Shown here piece after piece: positions 1 through 64,000 of a stretch of DNA of 64,000 bases. The position numbers were made by a program, and so were the translations under genes. The DNA comes from Azolla caroliniana. Taxonomy: Eukaryota > Plantae > Polypodiophyta. The notes under the pieces were generated by a model. It was not told where the DNA came from. It saw only the letters and a program-made list of their open reading frames with translations, and made no database searches. The stretch covers positions 23,684,001-23,748,000 of the forward strand of contig JBHGNT010000004.1 of the NCBI GenBank assembly GCA_043228905.1. Direction: 5' to 3'. The first letter of the stretch is position 1. Each line of letters opens with the position of its first letter.

Positions 1-11369: not shown

Positions 11370-14345
11370 ATGCCTGACCTTGCCCCTCAAGTTGAGCCCT
11401 ACTCAGAGAGGCTCCTCTTTGGTGGGGCCATTACTTGCTCTTTCCCACACAGGCTTCAGGTATGGAACCCATAAGAAGAAAAACAGGGAGAAGAAGAACA
11501 AAAATAGAAATACACAAAAACATAACAGCAACGTCAAAAACATCTTTCTGTTTCTATGAAGCTCGCAATTTGATTTTATTTATGAGAAATTATACCCCTC
11601 ATATGATTGGAAGCAAAATTCTGATTTTCCTTCTATATGCCAAAAACCTTAGATTTTTAGGTTTAGCAGGAAAGGAAGCAGTAAATATGTCTCTTATGAT
11701 TTATCTTCTATGTGCAAAGTTAGGGTTTTCTGGTCTACACGAGGAAAGAGAAGATTTTAATGTATGATGTTTTCTTTATTGTCGGCTTATGTTTTTCAGG
11801 ACGTGAGTGCCATCAGGGATGTGCCAGATTATCAGGTTACTATTATTGGGCATTTGATTATTAATTCCTTTCGCGTTTGCATTGTTCTGTTTGACCTTTT
11901 GAAATAGTTTTCTGTTTTCTATTTCTCAGGAGGTATATGCTGATCCCAATCGTGATGAAAGCATCATAGTAGAGCTGTTAGAGTTCGAACAGAATGTGGC
12001 AGATGATCAAAGTGCTGTATGGTTTCTACAATACCTCGCCGATGAGCAAGATGCTCGCCAACCACTGGTAAATACAAGCAATTTCTCATTATCTATTTTC
12101 ATGTTGTGAAAGGGCTGAAATACTACTCTATCTGTTCTCCCATTTGAATTCCTGTTACTTTTCTTTCTCTTCTTCTTGTTCCATATATGTTCCAATGTGA
12201 CTATGAATAGACATGACCAAATTGGAAAAGAATAGAGTGATCTCAACTGATATTATTAAATTGTACAATGAAAGAATGTGGGTCAACTCCGCAAAACCTC
12301 TTGGTGGGAAGATGGATCACTATAAGATGCTCTTTTTACACATTTTGCAGGATGGATTTATCATCAGGCCCCCTTATATGGATACTTAGCGTGCCATTGT
12401 TGTTTTGCTTTAGGAAAAAAATGCATATTTTTAGTTAAAAAAATAGACATCAGCTACAGATATCTATGGATCTTTGGGTTTGGAAAATCTCACCAGGTCA
12501 TTGAAGATGTTAGAGTTTTGACAGCCACTGATACACCATTGCTTGGTTTGCCACATGTAGTCACTGCTGCTGTCGGCAAAATGGTATACTTTCCACTATC
12601 TATCATCAGACATTTACATAAGGAGGAAGTAGCAAAGCTTATATTATATCGTATCTTTATTTTTTCTGACTTGCAGGCAGTTGCAAAAGGTAGACAAGGA
12701 GTAGAAGCTCAAAACCTCTTACGGGTAAAGGTTACTTTGCCAGATATGTTAAATCCTCATGCATGTGGTGACTTCATTTGTAAAGTCTTTCGCTGTATCT
12801 TTCTCACCAAGGAAGGATATACAAACTTTGTAAAATAGAAATTGGCATTTCCATTCCACATTTCCTTTCTGGTTAAGATTGGCACTTGCTATAAATTTTA
12901 TTTTGAATATGGGAAGACATTATTGAAATTCATCGTTCCTATTCAAGTTCTCTAGCTGGAAATTCTTCATGAATCACAATCTAACTTTTTTTTCATATTT
13001 TGACAGTATTTGTGTGTGATTCTCTTGCAATGTAATTACATTGTCTTTTGAGAGGCAGTTATGCTGTTTTTTAGGGGTTAACTTGCTTTGCTTTTGGCTG
13101 GTATACTTGATTATTGGCTTTCTTTATAGACTCTGGAGAATCACATACTTAGTCTTCCCTGGTTGCTTCTTGATGAAAGTGTGGTGCTTTTGTTATGATG
13201 CCATTGTATTTGATTCTTTCGTAGAAAATATTGTTTCTTCAAGGCTAGATGCTTGTTAACTAGATATTGAAGGTATATAATTTAGAAGCTAGATTTATAT
13301 TTGTAAAGCGAGTTAAAAACCTTGTGCTATGGCATGCTTTATAATCATGTTTTTATTGAAAATGCAGGTCTATCTTGCAAATATACGGCTGCAAAATAAA
13401 AACACTGACATTCTTGTGACTGTCCATGAGCCACTTGTGATCAGGTATTCCTGATCTTCTGGCTGTATGTTTATGTCTTGCGATTAACATTTTAATAATG
13501 AATGACCCTTGCTTGTAACTATATTACCTTAGATAGCCGAGAAGATATTCCCATTGATGAGAACATGCATTTCTATGTATACAGTGTGGTGTGCATGATC
13601 ATCGTCAGTTTTAGATTAGATTCCTCTAATTCTGAGGCTGCTAGAAGTAGGTAATTTTTGCGCTTCATTGCAGAATCATGCAAATAACTTCTTTCAAATT
13701 GTTAATTGATGCATTCTTTCATATCAATAATCTTATTCTACCTATTGCATGCAGCAGAGGACTAATGTAAATGCATGGCTTCATTAATTTAAAGTTTTTA
13801 CTTGCATACATATTTTGCTTGTGCCTACAGCACCTCCCACGTAAATTATTCCCCCAATATTCATTTGTCACTTGAAGCAAGCCCTCTCTTCAAGGTAAAT
13901 TCCACTCTTATTCCTTAATCTACTGGCTGTGTTTAGCCTTAACATGTGCTTGTCCTCTTGCATTTGCTACTTCTTCTAACCTTTTTAATAACTTGTAGTA
14001 ATTGAAAGCCTACTGGCTCATAATGCTATTTTGGTAGCCTCATTTATTTCTAACTTTAGGTGGCACTTTCATCATGATGTGAACCCCATTCTATTTCTCA
14101 AGCTAGTGGTTGTGTAGTCAGCCTTATGTATGCATTTCCTAATGATATAACCAATTTTATAAAGTTGTACTTACCATCTCATACAGATTATTATTTTTCC
14201 CAGTGAGCGGAGTGAGAGTGCCACAGTGGTTGGTGCTGGAGTCACAGTTTCACCTGAAGTTGCGGGAGTCATGCCAGCAAGTGATATCTTTCGACTTCTA
14301 CTTTCGACTTTTAAGATCCGTGATTGGACTCTCTTTGTCAATTGA
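11370..14345 (+). CDS. MOG1: Mog1/PsbP-fold Ran guanine nucleotide release factor
   Basis: Exons 11370-11459, 11800-11835, 11930-12067, 12497-12583, 12677-12724, 13368-13444, 14204-14345. Motifs LFGGAI..SFP, DVSAIRDVPDYQEVYADPNRDESIIVELLE, AVAKGRQG, VYLANIRL..TDILVT, FKIRDWTLF. Confidence 0.92.
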
Positions 14346-15957
14346 GATTTCATTTAACAACATGCATTTTGAGACATACCAGGGTTGGTTTTCTTTCTCA
14401 TTTCAGTAAAAAGAAACTTGGCTTGCAGCTAAGCTAGTGTAATGTAATATGCTTTTCTCCTTGAAACACGATACGGATGGACACAAAAATCTAGAATATG
14501 AAGTCAGAAATGAATGATACAAAAAATATCTAGTTCAGTTTATCATTTACATACACTTGATACACCATAATCTTTATATGTATTTAAATTTCTCATAATA
14601 GCTATACCTATATATAGTCAACTTATTCAACCTTGATTTTTTTTAATCTTAAGGTGAATAGAAGTATAAAATATTGTTTTTCATGAGGATGACGTAATTT
14701 TGTTTTTCATCTCAATGATTGGAGTGGGTACTCCATGGTGGACAAAATTGAACAGAGTATGATGATGTTAGAATGATTCAAGGACTTTAGTCACACTTTG
14801 AAGAAACAATAATACTTCACTCATTTGTTACTTGGAAAATCGTTCATTCCAAAACCTTGAAGTTAGTTAAAAAATTGCATCCATAAAGTTTCATGCTTGA
14901 TACGAAAGTCAACATGATTGGAATTAGTGATATATTAGGGGCATTATTGGTGAAACGTATAGGATGTTTGCTTCTTGGCCAAGAACTGTTGGACAAAATC
15001 TAGGATTTTATCGTAATTGTTGTTGGACGAGAGTTCGGAGGCAGTTCAGTGAGGTGTTGTGAGTGTAGTAAGAAAGGAGACTATTAGCCTAAGGTTTAAG
15101 TTATGATTGAAACATTTACAAATACGCGATGATTAAATTTGAACCTTGCATTTATATGTTATGTAGAATTGTAAATACCACTAGGGTGGGAATCATAGAC
15201 TAACATGCAGTGATACTAGATTAAAGCATGAATTAAATGGTGGCATGCTCTTGCACCACCTTAGCATATAAGGAACCTTGTATATGGAATCTCATTATAG
15301 AGTAAAATGGGGAAAAATAATAACAAAAACTCCCTACTTTTGTGTAGTCATCTAACATTATATTGTGATAATAGGATTCTACTCATATTTTATTTATCTA
15401 AACCTCTCAGCGTGCGCACCACCCCTAAAATAGTGTATAATATGTTTCCTAGTCGTCGTAGTCCCAAACACCAAAATCCTAGTGATTCCACACCACATGC
15501 ACAAACCTGTTGCACCAGCATGATTTACCTAGATCTAGAGGCAATAAGTAGGAAGTCTCATCCTTGATTTGAATAAGCTGTATTCATATAAGAAGCTATT
15601 AGAAATGTGACTCTTAACATGGAGTTTGATCCTAACTATGATTAAGTCAAATTGTCATGGTGTCGTTAATGGCTTCCATTTTGTGTTCATAAGCGTGTAT
15701 AGAAATAATCTTAGTACAGATCATGGAATGCCCCTATGAATGATTGGTAGTAAATGACTACTCCATGGCTTTGTCATTGTGTCATGTAAAACTATTATTT
15801 GCAATATTTCCTCTGACTTATGAAACTTCTTGTCTAGAAAGGTTAATTTGTCATCTACTTGTATATCAAATTGAAGTGCATAACATTCCAGAAAGTTGAT
15901 AACCACAGTTGTTTTACAGCTATGGACATGTAATTCCATCCCCACTTCATGGGCAGT

Positions 15958-16191
15958 GGGAAAATGCTAGTCACCTTGACTTCTTCAGATGTTTTTCCTT
16001 GATTTCCCTTAATTTTTATTGGAAGCTGTGTAAATAGCAAGTTTTATTATATACATATCTCTGTCTTACCTTGAGTAGGAAAATGCTAGGCTACCTTTAC
16101 TTCTTCAATGTTTTCCGTGATTTCCCTTAATTTTTATTAGAAGCCGTGTAAATAGTGACTTTTATTATACACATATCTGTCTTACCTTGAG
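15958..16191. repeat. Tandem duplication, about 119-bp unit x2
   Basis: ggaaaatgctag...tctgtcttaccttgag occurs twice (atgctag at 15964 and 16083). Confidence 0.8.
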
Positions 16192-16851
16192 ACAAATTTC
16201 AACATTATCCGCATATTTTGATTTACTGAAATCCATGATTCCAAGGATGGGGTTAACAGAATCGAGAGAATGGACATCATAGTGTTTGAGGCTATATGAT
16301 ACTTTTAACCACTCATTCATTTCTTTTAGTTTAGACGTGCAGCTATGTAGTTTAGGCCACAAAGAAGTCATTTTTACACTGTTTTGTCAAAGATTAATAT
16401 AGTCTATAATCGAAAGATGTATGCCTTATTGCAAAACTGACAATAGCAGATATACATGCACTAGCAAAAGGAGAAATGCCAGTCTCACATAAAAATACAA
16501 GGGAGGCCAGATTACACAATCTCAATGCTTAAATAATTCCAAATTACACACACACACACATATATATAGCTACTATCGTTTCCTTTGGTCACTATTTGGG
16601 TATTTTTTCTGTTGCTCAGAGATTATTTCCATCTCTATACATTTCTAGAGAAAACATGAAACCCTGAACCAAAATCCACTTGTTATCAACTAGCAGTTAA
16701 CAGGAAACGAAATATTTCAGCTCTAACTGTATAGCTTCTTTTGTGAAGGAAGATGAAATAATCATTTCAGCAGCTTTTCTGAACAGCAAAATTCTCGGTA
16801 GCCGCATACAATGTTGTGATTGGAAGCAAATACAAGTAATATACTGCCATG

Positions 16852-19800
16852 TCAGTCATCTTCAGAATCTGCAGAAGGATCATCCAAAGAGCAATAAATG
16901 CTGGGTTGATAGCATGGAAGAAAATTAGCATTTCACACAAACACATACATCAAGATTTCACACCATTATGTAAATCACACTCATCTAAATAGCCATAATA
17001 CCAACTTGATATGATGGAAGAAAACTAGCATTTAAGACCTCAATATACACCAAAATTTTGCATTATTTCACACATTGGGACATATATTGCCTTCATTATT
17101 TGGGTGTAAATATGAAACCAAATATCAAACTATTCTCTTGGTCAGAAATATAAGTTGATGTGCTTGCATCGACTGAACATATAAGTGAATTATGAGATTA
17201 GAGAGGATAAAAAATCTATGTGGCTAGAATCAGCAATTCAAATTGCGCAAGATTTTTTATACTAAGTAATCCATATTTATTCTTTCCCTTACTAATTGTG
17301 AAATTATTAACTTAGTATAAAAAATCTTTCGAAAATTGAATTACTGATTCTAGCCAAATGGATTTTTTTATCCTCTCTAATCTCATAATCTTGGGCCTCA
17401 TAATTCACTTATATGTTTTAGTCAATGGGTACCCTACCCTTCCGTTTAGAGAGGGATAATTCGACATTTCCAATAAACTTGGGTAATTTTCATATTACAT
17501 TTAGAAGTAAAAGACATTTCTTATACACCTCATGGACCATGCTTACCTGATCTAATGTCATCCCCAACCTTTCCTTTGTTGTGAAGCTGTTTTTGTACCA
17601 TTCTACATATCAAAATCCACCAATATATGTGGAAAACCAAGAGTGTTATGAGCATTGTATTGAAGCTGTAGTACATCCAAGAATGATAAGGATTTGAATT
17701 ATCCAATTCATGAGTAATATCATAACTGTCAAAAAGAAGATGGGATCATGGTAAGTAATCTTATAAGAGCAAAGAACGAAAATGCAAAAGAAAAGAAATA
17801 AACAATTAGTTCCAACATATAAATATAATTCCGGTCTTCTTCAAAGTCTCACCTGCTGCTTTTGATAACCCAGAAAGGGAAATAGATCATCCTCAGAAAG
17901 AACCAAGAAGTTGCAAATAGTCCAAAGCAAATGCTTGCACTCAACTCTCTTCCAGAGTACTTGCATAATTTTGCAAGTTCCAAGATTAAATCACTTGCAT
18001 CATGAAGAGCCAAGATCATAGAACCAATCCTCAAGAACCTGAGTGTAGAAATAAAAATATTTGTTCTTACAATTCCAGTAAAAACAGTTTATTCTCATGA
18101 ACTATGATAAAAAACTTGTGATGGTGATAACGATAATGATATCAACATTCGCAAGTAGTCAAAAGTACCAACTTTTGAGGTGATCCGTAGTGCTTAATCT
18201 GATAAACTCTGATGGTGACATATCAACATACTAAAGCACTCAAATGTGATTAACTGTACCCAGATAAGCTTTGCCTTTGACCATTCAAATGAAAAAATAA
18301 ATGAAATACCTACTTAATGTTGCAGGAACCATGATAAAGAGAGACTAAGAGTCTCTAAACAGGTTTAAAAAGCATGTTCTTACTCAATAAAGCACATATC
18401 CTGTAATCTGTACTGCATAAAATTCTAGGGTATTCTAGGGTGGAGATAACAAAAGGTCACGTCCTATCAAATCATTTTCCTTCAATGTTTTAAACTTTGA
18501 TTATCAACCTCATGGTCTTCCATCTGTTGTGTTGTGTAAATACACATGCATAGCATAGATTATAAATTATAGTTATCTATATTTATCAGCAATTGTGTGT
18601 ATTACAGTTATGCATATTGCCATTTCCTAACACTAGATATCATGTCTTTTTTCCTAACTGTTTTATCAAGGCATTGAGTATGGCAAATAAATACTACATG
18701 AAGAAGTAATCCGTTGAGGGTGATATCAGCCTTTCAACATGAGGGAAAAAACCAAGATGCAAAAAAGAATCTGAAATTTGTAAAATTGCTGTAAGATGTT
18801 TTGCATGAAACAAGTTTTTTGCTACAATTATTACATTGATTATCAAATTTGGATACCAGTAATCAGCATTGGCAGTTTCAACACGCCCTGCATTTGATAG
18901 TAGAGATATTGGAATTGCAAGTTAATCTTACATCCAAATTCGTCTTGGCATACATTTCAAATATTGACCATAAAAATTAGGACGCTTTGGAGGCCACATG
19001 TAAAATTTCACCTTGAAACCTTTCAGCCATCACCAAGTCAAAGTAAAACATTTGGGTGAAACAAAAAGAGACAGATTTCCAGATTTACGAGTCAAGATTT
19101 ATAAAAAATCGAATTTAAAACTTTCAATTTCAAAACTTAGTAACCCAAATCCAAAAGTTAAAATAAGCATACTGAAAAACCACGGACAGAACAATTTCCG
19201 GAAATTGATAGCAAGTTTCTCATCGCATGAAGAATACTTTATGCATTTCATAGCAATATGCTAGTCATAATTGCATGATCACTTAAGAATTTTTTTACAA
19301 CTCCAAATCATAGTACTTGAATAGTTTTCTTGAATTTGTAGTATCTCTTCTGCTCTCCTTATGTGCGTAAAAGATTGAATAGATTAGGCAGCCCATTCTA
19401 GTTCTAATTCTGGATCCTCGGATATTCCACAATTTCATTCTGAGGCTTTGTCTTGGATAGCTTAATTATCCCTTCCAAGTTCTTCTTCCAAAAGAAGCTT
19501 GATACAAAGAAAGTTCTTGATGCCTACAGAACTCTATCAAATGAGAATATACTCAAGTATGGATTCAACACTGTTCAATGAGCCATTGGGTAAGGTGGAG
19601 TGTCACTAAACATATTCTGCATAAAAACGTTTTTTGTGTTGGCAATGATCAAAACTAGACCTCTTCCATAAGAAGACTGTCACTTTAAAATTTGGCAAAT
19701 CTTCTCCAACAATGAAAATGGTTCATGTCAGTCCATAATCCTTGGGTGAACGTAAGTAGTTTTGCTTGGCATGCCCATACCGAGTTATATTGGTAATAAG

Positions 19801-22669
19801 ACAGCAGTCTTTTTGGCTCTAAAAGAATATGCCCAGGAGACTCCTTATTGGAGTAATTTTGGAGACACTATTAGAGTGATTGAAGAATTCTGTAAAACTT
19901 CACAGCAAATTTATACGCGTGAATATAGTGAAATTATGGTTCATTGACTATAGAATTGTCACAAACGTCCAGTTTCGTACAGCAAATCACTTGTTTCTTA
20001 CTTATTATTTCCTTTCATAAAAGCTCAACTACCTCTCTTATGCAGGAATACATATTGGGCTGTAAAGCAGAACCAAACCTTCCACACATGAATTTAATTT
20101 GTGTGTCTTCATGTAGTAAGATAAGAGTATTACCATGAGGCAGGCACACATGCATATAATGACAGCAGCCTAGGCATTATGTAGCCAATAGTTGCAAATC
20201 ATTATTTATGTTTTGTAGTTATATACATTTTGCAAAGATCATACTAGAAACCACTCATTACATGAACAAACAAATACAGTGGCAACTTATTCTTCCAAGG
20301 ACATGTATGTTACCTGGATAAGTATGAGTATCCAATAAGCACTGATGTAATGATATGATGAGACAACATCACACCAAAGTCCTTCCGCCTCGTTTCCCAT
20401 ACAATTAGTGCAAAAATACTATACATGTAGAAACCACATTGGACAGTATAGTATATCTTCAATGGAGATCTGTAATAGAGACAAAAAAGAAATGCTGTTA
20501 CATTTGAAGTTATTGAGTAAACTCAAACAGCCATGTCTTACATATTAAAGGTATTTACTATATTTGAGACATATGTGAGAGTGATATCGATCATATTACT
20601 GTATTATTCTTAAATATATCTGTATCTAGCTTTTCTAAATAGCGGAAAAAAGAACCCTTTCAAGGACATCAAAATGCCTTCTAAAATCTCATTAACCCAT
20701 GGTATTTGACCTTACGGAAAATCAGAAAGACTTAAGTATCTTATGGAAAATCGCTTTGCCTGGGATAGCATCACAATTTCGTTGATTTAGATGTAGTTAT
20801 GGAGAACTCCAGCCTCCCTTCAGATTGAATTGATGATAAACCAAAACGAAGAGAGGTACACTTGCAATCCTAGATCTTTGAGGTACATGATACAAAAGGC
20901 AATTGATTTCTAGCATGCATTTTGATATTAACCTCTTAATATGGTTTATTTAAATATTTCTCAAACTGCTGCTTTTGAATATGATATATTTCATACATAC
21001 AAGGAGAACAATTATTTGGATGTAATCTCTTACCTGAATTCTTGATGTGGCCACCCTTTGAAATATTCTGCAGTGTTATAGAACCAAGGCTCCTCATTAC
21101 TGAAATTGTATATGAATATTTCTGAGGCTGTATAACATAACAGTTTCCACAAGGATTCCTTTGTTTTAGATAATTTTCCCATATCCTTTGATGAATTCTT
21201 CCCATTTAACTTCAGAAACCAGGCAGCTAGTTTCTGCATAAAATACAAAGATATCAAATCAACATCTGTAATGTTCAATCCAACCTGGGAAACAAGGATA
21301 TGTGGAAAGTTTCCTTTAAGCAGAATATATGAGAATAGCTTCTAGTCAGTTAACAAATGTGGGTAAAATCATGTCTTAATAATCACCTAAATATACACTG
21401 AAACATCATCATTTAGAATAATCAAATAAAGCAGGTAATTTCCACATGTGTACAAGAAGCTATAACATTTTCTCATGCAGGAAGAGCCCACTTTCCCTCG
21501 TGTTTCCTGCGATTGTTCAATGATGTGGAGCATACATAACTAACAGGAGTTATGGTCCAACAAGAAGTTTTAGGTATTTTCACAGAACTCATTTTTACTC
21601 ATGTTTTTCAGCAGTGTTCAATATTATAGACTTCTACAAGAGAGGCTCATTATACCTAGCTGGCTATGTGCAGTGCTGAGCATATCACTTCCACATATAT
21701 ATATAGATACAGATACAAAAAAGACGTTTTAAGGCATTTTCCATGTTGAAAGGGACCCACTTTCCCTCATATTTTTCCTACATGGTTCAATATTGTGAGC
21801 TTTTTTCAGCCCCTAAGTTTAAAGGCATTTTGCAATGCAATGAAGGCTCAAGTTTCACTAGGATCCATGTACATACATTAGATATACGTGTATCTTCATA
21901 CACACACACAAACACAAGAAACCTAGAATTTTCTATAATGTGGAAAATAAACTACTTTTGCCCATGTTTCTATACGGTATTCAGAACATTTATTATAAGG
22001 CTCCTTCTGATGATACCTCTGACCAATAAACCCTCTGATAAGGGAAGAATATACGATCACCTTCTCTGCATCATCTATATAGCCACAAATCAAAGATCTA
22101 ACCTTAATTTTAACTACCTTCATTCCTACTGAACAAGAAACAAAAAAAAAATGGAAAGTGAAAGGGCGGATCTTAACCAAATCTCTGATGAATTATCCAA
22201 ATATCTTATACATTACCTAAATCTCTTATACATTATCCAAATCTCTAATACATTATCCAAATCTATGATGTAAAAGTAATCTAAATATGTAATATAACCT
22301 TAGACTATGATATAACCTTAATCTAGATATCTAGTGTAACCTTAATATAAATATCTAATACAATCTTAATCTAAAAAGTCTGATACGACCATAATCTACA
22401 ATAAATTTTAATTTTTGTAAATCTGTAATTGGCGGCATTACCTCAAAGAGGAAGATATCCAGAAAGAAGCGAAGAACAGGGAATGCAGCAGCAAAGTAGA
22501 GGACCAGGTAGAAGTCTCTGAGCTGAGGATGATGATGCTGCGACGACGAAGAAGAAGAAGAAGAGAAGAAAGATGAGGAAGATGTTTGGAGGAGATCAGT
22601 GGAGGAGAATGTGAAGGGAAAGACATGGATCAGTGGGTCCAGCCATACTCTCATGTCCTTCATCTCCAT
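16852..22669 (-). CDS. LAG1: LAG1/LOH-family ceramide synthase (TLC domain)
   Basis: Exons 22442-22669, 21034-21233, 20314-20469, 17853-18038, 17547-17725, 16852-16868. Lag1 motif ETRRKDFGVMLSHH...RIGSMILALHDASD, and C-terminus GDDIRSDSEDD*. The start ATG is uncertain among three nearby. Confidence 0.92.
17167..17427. repeat. Long imperfect inverted repeat (MITE-like fold-back) in the last LAG1 intron
   Basis: aacatataagtgaattatgagattagagaggataaaaaatc...aagattttttatactaagt pairs with acttagtataaaaaatctt...gattttttatcctctctaatctcataat...taattcacttatatgtt. Confidence 0.85.
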
Positions 22670-22761
22670 TCTCAGACCAAAAATGATTACCCAATAAGAT
22701 TTATTGCAGAGAGGCTCCAGACACACAAAGAAGGAGGAGGAGGAGATGATGGATAAGAAAG

Positions 22762-22802
<41 letters not shown>

Positions 22803-23169
22803 ATGGTGCTCTGTTTCTCTGTCTTTGTCTCTCCTAGTCTTTCTCTCTATCTATCTATCTATCTATCTATCTCCATCTCTCTTCTCTGTCTCTCTGTCTC
22901 TCTCTATACCTTGCCTGTCTATGTGTGTGTCTCTCTCTCTAGCTTTTGGGCATTGCCTGTCTATCCCACATGTTTTGCTGCTCCATACAGAAAAACCCAA
23001 CCTGTTCTGCTTTTTTTTCCTGCTCCCCTGTCACTTTGCTATGTATGTATATACAATAGTATATATACATTATACATATATAATGTATATGTATAACAGT
23101 ATATGTATAACAGTATATATGTATGTATAACAGTATATGTATAACAGTATATGTATACCATATATAATG

Positions 23170-23440
23170 CATACTATGAACCATACGTACATTCTCATTC
23201 TCGAATGTTTTCAATCAATCGTGAAAGAAAAACACCCTCAAAGAATGATAAATACCATAATTTTGGATTAACTATTTATTTTGAGGTAAATAAGCCTAAA
23301 AATGGAAAAAAAAAGCATTAAAAAAATAGGGAAAAACAAAAAAAAAATTCACACAAGAATGTTTTACTAACATTCTCATTCGTTTTCCAACGTAGGAAAA
23401 CGAATGTTATGCTAGACGAACACGAATTTTACGTACTATG
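23170..23440. mobile_element. hAT-type MITE upstream of LAG1
   Basis: Imperfect TIR CATACTATG / CGTACTATG, flanked by 8-bp TSD ATATAATG (23162-23169 and 23441-23448). Confidence 0.7.
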
Positions 23441-23780
23441 ATATAATGTATATGTATAACAGTATATGTAAGTATGTATAAATGTATAATATATATTATA
23501 CATACATGATATTATATCTGTATATATTTATGTATATCATATATGTATATATATACACACACAAACTGTTTTCCTTTTCACTCTTCTTTTTATCTTTGCT
23601 TTAAAGTTTTTAACACACATTCATACATACATACATGTGTGTATGTGTGTGTTTGAGACAGAGACAGAGACAGAACCTAAGCCTAAGCGCCTAAGCCTAA
23701 GCCTAAGAAACCCTCTTCTTCTTCCTTCACAAACACACATACATATGTACATATGTGATATATATCTATATGAGAGAGAT

Positions 23781-23823
<43 letters not shown>

Positions 23824-26328
23824 AAAGATATATTAACGTCTAAGAAACTAAGCCTAAGAAAGAGAGAGAGAGAGAGAGAGACCTAAGCCTAAGAAACCCC
23901 CTTCTTCCTTCATAGACAAGGTTGGGCTTGCATCCATTTTATTCATTCACCCGGACATTGTTCCCGAACATGATCATATGCAAGAGATCATGATTCTCAT
24001 GGTTGTACCTATGTTGGCAATAAACATAGCATTTTTCATACTTACCAACCCCATTTTTTCACAATCACCCAATTGATGATGACATGGTCGTTATGTGTGT
24101 GTGTGTAGATCACGTGGTTGTGAGTGTGTATAGATCATGTGGTAGGAAAAACTTAGTTCATGTTCGCTTACTTTATTTTGAGACAGGGGAGGGAAGCATA
24201 TCTTTGATTTTGAAGGAAACATAATTATGTATTATCAACAATAGCCTCATATGTTAATTCATTGTCATGTTATCTATTTTGGTGTATTGTACTTCTCATT
24301 GCTTTGTCTCATCCATTGATATGCTTGTATGTTCTCCCTCTCCCCATCTTGCCCCCATGTACACACATTTGCATATCACATGTTCTTCCTACATCAAGAA
24401 CAAGCTTTGCCGTGTGATTGAATTTAGACTTCATATTTTCGTTTCCATCCCAATTCAAGAGTTGTAAAAATAAGTGCACCCGTAATTGCCCAAGAATTAT
24501 TGTGTTGCATGTACTTGGACAAGTATCCATTCGCCAATTTTGTTTCCAAGAAAAAAAAATGTGGGCATTGAAAAGGTAGAGTACAATCGGCAACATGCCA
24601 CCATGAGGCTTTTGACAATCCTGGACTTATCGTGATAGATACCAACATTTCTATGAGATAACAATTTATCTCCACCTAAGGTTGAGTTCCAACTCACATA
24701 TATTTTAACACATTGAATCGTATTGCTACCATAGATCCTCCAAATTTGGTCTTATTCCCTTGTGGTGCTTTGGAGTGCATATACGACGAGTCTAGGAAAC
24801 CTATGTAATGTATAGTCTCACTATTTATTTTGAAATAAATATGTTACGCAATGACCAATTTGATAAAATGGTTTAATATTCATCCATGATAGAAATGGCA
24901 AACAAAGTCACGGGACTTGTGATTGACTGTTATGTTGCCTTGAGTGGAGCAAGTGATGACAAGCTTGAGACGTCCAATACATATATTAGAGATCCACATA
25001 AAATGTTTATAGACTCAACAACACTCAATCGGGCAACCAAAGTGTTAGGATTGTACTTGACATCCACATTGAACATTTAGATGTTGGGACATCAATACTA
25101 ACAAGATAACCTAAGTGATGACAACCATTACCTTATTTTAGTATCGATCATATAATCCAAGTCACCTAGGTGGTGCTCAATACATCAAATAAGCACCAAT
25201 GTACCCATATTAACAAGTAACCATAACATGAAAGCAAACACATACCACACATTCACAACTTTAACTATTTTATCATCCGAGTTCTTTCAAAACATGAACA
25301 AATCATTTGGCGATGTTTGAACAATTTCCTCGTGTTCTACCAAGTATGTATCATAACAAAAATTGTAGCAAAAGCAAGTAACAATGGGTCAATGTGTGGC
25401 AAACATGTCACCTTCTTCACTTCTTCACTAAGCATATCATATAACAGTGCGCCTAGCCCTAACTCAAAAGTTAAATGTGACATCCTCGTATCATAACCCA
25501 TACATATCATGAGACATGAGTTGGGTAGTAAAATGCCCAACTTACTTCATCATCCCTCTTTTTTAATTACAATATCTTGGTTTAATTCCACAACATTTTG
25601 CGCCATTCAAAGTATTATGAATGATATATCAACTAATAATAATCATGGGCTACAAAAATAACACTTTTTAAAGAGGATTCGTTATTATTTTGAAAAACGT
25701 TTTATATAATTCATCCATTAATGAGTTGAGTCTCGATGATAGAGGATTGACCACATGCTAGTTAAGGGTATTACATTAAAGTCAAGACTACAAATTGGTG
25801 TATACTCGCCATCCCATCAATACTCGAAAGCTAGAAGTTCAAGCACCTACAAAAGAACAATGAAATGTAGATACACAGAGATCAATTAGAGGATGAAGGC
25901 AAGCTAGAATAAAAACATTTATTGCAAAAGTGTCACGATTACATCCAAAGGCATGTTAAAGAATAACATTCGTTACCTTTCTCTTGGATTGATGCAAATA
26001 AACCTCGCTCTCTATTTTTGTCTTCTCTTTTAGAAATTTCTCTCTCTAATTGGTTGTTTACGTTGAAGTTTCATTTCTGTCAAATGTATTCAAGAACGAA
26101 GCATTGCATGTTGAATAAATCATTTGATGAGATTTCAAAGACTCCTTAGATGGACACATATGTTGGGAAACAATTGCAATTGGGGCTATATTTTGGTGGT
26201 AAGGTATATTTCTAGTAACTACGCGTTAGGACCTTCAAATATGAGCAAATGCACTGATGTATTTGGTGATACTACGAAAATATAGGGGTTGAATGCATAT
26301 CAAAAGCCACCAATTGAGCTACATTTGT

Positions 26329-26378
<50 letters not shown>

Positions 26379-26709
26379 TTTAACTTCCACTTAATAGATA
26401 TTTAGCTTTCATCGTTTGCATCTCTACCTAGCTTTGTTCCGGCTCTTAGAGAAATGCAAAACTTCACGTGCATTTAGTGTTGGCATCAAAACCAAAGGCT
26501 ACATTTTTCTAGATTTCCATAATTTATCTATGTGTATGGTGATGACCTATTGTCATGACTCACAGTGTGTTCTTATCAACAAAATACTCATTTTCCTCGG
26601 TAGAATCAATTGTCCTACTGAAAATGATTTGTTCTCGATTGCTTTGGAAACTCTCACATTTGTGGGCTCAACCACATTGCATCATCTCCCTTGGTAATTA
26701 ACATTGAAG

Positions 26710-26750
<41 letters not shown>

Positions 26751-28902
26751 ACCATTTACTTCATATTGGGCCACCATTGAGTTAGTGCAGGAATATTCAT
26801 ACGATACCATAAATTGTATATACTTTTGACATTTTATGTAACGTTACAACTTGGTTAAAACTTAAAAGAATCCTCTAGGAATCAATTATATGACTCATTG
26901 ATTACAAGAGGGTTGTACTCAATCACTAATTCATGGAGGCCTCTTGGAAAATGTTAAAACTCTAGATAGTACTATCACAATCATCAACACACGACATGAA
27001 AATAATATGTCTTGATACATGAGTTGTTCATTATTCTTGATGGAGACACATTGAAAATAATATGCCCCCAAAAGGTGTAGGTAGAGCATGCAAAACATCA
27101 AGTTGTAAATCCCTTGAGATGTGCTTCTAATATTATATTTTATGTTTCAAAATATTGTTTCAAGACATTGAATTTTTTTGTCCGTGAGCAATGAAGTTCC
27201 TTATAATTGGCTAGACATGCAAAAGGATCTCGTTTTCAGGGATTCTAGTTAGTAAGGAGTATACTTTTCATTAAAAGGGCGTGTTCCGTACCTAATTGTA
27301 TTGTAACCCTTGGGTCGTGGAAAGTGAATTAGTAACGCCTTGATGTTAGTAATATATATGCATGGTCTAACATACCATGAACACCTAGCTTGCAAACCAC
27401 AAGCAATACCATACCATCACATTTATATATCTAGATATAATATATGAAGGATGAGGCCAAAAATATGCAAGGCACGCTTTTGTGGGGTCGAATTTGTGCA
27501 CATGTTCAAAAAGTCTCTTACAAGATGAATGCATGACAATCATACACAAAGCATAAGCTCGACCAAATTTTTTTAACAATGAAGAAATGTAGCTTAGGAC
27601 GCCAATGAATACTTGATTGGGGCTATTCCAACTTTGAAGGATATAATTTCTCTATAAGTTTATCAAATGTGATCTCTACAATTCTAGAAAATAGTATATC
27701 ACTTGGTTTGTGTTTTTCTAATTAGGTAGAGGATATTACTCATTGAGTAGTATTATTTTACTATAACCTTTATCGCCTCATCAATAAATCACATAAACCA
27801 CATCATATCGTCATGTAATTGTTGTACCTTACGTTGATCTTTTAGCACTTGCCCCATTAGGTGGCTAATTATTTTTGTTAGCTCAAACAAGATCATTCAA
27901 TTTTTTTATTTTTTATTTTTTCCATAAAAATATGCTCCATTGGTATTAATAAAAAGCCAAAGGCAATATACAAATAGTACATAATACTGTTTCCTCTGCA
28001 CAAATACATATTATCAAAAAACTACATTGTTGCCAATAACACCTTTGCTAGCAGAGCACATATAAACCTTGAGAAAATTCCATTGCTACGTCGAGCTATA
28101 AGACCACATATAAACCTTGAGAAGGCCTCCACTTTAGCACGAATAAGCCTCTTTATCACCTGTAGCATTTGACACCTTTGAAATTGACTTCCACTATCAT
28201 AAAACATTAGCTCGAATCCAATTGCTTTCAAGTCCAACATGAGCATACCTCTTTTCCATTCACCTTTGCTTGAACATGTGGGACATTGTCCAACCAGAAC
28301 CATTCTCTGCCATTTAACTTCTTTGCCACTACCATCGATTTATATTCCATGGGATCATATGTTGAAAATGTACGATGTTTTGGAGACATCTCGATGACGC
28401 AGCCATAGAACAAATCAAACAACCATAGAACAAATCAAAACCCATAATGAAAGCCACATAATACATCCACCTCCTTCTTTTACTTGAAAAAAATTGGGTA
28501 TTCATCATAGACTCAACTAGTTTCTCTTTGGCATCCCATCTGCTTTTCTTCAATCTCCTACAGAAAATGGCTCAATCTCATACAGAATAAGACAGATTCA
28601 AATGGCTCAATCTCATACAGAATAACACTCAATTTTGTGCCCGTTCCTTGGCCTTTAACTTTCCATGTGATGTGTCCTTTTCTACCACTTTGGCAGTAAA
28701 AATCCCCTCTCTCCAATCAAGCTGCCGAGGTAATATGCTGCTTCTTGGCCGTAGTCTTCTTCTAGCTTTGGCAATTTTAAGATAAACAAGGCTAAACAAT
28801 AATTTAGACCAGGTGTAACTATGCAAAATCTGTGTACATCCAAAGTTACTTTAGAGGGTGTGCATTATCAAGCATCACATACGACTTTCAAAAGCTCATA
28901 AA

Positions 28903-29285
28903 CTATCCAACCTCTTGTACCTGTAAACATCGGCTTAAACATTGCCAAAAAACCTGGTTTCTCTTCAGCCTGCCCATCTTCTCAGTCTTTATATACCTTT
29001 CTTTGCCTTTTTCCAATGCAAGTTTCATAACCTATCCAACCTCTTGTACCTGTAAACATCGGCTTAAACATTGCCAAAAAACCTGGTTTGTCTTAAGCCT
29101 GCCCCCATCTTCTCAGTCTTTATATACCTTTCTCTGCCTTTTTCCAATGCAAGATTCATAACCTGTCCAACCTCTTGTACCTGTAAACATCGGCTTAAAC
29201 ATTGCCAAAACCTGGTTTGTCTTAAGCCTGCGCCCATCTTCTCAATCTTTATATACCTTTCTCTGCCTTTTTCCAATGCAAGATT
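28903..29285. repeat. Tandem repeat, about 130-bp unit x3
   Basis: ct(a/g)tccaacctcttgtacctgtaaacatcggcttaaacattgcc starts at 28903, 29032 and 29163. Confidence 0.92.
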
Positions 29286-29544
29286 GAACCTGGTTTTGAA
29301 TTGGGATTATATCTTGTTGGTAATCCTGCTCAACATATATACCTTGGTTATCCACAATAGATTGCTTTTGAGAAATTTTTATACATCAAGGCCTTCTTCA
29401 GCTGTTGCAGTTGAAAACACCAAAACAATCAATGAAGTACATGCCACTTGAAGTAAACATGATACTCTCTACCATCAACACTCTGGTTTATGACAACCTT
29501 CACGTTCTCACAACAGCCATGCGCCGGTTAGACCATAATCTTCT

Positions 29545-30350
29545 ACCCACCCATGATAGACGGCTTCGACTCCCCCACCATCTTCACTCATCCTTATCAC
29601 AGAAAATTCTTCATTTAATCCACATCAGTCATCTTGCCGATTAACGTCTTGCCAAAAACCCGATTAACATGCTTCCAATGTCCACACATATCCTGTATTA
29701 ATCAACAAAAAATTAGTCTAAACGTTTCCTCATCCACTCCTGATAATTGGCTTCGACCCTCCCCACCATCTTCACTAATTAACACAGAAAAATTTCTTCG
29801 TTCAGTCGACATTGGCCATCTCACCGATTAACATGGTGCCAATGTCCACGCATATCCTGTATTAATCAACAAAAAATTAGTCTAAACGTTTCCTCACCCA
29901 CTCGTGATAGTCAGCTTCGACCTCCCCACCATCTTCACTCATCCTTATCACAGAAAAATTTTCTTCGCAGTCCACATCAACTGTCTGGCCAATTAGCCTC
30001 ATGCCAATGTCCACAAAAAAACCTATATCAATAACAAAACAATTAGTCTAAAAGTTTCATCACTCATGATAGACGGCTTCGACCCCCCCACCATCTTCCC
30101 TCATCCTTATCACAAAAGAGAAATTCTTCATTCAGTCCACATCAACCATCTTGCCGATTAGCATCTTGCAATGTTCATGAAAATCCTGCATTAAAAAACA
30201 AAAATTAGTGTAAAAGTTTCCTCACCCACTCATGATAGTCGGCTACGACACCCCCAACATCTTCACTCATCCTTATCACAGACAAAATTTCTTCATTCAA
30301 TCCACATCAGCCATCTCGCGTATTAGCATCTTGCCAATGTCCACGAAATT
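29545..30350. repeat. Diverged tandem repeat, about 160-190-bp unit x5
   Basis: cact(c)atgatag..ggcttcgac..cccaccatcttcactcatccttatcacaga recurs at about 29548, 29735, 29898, 30060 and 30226. Confidence 0.88.
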
Positions 30351-31103
30351 CCCCATCAATCAGCTCACTGTTATCAAGTATCCCCAATAGCTTAAACCTA
30401 CATAAACAAAAATGAATGCATACACTCTTGTCCTTATGAAACAACCTTATCATTCGTCCTATCTAAGGGATCAAGATCATCATCCCTATGTAAGGTAAAG
30501 ATCATCATCCCTATGTAAGATAAAGCACCTGCTTCACTATCCGCACCAAACATATCGGAGATTACCGCGAAAAACTTCTTTTATGAAAAAACTCTTACTA
30601 TGTACCCCAATCACCTCTTCCATGTTGAGTCATGTTGTATGCTCTAAGGACGGTGCTGGTGGCGGGAACAACCAACGAGGTGGTATGTAATTCCACTTAA
30701 CATTAGTCTCTACATCCAACATGATAGGAATAGATGACCAAACTCTTCTAATTCTCCTTCTTTTTCGACTAGTTGTGTTTCTTGATCCCTTACAACTGTC
30801 ATAATCATCTTTAACTGTATGAACCAATAAGTCCCAAAAAGACTTAACTTGTTCTACAACATGAGTATTTTCATCCTTGTATAGCTTGGAACACCTAGCT
30901 TTCCAAAGAACCCATAAACCCAAAGAGGAAACAATTTGCCACACATAACTCCGCGAAAAGAACTTGATTCCATGCAAGGAACTTGAGGTAGCATATACTT
31001 GGAATACTTGAAAACTTCTCACATGTAAAGACAAAGAAGAATGTTGATAATGATAAAAGGCCGTTTGTTGATCCAACATTCCCCAAAAGTCTGCACCCCA
31101 CGT

Positions 31104-34100
31104 TGTCGTGAAGAATTTCGGCCAGAGGCGGAAACCGGGAAACTTTGACTATATCGGCGGGGTGCAGCGTGTGTACGCACCCATGTACATTTAGTGTGAA
31201 TATCGAGGGTGCCTTTATGGCGCCGAAGAGTAGTCAAGTCGGGGCAGACGATCCCATGTAAGTCGGGATTTGTCCCACATTGTAACCCATCCCTTTCCTT
31301 GTTCTATAAAAGGAAGGGAACGCCCTTTGGGAAAGGGTTGCCCATTTTGCATTAGAGGGTATACCGTTAGGTTTAGAGTTAGCTTCTTCTTCCTCTTCTT
31401 CTCCTTCGTGTTCGCTTAGGGTTTGCTTCAGCTCATCTCCTGCGCAAGACCCCGCTCGGCGCGACGAGCCCGTGAGCTCCTCGACGACGGCTTGGCAGTT
31501 GACGACTACTGTAACCTGCCTTGGAACGGCTCGAAGCCGGGAATGTATTCTTCTTTTATATACATATATACGTTTGCGTCTGTCTGTGTATATTCACGTC
31601 TTCGTTGGTGTCGGGTGCTTCCCCTTTCCTGCACTTCCTGTACTTAAGGCTGTGTGTGTGTGTGTGTGTGTGTGAGCGAGTGTGTGTGAGTCGGTGTTAA
31701 GCGCTCTCTCTCTCTCTCTCTCTCCCCCTTCGGTTGCTTCCGGTGTGCTTCTGGGATGCCCCGGAAACGGTGAGGCACAACTTCCTACGCTCCATCACTC
31801 CCTAGTCCAAGACCCCCGTGGTTCCGCCTTTCTCCACGCACGCGCGTAACAACGCGACATATTTGGTGAACCCGACGTGAAAGGCGGCGAGGGAGGATGG
31901 AGTCGGAAGACGATGACCTTGCAGAGATGGTGGCCGAAGTGGTGTTGGAGTCGGCACGAGTGGTGATGAGGCGAGAAGCAACGCAACAGGCGGTTGAGCG
32001 AGGAGTGGTCGAAAGAGTCGGCCGTTTCAACGGGGACAAAGTTCCATCTTACTTGGAAGCCTACAACGCGGAAATGGAGGAGCATGGCGTAGACGAGGCG
32101 TTGAGGCTGGAGTTCTTCTGTCGGGTCGTGGCTGTCCGGATGCATGCGGAAATAAAGGAGCTCCGTGAGGCTCATAGTTCGTGGGAGGCCTTCGAAGAGG
32201 CGCTCCTGAAGGCATACGGAGGACGGCGGAAGAGTCGGGGACGGCACGATTTTGACCAGTGGGTAGCATCGGCAAAGACCCACCGGGGCGCGACCAAGGC
32301 GTTCCGAGAGTTTGAGCGACGGCTTGCTCGGCTCTCGGAGCGGAAACAAAGTTTGGTGGGGGTGGACAAAGTCCTTTTGTTTGTCAGGTCGATCGACCGA
32401 GCGGAACGGGAAGCCATCGGGATTGAGCTCGAAGACGATGACGGAACGAATGGGCTTACGAAGGACTGGTCGAAGGTCGGAAGGGTGTGCCAACGGCTAG
32501 ACAACGAGCGAGCCGAGAAGGCTAAGAGGAAGGTACACGACGGCGTGCCATCACAGCGGGAAGAGGCCGAACGACAAAGAGAGTTGGCAAGGGTCGGCGT
32601 TGGGGCCAGGATTGCAGAGGCGTACGCAGCTCTCGAGGCGATGCTCGAGGAAGAGGAAAGATCAAGGCCGCAAGCCGGGATTGAGGAGACGGACCTGCCC
32701 CATGCGACGACGGAAGATCGGTACGACAGTACCACGGGAGAGGGTGCGGAATGAAACGCCCTCTCGACTTGCAGAGATAGAACGGCCAAGGACGAGGCCG
32801 AGACACCGATCGCGGAATCGAAACGTTGGGACCAGCGGTTTCGGGCGTGTCAGCCCGAGATCCCGGTCGTTGGGGAAGCAAGCCCAGACGGGGCTTGCGC
32901 GATCGGTAAGAAGACGACCGCCGACCATGAAGAGTCGGTGGCTACGGACAAGGGCGTAAAACGGACGAGTGATTCTTTGTGTCTTCCCACACTTGCTCCC
33001 GAGACGATGGCAGTCGGGCCCGAGTGCCCACGTGAGTCCCAAGCGGAGGAAGGCGGCGATGGACCAAGAATCACCGGCGAGACGATACGGGTAAGGAACG
33101 GACGAAAGCTCATGGACCCGATTCCGGAGAACTCGGCATTCGGGCCCGTATGCCCATGTAAGACCGAGGAGATGGATGGCGGTACCGAGGAGTCCTGGCA
33201 CGATGCCAGCGAAGTCGGATGGGAAACAGCTTGCGAGGAGGTCGAGGACGGACGCGGCACGAATAGATCGGCATTCCGATACAGGTGGAGCGTAATCCGG
33301 TCGTGGATCATTCGATCGGGGCTGGATTCGGCATGAAAGTGCCGATACGGAAGGGGGTGCGGGACGAGCCGCCCTCTTTTACATGGGGAGAAAGACCGAC
33401 CAGGCGAAGGTCGAGATTTGGAAAGAGAATGAAAGCCGGTCCTATGGGATTCCTTACATCGATCCGGTTGCAGGCCTGAGTGCCGGCGTGAGTCCGACAA
33501 GAGAGATCGGTGGCGACAGGAGAACGGGACTCGGCAATCCGGAGAAAGACGAACGAACCCGAGCGAGAACCGGGCGGAGCGGACTCCCGGATGACCATTC
33601 CGGGAGGGAGGAAGAGAGCAGGCCTACGGAGAGGCCGAGGACACGGTATGTCGGTACCACGGGAGAGGGTGCGGAACAAAACGCCCTCTTGGCATGCGGA
33701 AAAGGACGACCCGGGACAGGGTCGGGAAGACAAATCGGCGGTCTACGGAGGATCCTTCACACCGGTTCTAGAGACTTCGGCAGTCGGCAACGTGGTCGAC
33801 GTAAGACCAAGATACTGACGGTGGCGGCGAGGTGACGAAGGCTATGGGCATAAGGAAGTCTAGTCCTATGAGATCCCCACACTAACCAGAGACTCCAGCA
33901 ATTCGGCCAACGTGGCAACATGAGACAGAGAGAGAAGGTTGGTGGCGGCGGGAAACGAGACCTGACTACGCGGAAGACACGAGGAGAGCCCGGGAGGGAC
34001 TCAAACAAAAGACACCCGAGTTTCGACAAGCATAGAAACGGAGTCCAGTCCTATGGGACCCTCACACCGATCCGGAGACTCCGGCTGTTCGGCCAACGTG

Positions 34101-35788
34101 GCAACGTAAGACCGAGGGAGAAGGACGGTGGCGGTAGGGAACATGACCCGACGACACGAGGTTTCAGAAGGAGCCGGTAGGGGCAAACACGGGGAGGTGT
34201 GTCAGGCCGGAAAGGCACACCTGGGACAGAACAAGAGTCTCGCAAGTGGCCATCGTGGGCCGGATCGAAGCGTGACTACGGGACGGTGTTCGGCGCGGAA
34301 GCGGGGCCGAACGAAGGAAGCGGAAGACGACACAAGGGAGGTGCCGAGAACGAGGTGACAAGTGCCTAGTGGACTACATAGGGTCGGAGTCAGGGGATGG
34401 CAAGAAAGGCCGGAGGAGGATCCTCCACACTCGCTTCGTAGGTCTCGGTAGCTCCATCGAAGTAGCGAAGACTGACACGGCAAGCCGGGATGACAAGCTG
34501 GTGGGGGCGAGGGGACGACGGCAAACGAAAGACTCAGGACCTATTGCAGTAGCACGAAACCGGGAAAGGGGCCGACGAGGCGTGCAATGAACCGGAGTAC
34601 GGCACAGGCGGTGCCAAACAACGGACGAGGGTATGTGGCACACGGAGGTGCCGGAGCGGGAAGGCGAGCGCGGAGAAGACCGAAAAGGGATCCTCCACAC
34701 TATTCCGGAGACCATGGCGGTTCGAGCCGACGCGGCGACGTAAGACCATGGAGAAGGAAGGTGGCGGCGGGAGGACGTCGGGCATATGGTGGGAAGCGGG
34801 GCATTCATACGGCCGAACAAGGGCCAGCGGAAGTACGCGTACTACGGAGATCGCGGCAGAGGACCCATCGATGGGTCGAACGGGCCTACGAGGAGGCAAG
34901 TGCGAAGGAAGACTCGAAGCCGACGGATCAAACCGGCAACAAGCCAAGATGCGGATCACGGGAGACCGGTTTCTCATCGGCCGAAATCTCTCACCCTTCA
35001 ACCAGATTTGGCATGTATCGGTGGACGTGCAATTAGGTGGGGGCGGATGTCGTGAAGAATTTCGGCCAGAGGCGGAAACCGGGAAACATTGGCTATATCG
35101 GCGGGGTGCAGCGTGTGTACGCACCCATGTACATTTAGTGTGAATATCGAGGGCGCCTTTATGGCGCCGAAGAGTAGTCAAGTCGGGGCAGACGATCCCA
35201 TGTAAGTCGGGATTTGTCCCACATTGTATCCCTTTCCTTGTTCTATAAAAGGAAGGGAACGCCCTTTGGGAAAGGGTTGCCCATTTTGCATTAGAGGGTA
35301 TACCGTTAGGTTTAGAGTTAGCTTCTTCTTCCTCTTCTTCTCCTTCGTGTTCGCTTAGGGTTTGCTTCAGCTCATCTCCTGCGCAAGACCCCGCTCGGCG
35401 CGACGAGCCCGTGAGCTCCCCGACGGCGGCTTGGCAGCTGACGACTACTGTAACTTGCCTTGGAACGGCTCAAAGCCGGGAATGTATTCTTCTTTTATAT
35501 ACATATATACGTTTGCGTCTGTCTGTGTATATTCGCGTCTTCGTTGGTGTCGGGTGCTTCCCCTTTCCTGCACTTCCTGTACTTAAGGCTGTGTGTGTGT
35601 GTGTGTGAGCGAGTGTGCGTGAGTCGGTGTTAAGCGCTCTCTCTCTCTCTCTCTCCCTTCGGTTGCTTCCGGTGTGCTTCTGGGATGCCCCGGAAACGGT
35701 GAGGCACAACTTCCTACGCTCCATCACTCCCTAGTCCAAGACCCCCGTGGTCCCGCCTTTCTCCACGCACGCGCGTAACAACGCGACA
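31104..35788 (+). mobile_element. Young non-autonomous gag-only LTR retrotransposon (TR-GAG/LARD-like)
   Basis: Near-identical LTRs 31104-31859 and 35048-35788 (TG...CA), 4-bp TSD ACGT, PBS TGGTGAACCCGACGTGA at 31864-31880, PPT before 35048. No RT or integrase motifs seen. Confidence 0.92.
31897..32754 (+). CDS. Gag-like protein
   Basis: 285-aa ORF starting just after the PBS, with RFNGDKVPSYLEAY...WEAFEEALLKAY resembling a retrotransposon capsid region. Confidence 0.65.
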   Translation: MESEDDDLAEMVAEVVLESARVVMRREATQQAVERGVVERVGRFNGDKVPSYLEAYNAEMEEHGVDEALRLEFFCRVVAVRMHAEIKELREAHSSWEAFEEALLKAYGGRRKSRGRHDFDQWVASAKTHRGATKAFREFERRLARLSERKQSLVGVDKVLLFVRSIDRAEREAIGIELEDDDGTNGLTKDWSKVGRVCQRLDNERAEKAKRKVHDGVPSQREEAERQRELARVGVGARIAEAYAALEAMLEEEERSRPQAGIEETDLPHATTEDRYDSTTGEGAE

Positions 35789-38639
35789 ACGTGAAGATAG
35801 TCGAGGTATACTTACGACCTAAAAGTCTAAGAATTCGAAACAAAAACCTTTTAGCGAACACACATTCCCAAAATACATGATGCAGTGACTCAGATGCAAA
35901 CCCACACATAACACATGACCGATCACTCACAGGACCCCTCAATAGTTCACCTACTGGCAATGCATAGTGAATCATCAACCAGCGAAAATGCAATATCTTA
36001 TTCATACATTTAGTTACCCAAAACCTTTTCCAAAACATCCTCATATGAGACGAGGAGACATTACCTTCCTCCCAATACTTTTTTCCCGTTGGGACAGACT
36101 TGGTCTGATTCAACATAAAGTTTCTACCCAATGCCACCAAATATGAGAAGAATGGAAGGATCTTATTCGTTGCGTCAGACATGGACACTTTCCAACCATA
36201 ATTTGATGGGTCCCACTGCATATCGACAAGTGGCCTAGAGTGTAAAACCCAAATATGAGATGCATAGTTAGCAATTAACGGACTAGGATTGGAAAATATT
36301 TTTTTATCTAATCTAGCAATTACTCTCACTAGCAACTGCTTTGCATTGGACATAATTGAAGACTCCTCCGCCACTAATATCAATCTACCATTGTCCAAAA
36401 CTTCGTAACAATAAAAATTGTCATTATGATGATATAAACGAGCTCCTATTAGTATATTAAATGTTGAAAACATACCATACCAACTTTGAACATAATCAAA
36501 CTACAAAGTTGGTAGTGTGACCTGTTACACCATGGACAATTGAGAGAACATTATCCTTGCCCCTCTTAAATTAGACAACATACTCTTTTGGTCGTGTGCT
36601 GAAGTTTGTAGAAACTTTATCCAATCCGCAACTGTACGGGTTGGCCCACTGTCCATTGCCGCCCAAGATAACCTCGGTCGTAGACCCAAAACACATGCAG
36701 CTTCATTCGTAAATAAAGGATTCCATATCAAAGGTTGACGCATGAATTGATGATAATTTTTCGGTGGCAAGAAAACAAGTGCTTGCCACAAAGTTTCCCA
36801 TGCTTGAAAAATTCCACTAAAGAAACGTAATGATCCAACATTGGAATTAGGTAATGGAAAATTTGAATTAAAAAACCACCTAAGACTATCATGCCATTGC
36901 CCTCCTACTGAGGGCTTGACCTTATGTAAGTGCTTAATCCATAGCTTTTTCCATAACTCATCACCTGGCAATAAACTCCTAACGACATGTTTAGCAATTA
37001 AGGCTTTACTTTGCATAAAAGGGTCAATCAAACCTAGACCTCCTTTCTGTTTAGATTGTATAAGAACCGACCAAGCTACCTTTGCTACAGAATTGTCTGC
37101 AATAGTGTTCCCCCAAATGAAATTACGTATAAGGCGTTGAACTTTAAGCATTATTGACCTAGAAAACAGCCAGGTAGATGCTATATACCAAATCGAAGAC
37201 AAGAGCACTGAGTTAGCTACAACGACAGCCCTGCTAAGGATAGCTTCTCCTTGTTCCAATATATTAACTTATTCCTTAATCTTAACAATAATGGTGCAAT
37301 CATATCGTCTGCATTTAAACCCAAACCTACTCTACAACCTAAATATCTAATGGATTGACCATGTGGTATCCATGTAAAACCTAAGGTAGGTATATTAACT
37401 GGTGGATCTCCCAAAGCAATCCAAAAACCTGATGATTTATCCCAATTTATCAATGCTCCGGATGCATGTGAGAAATCATCCACAACTTTTTGTACCTGTA
37501 ACAAATTAACTTGTGAGGCAGCAACGTATAGAGCTGTATCATCAGCAAACTCACTATCCACGCCAGCGTTTTCCATAGATAGTGCTAAACCTTTAATATT
37601 TACATCTTGAGAATTTAGATGTATGGAAAACACTTCAGATACTAATAGAAACAGAAAAGGAGCAAGTGGACATCCCTGTCGCATGGATCTTGAAATAGAA
37701 AACCGCCTACCAATATCCCCCGCAAATAAAAGAGAACTATGTGCATGACGATATAATGCTGACACTCCTCATATCCATGTGGTGGGAAAACCCATCCTAA
37801 GTAGTGTTCCCTCCATAAAATCCCAATCTACTCTATCATAAGCTTTTTCAAAATCAAGAAATAACACAAGATCATTCAATTTTCTTATCACGGTTTCTTG
37901 CAAACTTACCTAAGTTTGTCACACAATATTTATATAAAGAAAATCAACCAATTTTCAATAATTAGAACTCCAGATAATTAAAATGTTGACATTTGAAATG
38001 CAATTTTGATGGCATATCGAAGCTTCCAAATCACTCTTTCATATTAGTAAAACTCATCCAAATTACAATAACACATTAGCATCAATTGCAACTTTAATTA
38101 ATGTAAAGACATTGTTAATTGTTGGAATTATGAAACTAAACGTTGCAAACTACAACACTGATCACATTATTACTTACATTTCTCCTTACATAACAATGAT
38201 ATTTGGTAAAAAATCTAAAACATTGTCACATGCTCCTAGTCAACACAGAAAAGAGAGAGAATATGATTACTCAAACATCACATACAAATACTCATTTAGT
38301 TATTAACGAAGGGCAGTTGTTGAGACAACAAACAAGAGAATTAAAAAGTGTGGGAACCTTAGCTCTCCTAATTGTGTAGCGTGCCCTAATGCAATAGAAT
38401 CAATCCAACATACTCTGTGGGACTGCCCAGAGACCCATTGAATATGGAGGGGGGTTGTCTCCTCTTCCTTCTCATATGTTACTCCCACATCAACTGTCTT
38501 CCAAGTAATCATTGGTGGTGGTGGCTTTGTATCTAGTGGAGCAGTAACATTGGGTGGGGGTGGTGGTGCCACTGCTACTCCAATTGTAGAAGAGAAGGAA
38601 GATTCAGTGAGAGAAAGAAAGAGAGAGAGAGAGCCCAGA

Positions 38640-40232
38640 TGGATGTAGCTCAGTTGGTAAGGTTGCCCAATGGAGACCAGGTGGTCATGGGATCAACTCC
38701 AACATCCCATAGTGGCATCTAGTGAATTAAGAGTATATGAAGTATAAAATAGAGAGGTTGAGGAGATTGGGTTTCAAACCCACGATGCAGTACTTGTAGT
38801 GTTAACAACTTACCACTAGGGTAAGGTACTTACGAGAGAGAGAGAGATTGAGATTATAAGAGAACAAGAGTGATAAAGAGTAGGCTAAGGGGTGAAGACT
38901 GGTGTTGAGCTGAATGAGTTCTAATGAATGAATAGACACTTATTTATAGGTCTTTATGGAGTATTTTGGAATGTTGTATAATATTTTAGATATTTAAGAT
39001 AATCATGGAATATTCTGGAATGTTTTAGAATACTCTAAATATCTTATATTAACTAATAATATAATTATTATAATTATTCATCATATATGTTACTATACTG
39101 ATTAAAGGTTTAACACAGACCAAGAAGATGTGAGTTAAAATTCATGTAAGCCAAAATGTATGTCTTCATGGTCCATTATTTCCCCTTTCCAACGACGAGT
39201 TCCATGAGTCGTAAGACAAGATTTCGGACTTGGCTGATGGGATATTTGTTGTGAAATGCAACAACCATGTCAGAGGCATTAGCAAGATTCTCGAAAGGCT
39301 CCCATGTCCATCATTAGGTGTATAACCTAACCAGTCAACTAAATAATATAGTTTGTTGTGGACGATCTTGGAGTTGAGAATGGTAACAACTTCATATTCA
39401 GAGCCATCAGAAACTTTGATTGGAGGTGGGGGAGATGTAAGGCGGCCTGGAATAGCGCTTGTTGTGTAGGGCTCCAAAACTGAAATATGGAAGACCGGGT
39501 GAAGATGCATACGAGGAGGAAGAGTAAGGCAAATGTCACATAATTGATTTTACCAGAGATCACATATGTATGGGCCAAAACGTTGATAATCCAATTTACA
39601 ACAATGTTTCGTGGTTTTAACATTACCTTGTAAGAGTCATACTCGGTCTCCCACTTGAAATTTAGTCGATGGGTCATGTCGATGATGGTCGACAACCTTC
39701 TTTTGAGTGTTTTTTAGCATCACATAAATGGTGCGAAACAATTTCTTGGATTTGGGTGAGCCGATCTATAGTAGACGAGTTTGTCAAGAGTTCAGGATGT
39801 TCAAGCATCATCCATGTGGATTATTACAACCAATGCCTATTCTTGAGAGCTCATGGAAATCTATTTCATTGGACTTCATTACAGATCTACCACCTTCCAA
39901 GGGTTTTGATGTTATTCTCACGACAATAGATTGTTTTATGAAGATGGCACATTTTCTTCCATGCCGAGTTTTGATGAATAGACACCTATTTATAGGTCTT
40001 TATGGAGTATTCTAGAATGTTCTAGAATATTAAATTAGATATTTAAGATGATTTCATGGTATATTCTAGAATGTTCTACTAATACTCTAAATGTCTTATA
40101 TTAACTAATAATATCATTATTATAACTATACATCGTATATGTTACTATAATGGTTAAAGGTTTGTAACACATAAACTGGCAAGAAGATGTGGATTTGAAT
40201 CCATGTAAGCCAAAATGTATGTCGTCATGATA
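38640..40232 (-). mobile_element. Deleted and rearranged chromovirus remnant
   Basis: LTR sequence at about 38830-39175 after the PPT GGAAAGGGGAAATAA, and at about 39966-40232. Chromodomain LHPVFHISVLEP...YEV..I..YYLVDWLGY on minus (39166-39510). Integrase fragment GLLQPMP..W.SISLDFITDLP on plus (39728-39965). Left boundary is uncertain. Confidence 0.8.
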
Positions 40233-40703
40233 GGGGTTGGCTGCCTATTGCAATTATGCTAGGTGCAATGCACAATCAAATGGGGAAATGTATGTTGGTT
40301 ATCATGGCATGCCCTAGTTGACAGGTATGAACATCAGGAGGGGGATGAATTTGCTGATAAAAACACAAGAGATTTGTTTTCCCACCATCAACAATATCCA
40401 CTCAACTCCTATTAATGTCAAAGCTCAAGTTGTGTTGGAATTGGTGAGCCCAATAACTCTTTGGATTCTATGGAAACGACGGTGTAGACGGGTCTTCTCC
40501 AACCAAACCGTGCATCAAGTAATGTTAATGAAGGAGATATGGAGTGAAGTTGTAGCCACTCTAAAGAACCAATATGATGGCCTCATAGGCAAATCCGATG
40601 GAGTAGAAAGACAACGATTAGCCTTCATCCAACAATCATGGTTGTCCTCTCCCTTTCTTGAGTCAGTGAGCATCCAAATAAGATGGAACTATCACGTCCC
40701 TAC

Positions 40704-43700
40704 TAGGGATCGGCAATGGTTCGGTTTAGGCTTAGCCGGTTTGGCCTTATCCAAGCCAAACCGGCTAAGCCTAAACTGTTTAGGGGTTTTCAAACCTGAA
40801 CCGAACCGATCCCTAAACCGGTTTGGGATAAACCGGTTTATGAACCGGCTTGGTAAACGGCTTGTAAACCGGTTTGTGAACTTCATTACACAATTCTATT
40901 ACAATTTATCATTGAACTTCATAACACAATTTATAATTGAACAATTCCCCTCCAATATGTTCCAAATGCAGAATGGTTACAAGGCTCAGAGGAAAACAAC
41001 AAGAAAACATAAAATGTGAAATGCAAGGCAAATTTAACTAATAGATAATTAAAGAAAAACAACGAGAAAAAATTGACTATTCCAAAAATGTTAACTATTC
41101 CAATAATTGATCGTCATAATTGTCCCAAGTCATAATATTCCAAAAATAATCACTTGTCCAAGTATAAGTATTCAATAACATCATCCTCGGCAATAATCTC
41201 TTCTAAATTGATATCTAAAGTATCATATGCATCATTAATATCTTCAGGAATTGGAATATTAACACTATCAAGTAGATCTATCCAAGATCGTATGCACATC
41301 TCGGCCTTGAAAGTGCATGAATGCAACCGTTGTCTATCGTCGAAGTTATCATGAGCTTTGGAGTTAGCTTCCTCTGAAGACGCTGATGAAGCTGGAATAG
41401 CCAAATAATCGCATGCCATTTTATACATCCTTGGAAAAATGGATCCGTTTCAAATCATAAAAAAAGATACTATCAAAATGTGTTCATTAATTACCAACAA
41501 TAACAAATTTGTTTAATACAACATGATGCAATATAGCTTGAAACTTGTTGGTAGACCACCAATGTAGAGGGTCTACGGAACTCTTCACTCGTGGAACCTT
41601 CAAGAAACCTTCGATTTCTGTCCGAGCTGATGATTCATGAGATTTGTCATTGTTCATATCCCAAATATCCAAAAAATCAAACGGAGATCCTTCACATGCA
41701 TCTTCAGATAGAGAATCTTCGACATTAGGATCATGATATTGGGTTGTCAAGAAACTTTGCACCAATTCTATATCGAGGTCTCTCTCAATTGGATTAGGTG
41801 GTTTTGGAATTCTACACTCAAACAAAAGACACTATTAGTAAGAAAGAAAGATTAAAAAGGGGGAATTTTCAGTTAAAAAACATTAGTACCTCGGGTCAAC
41901 AAACATTGCGATTCGAGATGGAATAGATTTCAGGGATTCTTGGTACTTGATTAGATATTGTAAGCATTTGTTACTAGCCTCTTGTTGCACTTGAAGAGTA
42001 ATCTTCTCGGAGGATGAATCAACCGAGTTCATATCCATAGAAATATATTTATTACAATGTGCTAATAAGTTGTTGAATGCAAGCGCGGCTATTGAGAGGG
42101 TCGGATACTTTGACCCACTCAAGTAATTACAAATTTTAGTAGGCACAAGCAACCATTGTTCCATACTTTGTATATGACTCCAATCTTCTATGGAGAATGT
42201 ATGGTCCACAAACTCATTAGCAATGACATTGTCACTTGTGGTACAAATCAAGACATCTCTTAATTTTGTTGATACATTATTAGGGTTGAATTGCATCTAG
42301 TAATGCAATCTACACATGGTGGTTCATGTTCTCCATTCTCATGCATGGTTTTTGAATATTTTTAAATATAGCTCTACTCACTTTACTTGTGCGTATAGAA
42401 TGTAATGTCTTCCTTAACTTCATAGTAGAAGGAGTAATAACTTCTAATGCAGACTTTACACCTAGTTGATATGTATGCACCATGTATCTTAACATATGTG
42501 ATGATTGTAAAATGTATTGTCCATGATGACAAAGTAATAACCTAGCTAATTCTTTTGATGCAACTAGAGATTCACTAGCACCGTCAGAAGTTGTAGATAG
42601 AAGACGTGAAGAGATATTAAATGATTTTAGACGGGAGAATAAAGCTTTTCCGACACGTTTTCCTACCCCATCTCCCGGAAAGACATCTAGGAAGTCTAAA
42701 AGCACACTAGCCGGCTTAGTAGACTCGAAACAAACAAAATGTAAAGTCACGGGATAAAATCCTTTCAAACTGTTGTTTGTCCACCCATCAAATGTTATAG
42801 CATATCTAAAATTTTGTGAGGACAAATAAGTAATAACTAAATGGCGAAGAACAACATACATTCGTAACACTAATCTCTTAAGTGTACGAGATGATTTAAG
42901 TTGATAAGTGGGCAAGACTTCATGCATTAATCTCTTAAAACTAGAAGACTCAATATGTGCATGAGGTAGCATTGATGTGACTATGTATCTAACAACAGTA
43001 CTATCAAACTTCTTCTCTAGAGTACGAGATATAGTTAATGTAGATGAAGTAACATCTATGTTACTTTGGACAAGAACATTGCTAGAAGTTTGTGGTTGTG
43101 ATGTGCTATTAATATTATGCTTATCTAATAAATGCTTGGCGATAGAACCTGTAGATGTAGAGCTTGCCCACATCAAGTGACAATAGGCACATCGACGCTT
43201 ATATGCATCTCCGTCCTTAATGGAGATCATGTGTTGCTCGGTCCATGAAGTTCTTTTTCTTGCCTTTGTTTTGCCTCTAGGGGCTGATATTGATGTTACC
43301 TCTTCCATATCAATGTATGTTATTGTACCTATAAAATTTTGGTTATAAAAGATAATGAATTCTTTTGAAATGTCCTACTCTAATCATGAGTTATTACATT
43401 GTGCCACATTGTGGCTCAATTTGACTATATCATTATTCATATATGTGCATAATTATATTGTGAATCTTACTTCATATATGTCTACATTGTAGACTGTAGT
43501 GACAAATTACAATGATTGTGGGTATTACTTCATATGAGCCTTGAGGTAAAGTAATTTTAAATTGACTATAGTCTGTAATATCATTATTCATATATGTGCA
43601 TAATTATATTGTGAAATTATGTGAATCTTACTTGTAGGCTTTGTAAAATAGATGGAATAAAGCACTTTGTAGGCTTGGAAGTTGGGAGTCGGGGCTGCAC

Positions 43701-43763
43701 GATGCACGCAAGCGGCAACAACAGGTCGTCGTCTTCCACTTTCTAGTATCTACTATGCAGCAG

Positions 43764-43811
<48 letters not shown>

Positions 43812-44279
43812 TCTGTGTTGATGGATTGGTCACTGTCTGTGTCGAGAGTCCTATTACCTAAGTTTGAGTCGTTTGTCTGTGTTGAGCAATGAGACTCGAG
43901 AGGCTAAAGTCTTATTACCTAATTAGTAATACCTAAGTCATCACTTTGGAGTCTGTGTGTACACAATACACCCAACATTGTAGACAATAGACTCATGACT
44001 CGTGACCACTGACTACTAGTTAGAACTTAGACTCTTGACTAATTAGAAGTTAGAACATAGACTTTAGTAATAAATTGTAGTTACTAGTAATTACTAATTA
44101 AATCACTTAAACGGCTTAGCCGGCTCAAGCCGGTTTGGCGAGGCTCAAGCCAAGCCGAGCCGAGATCAAACCGTTAAGGCAGGCTCAAGCCTAAACCGAG
44201 CCGAGCCGAGCCGCTAAGCCGTTTTCAAGCCGGCTAAGCCAAACGGTTTAGGCTTGAGCCGAGCCGTTGCCGATCCCTA
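40704..44279 (-). mobile_element. hAT DNA transposon
   Basis: TIR TAGGGATCGGCAA / TTGCCGATCCCTA, 8-bp TSD GTCCCTAC, subterminal AAACCG/AAGCCG repeats. Confidence 0.95.
41150..43308 (-). pseudogene. hAT transposase, frameshifted
   Basis: BED finger (CAYC...HLLDKH), ITFDGWT, TTSDGAS, YPTLS, and dimerisation region MACDYLAIPASSASSE. The DCITR(C)NST motif near 42280-42310 is out of frame with both flanking ORFs. Confidence 0.85.
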
Positions 44280-44447
44280 GTCCCTACATGGATTTGTATA
44301 TAACACTCTCATCTATAAAATTTTATATGTAATGGAAAGAGTTTTCTTTTGAAAAAAAAAGCATGATTGGTATGAGTTAGGCAACTAGGTAAAATAAATT
44401 ATTTTTTCTCATAATAAAAGAGTACAATTTAAAACCTTATGTTTGGG

Positions 44448-44690
44448 TAGGGATCGATAACAGCTCGGCTCAAGCCTAAACCGTTTAGCTAAACCGGCTT
44501 AGCGGCTCATCTCGGTTTAGGCTTGAGCCTACCTAAACGGTTTGAGCTCGATTCGGCTTGGCTTGAGCCTTGCCAAACCGGCTCAAACCGGTTAAGCCGT
44601 TTATGTTATTTAAGAATTAGGGTTTAGAAAGTTAGAATTAGTCAGTTAGAAGTTAGAACTTGAAAGTTGATAGAGAGACTAACAGGAAGC
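44448..44690. mobile_element. Second, diverged hAT end, inverted relative to the 44100-44279 end
   Basis: TAGGGATCGATAACAGCTCGGCTCAAGCCTAAACCGTTT is the reverse complement of the right end of the neighbouring hAT. No partner end found. Confidence 0.8.
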
Positions 44691-44849
44691 CATAGGCAAT
44701 AGATTGTTGAGTGACAAGAGAGGGAGGGATAGAGAGGGAGAGGGAGAGGGAATTATAATTTTTTTATCTTCCATAAAGAGGCCAAATTTGACCTATGGGA
44801 CCAAAATATACATGTGTTCTTGATATGTGTCCCCTTCCTATGAAGGGGT

Positions 44850-45731
44850 ATTCATACATTGAAGCACAAAGTCTCTTTGTGTGAATAAATCATACACATA
44901 TTATGAGCTCAACCTTCTCGGTGGTGTCTTATGTATGGGCACTTAAGTTATCACTCCCTCTTAGTATGTCAGCATATCTTGCATGAATTGCACTATATGT
45001 CGAGCATGTGAAGAGCAAGTGACATTCATACTCTACCATGCCTTCATTGCATACCTTACATGTCTTCAAATTAGTTACATTTTGATACCATGATGCAACT
45101 TCAATACCTAACTTGTGAGATCAAGTGTGAAGTAGTGTAAGGGCTCTACGAGCATTACTACTCATATTGGTAATGAGCTTTATAGACATTATTGCGTTAT
45201 ATTATTGCGACTTTAATATAATCAATAGACATTATTGCGTTATATTGAGACCAACATTCAAGGTTGACCTTTGCAATGTAATATTCTAGCTTTGTCCTCT
45301 TAGCATCTTCCCACTTCATCCTTAATGATTCCACCAACCTTTCCTCAATCACTACATATTGCATAGCATTGCCCGAAAGCTCTAAAAGATCATCCAAACC
45401 CCATCTTCTAAACCATTTCCTTATGTCAACAACCCAACTGGATGAGAGAATTTTACTTCTATGATTCTTTTGTAGCTTACATCCAGCATTCCAAGCAAGA
45501 TGTGGAATCGATGATTCGGCATATTCTTGACTTTTGTAATGTATTTATATACTCTTTGGAGTGCCAATAGTTCTATGGGTCAAACACTTGTTTCCAAGAG
45601 CATAACCTAGTAAGAGGTAGTGCATTTAACTCCTAATTGCCTCCTTAAAAACATCTTTTGAATTTTCTCAATCTCATTCCATGCATTAAGAGAGATGGTG
45701 CCACCCAATACTTCTACTCCATAAAGGAGCT
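44850..45731 (-). mobile_element. Degenerate RTE-like LINE 3' fragment
   Basis: Minus strand reads LLYGVEVLGGTISLNAWNEIEKIQKMFLRRQLGVK...MLLET, a post-RT non-LTR motif, with stops. Confidence 0.65.
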
Positions 45732-48700
45732 ATTTTTCACCAAATTTCTTATTTTATAGTAATTAAAAAGCAAGCAAAAACATAGTTCAAACCTTGCTTT
45801 GAGCCACAAAAATGTAAGTATTGTTATTTTGTGAAAATTTAAAAAAACACAAGCTCAGACTTTGTAGTTTGACTATCGTTTGTTTTTCATTTCTTGTACT
45901 TAGAAAAGGGACGTCAAACCATGTGTCGTAAACTCAAAGCAAGAGCTAGTGTATCTATCTGTTTTCTTGCCTATTCAAATTGACAAAAGGATTAAATATA
46001 ATTAAACATTAGTTCACACCTTGTTATGTGTGGAAACCTAAGTTTTTCCTCGTATTACCCAAATATTCTCATGAATTCATATTGCGTGCTCAACCACCGA
46101 ACGCGAGTTTTTTCATAATGTCAACGTGCCTCATGTATTTATCTAAATTCAATCCTTATAGGTCGCGTTTTTTTAATGTCACTCGTGTATCATGTATTTT
46201 TGAAAATGTCTATCATTGTTTATAAATGCCAAATTTAATAATATGATTAGGAGATATGTAGTTGAACATGAAATGTAAAGATTTAGGATCCAAAGTGTAT
46301 CACAAATGTCTCGAGGATAACAAGATTAATAGTATGATTACGAGAGTGCATGGCTCGACATGGTATGTAACAATATAGATGTTTATGGATATGACTTGGA
46401 TGTGTAATAAAACTCTCATGAAAATTGTATGATTAAGAGAATGCATGCATTTGCATGGGTCCTCTCATGTGAGGGTATAAGTCATTATGGGTATATCCAT
46501 AAGCATACCATGAATTGGCCACATTAAAGAACAAGCAAACTTTTTAATACTTGCCACATCATGGAAAAAAGCTCACCACTCCAATTATAAGTTTGCTTGT
46601 CACTTGCTCATGGAATGAATATATCTAAGAAAACTTTACACAATACCTATATTAAAAGGCTACAACTTGCACAATTTTACTTCCAATATCTAAAAGAAGA
46701 GACAAGTGAGCAATTTCAAAAGAAAACATGGAAATTTTCTTTGTAACGTGCATCTCATGTATTTGTGAAACTTAGAAATCAATTCGTCATCGTTATAACT
46801 TATAAGATACTTACTAATCATGGATGCTTTTTTATTATAATTGTTCCTTTTAAATAGACAAGACCTATTACACAGCTTGCACTAACTACTTGCTAGTCAT
46901 GCCTATGAATGCGTTTATTATAGTTGGGACTCTACATTGCCATTATCCCATTCGCCCATGATTTTAATATATTAGCATGAAACACCATTAACACACATGT
47001 ATTGGGTCATTAACTTTGTTTTGTATTCTCCGCATGTAAACGTTTTTCGTGGTAATATTATCACCCCAATAAACTTTGCTTACCTCATTATTGGCTATAT
47101 CATTATTATATCTTTGAGATATACAACATGAAAGTTTGTTGCACGACATGTTGCAAAGTTCTTGTACATGCATTAAAGTCGCCAAAAAGTAACATCTCCC
47201 TTGGCTTTGAAGTGAGCTAACAACTTTGATGCCTCTCTAAACAATCATAAAGGTAAATATATGGATGAAGAATGTAACATCTTGCTTTCCCCTTGGCTTT
47301 GAAGTAAGCATTTTCTTATTATATGTTGATAAATGTGTATGTCCATCCAAACAAGCATAAAAGTTGGAATAAAAATGTTTATGAGTGTAGCGTCTTACTA
47401 TAAGAAGTGACACTATTTTAACCTAATTTTAATGTTTATGTTCATAATCTTCGACCAAATAAACAAAAAATATTACAATGCAATTTTAATTAAACATGTC
47501 AACTTGCTTCTCTTCATTGCCTTCAAATGTTTGTTTCATATTAACAAGTTTGCATTGTATTTGTCCATATATTGAATCCTTTTAGCATCACATACTAAAA
47601 TTTCAACAAGATGTACATCTTATTCATTGGTTACCTCATCTATTTGCGAACTCTATGTTCCCTAATTGTCCTTTGCAAATTCAAAAGCATAATTGTAGAA
47701 GTCGTGAATTAGATTGATACATCTTGTGTTATTATTTGTTGAGAAAGAGAGACAATCGACCTAAGTTGAGATGGGTTTGTCAACTGTTTGGTGCCCACGA
47801 GGATATTAGTATTTTTTTTCCCAAAAAAGGAACTACTTTCCCATTAGTTAGGATATTTTTACAAAAAAATAAAACAAGAAATCGGGGAATCACCCCTTGC
47901 CTGAGGTCAAGAATATGAGATTGCGTACATATGATATCCTCTCTTACTTTCTACATAATGTACATAGAATAGCTATCTAGAACTATAACCTAGTGGCATT
48001 GGCCTTCAACGGAGGGAGGGTGGGAGGTGTCATAGACATATGCCACGCCACGACGGAAGGTAGGGATCGAACCCAAGACCTCCTGATCACCATTGGGCAA
48101 CCCTTCCAACTAAGCTACTCTACACATGCTTGTATAAAATCCAGCTTCATGTATGGTAGATTGAACATTGGAAGTTCCTAGCTTGCATGAGAGCCAGATC
48201 GACATGAGATGTATAATACATAGTTGAAAAGAAGCCATCCTCATGCATTCTCTATTCCTAGCTTGCATGCATCCTCATGCATTCTCTATTTCTAACTGGC
48301 ATACATACCTCTACCTTCTTGTATAAATACTCAGGTGCACCTTGATTCTAATAAAGGTGAACAACACCAGTTACGGAATCATAAGTTAAGTTCTTGTTCT
48401 TTTTCTCTCTCCTAGTTCTTAGTCTTGTCTTGTTTCTACTCTATTATACTTGTCCGTGACAATTTGTTCACCTTCCCCTCTTCTTGCTACCATGTTCAAC
48501 TCCGTCGACAACTTAAACCAAGTAATGGCAGCCTTGAAACAACTTCAACTTGAAAATGAAGTCATGCGGGAATCATTACGAGAGCTTCAATCTGGCACAT
48601 CAAGAAACCCACCTCCTACCGAGCCACAACCGTCGTCAGCACCTAGCCCAATCACTTCGTCTTCCTATCCATATGTCCTTGAACCAACCTTCAGCCTACC

Positions 48701-51064
48701 CGACAAATTCAACAGCACGAGGGCGCATCTTCTCGGCTTCATCAATCAAATTTGGCTTATCATATGTTTACAACCCCAACGGTATGCTAACAAATTTTTT
48801 TGGATCGGCCTCGTCGACACCCTTCTCTCCGAGCTGGCGCAAGCGTGGTTTGCACCCTTGGTCGAGACCTCATCCCCTCTCTTAGAAAACTTCACTGCTT
48901 TCCTTGCTGAGCTCGAAGCTACGTTCGGCGAGACAAACCGACGATGAACGACACTCATGAAGCTCCATTCCTTCCAACAAGGCTCACGTCCAACCTCTAT
49001 CTACGCTTCAGAGTTCCGTCAGATTGCCTGCGATGTCAATTGGGATGACCAAACCTTATGTGACCATTTTCGTCGTGGTCTCTAAAACGATGTCAAGACT
49101 CTTCTCTTAAACTTTCTGGAGCCCACATCATTGTCTCAAGTAATCTCCCAACCCGTCTAGTGTGATAATCTTCTGTTCAAACTTCGTCAAGAAGAACGTG
49201 GGACTCGCAGGTTTCAGTCTTCCTCCCGAAATACAATAATAGCCAGGCCCTACGTCTCAGTGTCGCCCCCCACGCCAACCTTACAATCATTAGTGATACT
49301 CATACTACGATGGAGATTGACTCCCATACCTCGATGGAGATCAACCACGCTCGGTTCCAACCACTAACTAATGCCCAATGCCAACATCGTCGTGACAATG
49401 GCCTCTGTCTCTATTGGTAACACCGGCCATGTTTGTGCACGTCTTGCAGAGGTTCCTCGACAACACGAAAACGATGGGAAATGACCAAGTTCGGTTGTAG
49501 TAGGAGCCATGTCGTTGGACGCTTCCCGTTACCCACGTTCTCCATGCTCCTACAATTCTGTTCCGCCATTAGGAGGGTTTGCTTTGCAAGTAAGTCTTTG
49601 TTTTGGGCCGACTTCTGCAATACACTCTCATGCTTTGCTCAACTCTAAAGCATCTACTTGTTTTATCAATATATCGTTTGTCCATGCATATAATATCCCC
49701 ACGGTCCGCACATCACAACCCATATATGTTGAAGCGATCGACGACTGAGTTCTCTCTTCGGGAGCGGTTACATTAGTCACTATCACGTTGGTTGGAGACA
49801 CACAATCTGACAGTGGATTGGTGCAACCGCTCCATCACTTTTCCAGTGTGGCTGATTCTAGCTTGGTCGTTACACTTACCCTTTTGTCACGGGACATCTC
49901 CATTCTTGTCAACAATTTGGCCGCATGATATAGCGACTTTTCCGATATATTCGAGAAGCGAAATGTAGATCGATTACCGGCACATCACCCCCACGATTGG
50001 GTAATCAAGCTCCAAGCTGGCAAGCATTCACCATTCAACCCTATCTATGGGCTATCTAAACCCGAACTTGAGGCTCTCTACACATATCTGGCTAACAACC
50101 TCAAAAAGGGCTTCATTCAACCCTCCAAATCACCGGCCGCGGCCCCAATTTTATTTGTCAAGAAGAAGGATGGCTCATTACCCCTATGTGTGAATTATCG
50201 GGGTCTCAACAAAGTTACGATGTGTAATCTATATCTCTTGCCCTTAATTCCACCGCTCCTCGACCAACTCTGAACCAGGCGTATCTTCTCCAAAATCGAC
50301 ATGTGGGGGAGCCTACAATTTGGTGCGCACCAAGCCTGGGGACGAGTGGAAAACGGCCTTTCAAATGCGTTATGGGCATTTTGAGTACAAGGTGATGCCT
50401 TTCAGTCTTACCAATGCCCCAATGGTCTTCCAACACATGATGAATGATATATTTCGAGAGTACCTCGATCACTTTGTGGTAATCTACCTTAACGATATCC
50501 TAGTTTTTTCTTCCAACTTAGAGGGGCACACACCACACGTCTGGTTGGTTCTAACCAAATATCGGGAATATGGGCTTTATGCCAAAAGTGAGAAATGCAA
50601 ATTTGATCGAACCTCTGTCAAATTCCTGGGTTACATGATCTCACCCACCGGGATCACAATGGATGTGTGCAAGGTAGCAGCAATCAACGATTGGCCTCTC
50701 CCGACTCAATGAAAGAGGTACAATCATTTCTTGGTTTCACAAATTTCTATAGACGATTTATAGACGGGTTTTCTGCCCTCCTGCAACCTCTCATCCAACT
50801 TACTCCATTTCTCTGGACCCCTGCGGCACACAATGCTTTTGATGCCCTCAAAGAAACTTTTCTCCCAGTCCTAGTGTTGGTCCACTCCGACCCCACGAGA
50901 CCGTTCCAGGTTGAAACCGACGGCTCCGACTTCACGATTGGTGTGGTCCTGTCCTAGCCAGATGACGATGGCACACCCACTACATCCGGTTGCCTTCTAT
51001 TCATGGAAGTTTGCAGCTCTGTTGGATTTGTTGGATTTCTATCTAACGTGCCAATCTGTACGAA

Positions 51065-51137
51065 TGGAGACAATTGGACTTGAACTGATAACTCCATACT
51101 TGCAAAATATGTGTTCTACCGATTGAACTACGCCCCC
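51065..51137 (-). pseudogene. trnA: tRNA-Ala(UGC), intron-less, probably mitochondrial-derived
   Basis: GGGGGCGTAGTTCAATCGGTAGAACACATATTTTGCAAGTATGGAGTTATCAGTTCAAGTCCAATTGTCTCCA: 73 nt, cloverleaf-compatible, TGC anticodon, G3-U70 pair, some mismatches. Confidence 0.75.
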
Positions 51138-51151
51138 ATCCTCGTTCCATA

Positions 51152-51409
51152 TAGCAATGGGCCTGGTTTCATCTTAAATCGAACCGAACAGTTAAACCAT
51201 GGTTTAAAGGTTTATAATGTCCAAAATAATTAAATGGTTTGGTTTGGTTTTAATTAATAATAAACAGTTCGGTGTCAATTCAGTTTGGTTTTGAAACTAG
51301 GGTTTATAGGTTTTTGGGCTATCTTTTTTTATCCATTAAATGTTTATGTAATTTAATGGTTTAATTCACTTAAATTAATTGTTTATATAATCTAATGGCT
51401 CAATTAATC

Positions 51410-51488
<79 letters not shown>

Positions 51489-51690
51489 CTTATTTATTTA
51501 AACATAAATGCTTATTTAATTTTGTGTATTTTTATTTAATTAATTTTTTAATTAGCTTGGCTTAAATGTGGTTAGGTTTAAACTTTTATTAAATGGTTTG
51601 GTTTAAATGTTCGAATGTTCATAAACGGTTTGGTTTGGTTGCAAGGCACCGAAACCGAACCGAACCGAAACTGAGCCGGGCCCATTGCTA
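51152..51690. mobile_element. hAT-type MITE with internal (TTTA)n
   Basis: TIR TAGCAATGGGCC / GGCCCATTGCTA, 8-bp TSD GTTCCATA, AACCG subterminal repeats. Confidence 0.92.
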
Positions 51691-51789
51691 GTTCCATATG
51701 CAACACGTATTATATGGGCAAACATTGCTTGCTTGTTGTGGGAGGAACTATATGTTTATACGTGCATGCGTGGGTGCGTGCATGCCTCC

Positions 51790-51976
51790 CTTTCAAATAA
51801 ATCTAAGGGGTAAGCTACGTATGTGATGTATTGGTTGTCTTCTCCTGCAACAGGTTCGATGTCATAGCATCTACCTTTGTAAGAGTCAAGAATGGTAAGT
51901 CCATCTGTCCATACGGTGGTCCATGTACTTGTAGAAGATTCCGCAGCTACCGTAGCTCCAACCTCTTTAGCGGTTC
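51790..51976 (-). pseudogene. rbcL: Plastid rbcL fragment (about residues 50-110)
   Basis: [50 protein letters not shown]. Confidence 0.93.
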
Positions 51977-52129
51977 CAAAAAGTAACAGGCTTTCGTTAT
52001 CTCCACTTTCCTTATGAGATGAGGTGAGGAACCCCTGCCAGTTGATAGAAAAAAGCATGTCATATGCTTTGACATCTACCTTAATTTTCCATAACAGAGC
52101 TGAATGAATACAGATGTTCACGTTCGATT

Positions 52130-52304
52130 TTGAATTAGAGGTGTCATAAAAATAAATTGGCATCGCGATATTTGTTGGACGATAGTAACTATGTATTCTG
52201 AATCATCAATAATCTTGACGGAAGGCGGTAGCAAAATGTCACTAGCGGTTACTTTCTTGCCAGGACCAATTACAAACAAAAAAGCTTTTTGCGCTTCATT
52301 GGAC
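52130..52304 (-). pseudogene. rpoA: Plastid rpoA fragment
   Basis: [36 protein letters not shown] matches the RNA polymerase alpha GP..VTA.DI.LPP.V motif. Confidence 0.78.
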
Positions 52305-55300
52305 CCGGAAATCAATTATTCAGTCTACGACAAGGAGCTTACAACTATCATCTCTGCCTTCGCCGAATGGCAACCCTATCTCGTTGGGCCCCAACATTGT
52401 ATCCAAGTGTTGACCGACCACAAGAACCTCATCTACTTCACCACTAGTCGTACATTGAATTGGAGGCAAGCTCGTTGGTCATCTTTTCTCGCCGATTACG
52501 ACTTCAAAATCTTGTTTCGACCAGACATTCAACATGGGAAAGTGGATGCCCTCTCTCATAGACCAAATTTTGCGCTACGCCTAGGTAACAACGCATATTC
52601 TCAGCAATCACATTGTTTGTTGCAGCCCGATCAACTCCAGATGTTCGCAACCTACATGTTACATGATGATTCCTTGCTCAACGAAATCGCCTAGGCCACC
52701 ACATCAGACCTATTCGCTACCAACATCTTGGCATGCATCAACGACCCATCCCAGGGAATGCAAAGCTTGGATCTCAATCTGATTTTGTAATCTGATTCAC
52801 TTACAACTTAGGATGGGCTACTATATTGTAATCACCTCCATTACGTACCAATTGGAGCATGTCGCACTCGAGTCCTACAAAATTGTCACGATGATCCTCT
52901 TGTCGGCCACTTTGGAGTCGCGAAAACACTAGAGTTGCTATCTTGGGGGTTTTGGTGTCCCGAACCTTGGAAGTTTGTCAAAAAATTTATTAAGACGTGT
53001 GACATTTGTGCCCGCTCCAAAGCGGCTCACCATCGTCCATACAGCCTTCTCCACCCGCTTCCACTTCCCAATTGACCCTGGGCCTCTCTCTCGATGGACT
53101 TTATAAACGACCTCCCTTGTTAGTGGCCATGACACGGTGCTAGTGATTGTCGATCAGTTTTTGAAGATGATTCATGCTCAAAAACCATTTCGGGCGAGGA
53201 GACGGCGAACCTTTTTCTAAAAAATGTTTTTCATCTACAAGGCTTACCTAAGGATGTCACATCTAATCGAGGTCCTCAATTTATCTCCCATTTATGGTGA
53301 CAACTTATGCAGACATTCGGGACTTCTGTGAAATTGTCAACAACGTACCACCCTCAAACTGAAAGAGTCAACCAAATCCGCGAACAATACCCCTGGTGTA
53401 CAATCATCTACCAACAAGAGTATTGGGTGGACTTCCTTGCCATGATGGAATTTGCCTACAATAATAATATCCATGCCTCAATTAAGGTTTACCCATTCTT
53501 TGCAAACTATGGGTTCCACCCTCGTTTTAGCATTTCCATTCTTGTGATTTCCGTCGATCCGTAGACAAAGATGTGTGCCCACACTTTACAAGATGTCCAT
53601 CGTGACCTCTCCCTTGACCTCTGTGTCGTTGGCAAATAGTATAAGGATCACGCTAACCGTTATCGCTTGGTCGTGCCGACCTTTGCAGTCGGTGACATGG
53701 TTCTGCTGCTACGTCGCCACCACTCGTCCTTGCATGAAGCTAGACTACAAAAAGCTAGGCACCTTCCGTATCATCGAGCGAATCAACCCAATCGCATTCC
53801 GATTAACACTTCCTCCAACGTTCAGGATTCACAATGTTTTCCACGTCTCTCTCTTTGAACTATGCCATCCTTCTCGAATTACAAGACGACAACCTCCTCC
53901 ACCGCCACCCATGGAATTATCGTCAAGGGAGGAGTACGAGTTGTAGATCCTCGACTCCCCCTTGCATCAACGACATCTTCAACATTTGGTTGTATGGAAA
54001 GGTTACCCCATTTCGGACGGCACGTGGGAACTAATTACACATTTGCAAAATGCTCCCGAGCCCATTCGAGCTTTTCATCAACTATACCCACAGTAAAAAC
54101 CGGCTACAAATATTTGGAGGCGGCTCGGCCTTAGGGGGAGGATAATGTCATAGACATATGCCACGCCATGGTGAAAGGTAGGGATTGAACCTAAGACCTC
54201 CCGCTCTCCATTAGGCAACCCTACCAACTAATATATATCCAACCATGCATCTTTATATAAAATCCAACTTCATGTATGGTAGATTGAACATTGGAAGTTC
54301 CTACCTTGCATGCATTCTCTATTTCTAGCTAGCATACATACCTCTACCTTCTTATATAAATACTCAGGTGCACCTTGATTCCAATAAAGGTGAACAACAC
54401 CAATTATGGAATCATAAGTTAAGTTATTGTTCTTTTTCTCTCTCCTAGTTCTTAGTCTCGTCTTGGTTCTACTCTATCATACTCGTTCATGGTAGGAGGT
54501 GAGTAGGAAATAGCCATCGTGGGGACTAGTAGTTCCACCTCGAGCCATTTCCTCATTGCGTCACCATCGGCGTGTTCCCCCATTTCTACCAAAAGTGGAA
54601 GTCGGTAGTAACCACATTGTCGGAGTGGTTGCAAATCTCATCCAACTGCCCTCGTAGGTTGTTACTGATCGTCGCAAACCAAATACCCATGATCAATTCC
54701 TCAGAGGGGCATACCAGCCTATCTTAAATTGGTCTTGACGAGTTTATCTCTTGTGCATTCATAGCACCAACTACCTACATTGAAGGTGTTCGTCCAACTA
54801 TCAGTCGAGGGATTGATCCAGGCCGTTGTGCTCCACGATGTTGTCCCTTCCACTTTGTAGACAACTAGGGGGCGAGTCACCTTGTGCCATACCCCTTGAG
54901 CTTAAGGGCAATCCCAAAAATAGTGTCTTAGAGTCTCGATAGGTTCAAAACAGAGTGGGCAAGTTAATGGGCCTCCTCGTTTACCTAGCCATTCGCCAAC
55001 AAGGACCACGTTATGGCCGATCTGCCACCAAAATAGCTTGATCTTCTCAGGCGCGTGGAGATGCCAGAGACCCTTCCAGAAGGTACCGACCACCTCGTCA
55101 AGGATACCCAATGTTTGCCAACCATTGCGTAGGGGACCTTCCCGTTGCATTTGTATAGCTCAACCCAATTTAGTGTTGTAATAAAAGAAGTAGCATAATC
55201 TGCCACGGTCTTGTTTCCACCTGAAATCCCTTGGGTTCCATTCTAATTCTGCAATGGGGCAATTATCGTTGACCCACAACTTCCAGTGGGGTTCCACCTT

Positions 55301-56471
55301 AGCAATGTCAGGGTGCATCTTCCAGTTATATCCATCTTGCGCCACCACGCGGATCAGGTGCCAAGTACCACTACTCTAGCTCTCCCCAAATAATGTAGCC
55401 CCTCCAAACCCATTCATGCCCTTCAGTAGATTAATCGTTCTATCCTCATCAAAGAGACCGAACCATGTATCTCCTCTCGCATCCACTACCTGATCCCTAT
55501 CAACCGCCTCTGTTATCAATCTCCTCATTTTCTTAACTCCCTTGAGGGGAGAGACTAGGTCCTCCCTCGCCCCTCCAGGAGCCACCGCCTGTCTCCAATC
55601 ACCAATAGAATGGAGCTTTGTCTGGGCGAACTTTTCCCACCCCAGGCCCTTGAGTTTCCCTATCATCATGTTGTCACTTGTTCGCACTCGTGGATTCCAA
55701 AATAATGGTTGTCTAGTATATTCGATTAATGCCTCCGGGGTGTGCTTGACCAAATGTTGTCGCATGTGACACCATGCCTGCAAGATGGAGTTCGTTACCC
55801 TGTCCTTTGGGTGACATGCCATCTTGGGTGGGACTCCATTCGTGCAACACCAGTTCAAAGAGTCATGCCAAGGCCTACCATGCTTGGGAGTTCCTGCTTG
55901 CAACCTATTAGGAAGGAATACCTTCCAGCACTCCTTACCTAGCAAGAGGCACTGAACCACCATTTTTGTGAGCCATGCTTGGCTCTAAATTAAGGGGTCT
56001 ATGAGGCCAAGTTCCCCTTTGGCCCGCGGTTGCGTTAACTAGTTCCATGACACTCTGGCGGCCACTGTTGTTTGTCCTTACCTGACCATATAAACCCCTT
56101 GATGGCGGCCTTAATCACATGCATACTTGGAGAGGAAATTTGTCACGTAAGAAGAATGATTTGAACCCATGACTTTGGATTAATAATTCAACAACTTATG
56201 AACAAGCTAAGTACTTGAAATGAGAAAACATCAATTATGGAGGCTCACTAGAGTTTTGAAAAGACAATCGATGTTATCTAGGCAATGTGTCTTGGTAGTT
56301 ATCTTAGAATTGAAGTGTCCTTAGCATCACAAGTGCTCAAATACTTTCTCGAGGATTTTTTTCACAATTTATTTACTCAAGTTAAATCCAATAGAGTTTA
56401 TGGCAAAATGTATACACAATATTAATAATAATAACTAATGAGAAATTGTCTGTCAATGACTCATCAGCATC

Positions 56472-56836
56472 CATAGTTCCTAATATTCGCGTACATCCAA
56501 TTTACTGGACGTACGCGAACGTTTGCAAACGTACGTGTATGATACGCGATATTCATTTGGGTTTTTTTTTTGGGGGGGGGGGGTTTAATTTTTTATATTC
56601 ATAATTCTTTGTGAATAGAAATGACTTCTGACACACGCACTCTCTCTCTCTCTCACGAGAACTAACAGATCTTCTCTCTCTACAAAATCTAGATATCTAA
56701 TATACATATTACACACTCCCTCACACAAACAAAACCCATAACTCCTCTCTCTCTCTCTCTCTCTAGAGTCTAGATATACACTCAACCATTGTCTCCTCAC
56801 ACATGCAAAATAGGGCTTCTCTCTCTAGACCACACA

Positions 56837-56883
<47 letters not shown>

Positions 56884-57303
56884 GCACACGCACGCATGCA
56901 CGCACAATGTAAACCATATGTATATATCTATGTACCGCGTACATAGTTCCTAATATTCGCATACGTCCAATTTACTGGACGTACACGAACGTTTGCAAAC
57001 GTATGTGTATGATACACGATATTCATTTGGGTTTTTTTTTGGGGGGGGGGTTTAATTTTTTATATTCATAATTCTTTGTGAATAGAAGTGACTTCTGATA
57101 CACGCACTCTCTCTCTCTCTCACGAGAACTAACAGATCTTCTCTCTCTACAAAATCTAGATATCTAATATACATATTACACACTCCCTCACACAGACAAA
57201 ACCCATAACTCCTCTCTCTCTCTCTCTCTCTAGAGTCTAGATATACACTCAACCATTGTCTCCTCACACATGCAAAACAAGGCTTCTCTCTCTAGACCAC
57301 ACA

Positions 57304-57347
<44 letters not shown>

Positions 57348-57909
57348 ATGTAAACCATATGTATATATCTATGTACCGCGTACATAGTTCCTAATATTCG
57401 CGTACGTCCAATTTACTGGACGTACGCGAACGTTTGCAAACGTACGCGTATGATACACGATATTCTTTTGGCTTTTTTTGTGGGGGGTTTTTTAATTTTT
57501 TATATTCATAATTCTTTGTGAATAGAAGTGACGTCTGACACACACACACGAGAACTGACAGATCTTCTCTCTCTACAAAATCTAGATATCGAATATACAT
57601 ATTACACACTCCCTCACACAAACAAAACCCATAGCTCCTCTCTCTCTCTCTCTAGAGTCTAGATATACACTTAACCATTGTCTCTCACACATGCAAAACA
57701 GGGCTTCTCTCTCTAGACCACACACGCTCTCTCTCTCTCTCTCACACACACACACAAGTCACACACACACACACATTATGTAAACCATATGTATATATCT
57801 ATGTACCGCGTATGGATTTCAATCATACTTGGAGCCTTTTCACGTATGAGTATGATACGAATATTGGCGTTTGAGTATGACACGAATGGGACGTATGGCT
57901 AGAACTATG
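56472..57909. mobile_element. Non-autonomous hAT-type element with a triplicated left end
   Basis: Termini CATAGTTC...GAACTATG, 8-bp TSD TCAGCATC (56464-56471 and 57910-57917), three tandem units of about 440-470 bp each starting CATAGTTCCTAATATTCGC. Confidence 0.88.
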
Positions 57910-57917
57910 TCAGCATC

Positions 57918-60805
57918 TGACAAACTTCTAGCTAAATTAACAAGAGCTTCTATTCTCCTACATGAGATTGTCCAGACCAGAAGCAAGGATGCTCAAGAGA
58001 AGCTACAGAGGACAAAACGGGGACTAACAGCCTTACAACGACTCCAGCAGAGATACACGTCATGTATTTGGATCGTAGGACAAGTCGCCACGACCAAACA
58101 TGAACTTAGCATGGAGTTTCATGGAAGCATAGCGCGATGGATTCGAGTAGGGAACAAAACCACGAAGGAATTATTCCGCTCCAAAGGCCCGAGGCACGCT
58201 AGAACTGTGATGCGCAGCCTCAACCAAGAGGATGGAACGACCACTGAGGATGGCGACGAAATGAGGAATATTGCCGTAAGTTATTATAACCACCTACTTA
58301 CCGAAGACATTATAGCTACAGGGGAAGACATAAGAGAAGATATTATCCTCCAAAGCATACCTGAGAAAGTCACGCCAGAAATGAATACATGGCTCGTGTG
58401 TCCCCTATCAATCATCGAGATATGGGAGGCCCTCACTGATTTAGATGCCTATAGTTGCCCCGAAATCAACGGCCTCACCCTGCACTTTTTCACATGCCTT
58501 TGGGACACTATTAAAGAAGACCTCCTCCAGGCATATGAGGAAATCCTCACCTCTGGAAGGATGCCGGAGGAATTTGGACAGGGGATGATACATCTCATTC
58601 CTAAAAGTGGTGGGAATGCCAACGACATTAGCAAGTGGCGGCCCATAACTCTTCTCAATACTGTCTATAAGTTGCTCGCAAAAATCGTGGCACGCCGTTT
58701 AACACCACTTCTCCCTCAACTCATTCATCCGTCCCAGACAGGTTTCGTTAGAAATCGAAGCATCCTAGACAACCTCTTCTCATTCTGGGAAGCCATAGCC
58801 CTTGCCAAGCGTACCAACAACAAGGTAGCGGTGGTGCTACTAGATTTTGAGAAAGCATATGATAGGGTATGATGGAACTTTCTAGAAAGTGTGATGGGGA
58901 AACTCGGCTTTCAAGAGACATGGATCAAAGACATTGCAGGACTTTATAGGAATGGCAGCAGTTGCGTTTCACTGAATATCCTGATCTGTACGACAGGGAT
59001 GCCCACTAGCTCCATCCTTATTTCTATTATACGCCGAAGCACTCTCTTGCTTTCTCAACTCGCGGCATCTCAACCTACGTGGTCTTCCCGTACCTCATTC
59101 TCACCAAAGCATCCTGGATATAGAATTTGCAGATGACACAACGGTCTACTTGCAAGGGTACTTGGAAAACCTCCAAAAGCTAGAAAGTGGGCTAGTTGTA
59201 TTTTGCAAGAGATCCAATGCCATCATCAATTGGCACAAATCCTGCGCAATATGGCTCTCTCATGAAACACATCCGGCGTGGCACCCACATCCCACTTTCA
59301 AAAGGATCAATCAAGGAGCAAGCACCAAATATTTGGGTTTCTAAATTGGTTTCAACATACCGCCAGAGACTATGATTGCACCTGTTATCCATTCCATTTG
59401 ACAAAAATTGATACATTGGAGCTCGAAAAAACTGTCGCTAGCGGGTCGCATTATAGTGGCCAATCAGGTACTACTCACAACAATATGGTACAGTCTATCA
59501 TGGTGGACAATCTCCAAGGAAAGTATACATCAGATTCAACAACTAGTCTGCAACTACATTTGGTTTGGTAAGGAAGACCATGTAGCTCGCGCCAAGGTGG
59601 CATGGCCTATACTCACAGCGCCTAAGTCGAGAGGGGGATTGGGTCTTATTGATCCCCTTTCACAATCGAAAGCCTTACTTGCCAAATTTGTGGTGCAAGG
59701 ACTCCAACCAGGAAATGATTGTTGGAAAATGCTATTGAGGTTACGTTTTGCTTACTTTAGGCCACGAAAAGGGGTCAATTTGACCCCCCAAATGGGATGG
59801 ATTCTAAACATGGATATCAAACCTAGTTTCTCTCGCCAATTGGAGGGTAGATTCAATGCATCCATGTGGAAGGCATGGTGTGACATTCATCGAGGGCTCA
59901 AGTGTGATCAACCGAGATCCGAACCTGCCTAGCTCAGTCAATGTATCCAGTATGAAACCCATGTATCAAGGATGAATCTAATCAACTACCGGTATCACAT
60001 ATAGGGTTGTCATGGGGATACATCGTAGAGGTCCATGAAAGTATAGAATGTCGGCAACGGTTTATGTCACTACCACTACAAGATCAAGCGAACATACTCC
60101 ATGGAATCAGGGGCGGATGGACTATGAGATCGGAAATCATTAACGATCTACTGATTAGGGAATCTGCTACTCAAAGGACGACAATGGAGAAATGGATTGG
60201 CCACGAGGAGGGGGGATCTCTGATCCCGAGAGGTAGGGGACCACCAGACAGACTCGAAGGCTCTGAATTGCGAGACACTAAGACACCAACACATAATAAC
60301 ACAATTTGAGTACTTGCGTATACTGGTCATAAATACAATGTTGATCCTGATCCCATCAAAGTACAACCCGATTGGCAAATATGTACTCATGAAAACACAT
60401 GGCTATGTAAGGTCAGTTGGGACCCTTTGCAATGGACATGGCTACGTAAGGTCAATTGTGACGACACACTCTGTGGGGACTGCCCGACGTCCCATCGAAT
60501 ATGGCGGGGGGTTGGCCGCTTGTTGCAATTATGCCAGGTGCAAGGCTCAATCAAGTGGGGAAATATATGTTGGCTATCATGGCAGACTGCAATTGGCAGA
60601 TACGAGCATCAGGAGGAGGGGATGACTTTGGTGATAAAAGCACAAGAGGTCTTTTTCTCCTCCAGCGGCAATGTCCACTCCACTCCTCTTAATGATAAAT
60701 CTCAAGAGGTGTTGGAATTGGTCAACCCAATAACTCTTTGGATTCTATGGAAACAACGATGTAGGCGAGTCTTCTCCAACCAAACCACACATCCAACAAG
60801 GTTAC
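57918..60805 (+). mobile_element. L1-like LINE ORF2, degenerate
   Basis: LIPK...WRPITLLNTVYKLLAK...SQTGFV..RSILDN...LDFEKAYDRV, LSLAGRIIVANQVL, GGLGL, ITLWILWKQRC; cut at 60805 by a Copia LTR. Confidence 0.92.
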
Positions 60806-63800
60806 TGTCGAATACAAGTGTATAATGGACGTATTCACACTATCCTTTTGTATAGCTCAAGTTTGGGCCATTTGTGTAATTAGCATAAATAGTAGTTGCC
60901 CTAAGTGTGTCACTATATAAAGTGACCTTGTAACCTTTATGTAGGGTTGGGTTGTATTATTGCTTTATGGAATAGAAAGAGTCGTTTTGTGCCTCCTCTC
61001 TCTCTCTCTCTCTATCTCTGTGCAACGACCTTGAAACTGTCATACGCAGGTACTCACCCCAATCGAATGTTGCTTGATCTTCCGCATCGACACGGCCTTG
61101 TCTACAACATCTGGTATCAGAGCGATGCGGAAGATCAAGCAGCATTCGATTGGGGTGAGTACCTGCGTATGACAGTTTCAAGGTCGTTGCACAGAGATAG
61201 AGAGAGAGAGAGAGAGGAGGCACAAAACGACTCTTTCTATTCCATAAAGCAATAATACAACCCAACCCTACATAAAGGTTACAAGGTCACTTTATATAGT
61301 GACACACTTAGGGCAACTACTATTTATGCTAATTACACAAATGGCCCAAACTTGAGCTATACAAAAGGATAGTGTGAATACGTCCATTATACACTTGTAT
61401 TCGACACTCCCCCGTAATGGGCGTATACATGGGTTATCTAAGATTACAGGCATGAACCTAGGTTCTCGGACATATCAGTTTTGTTCGAGTCGGCAGGGTC
61501 CGAAGGCAGAAGACCGAACTGGTCGGGTCGGAAGAGTTGAAGCCGATCATTAAGGAACTGATGTCGGTTGTCGGAGACCATCCTGCGCTGTGTCTGGCTC
61601 TAACCGGACTGGTTTGTCGTTACGCCCATTTGATGCCGAAGGGACCGAAAGCGGTCTGCCGAAAGACACTTGGTCATTCCATCTGCGACATTGTCGGTTG
61701 TGGATATTTTCTCTAAACCGATTTTCCCTGAAATGACGCAGTCCCGAACGAAGTGATATCGAACGTCGATATGTTTGGAGGCGTTGTGGTGAACCGGATT
61801 TTTCGACAAGGCAACAACACCTTCACTGTCGCTATAGACAACTGGGGCCGAGTCATGGTCGACTTGTCGAAACGTGTGCGCCAGCCGGCCGAGCCACAAA
61901 GCTTCTTTTGCAGCGTCGGACGCAGCTACATATTCTGCTTCGGTCGTTGAGGTCGCTGTGCACTCCTGAAGTTTCGACTTCCACGAAATTGCTCCATTGC
62001 CGAATTTGAAGCAGTATCCAGTTGTTGATTTCCGACTGTCTATACAGCCGGCGAAGTCCGAGTCGGTGTAACCGACTACGCCTGTAGTTGAGTTCGGACC
62101 GAAAAGAATGCCGTGATCTTTTGTGCCAGCCAGATATTTGAACACATGCTTGACTGCGTTCCAATGCGATCGGCCAGGATTGTGCATAAATCTGCTAACG
62201 ACTCCTACGGCATGAGAAATATCAGGCCGTGTCGCGACCATCAGGTACATAAGGGAGCCGACTGCCGGTGCATACGGTACCGACTTCATATCTTCCCCCT
62301 CCGGACCGGATGTCGGGCAGTCTCGCTGAGAGAGCCGAAGATTCATGGGGAGCGGGGTTGAAGCAGATTTGGCTGATTGCATGTTGAAGCGTTCCAAGAC
62401 ACGTCCGATATAGTCGGTCTGAGACAAGAAAAGATGTCGTTTATCGCGATGCCGACTAATCTTCATGCCAAGGATGTGTCGTGCCGGACCGAGGTCCTTC
62501 ATGGCAAACTTCAACCGCAGTTGCCGAATGAGATCGGCAAGTTCGCCCGCGTGGCGTCCAGAAATTAGCATGTCGTCCACGTAAATGATGAGGAAGATGG
62601 GTGATCCATCTTGAGCTGTGTTGGTAAAAAGACAATGGTCCTCATCGCTTTTTGAGAAGCCGATCGATTGGATGAAGTCGTCGAACTTCTTGTACCATTG
62701 TCGCGGTGCCTGTTTGAGGCCGTATAGACTCTTCCTGAGTCGGCAGACTAGATGTTCTTGGCCAGTTGCCACGAAGCCTTTTGGCTGCTCCATATAAATT
62801 TCCTCTTCAAGATCACCATGGAGGAATGCTGTTTTGACATCTAGCTGAATCAGCTCCAAGTTGTCGGCTGCCACTACGCCAAGTAGAAAACGAAGGGTTG
62901 TCATTTTCACCACTGGTGAAAAAATCTCGTCGAAGTCGACGCCATATTCTTGTCGGAAGCCCTTCGCAACTAATCTGGCCTTGTACTTTGGGGTGGTCGA
63001 ATCAGACGTCTCTTTTAGTCGATAAACCCACTTGCAAGGAAGAGCACGTCGGTTCCTAGGTAATTCGACCAGATCCCAAGTCTTGTTTGCCCGAATGGAG
63101 TGCATTTCCGACTCCATCGCCAGATGCCAGGTGGCGGAATCGACAGATGTCGATGCTTCTTCGTAAGACGTCGGTTCGCCGGCGTCGATGAAGAAAATTC
63201 CAGGAGAATACCTCTCCGGAGGTTGCGACAGTCTCTCGGATCGTCGAGGTATGATTGGACTGGTCGCATCGGGTATCAGAGCCTGCATAGTATTCGGTCC
63301 TTCAATCCGCTGTCGGCCGTCGTCTCAGCCTGCACAGCATTCGGTTTCCTGCGTCATTCGAAGAAGAGAGAAGAAGAAGAAAAACGAGGCTTGCACCTCA
63401 TCGCGTTAGATCATCTTCGCTTGGAGTAAGCCAGCAGGTTGTACTCTGTTCCTTGTGATCGTAACCGCTCGAGGTGAAATCCCCTTGTGCAACATTGACA
63501 CGATCGTGCTCCACTCGGTTAAACGACATCCGAAGAGGTCATCAAACGCTGCTCGCCGCTCATTGTAACCACTCGGTGCAGATCGGTCTCAAGACAACAA
63601 CCCCAATTCGTGCTTCATCCGGCTGATCGACATTCGGGAGGATCAGTTGGATCCGTCTCTCTCGTCGCTGCAGTCACCCGAAGCATAATCGGTCCAGACA
63701 ATCGGTTTCAATAATCGGTATTTGGCATATATATTCGGAAGCGAACCGGGCTCACTCCAACTCGGCAACATTCGGGAAGACCAGTCGGTTCTGTCCCTCA

Positions 63801-64000
63801 GGTTACCGGAGTCAATTCGAGCAAGTTCAACAATACATATATCCGAAGCCGAACCGACTCGGGTTCAAATCCGACTAGAACGATATCGGGTGAGCCAACC
63901 GGCTGCACTCCAACAAGGTTCGTAGTCAACTCCGAACCGAGCTTCGTCAACCGAAACCAAATTTGATGACATCAACATCCGGCTCGTCAGAAATGAGTCT
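60806..64000 (+). mobile_element. Ty1/Copia element: 5' LTR, PBS and leader, carrying an inverted copy of its own 3' region
   Basis: LTR 60806-61109 (TG...CA), tRNA-iMet PBS TGGTATCAGAGC 61112-61123, inverted LTR copy 61123-61406 with an adjacent PPT, second GGTATCAGAGC at 63272-63282. Confidence 0.88.
61600..63288 (-). CDS. Copia reverse transcriptase + RNase H, uninterrupted ORF
   Basis: KARLVAKGF, QLDVKTAFLHG, LYGLKQAPRQW, YVDDML, YTDSDFAG, STTEAEY, KHIDVRYHF, ADGMTK. The first five or so codons come from the antisense PBS junction. Confidence 0.95.
   Translation of the reverse strand: MQALIPDATSPIIPRRSERLSQPPERYSPGIFFIDAGEPTSYEEASTSVDSATWHLAMESEMHSIRANKTWDLVELPRNRRALPCKWVYRLKETSDSTTPKYKARLVAKGFRQEYGVDFDEIFSPVVKMTTLRFLLGVVAADNLELIQLDVKTAFLHGDLEEEIYMEQPKGFVATGQEHLVCRLRKSLYGLKQAPRQWYKKFDDFIQSIGFSKSDEDHCLFTNTAQDGSPIFLIIYVDDMLISGRHAGELADLIRQLRLKFAMKDLGPARHILGMKISRHRDKRHLFLSQTDYIGRVLERFNMQSAKSASTPLPMNLRLSQRDCPTSGPEGEDMKSVPYAPAVGSLMYLMVATRPDISHAVGVVSRFMHNPGRSHWNAVKHVFKYLAGTKDHGILFGPNSTTGVVGYTDSDFAGCIDSRKSTTGYCFKFGNGAISWKSKLQECTATSTTEAEYVAASDAAKEALWLGRLAHTFRQVDHDSAPVVYSDSEGVVALSKNPVHHNASKHIDVRYHFVRDCVISGKIGLEKISTTDNVADGMTKCLSADRFRSLRHQMGVTTNQSG

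What the first reader, a model, noticed from the sequence alone, without database searches (positions are those of the whole stretch)
60806..63282. Copia element with its own RT-RNaseH-PPT-3'LTR inserted backwards at a duplicated PBS
Seen: forward LTR (60806-61109) and PBS; then a 2.15-kb inverted segment (61123-63271) made of the LTR minus its last 20 bp or so, PPT and RT-RNase H; then the PBS again (GGTATCAGAGC, 63272-63282) followed by what looks like forward leader. The inverted segment is bounded by CGATGC...GCATCG. Known: plus-strand strong-stop cDNA ends exactly at LTR+PBS. Inference: a double template switch or hairpin join during reverse transcription at the second strand transfer, then integration into a LINE. 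It predicts a normal forward gag-pol, a 3' LTR and TSD GTTAC beyond the window.
Basis: partly seen in the sequence, partly recalled or inferred. Interest (0 to 1): 0.72.

Follow-up and report, generated by a model that had tools for sequence, protein, structure and literature searches.

The report
Copia insertion with inverted own tail
A plant jumping gene was inserted once, with normal ends, but carries a backwards 2.1-kb copy of its own tail exactly at its tRNA primer site, likely because its reverse transcriptase doubled back and then recovered; it is a single copy in this genome.

Summary
Beyond the window come leader, gag-pol, a 3' LTR, the TSD GTTAC and the rest of the LINE: one 11.8-kb Copia insertion with three LTRs, the middle one inverted and 20 bp short. 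The gag-pol is not normal: four tandem integrase units and a nested solo LTR. The inverted piece came from this element's own lineage (7 shared rare states; 10 private differences in 1865 bp, 8 methylation-type), which argues against misassembly and nesting. Both junctions sit on native signals. The left follows PBS base 11-12, at the modified tRNA-iMet G64. The right is the best anti-PBS mimic among 162 extendable sites. The piece ends at its only 7-bp self-complement (1 of 2144). Best reading: a double copy-back at the second strand transfer (about 0.65); host repair after insertion about 0.25. Both junctions are unique here (1 against 236 normal PBS-leader sites). Reads could not test them: no run laid showed this insertion. 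The scan has noted related copy-back insertions before, in this and other genomes. This one differs in regaining normal ends.

The parts
57856..60800 (+). Host LINE (broken ORF2, RVT_1), 5' part; it resumes after the insertion, beyond the window
   Evidence: loose ends of other LINE copies read on into the downstream sequence
60801..60805 (+). Left target-site duplication GTTAC (right copy lies beyond the window at G000:C4:23756626-23756630)
60806..61109 (+). 5' LTR, 304 bp, TG...CA (3' LTR, 308 bp, lies beyond the window at G000:C4:23756318-23756625)
61112..61123 (+). First PBS, 12 nt complementary to tRNA-iMet bases 76-65; the last C is shared with the inverted piece (left junction, 1-nt overlap)
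61123..61406 (-). Inverted LTR, positions 1-284; starts with CGATGCG on the + strand
61407..61413 (-). Inverted polypurine tract GGGGGAG
61600..63271 (-). Inverted IN-RT linker end, RT and RNase H region, open frame; ends with CGCATCG on the + strand. Its forward source lies beyond the window (L007:453-2605), preceded by the native mimic CTCGATACC (L007:444-452)
63272..63283 (+). Second PBS lacking its first T; GGTATC (63272-63277) is shared with the native internal mimic (right junction)
63284..64000 (+). Forward leader and start of gag; beyond the window follow gag, protease, four tandem 1164-bp integrase units (L006:5020 to L007:310) with a 630-bp nested insert (L006:7428-8057), RT and the 3' LTR

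Best explanation
This is one Copia insertion with normal ends and a 5-bp TSD whose inverted RT-RNaseH-PPT-LTR piece was likely made by two template switches of reverse transcriptase at the second strand transfer, before integration. Shown: the structure, the single TSD, the origin of the piece in this element's own lineage, and the native signals at both junctions. Inferred steps: (1) plus-strand strong-stop DNA stopped after copying 11-12 tRNA-iMet bases; (2) instead of annealing to the minus strand it folded back onto LTR position 284 (33-nt loop, 1-nt overlap) and made minus-sense LTR; (3) that end moved by LTR homology to a co-packaged RNA and ran through PPT, RNase H and RT; (4) at the internal site CGCATCG-GGTATC the new end matched both the start of the inverted piece (7 bp) and the anti-PBS end of the finished minus strand (6 bp, 9 of 10 with a bulge), was captured there and went on as a normal plus strand; (5) integrase inserted the molecule into a LINE. 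A mirror route (anti-PBS end self-primes at the mimic, then jumps to the strong-stop end) gives the same sequence and cannot be told apart. The product is likely a dead end.
For: One TSD and intact U3/U5 ends. Left junction after PBS base 11 or 12, although the element's PBS pairs for 13; base 13 faces tRNA position 64, which carries a 2'-O-phosphoribosyl group in plants and fungi (PMC11301382, passage; that it stops RT is recalled from Ty1 work I could not read). Right junction is the lowest-energy extendable anti-PBS duplex, 1 of 162 sites with 3 or more 3' matches among 9320 positions; the mimic's GATACC core is in 124 of 129 copies aligned. Far end is the only 7-bp self-complement among 2144 possible ends. 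Inverted and forward copies share 7 states carried by 0-7 of 115 relatives, differ at 10 sites each seen in at most 2 of 115, and the nearest relative is 17 differences away. Their divergence (10/1865) does not differ from that of the outer LTRs (1/304; Fisher p = 1.0), which fits one birth date. A second TSD-flanked fold-back product in the family (L045, TSD CATCC, internal CA as its end) suggests that inverted cDNAs are integrated.
Against: The left junction has a 1-nt overlap, while LTR-type RT clamping usually needs two or more (PMC8363836, passages). In Ty1/Ty3 the tRNA-extended strong-stop is a dead end (PMC5371799, passages). The same element was rearranged after insertion (tandem units share derived states), so host recombination acts here. 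The clock test is weak (LTR interval 0.01-1.8%). The bipartite duplex is not unique by energy (fourth among windows). L085 has a PBS micro-inversion with flanking deletions that looks like end-joining repair. The R/U5 boundary is unknown.
Confidence: 0.65

Rival explanations
1. Host repair soon after insertion: a staggered break across the PBS was repaired by snap-back priming on the 5' LTR, a switch to the 3' LTR by homology, copying of 2.1 kb, and rejoining at GGTATC; or the element's own cDNA was captured at the PBS by homology-driven repair.
For: 1-nt fold-back and short overlaps are typical of polymerase-mediated end joining (own knowledge). The element has a stepwise tandem array. L085 shows a repair-like inversion at the PBS. 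Integrase-independent cDNA insertion at PBS-like homology is described for Tf1 (PMC12786077, passage).
Against: The break must cover exactly the 11-12 PBS bases of an 11.8-kb element. No own-copy inversion at another internal site was seen in the 100 listed PBS-leader hits inspected; the one candidate, at C5, joins at the 5' LTR and lies beside a scaffold gap. The inverted LTR lacks the 5' LTR's private change 18 nt from the fold-back point and the 3' LTR's 4-bp longer microsatellite, so the event was early.
Confidence: 0.25
2. Assembly artefact from fold-back or chimeric reads in a young repeat family.
For: No read support obtained. The assembly has scaffold gaps inside copies of this family, and one inverted structure (C5) is 100% identical over 3818 bp, next to a gap and without a TSD.
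Against: Here the two copies differ at 10 sites, 8 of them C>T or G>A in CG or CHG context. There is no gap, the TSD and LINE are colinear, and two junctions fall on specific native motifs.
Confidence: 0.05
3. A second family member inserted in reverse at the PBS and was then trimmed by deletions, or an autointegration product was captured.
For: Reverse nested insertions occur in this genome (L084 at a PBS; L182 with TSD GGACC). Inversion circles from autointegration are described in Arabidopsis particles (PMC7197481, passages).
Against: Neither end of the piece is an LTR terminus, the duplication is 11 bp and not 5, and the piece shares 7 rare states with the forward copy, of which no single relative listed has more than 2.
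Confidence: 0.03

Closest known systems
Template-switch 'complex' three-LTR elements of Triticeae, rice and maize (Sabot and Schulman 2007, PMC1950507; abstract and Results section read)
   Same: Three LTRs, one flanking TSD, near-identical outer LTRs, origin ascribed to abnormal template switching in reverse transcription.
   Different: Those have an internal LTR between two complete internal regions and are ascribed to a switch between R regions. Here the middle LTR is inverted and truncated, the extra part is 2.1 kb, and the PBS is duplicated.
Autointegration inversion circles of Copia (SISYPHUS; PMC7197481, passages) and Ty1
   Same: An inverted portion of the element's own sequence formed at the cDNA stage.
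   Different: Those join at LTR termini, are circular and are not integrated. Here neither junction is an LTR end.
Self-primed (fold-back) strong-stop DNA of HIV-1 (PMC6088434, passages); fold-back priming suggested for Tto1 (PMC3061985, passage)
   Same: A strong-stop end primes on itself.
   Different: Described for minus-strand strong-stop DNA in vitro and as a dead end. Here the plus strand is implied and the product was completed and integrated.
Retroviral second-strand-transfer error products with deletions or insertions at the PBS (Pulsinelli and Temin 1991; recalled, not held)
   Same: Junctions anchored at the PBS or strong-stop end.
   Different: Recalled as deletions with short inserts in vectors, not a 2-kb inverted own-tail duplication with full recovery.
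Mu killer of maize (recalled, not read)
   Same: Inverted duplication of transposon sequence behind a promoter, able in principle to give hairpin RNA.
   Different: A DNA-transposon derivative with shown silencing; here no RNA or silencing evidence.

Membership tests
Ty1/Copia LTR retrotransposon | Direct LTRs with TG...CA ends and a 5-bp TSD | tested here: met
Ty1/Copia LTR retrotransposon | PBS complementary to tRNA-iMet; PPT before the 3' LTR | tested here: met
   13-nt match to the genome's tRNA-Met(CAT) gene end plus CCA; PPT GGGGGAG
Ty1/Copia LTR retrotransposon | Order gag, protease, integrase, RT | tested here: met
   Retrotran_gag_2, Pol_BBD, gag_pre-integrs, rve, then RVT_2
Ty1/Copia LTR retrotransposon | RNase H domain after RT | tested here: inconclusive
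   No Pfam RNase H hit; named from position and recalled motifs only
Template-switch complex elements (Sabot and Schulman) | Internal LTR, flanking TSD, near-identical outer LTRs | tested here: met
   1 mismatch and one 4-bp indel between outer LTRs
Template-switch complex elements (Sabot and Schulman) | Two complete internal regions with the internal LTR in direct orientation | tested here: not met
Autointegration inversion product | Junctions at processed LTR termini | tested here: not met
   junctions at LTR 284 and inside pol
Nested reverse insertion | Intact LTR ends and its own 5-bp TSD; donor distinct from host copy | tested here: not met
   contrast L084 and L182
Two-headed or two-tailed copy-back insertion | Same LTR end at both termini | tested here: not met
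   U3 at left, U5 at right
Hairpin silencer locus (Mu-killer-like) | Inverted duplication downstream of a promoter-bearing sequence | tested here: met
   284-bp arms with 33-nt spacer, 2.1-kb antisense pol behind the 5' LTR; promoter activity itself not tested
Hairpin silencer locus (Mu-killer-like) | Hairpin transcript, small RNAs and silencing in trans | not testable with these tools
   no RNA run holding more than 0.15 of the words was found

The most novel reading that the evidence does not exclude
The locus is a base-level fossil showing that plant Copia plus-strand strong-stop DNA ends at the ribosyl-phosphate base 64 of tRNA-iMet and, unlike in Ty1, can enter integrated DNA. A built-in bipartite mimic of the LTR-end/PBS inside pol lets a fold-back be rescued into a normal-ended insertion, giving Copia families a route to make their own hairpin/antisense silencing loci in one replication cycle.
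Probability: 0.25. Interest if true: 0.65.

Novelty: new variant of a known kind. Interest (0 to 1): 0.42.

Why it matters
Second-strand transfer in plant LTR retrotransposons is inferred mostly from retroviruses and yeast, and these two disagree on whether the tRNA-copied PBS is passed on. An integrated accident with both switch points readable gives a testable prediction for plant Copia cDNA ends. It also shows that an inverted internal LTR under one TSD need not be a nested insertion, which matters for annotation and dating. If transcribed, the locus would yield hairpin and antisense RNA against a family with many young copies. As it stands it is one copy in one genome with no shown function.

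Tried and rejected
Reads: one run search gave no holder above 0.42 of the words. (4 runs, 92% likeness) was swamped by repeat copies. One search (4 runs, 100%) listed no piece bridging the LINE-LTR junction or the left junction and showed no depth over copy-specific LTR sequence (60891-60946) in 4 of 4 runs. These runs probably lack the insertion, and contigs drop rare variants, so this neither supports nor refutes. C5 inverted element: first taken as a second case, set aside because it spans a 100-N gap, is 100% identical and has no TSD. pattern was not specific to this subfamily (590 hits); in the 30 loci read the sequence after PBS base 12 varied, but the pattern excluded C there, so it is only weak support for a 12-nt PBS. 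(1158 hits) was uninformative. A central PPT at the internal breakpoint was considered; the upstream sequence is not purine-rich. Folding of the LTR end gave only weak structures (about -5 kcal/mol). Inversion between the 7-bp repeats from a direct precursor was rejected because it leaves the anti-PBS match unexplained. The poly(A) site was not mapped. Literature: ten searches. Those for a precedent gave 0 papers (33, 66, 67) or listings without an evident match (32, 70, 81; mostly listings only). Six look-ups were not held and one recalled id was a different paper, so older virology papers may hold a precedent.

Full report
Observation. The window is G000:C4:23684001-23748000 of a 523-Mb assembly, a plant by its tRNA-iMet PBS and CG/CHG decay pattern (inference).

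Beyond the window. The next 16 kb (L006 and L007), mapped on one natural copy used as a ruler, hold gag, protease, integrase, RT and a 3' LTR ending at G000:C4:23756625, followed by GTTAC, the same five bases that precede the 5' LTR. The LINE resumes there, and other LINE copies in public runs read straight across this point. Pfam gives the Copia order. The forward part is not intact: a 1164-bp unit is present four times, its junction occurs only at these 3 places in the genome, unit 3 holds a 630-bp TG...CA insert with its own TSD, and units 2 and 3 end in a stop. Units 1-3 share one derived base and units 2-3 another, so the array likely grew in steps after insertion.

Source and age of the inverted piece. 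Against 115 relatives covering the 1865 non-LTR bases, inverted and forward copies share 7 rare states (in 0 to 7 relatives each) and differ at 10 sites, 2 private to the inverted and 8 to the forward copy; the closest relative is 17 differences from the inverted copy (one search gave the same picture with 27). Eight of the 10 are C>T or G>A in CG or CHG context, read from the printed contexts. The three LTRs differ by one substitution private to the 5' LTR and a 4-bp longer microsatellite in the 3' LTR. Divergence of 10/1865 and 1/304 are compatible, and 44 of 71 surveyed copies have 0 or 1 LTR mismatch. So the piece is a copy of this element's own lineage made at or soon after insertion. The only 100% matches to the LTR among 40 scored hits are the three at this locus.

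Junctions. Right: the forward copy reads CTCGATACC before the breakpoint, a mimic of the anti-PBS CTCTGATACC with 6 exact 3' bases and 9 of 10 with a bulge. It is the most stable extendable duplex for the minus-strand end, first of 162 candidates among 9320 positions in this element and first of 90 in a normal copy. Left: the join follows PBS base 11 or 12 with one shared C. The genome's tRNA-Met(CAT) gene pairs with the PBS for 13 bases; base 13 faces position 64, which is phosphoribosylated in plant and fungal initiator tRNA (PMC11301382, passage). That this stops reverse transcriptase is recalled from Ty1 work that was not held. Together the internal site is an inverted mimic of LTR 278-284 plus the PBS with 23 bases looped out, though by energy this duplex ranks only fourth. 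The LTR half is intact in 20 of 86 copies checked.

Frequency. The right junction pattern occurs once against 236 normal PBS-leader sites. PBS followed within 30 bases by an inverted LTR end occurs 3 times: this locus, an ordinary reverse nested insertion of another family (L084) and a 22-base inversion of the PBS itself (L085). I inspected the 100 listed of the 236 sites (86, 14; about 0.6 kb upstream and 6.4 kb downstream). Four of 98 loci were flagged for opposite-strand family sequence: three are TSD-bearing nestings and one, at C5, is an own-copy inversion across a scaffold gap without a TSD, which I do not count. L045 is a 355-bp insertion of an LTR cut at the equivalent of position 282, a 19-base repeat and 66 inverted bases from beside the PPT, ending in CA between CATCC repeats; it suggests integrase accepts fold-back cDNA in this family.

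Mechanism. Shown: one integration, own-lineage template, early date, signals at both junctions. Inferred: strong-stop DNA folded back at LTR 284, moved to a second RNA, copied 2.1 kb, and was captured at the mimic by the anti-PBS end, helped by the 7-bp pairing that brings the new end next to the first PBS. The mirror route from the minus-strand end yields the same sequence. Against: a 1-nt overlap is less than LTR-type clamping usually needs (PMC8363836, passages), and Ty1/Ty3 do not pass on the tRNA-copied PBS (PMC5371799, passages). Host repair soon after insertion explains the short overlaps and fits the later tandem array, but needs a break exactly over the PBS. I give 0.65 to reverse transcription, 0.25 to host repair, 0.05 to misassembly, 0.03 to nesting.

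Reads. No run found holds more than 0.42 of the words. At 100% likeness none of 4 runs showed a listed piece bridging the LINE-LTR junction, or depth over copy-specific LTR sequence, so the junctions stay untested by reads.

Known systems and novelty. It is a Copia member by ends, TSD, PBS, PPT and domain order. It works like the template-switch complex elements of Sabot and Schulman (PMC1950507, abstract and Results read) but fails their test of an internal LTR between two full internal regions. It is not an autointegration product (PMC7197481, passages). Searches showed no description of this exact form; older virology papers were not held, and no supplements were opened. After forming my reading I looked at earlier scan notes: unchecked reports of copy-back insertions with two like ends exist in this genome and in others, so such accidents recur; this case differs in switching twice and regaining normal ends. 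Verdict: real, a new variant of a known kind, single copy, no shown function; interest 0.42.

Noticed in passing
L045:6825-7179 (G000:C20:about 1429.8-1430.2 kb): 355-bp TSD-flanked (CATCC) mini-insertion: truncated LTR, 19-base internal repeat, 66 inverted bases from beside the PPT ending in CA; likely an integrated fold-back cDNA.
   Followed up: partly
L085/L088 (G000:C10:18001618-18001652): The last 5 LTR bases, spacer, PBS and the first leader bases (22 nt in all) are inverted in place with short deletions on both sides.
   Followed up: partly
L143, L199 (G000:C5:about 1386.7-1396.4 kb): Inverted 3.8-kb own copy joined to LTR position about 24-27 by GTA overlap; two U5 ends, 100% identity, no TSD, scaffold gap inside. 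May be an artefact or two joined copies.
   Followed up: partly
L026:6564-8034 (G000:C10:13342.6-13344.0 kb): TSD-bearing copy (CGGCC) whose 5' LTR end is joined straight to the RT-RNase H region, deleting PBS to most of RT.
   Followed up: partly
L190:1087-1420 (G000:C19:2599 kb): 5' LTR plus spacer is followed by a jump back to about LTR position 161, a partial LTR duplication just before the PBS.
   Followed up: no
L031:2838-9104 (G000:C892): Three further tandem 1984-bp units in which the LTR end is joined to RT; on a 14-kb contig, so possibly unresolved assembly.
   Followed up: no
L096-L097 (G000:C10:10728-10742 kb): Two 99.4% identical full copies facing each other 2.25 kb apart, each with its own TSD: possibly local hopping.
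   Followed up: partly
L095:1155-2777 (G000:C3:6704.6-6706.3 kb): 472-bp direct duplication of LTR and leader (99.8%) around a 635-bp piece resembling another element's LTR.
   Followed up: no
L006:5020 to L007:310 (just beyond the window, inside this element): Four in-frame 1164-bp tandem units of the integrase region with a 1-nt junction overlap, unique to this locus, with a nested solo-LTR-like insert (L006:7428-8057, TSD CATTG).
   Followed up: partly
window 56374-57812: Three to four tandem units of about 440-470 bp with CT/CA microsatellites and short palindromes, just upstream of the LINE fragment.
   Followed up: no
window 52134-54134: Broken Gypsy-type pol remnant (RT_RNaseH hit); a further LINE-like frame lies on the minus strand at 54902-55984 (no Pfam hit for the frame tested).
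   Followed up: no
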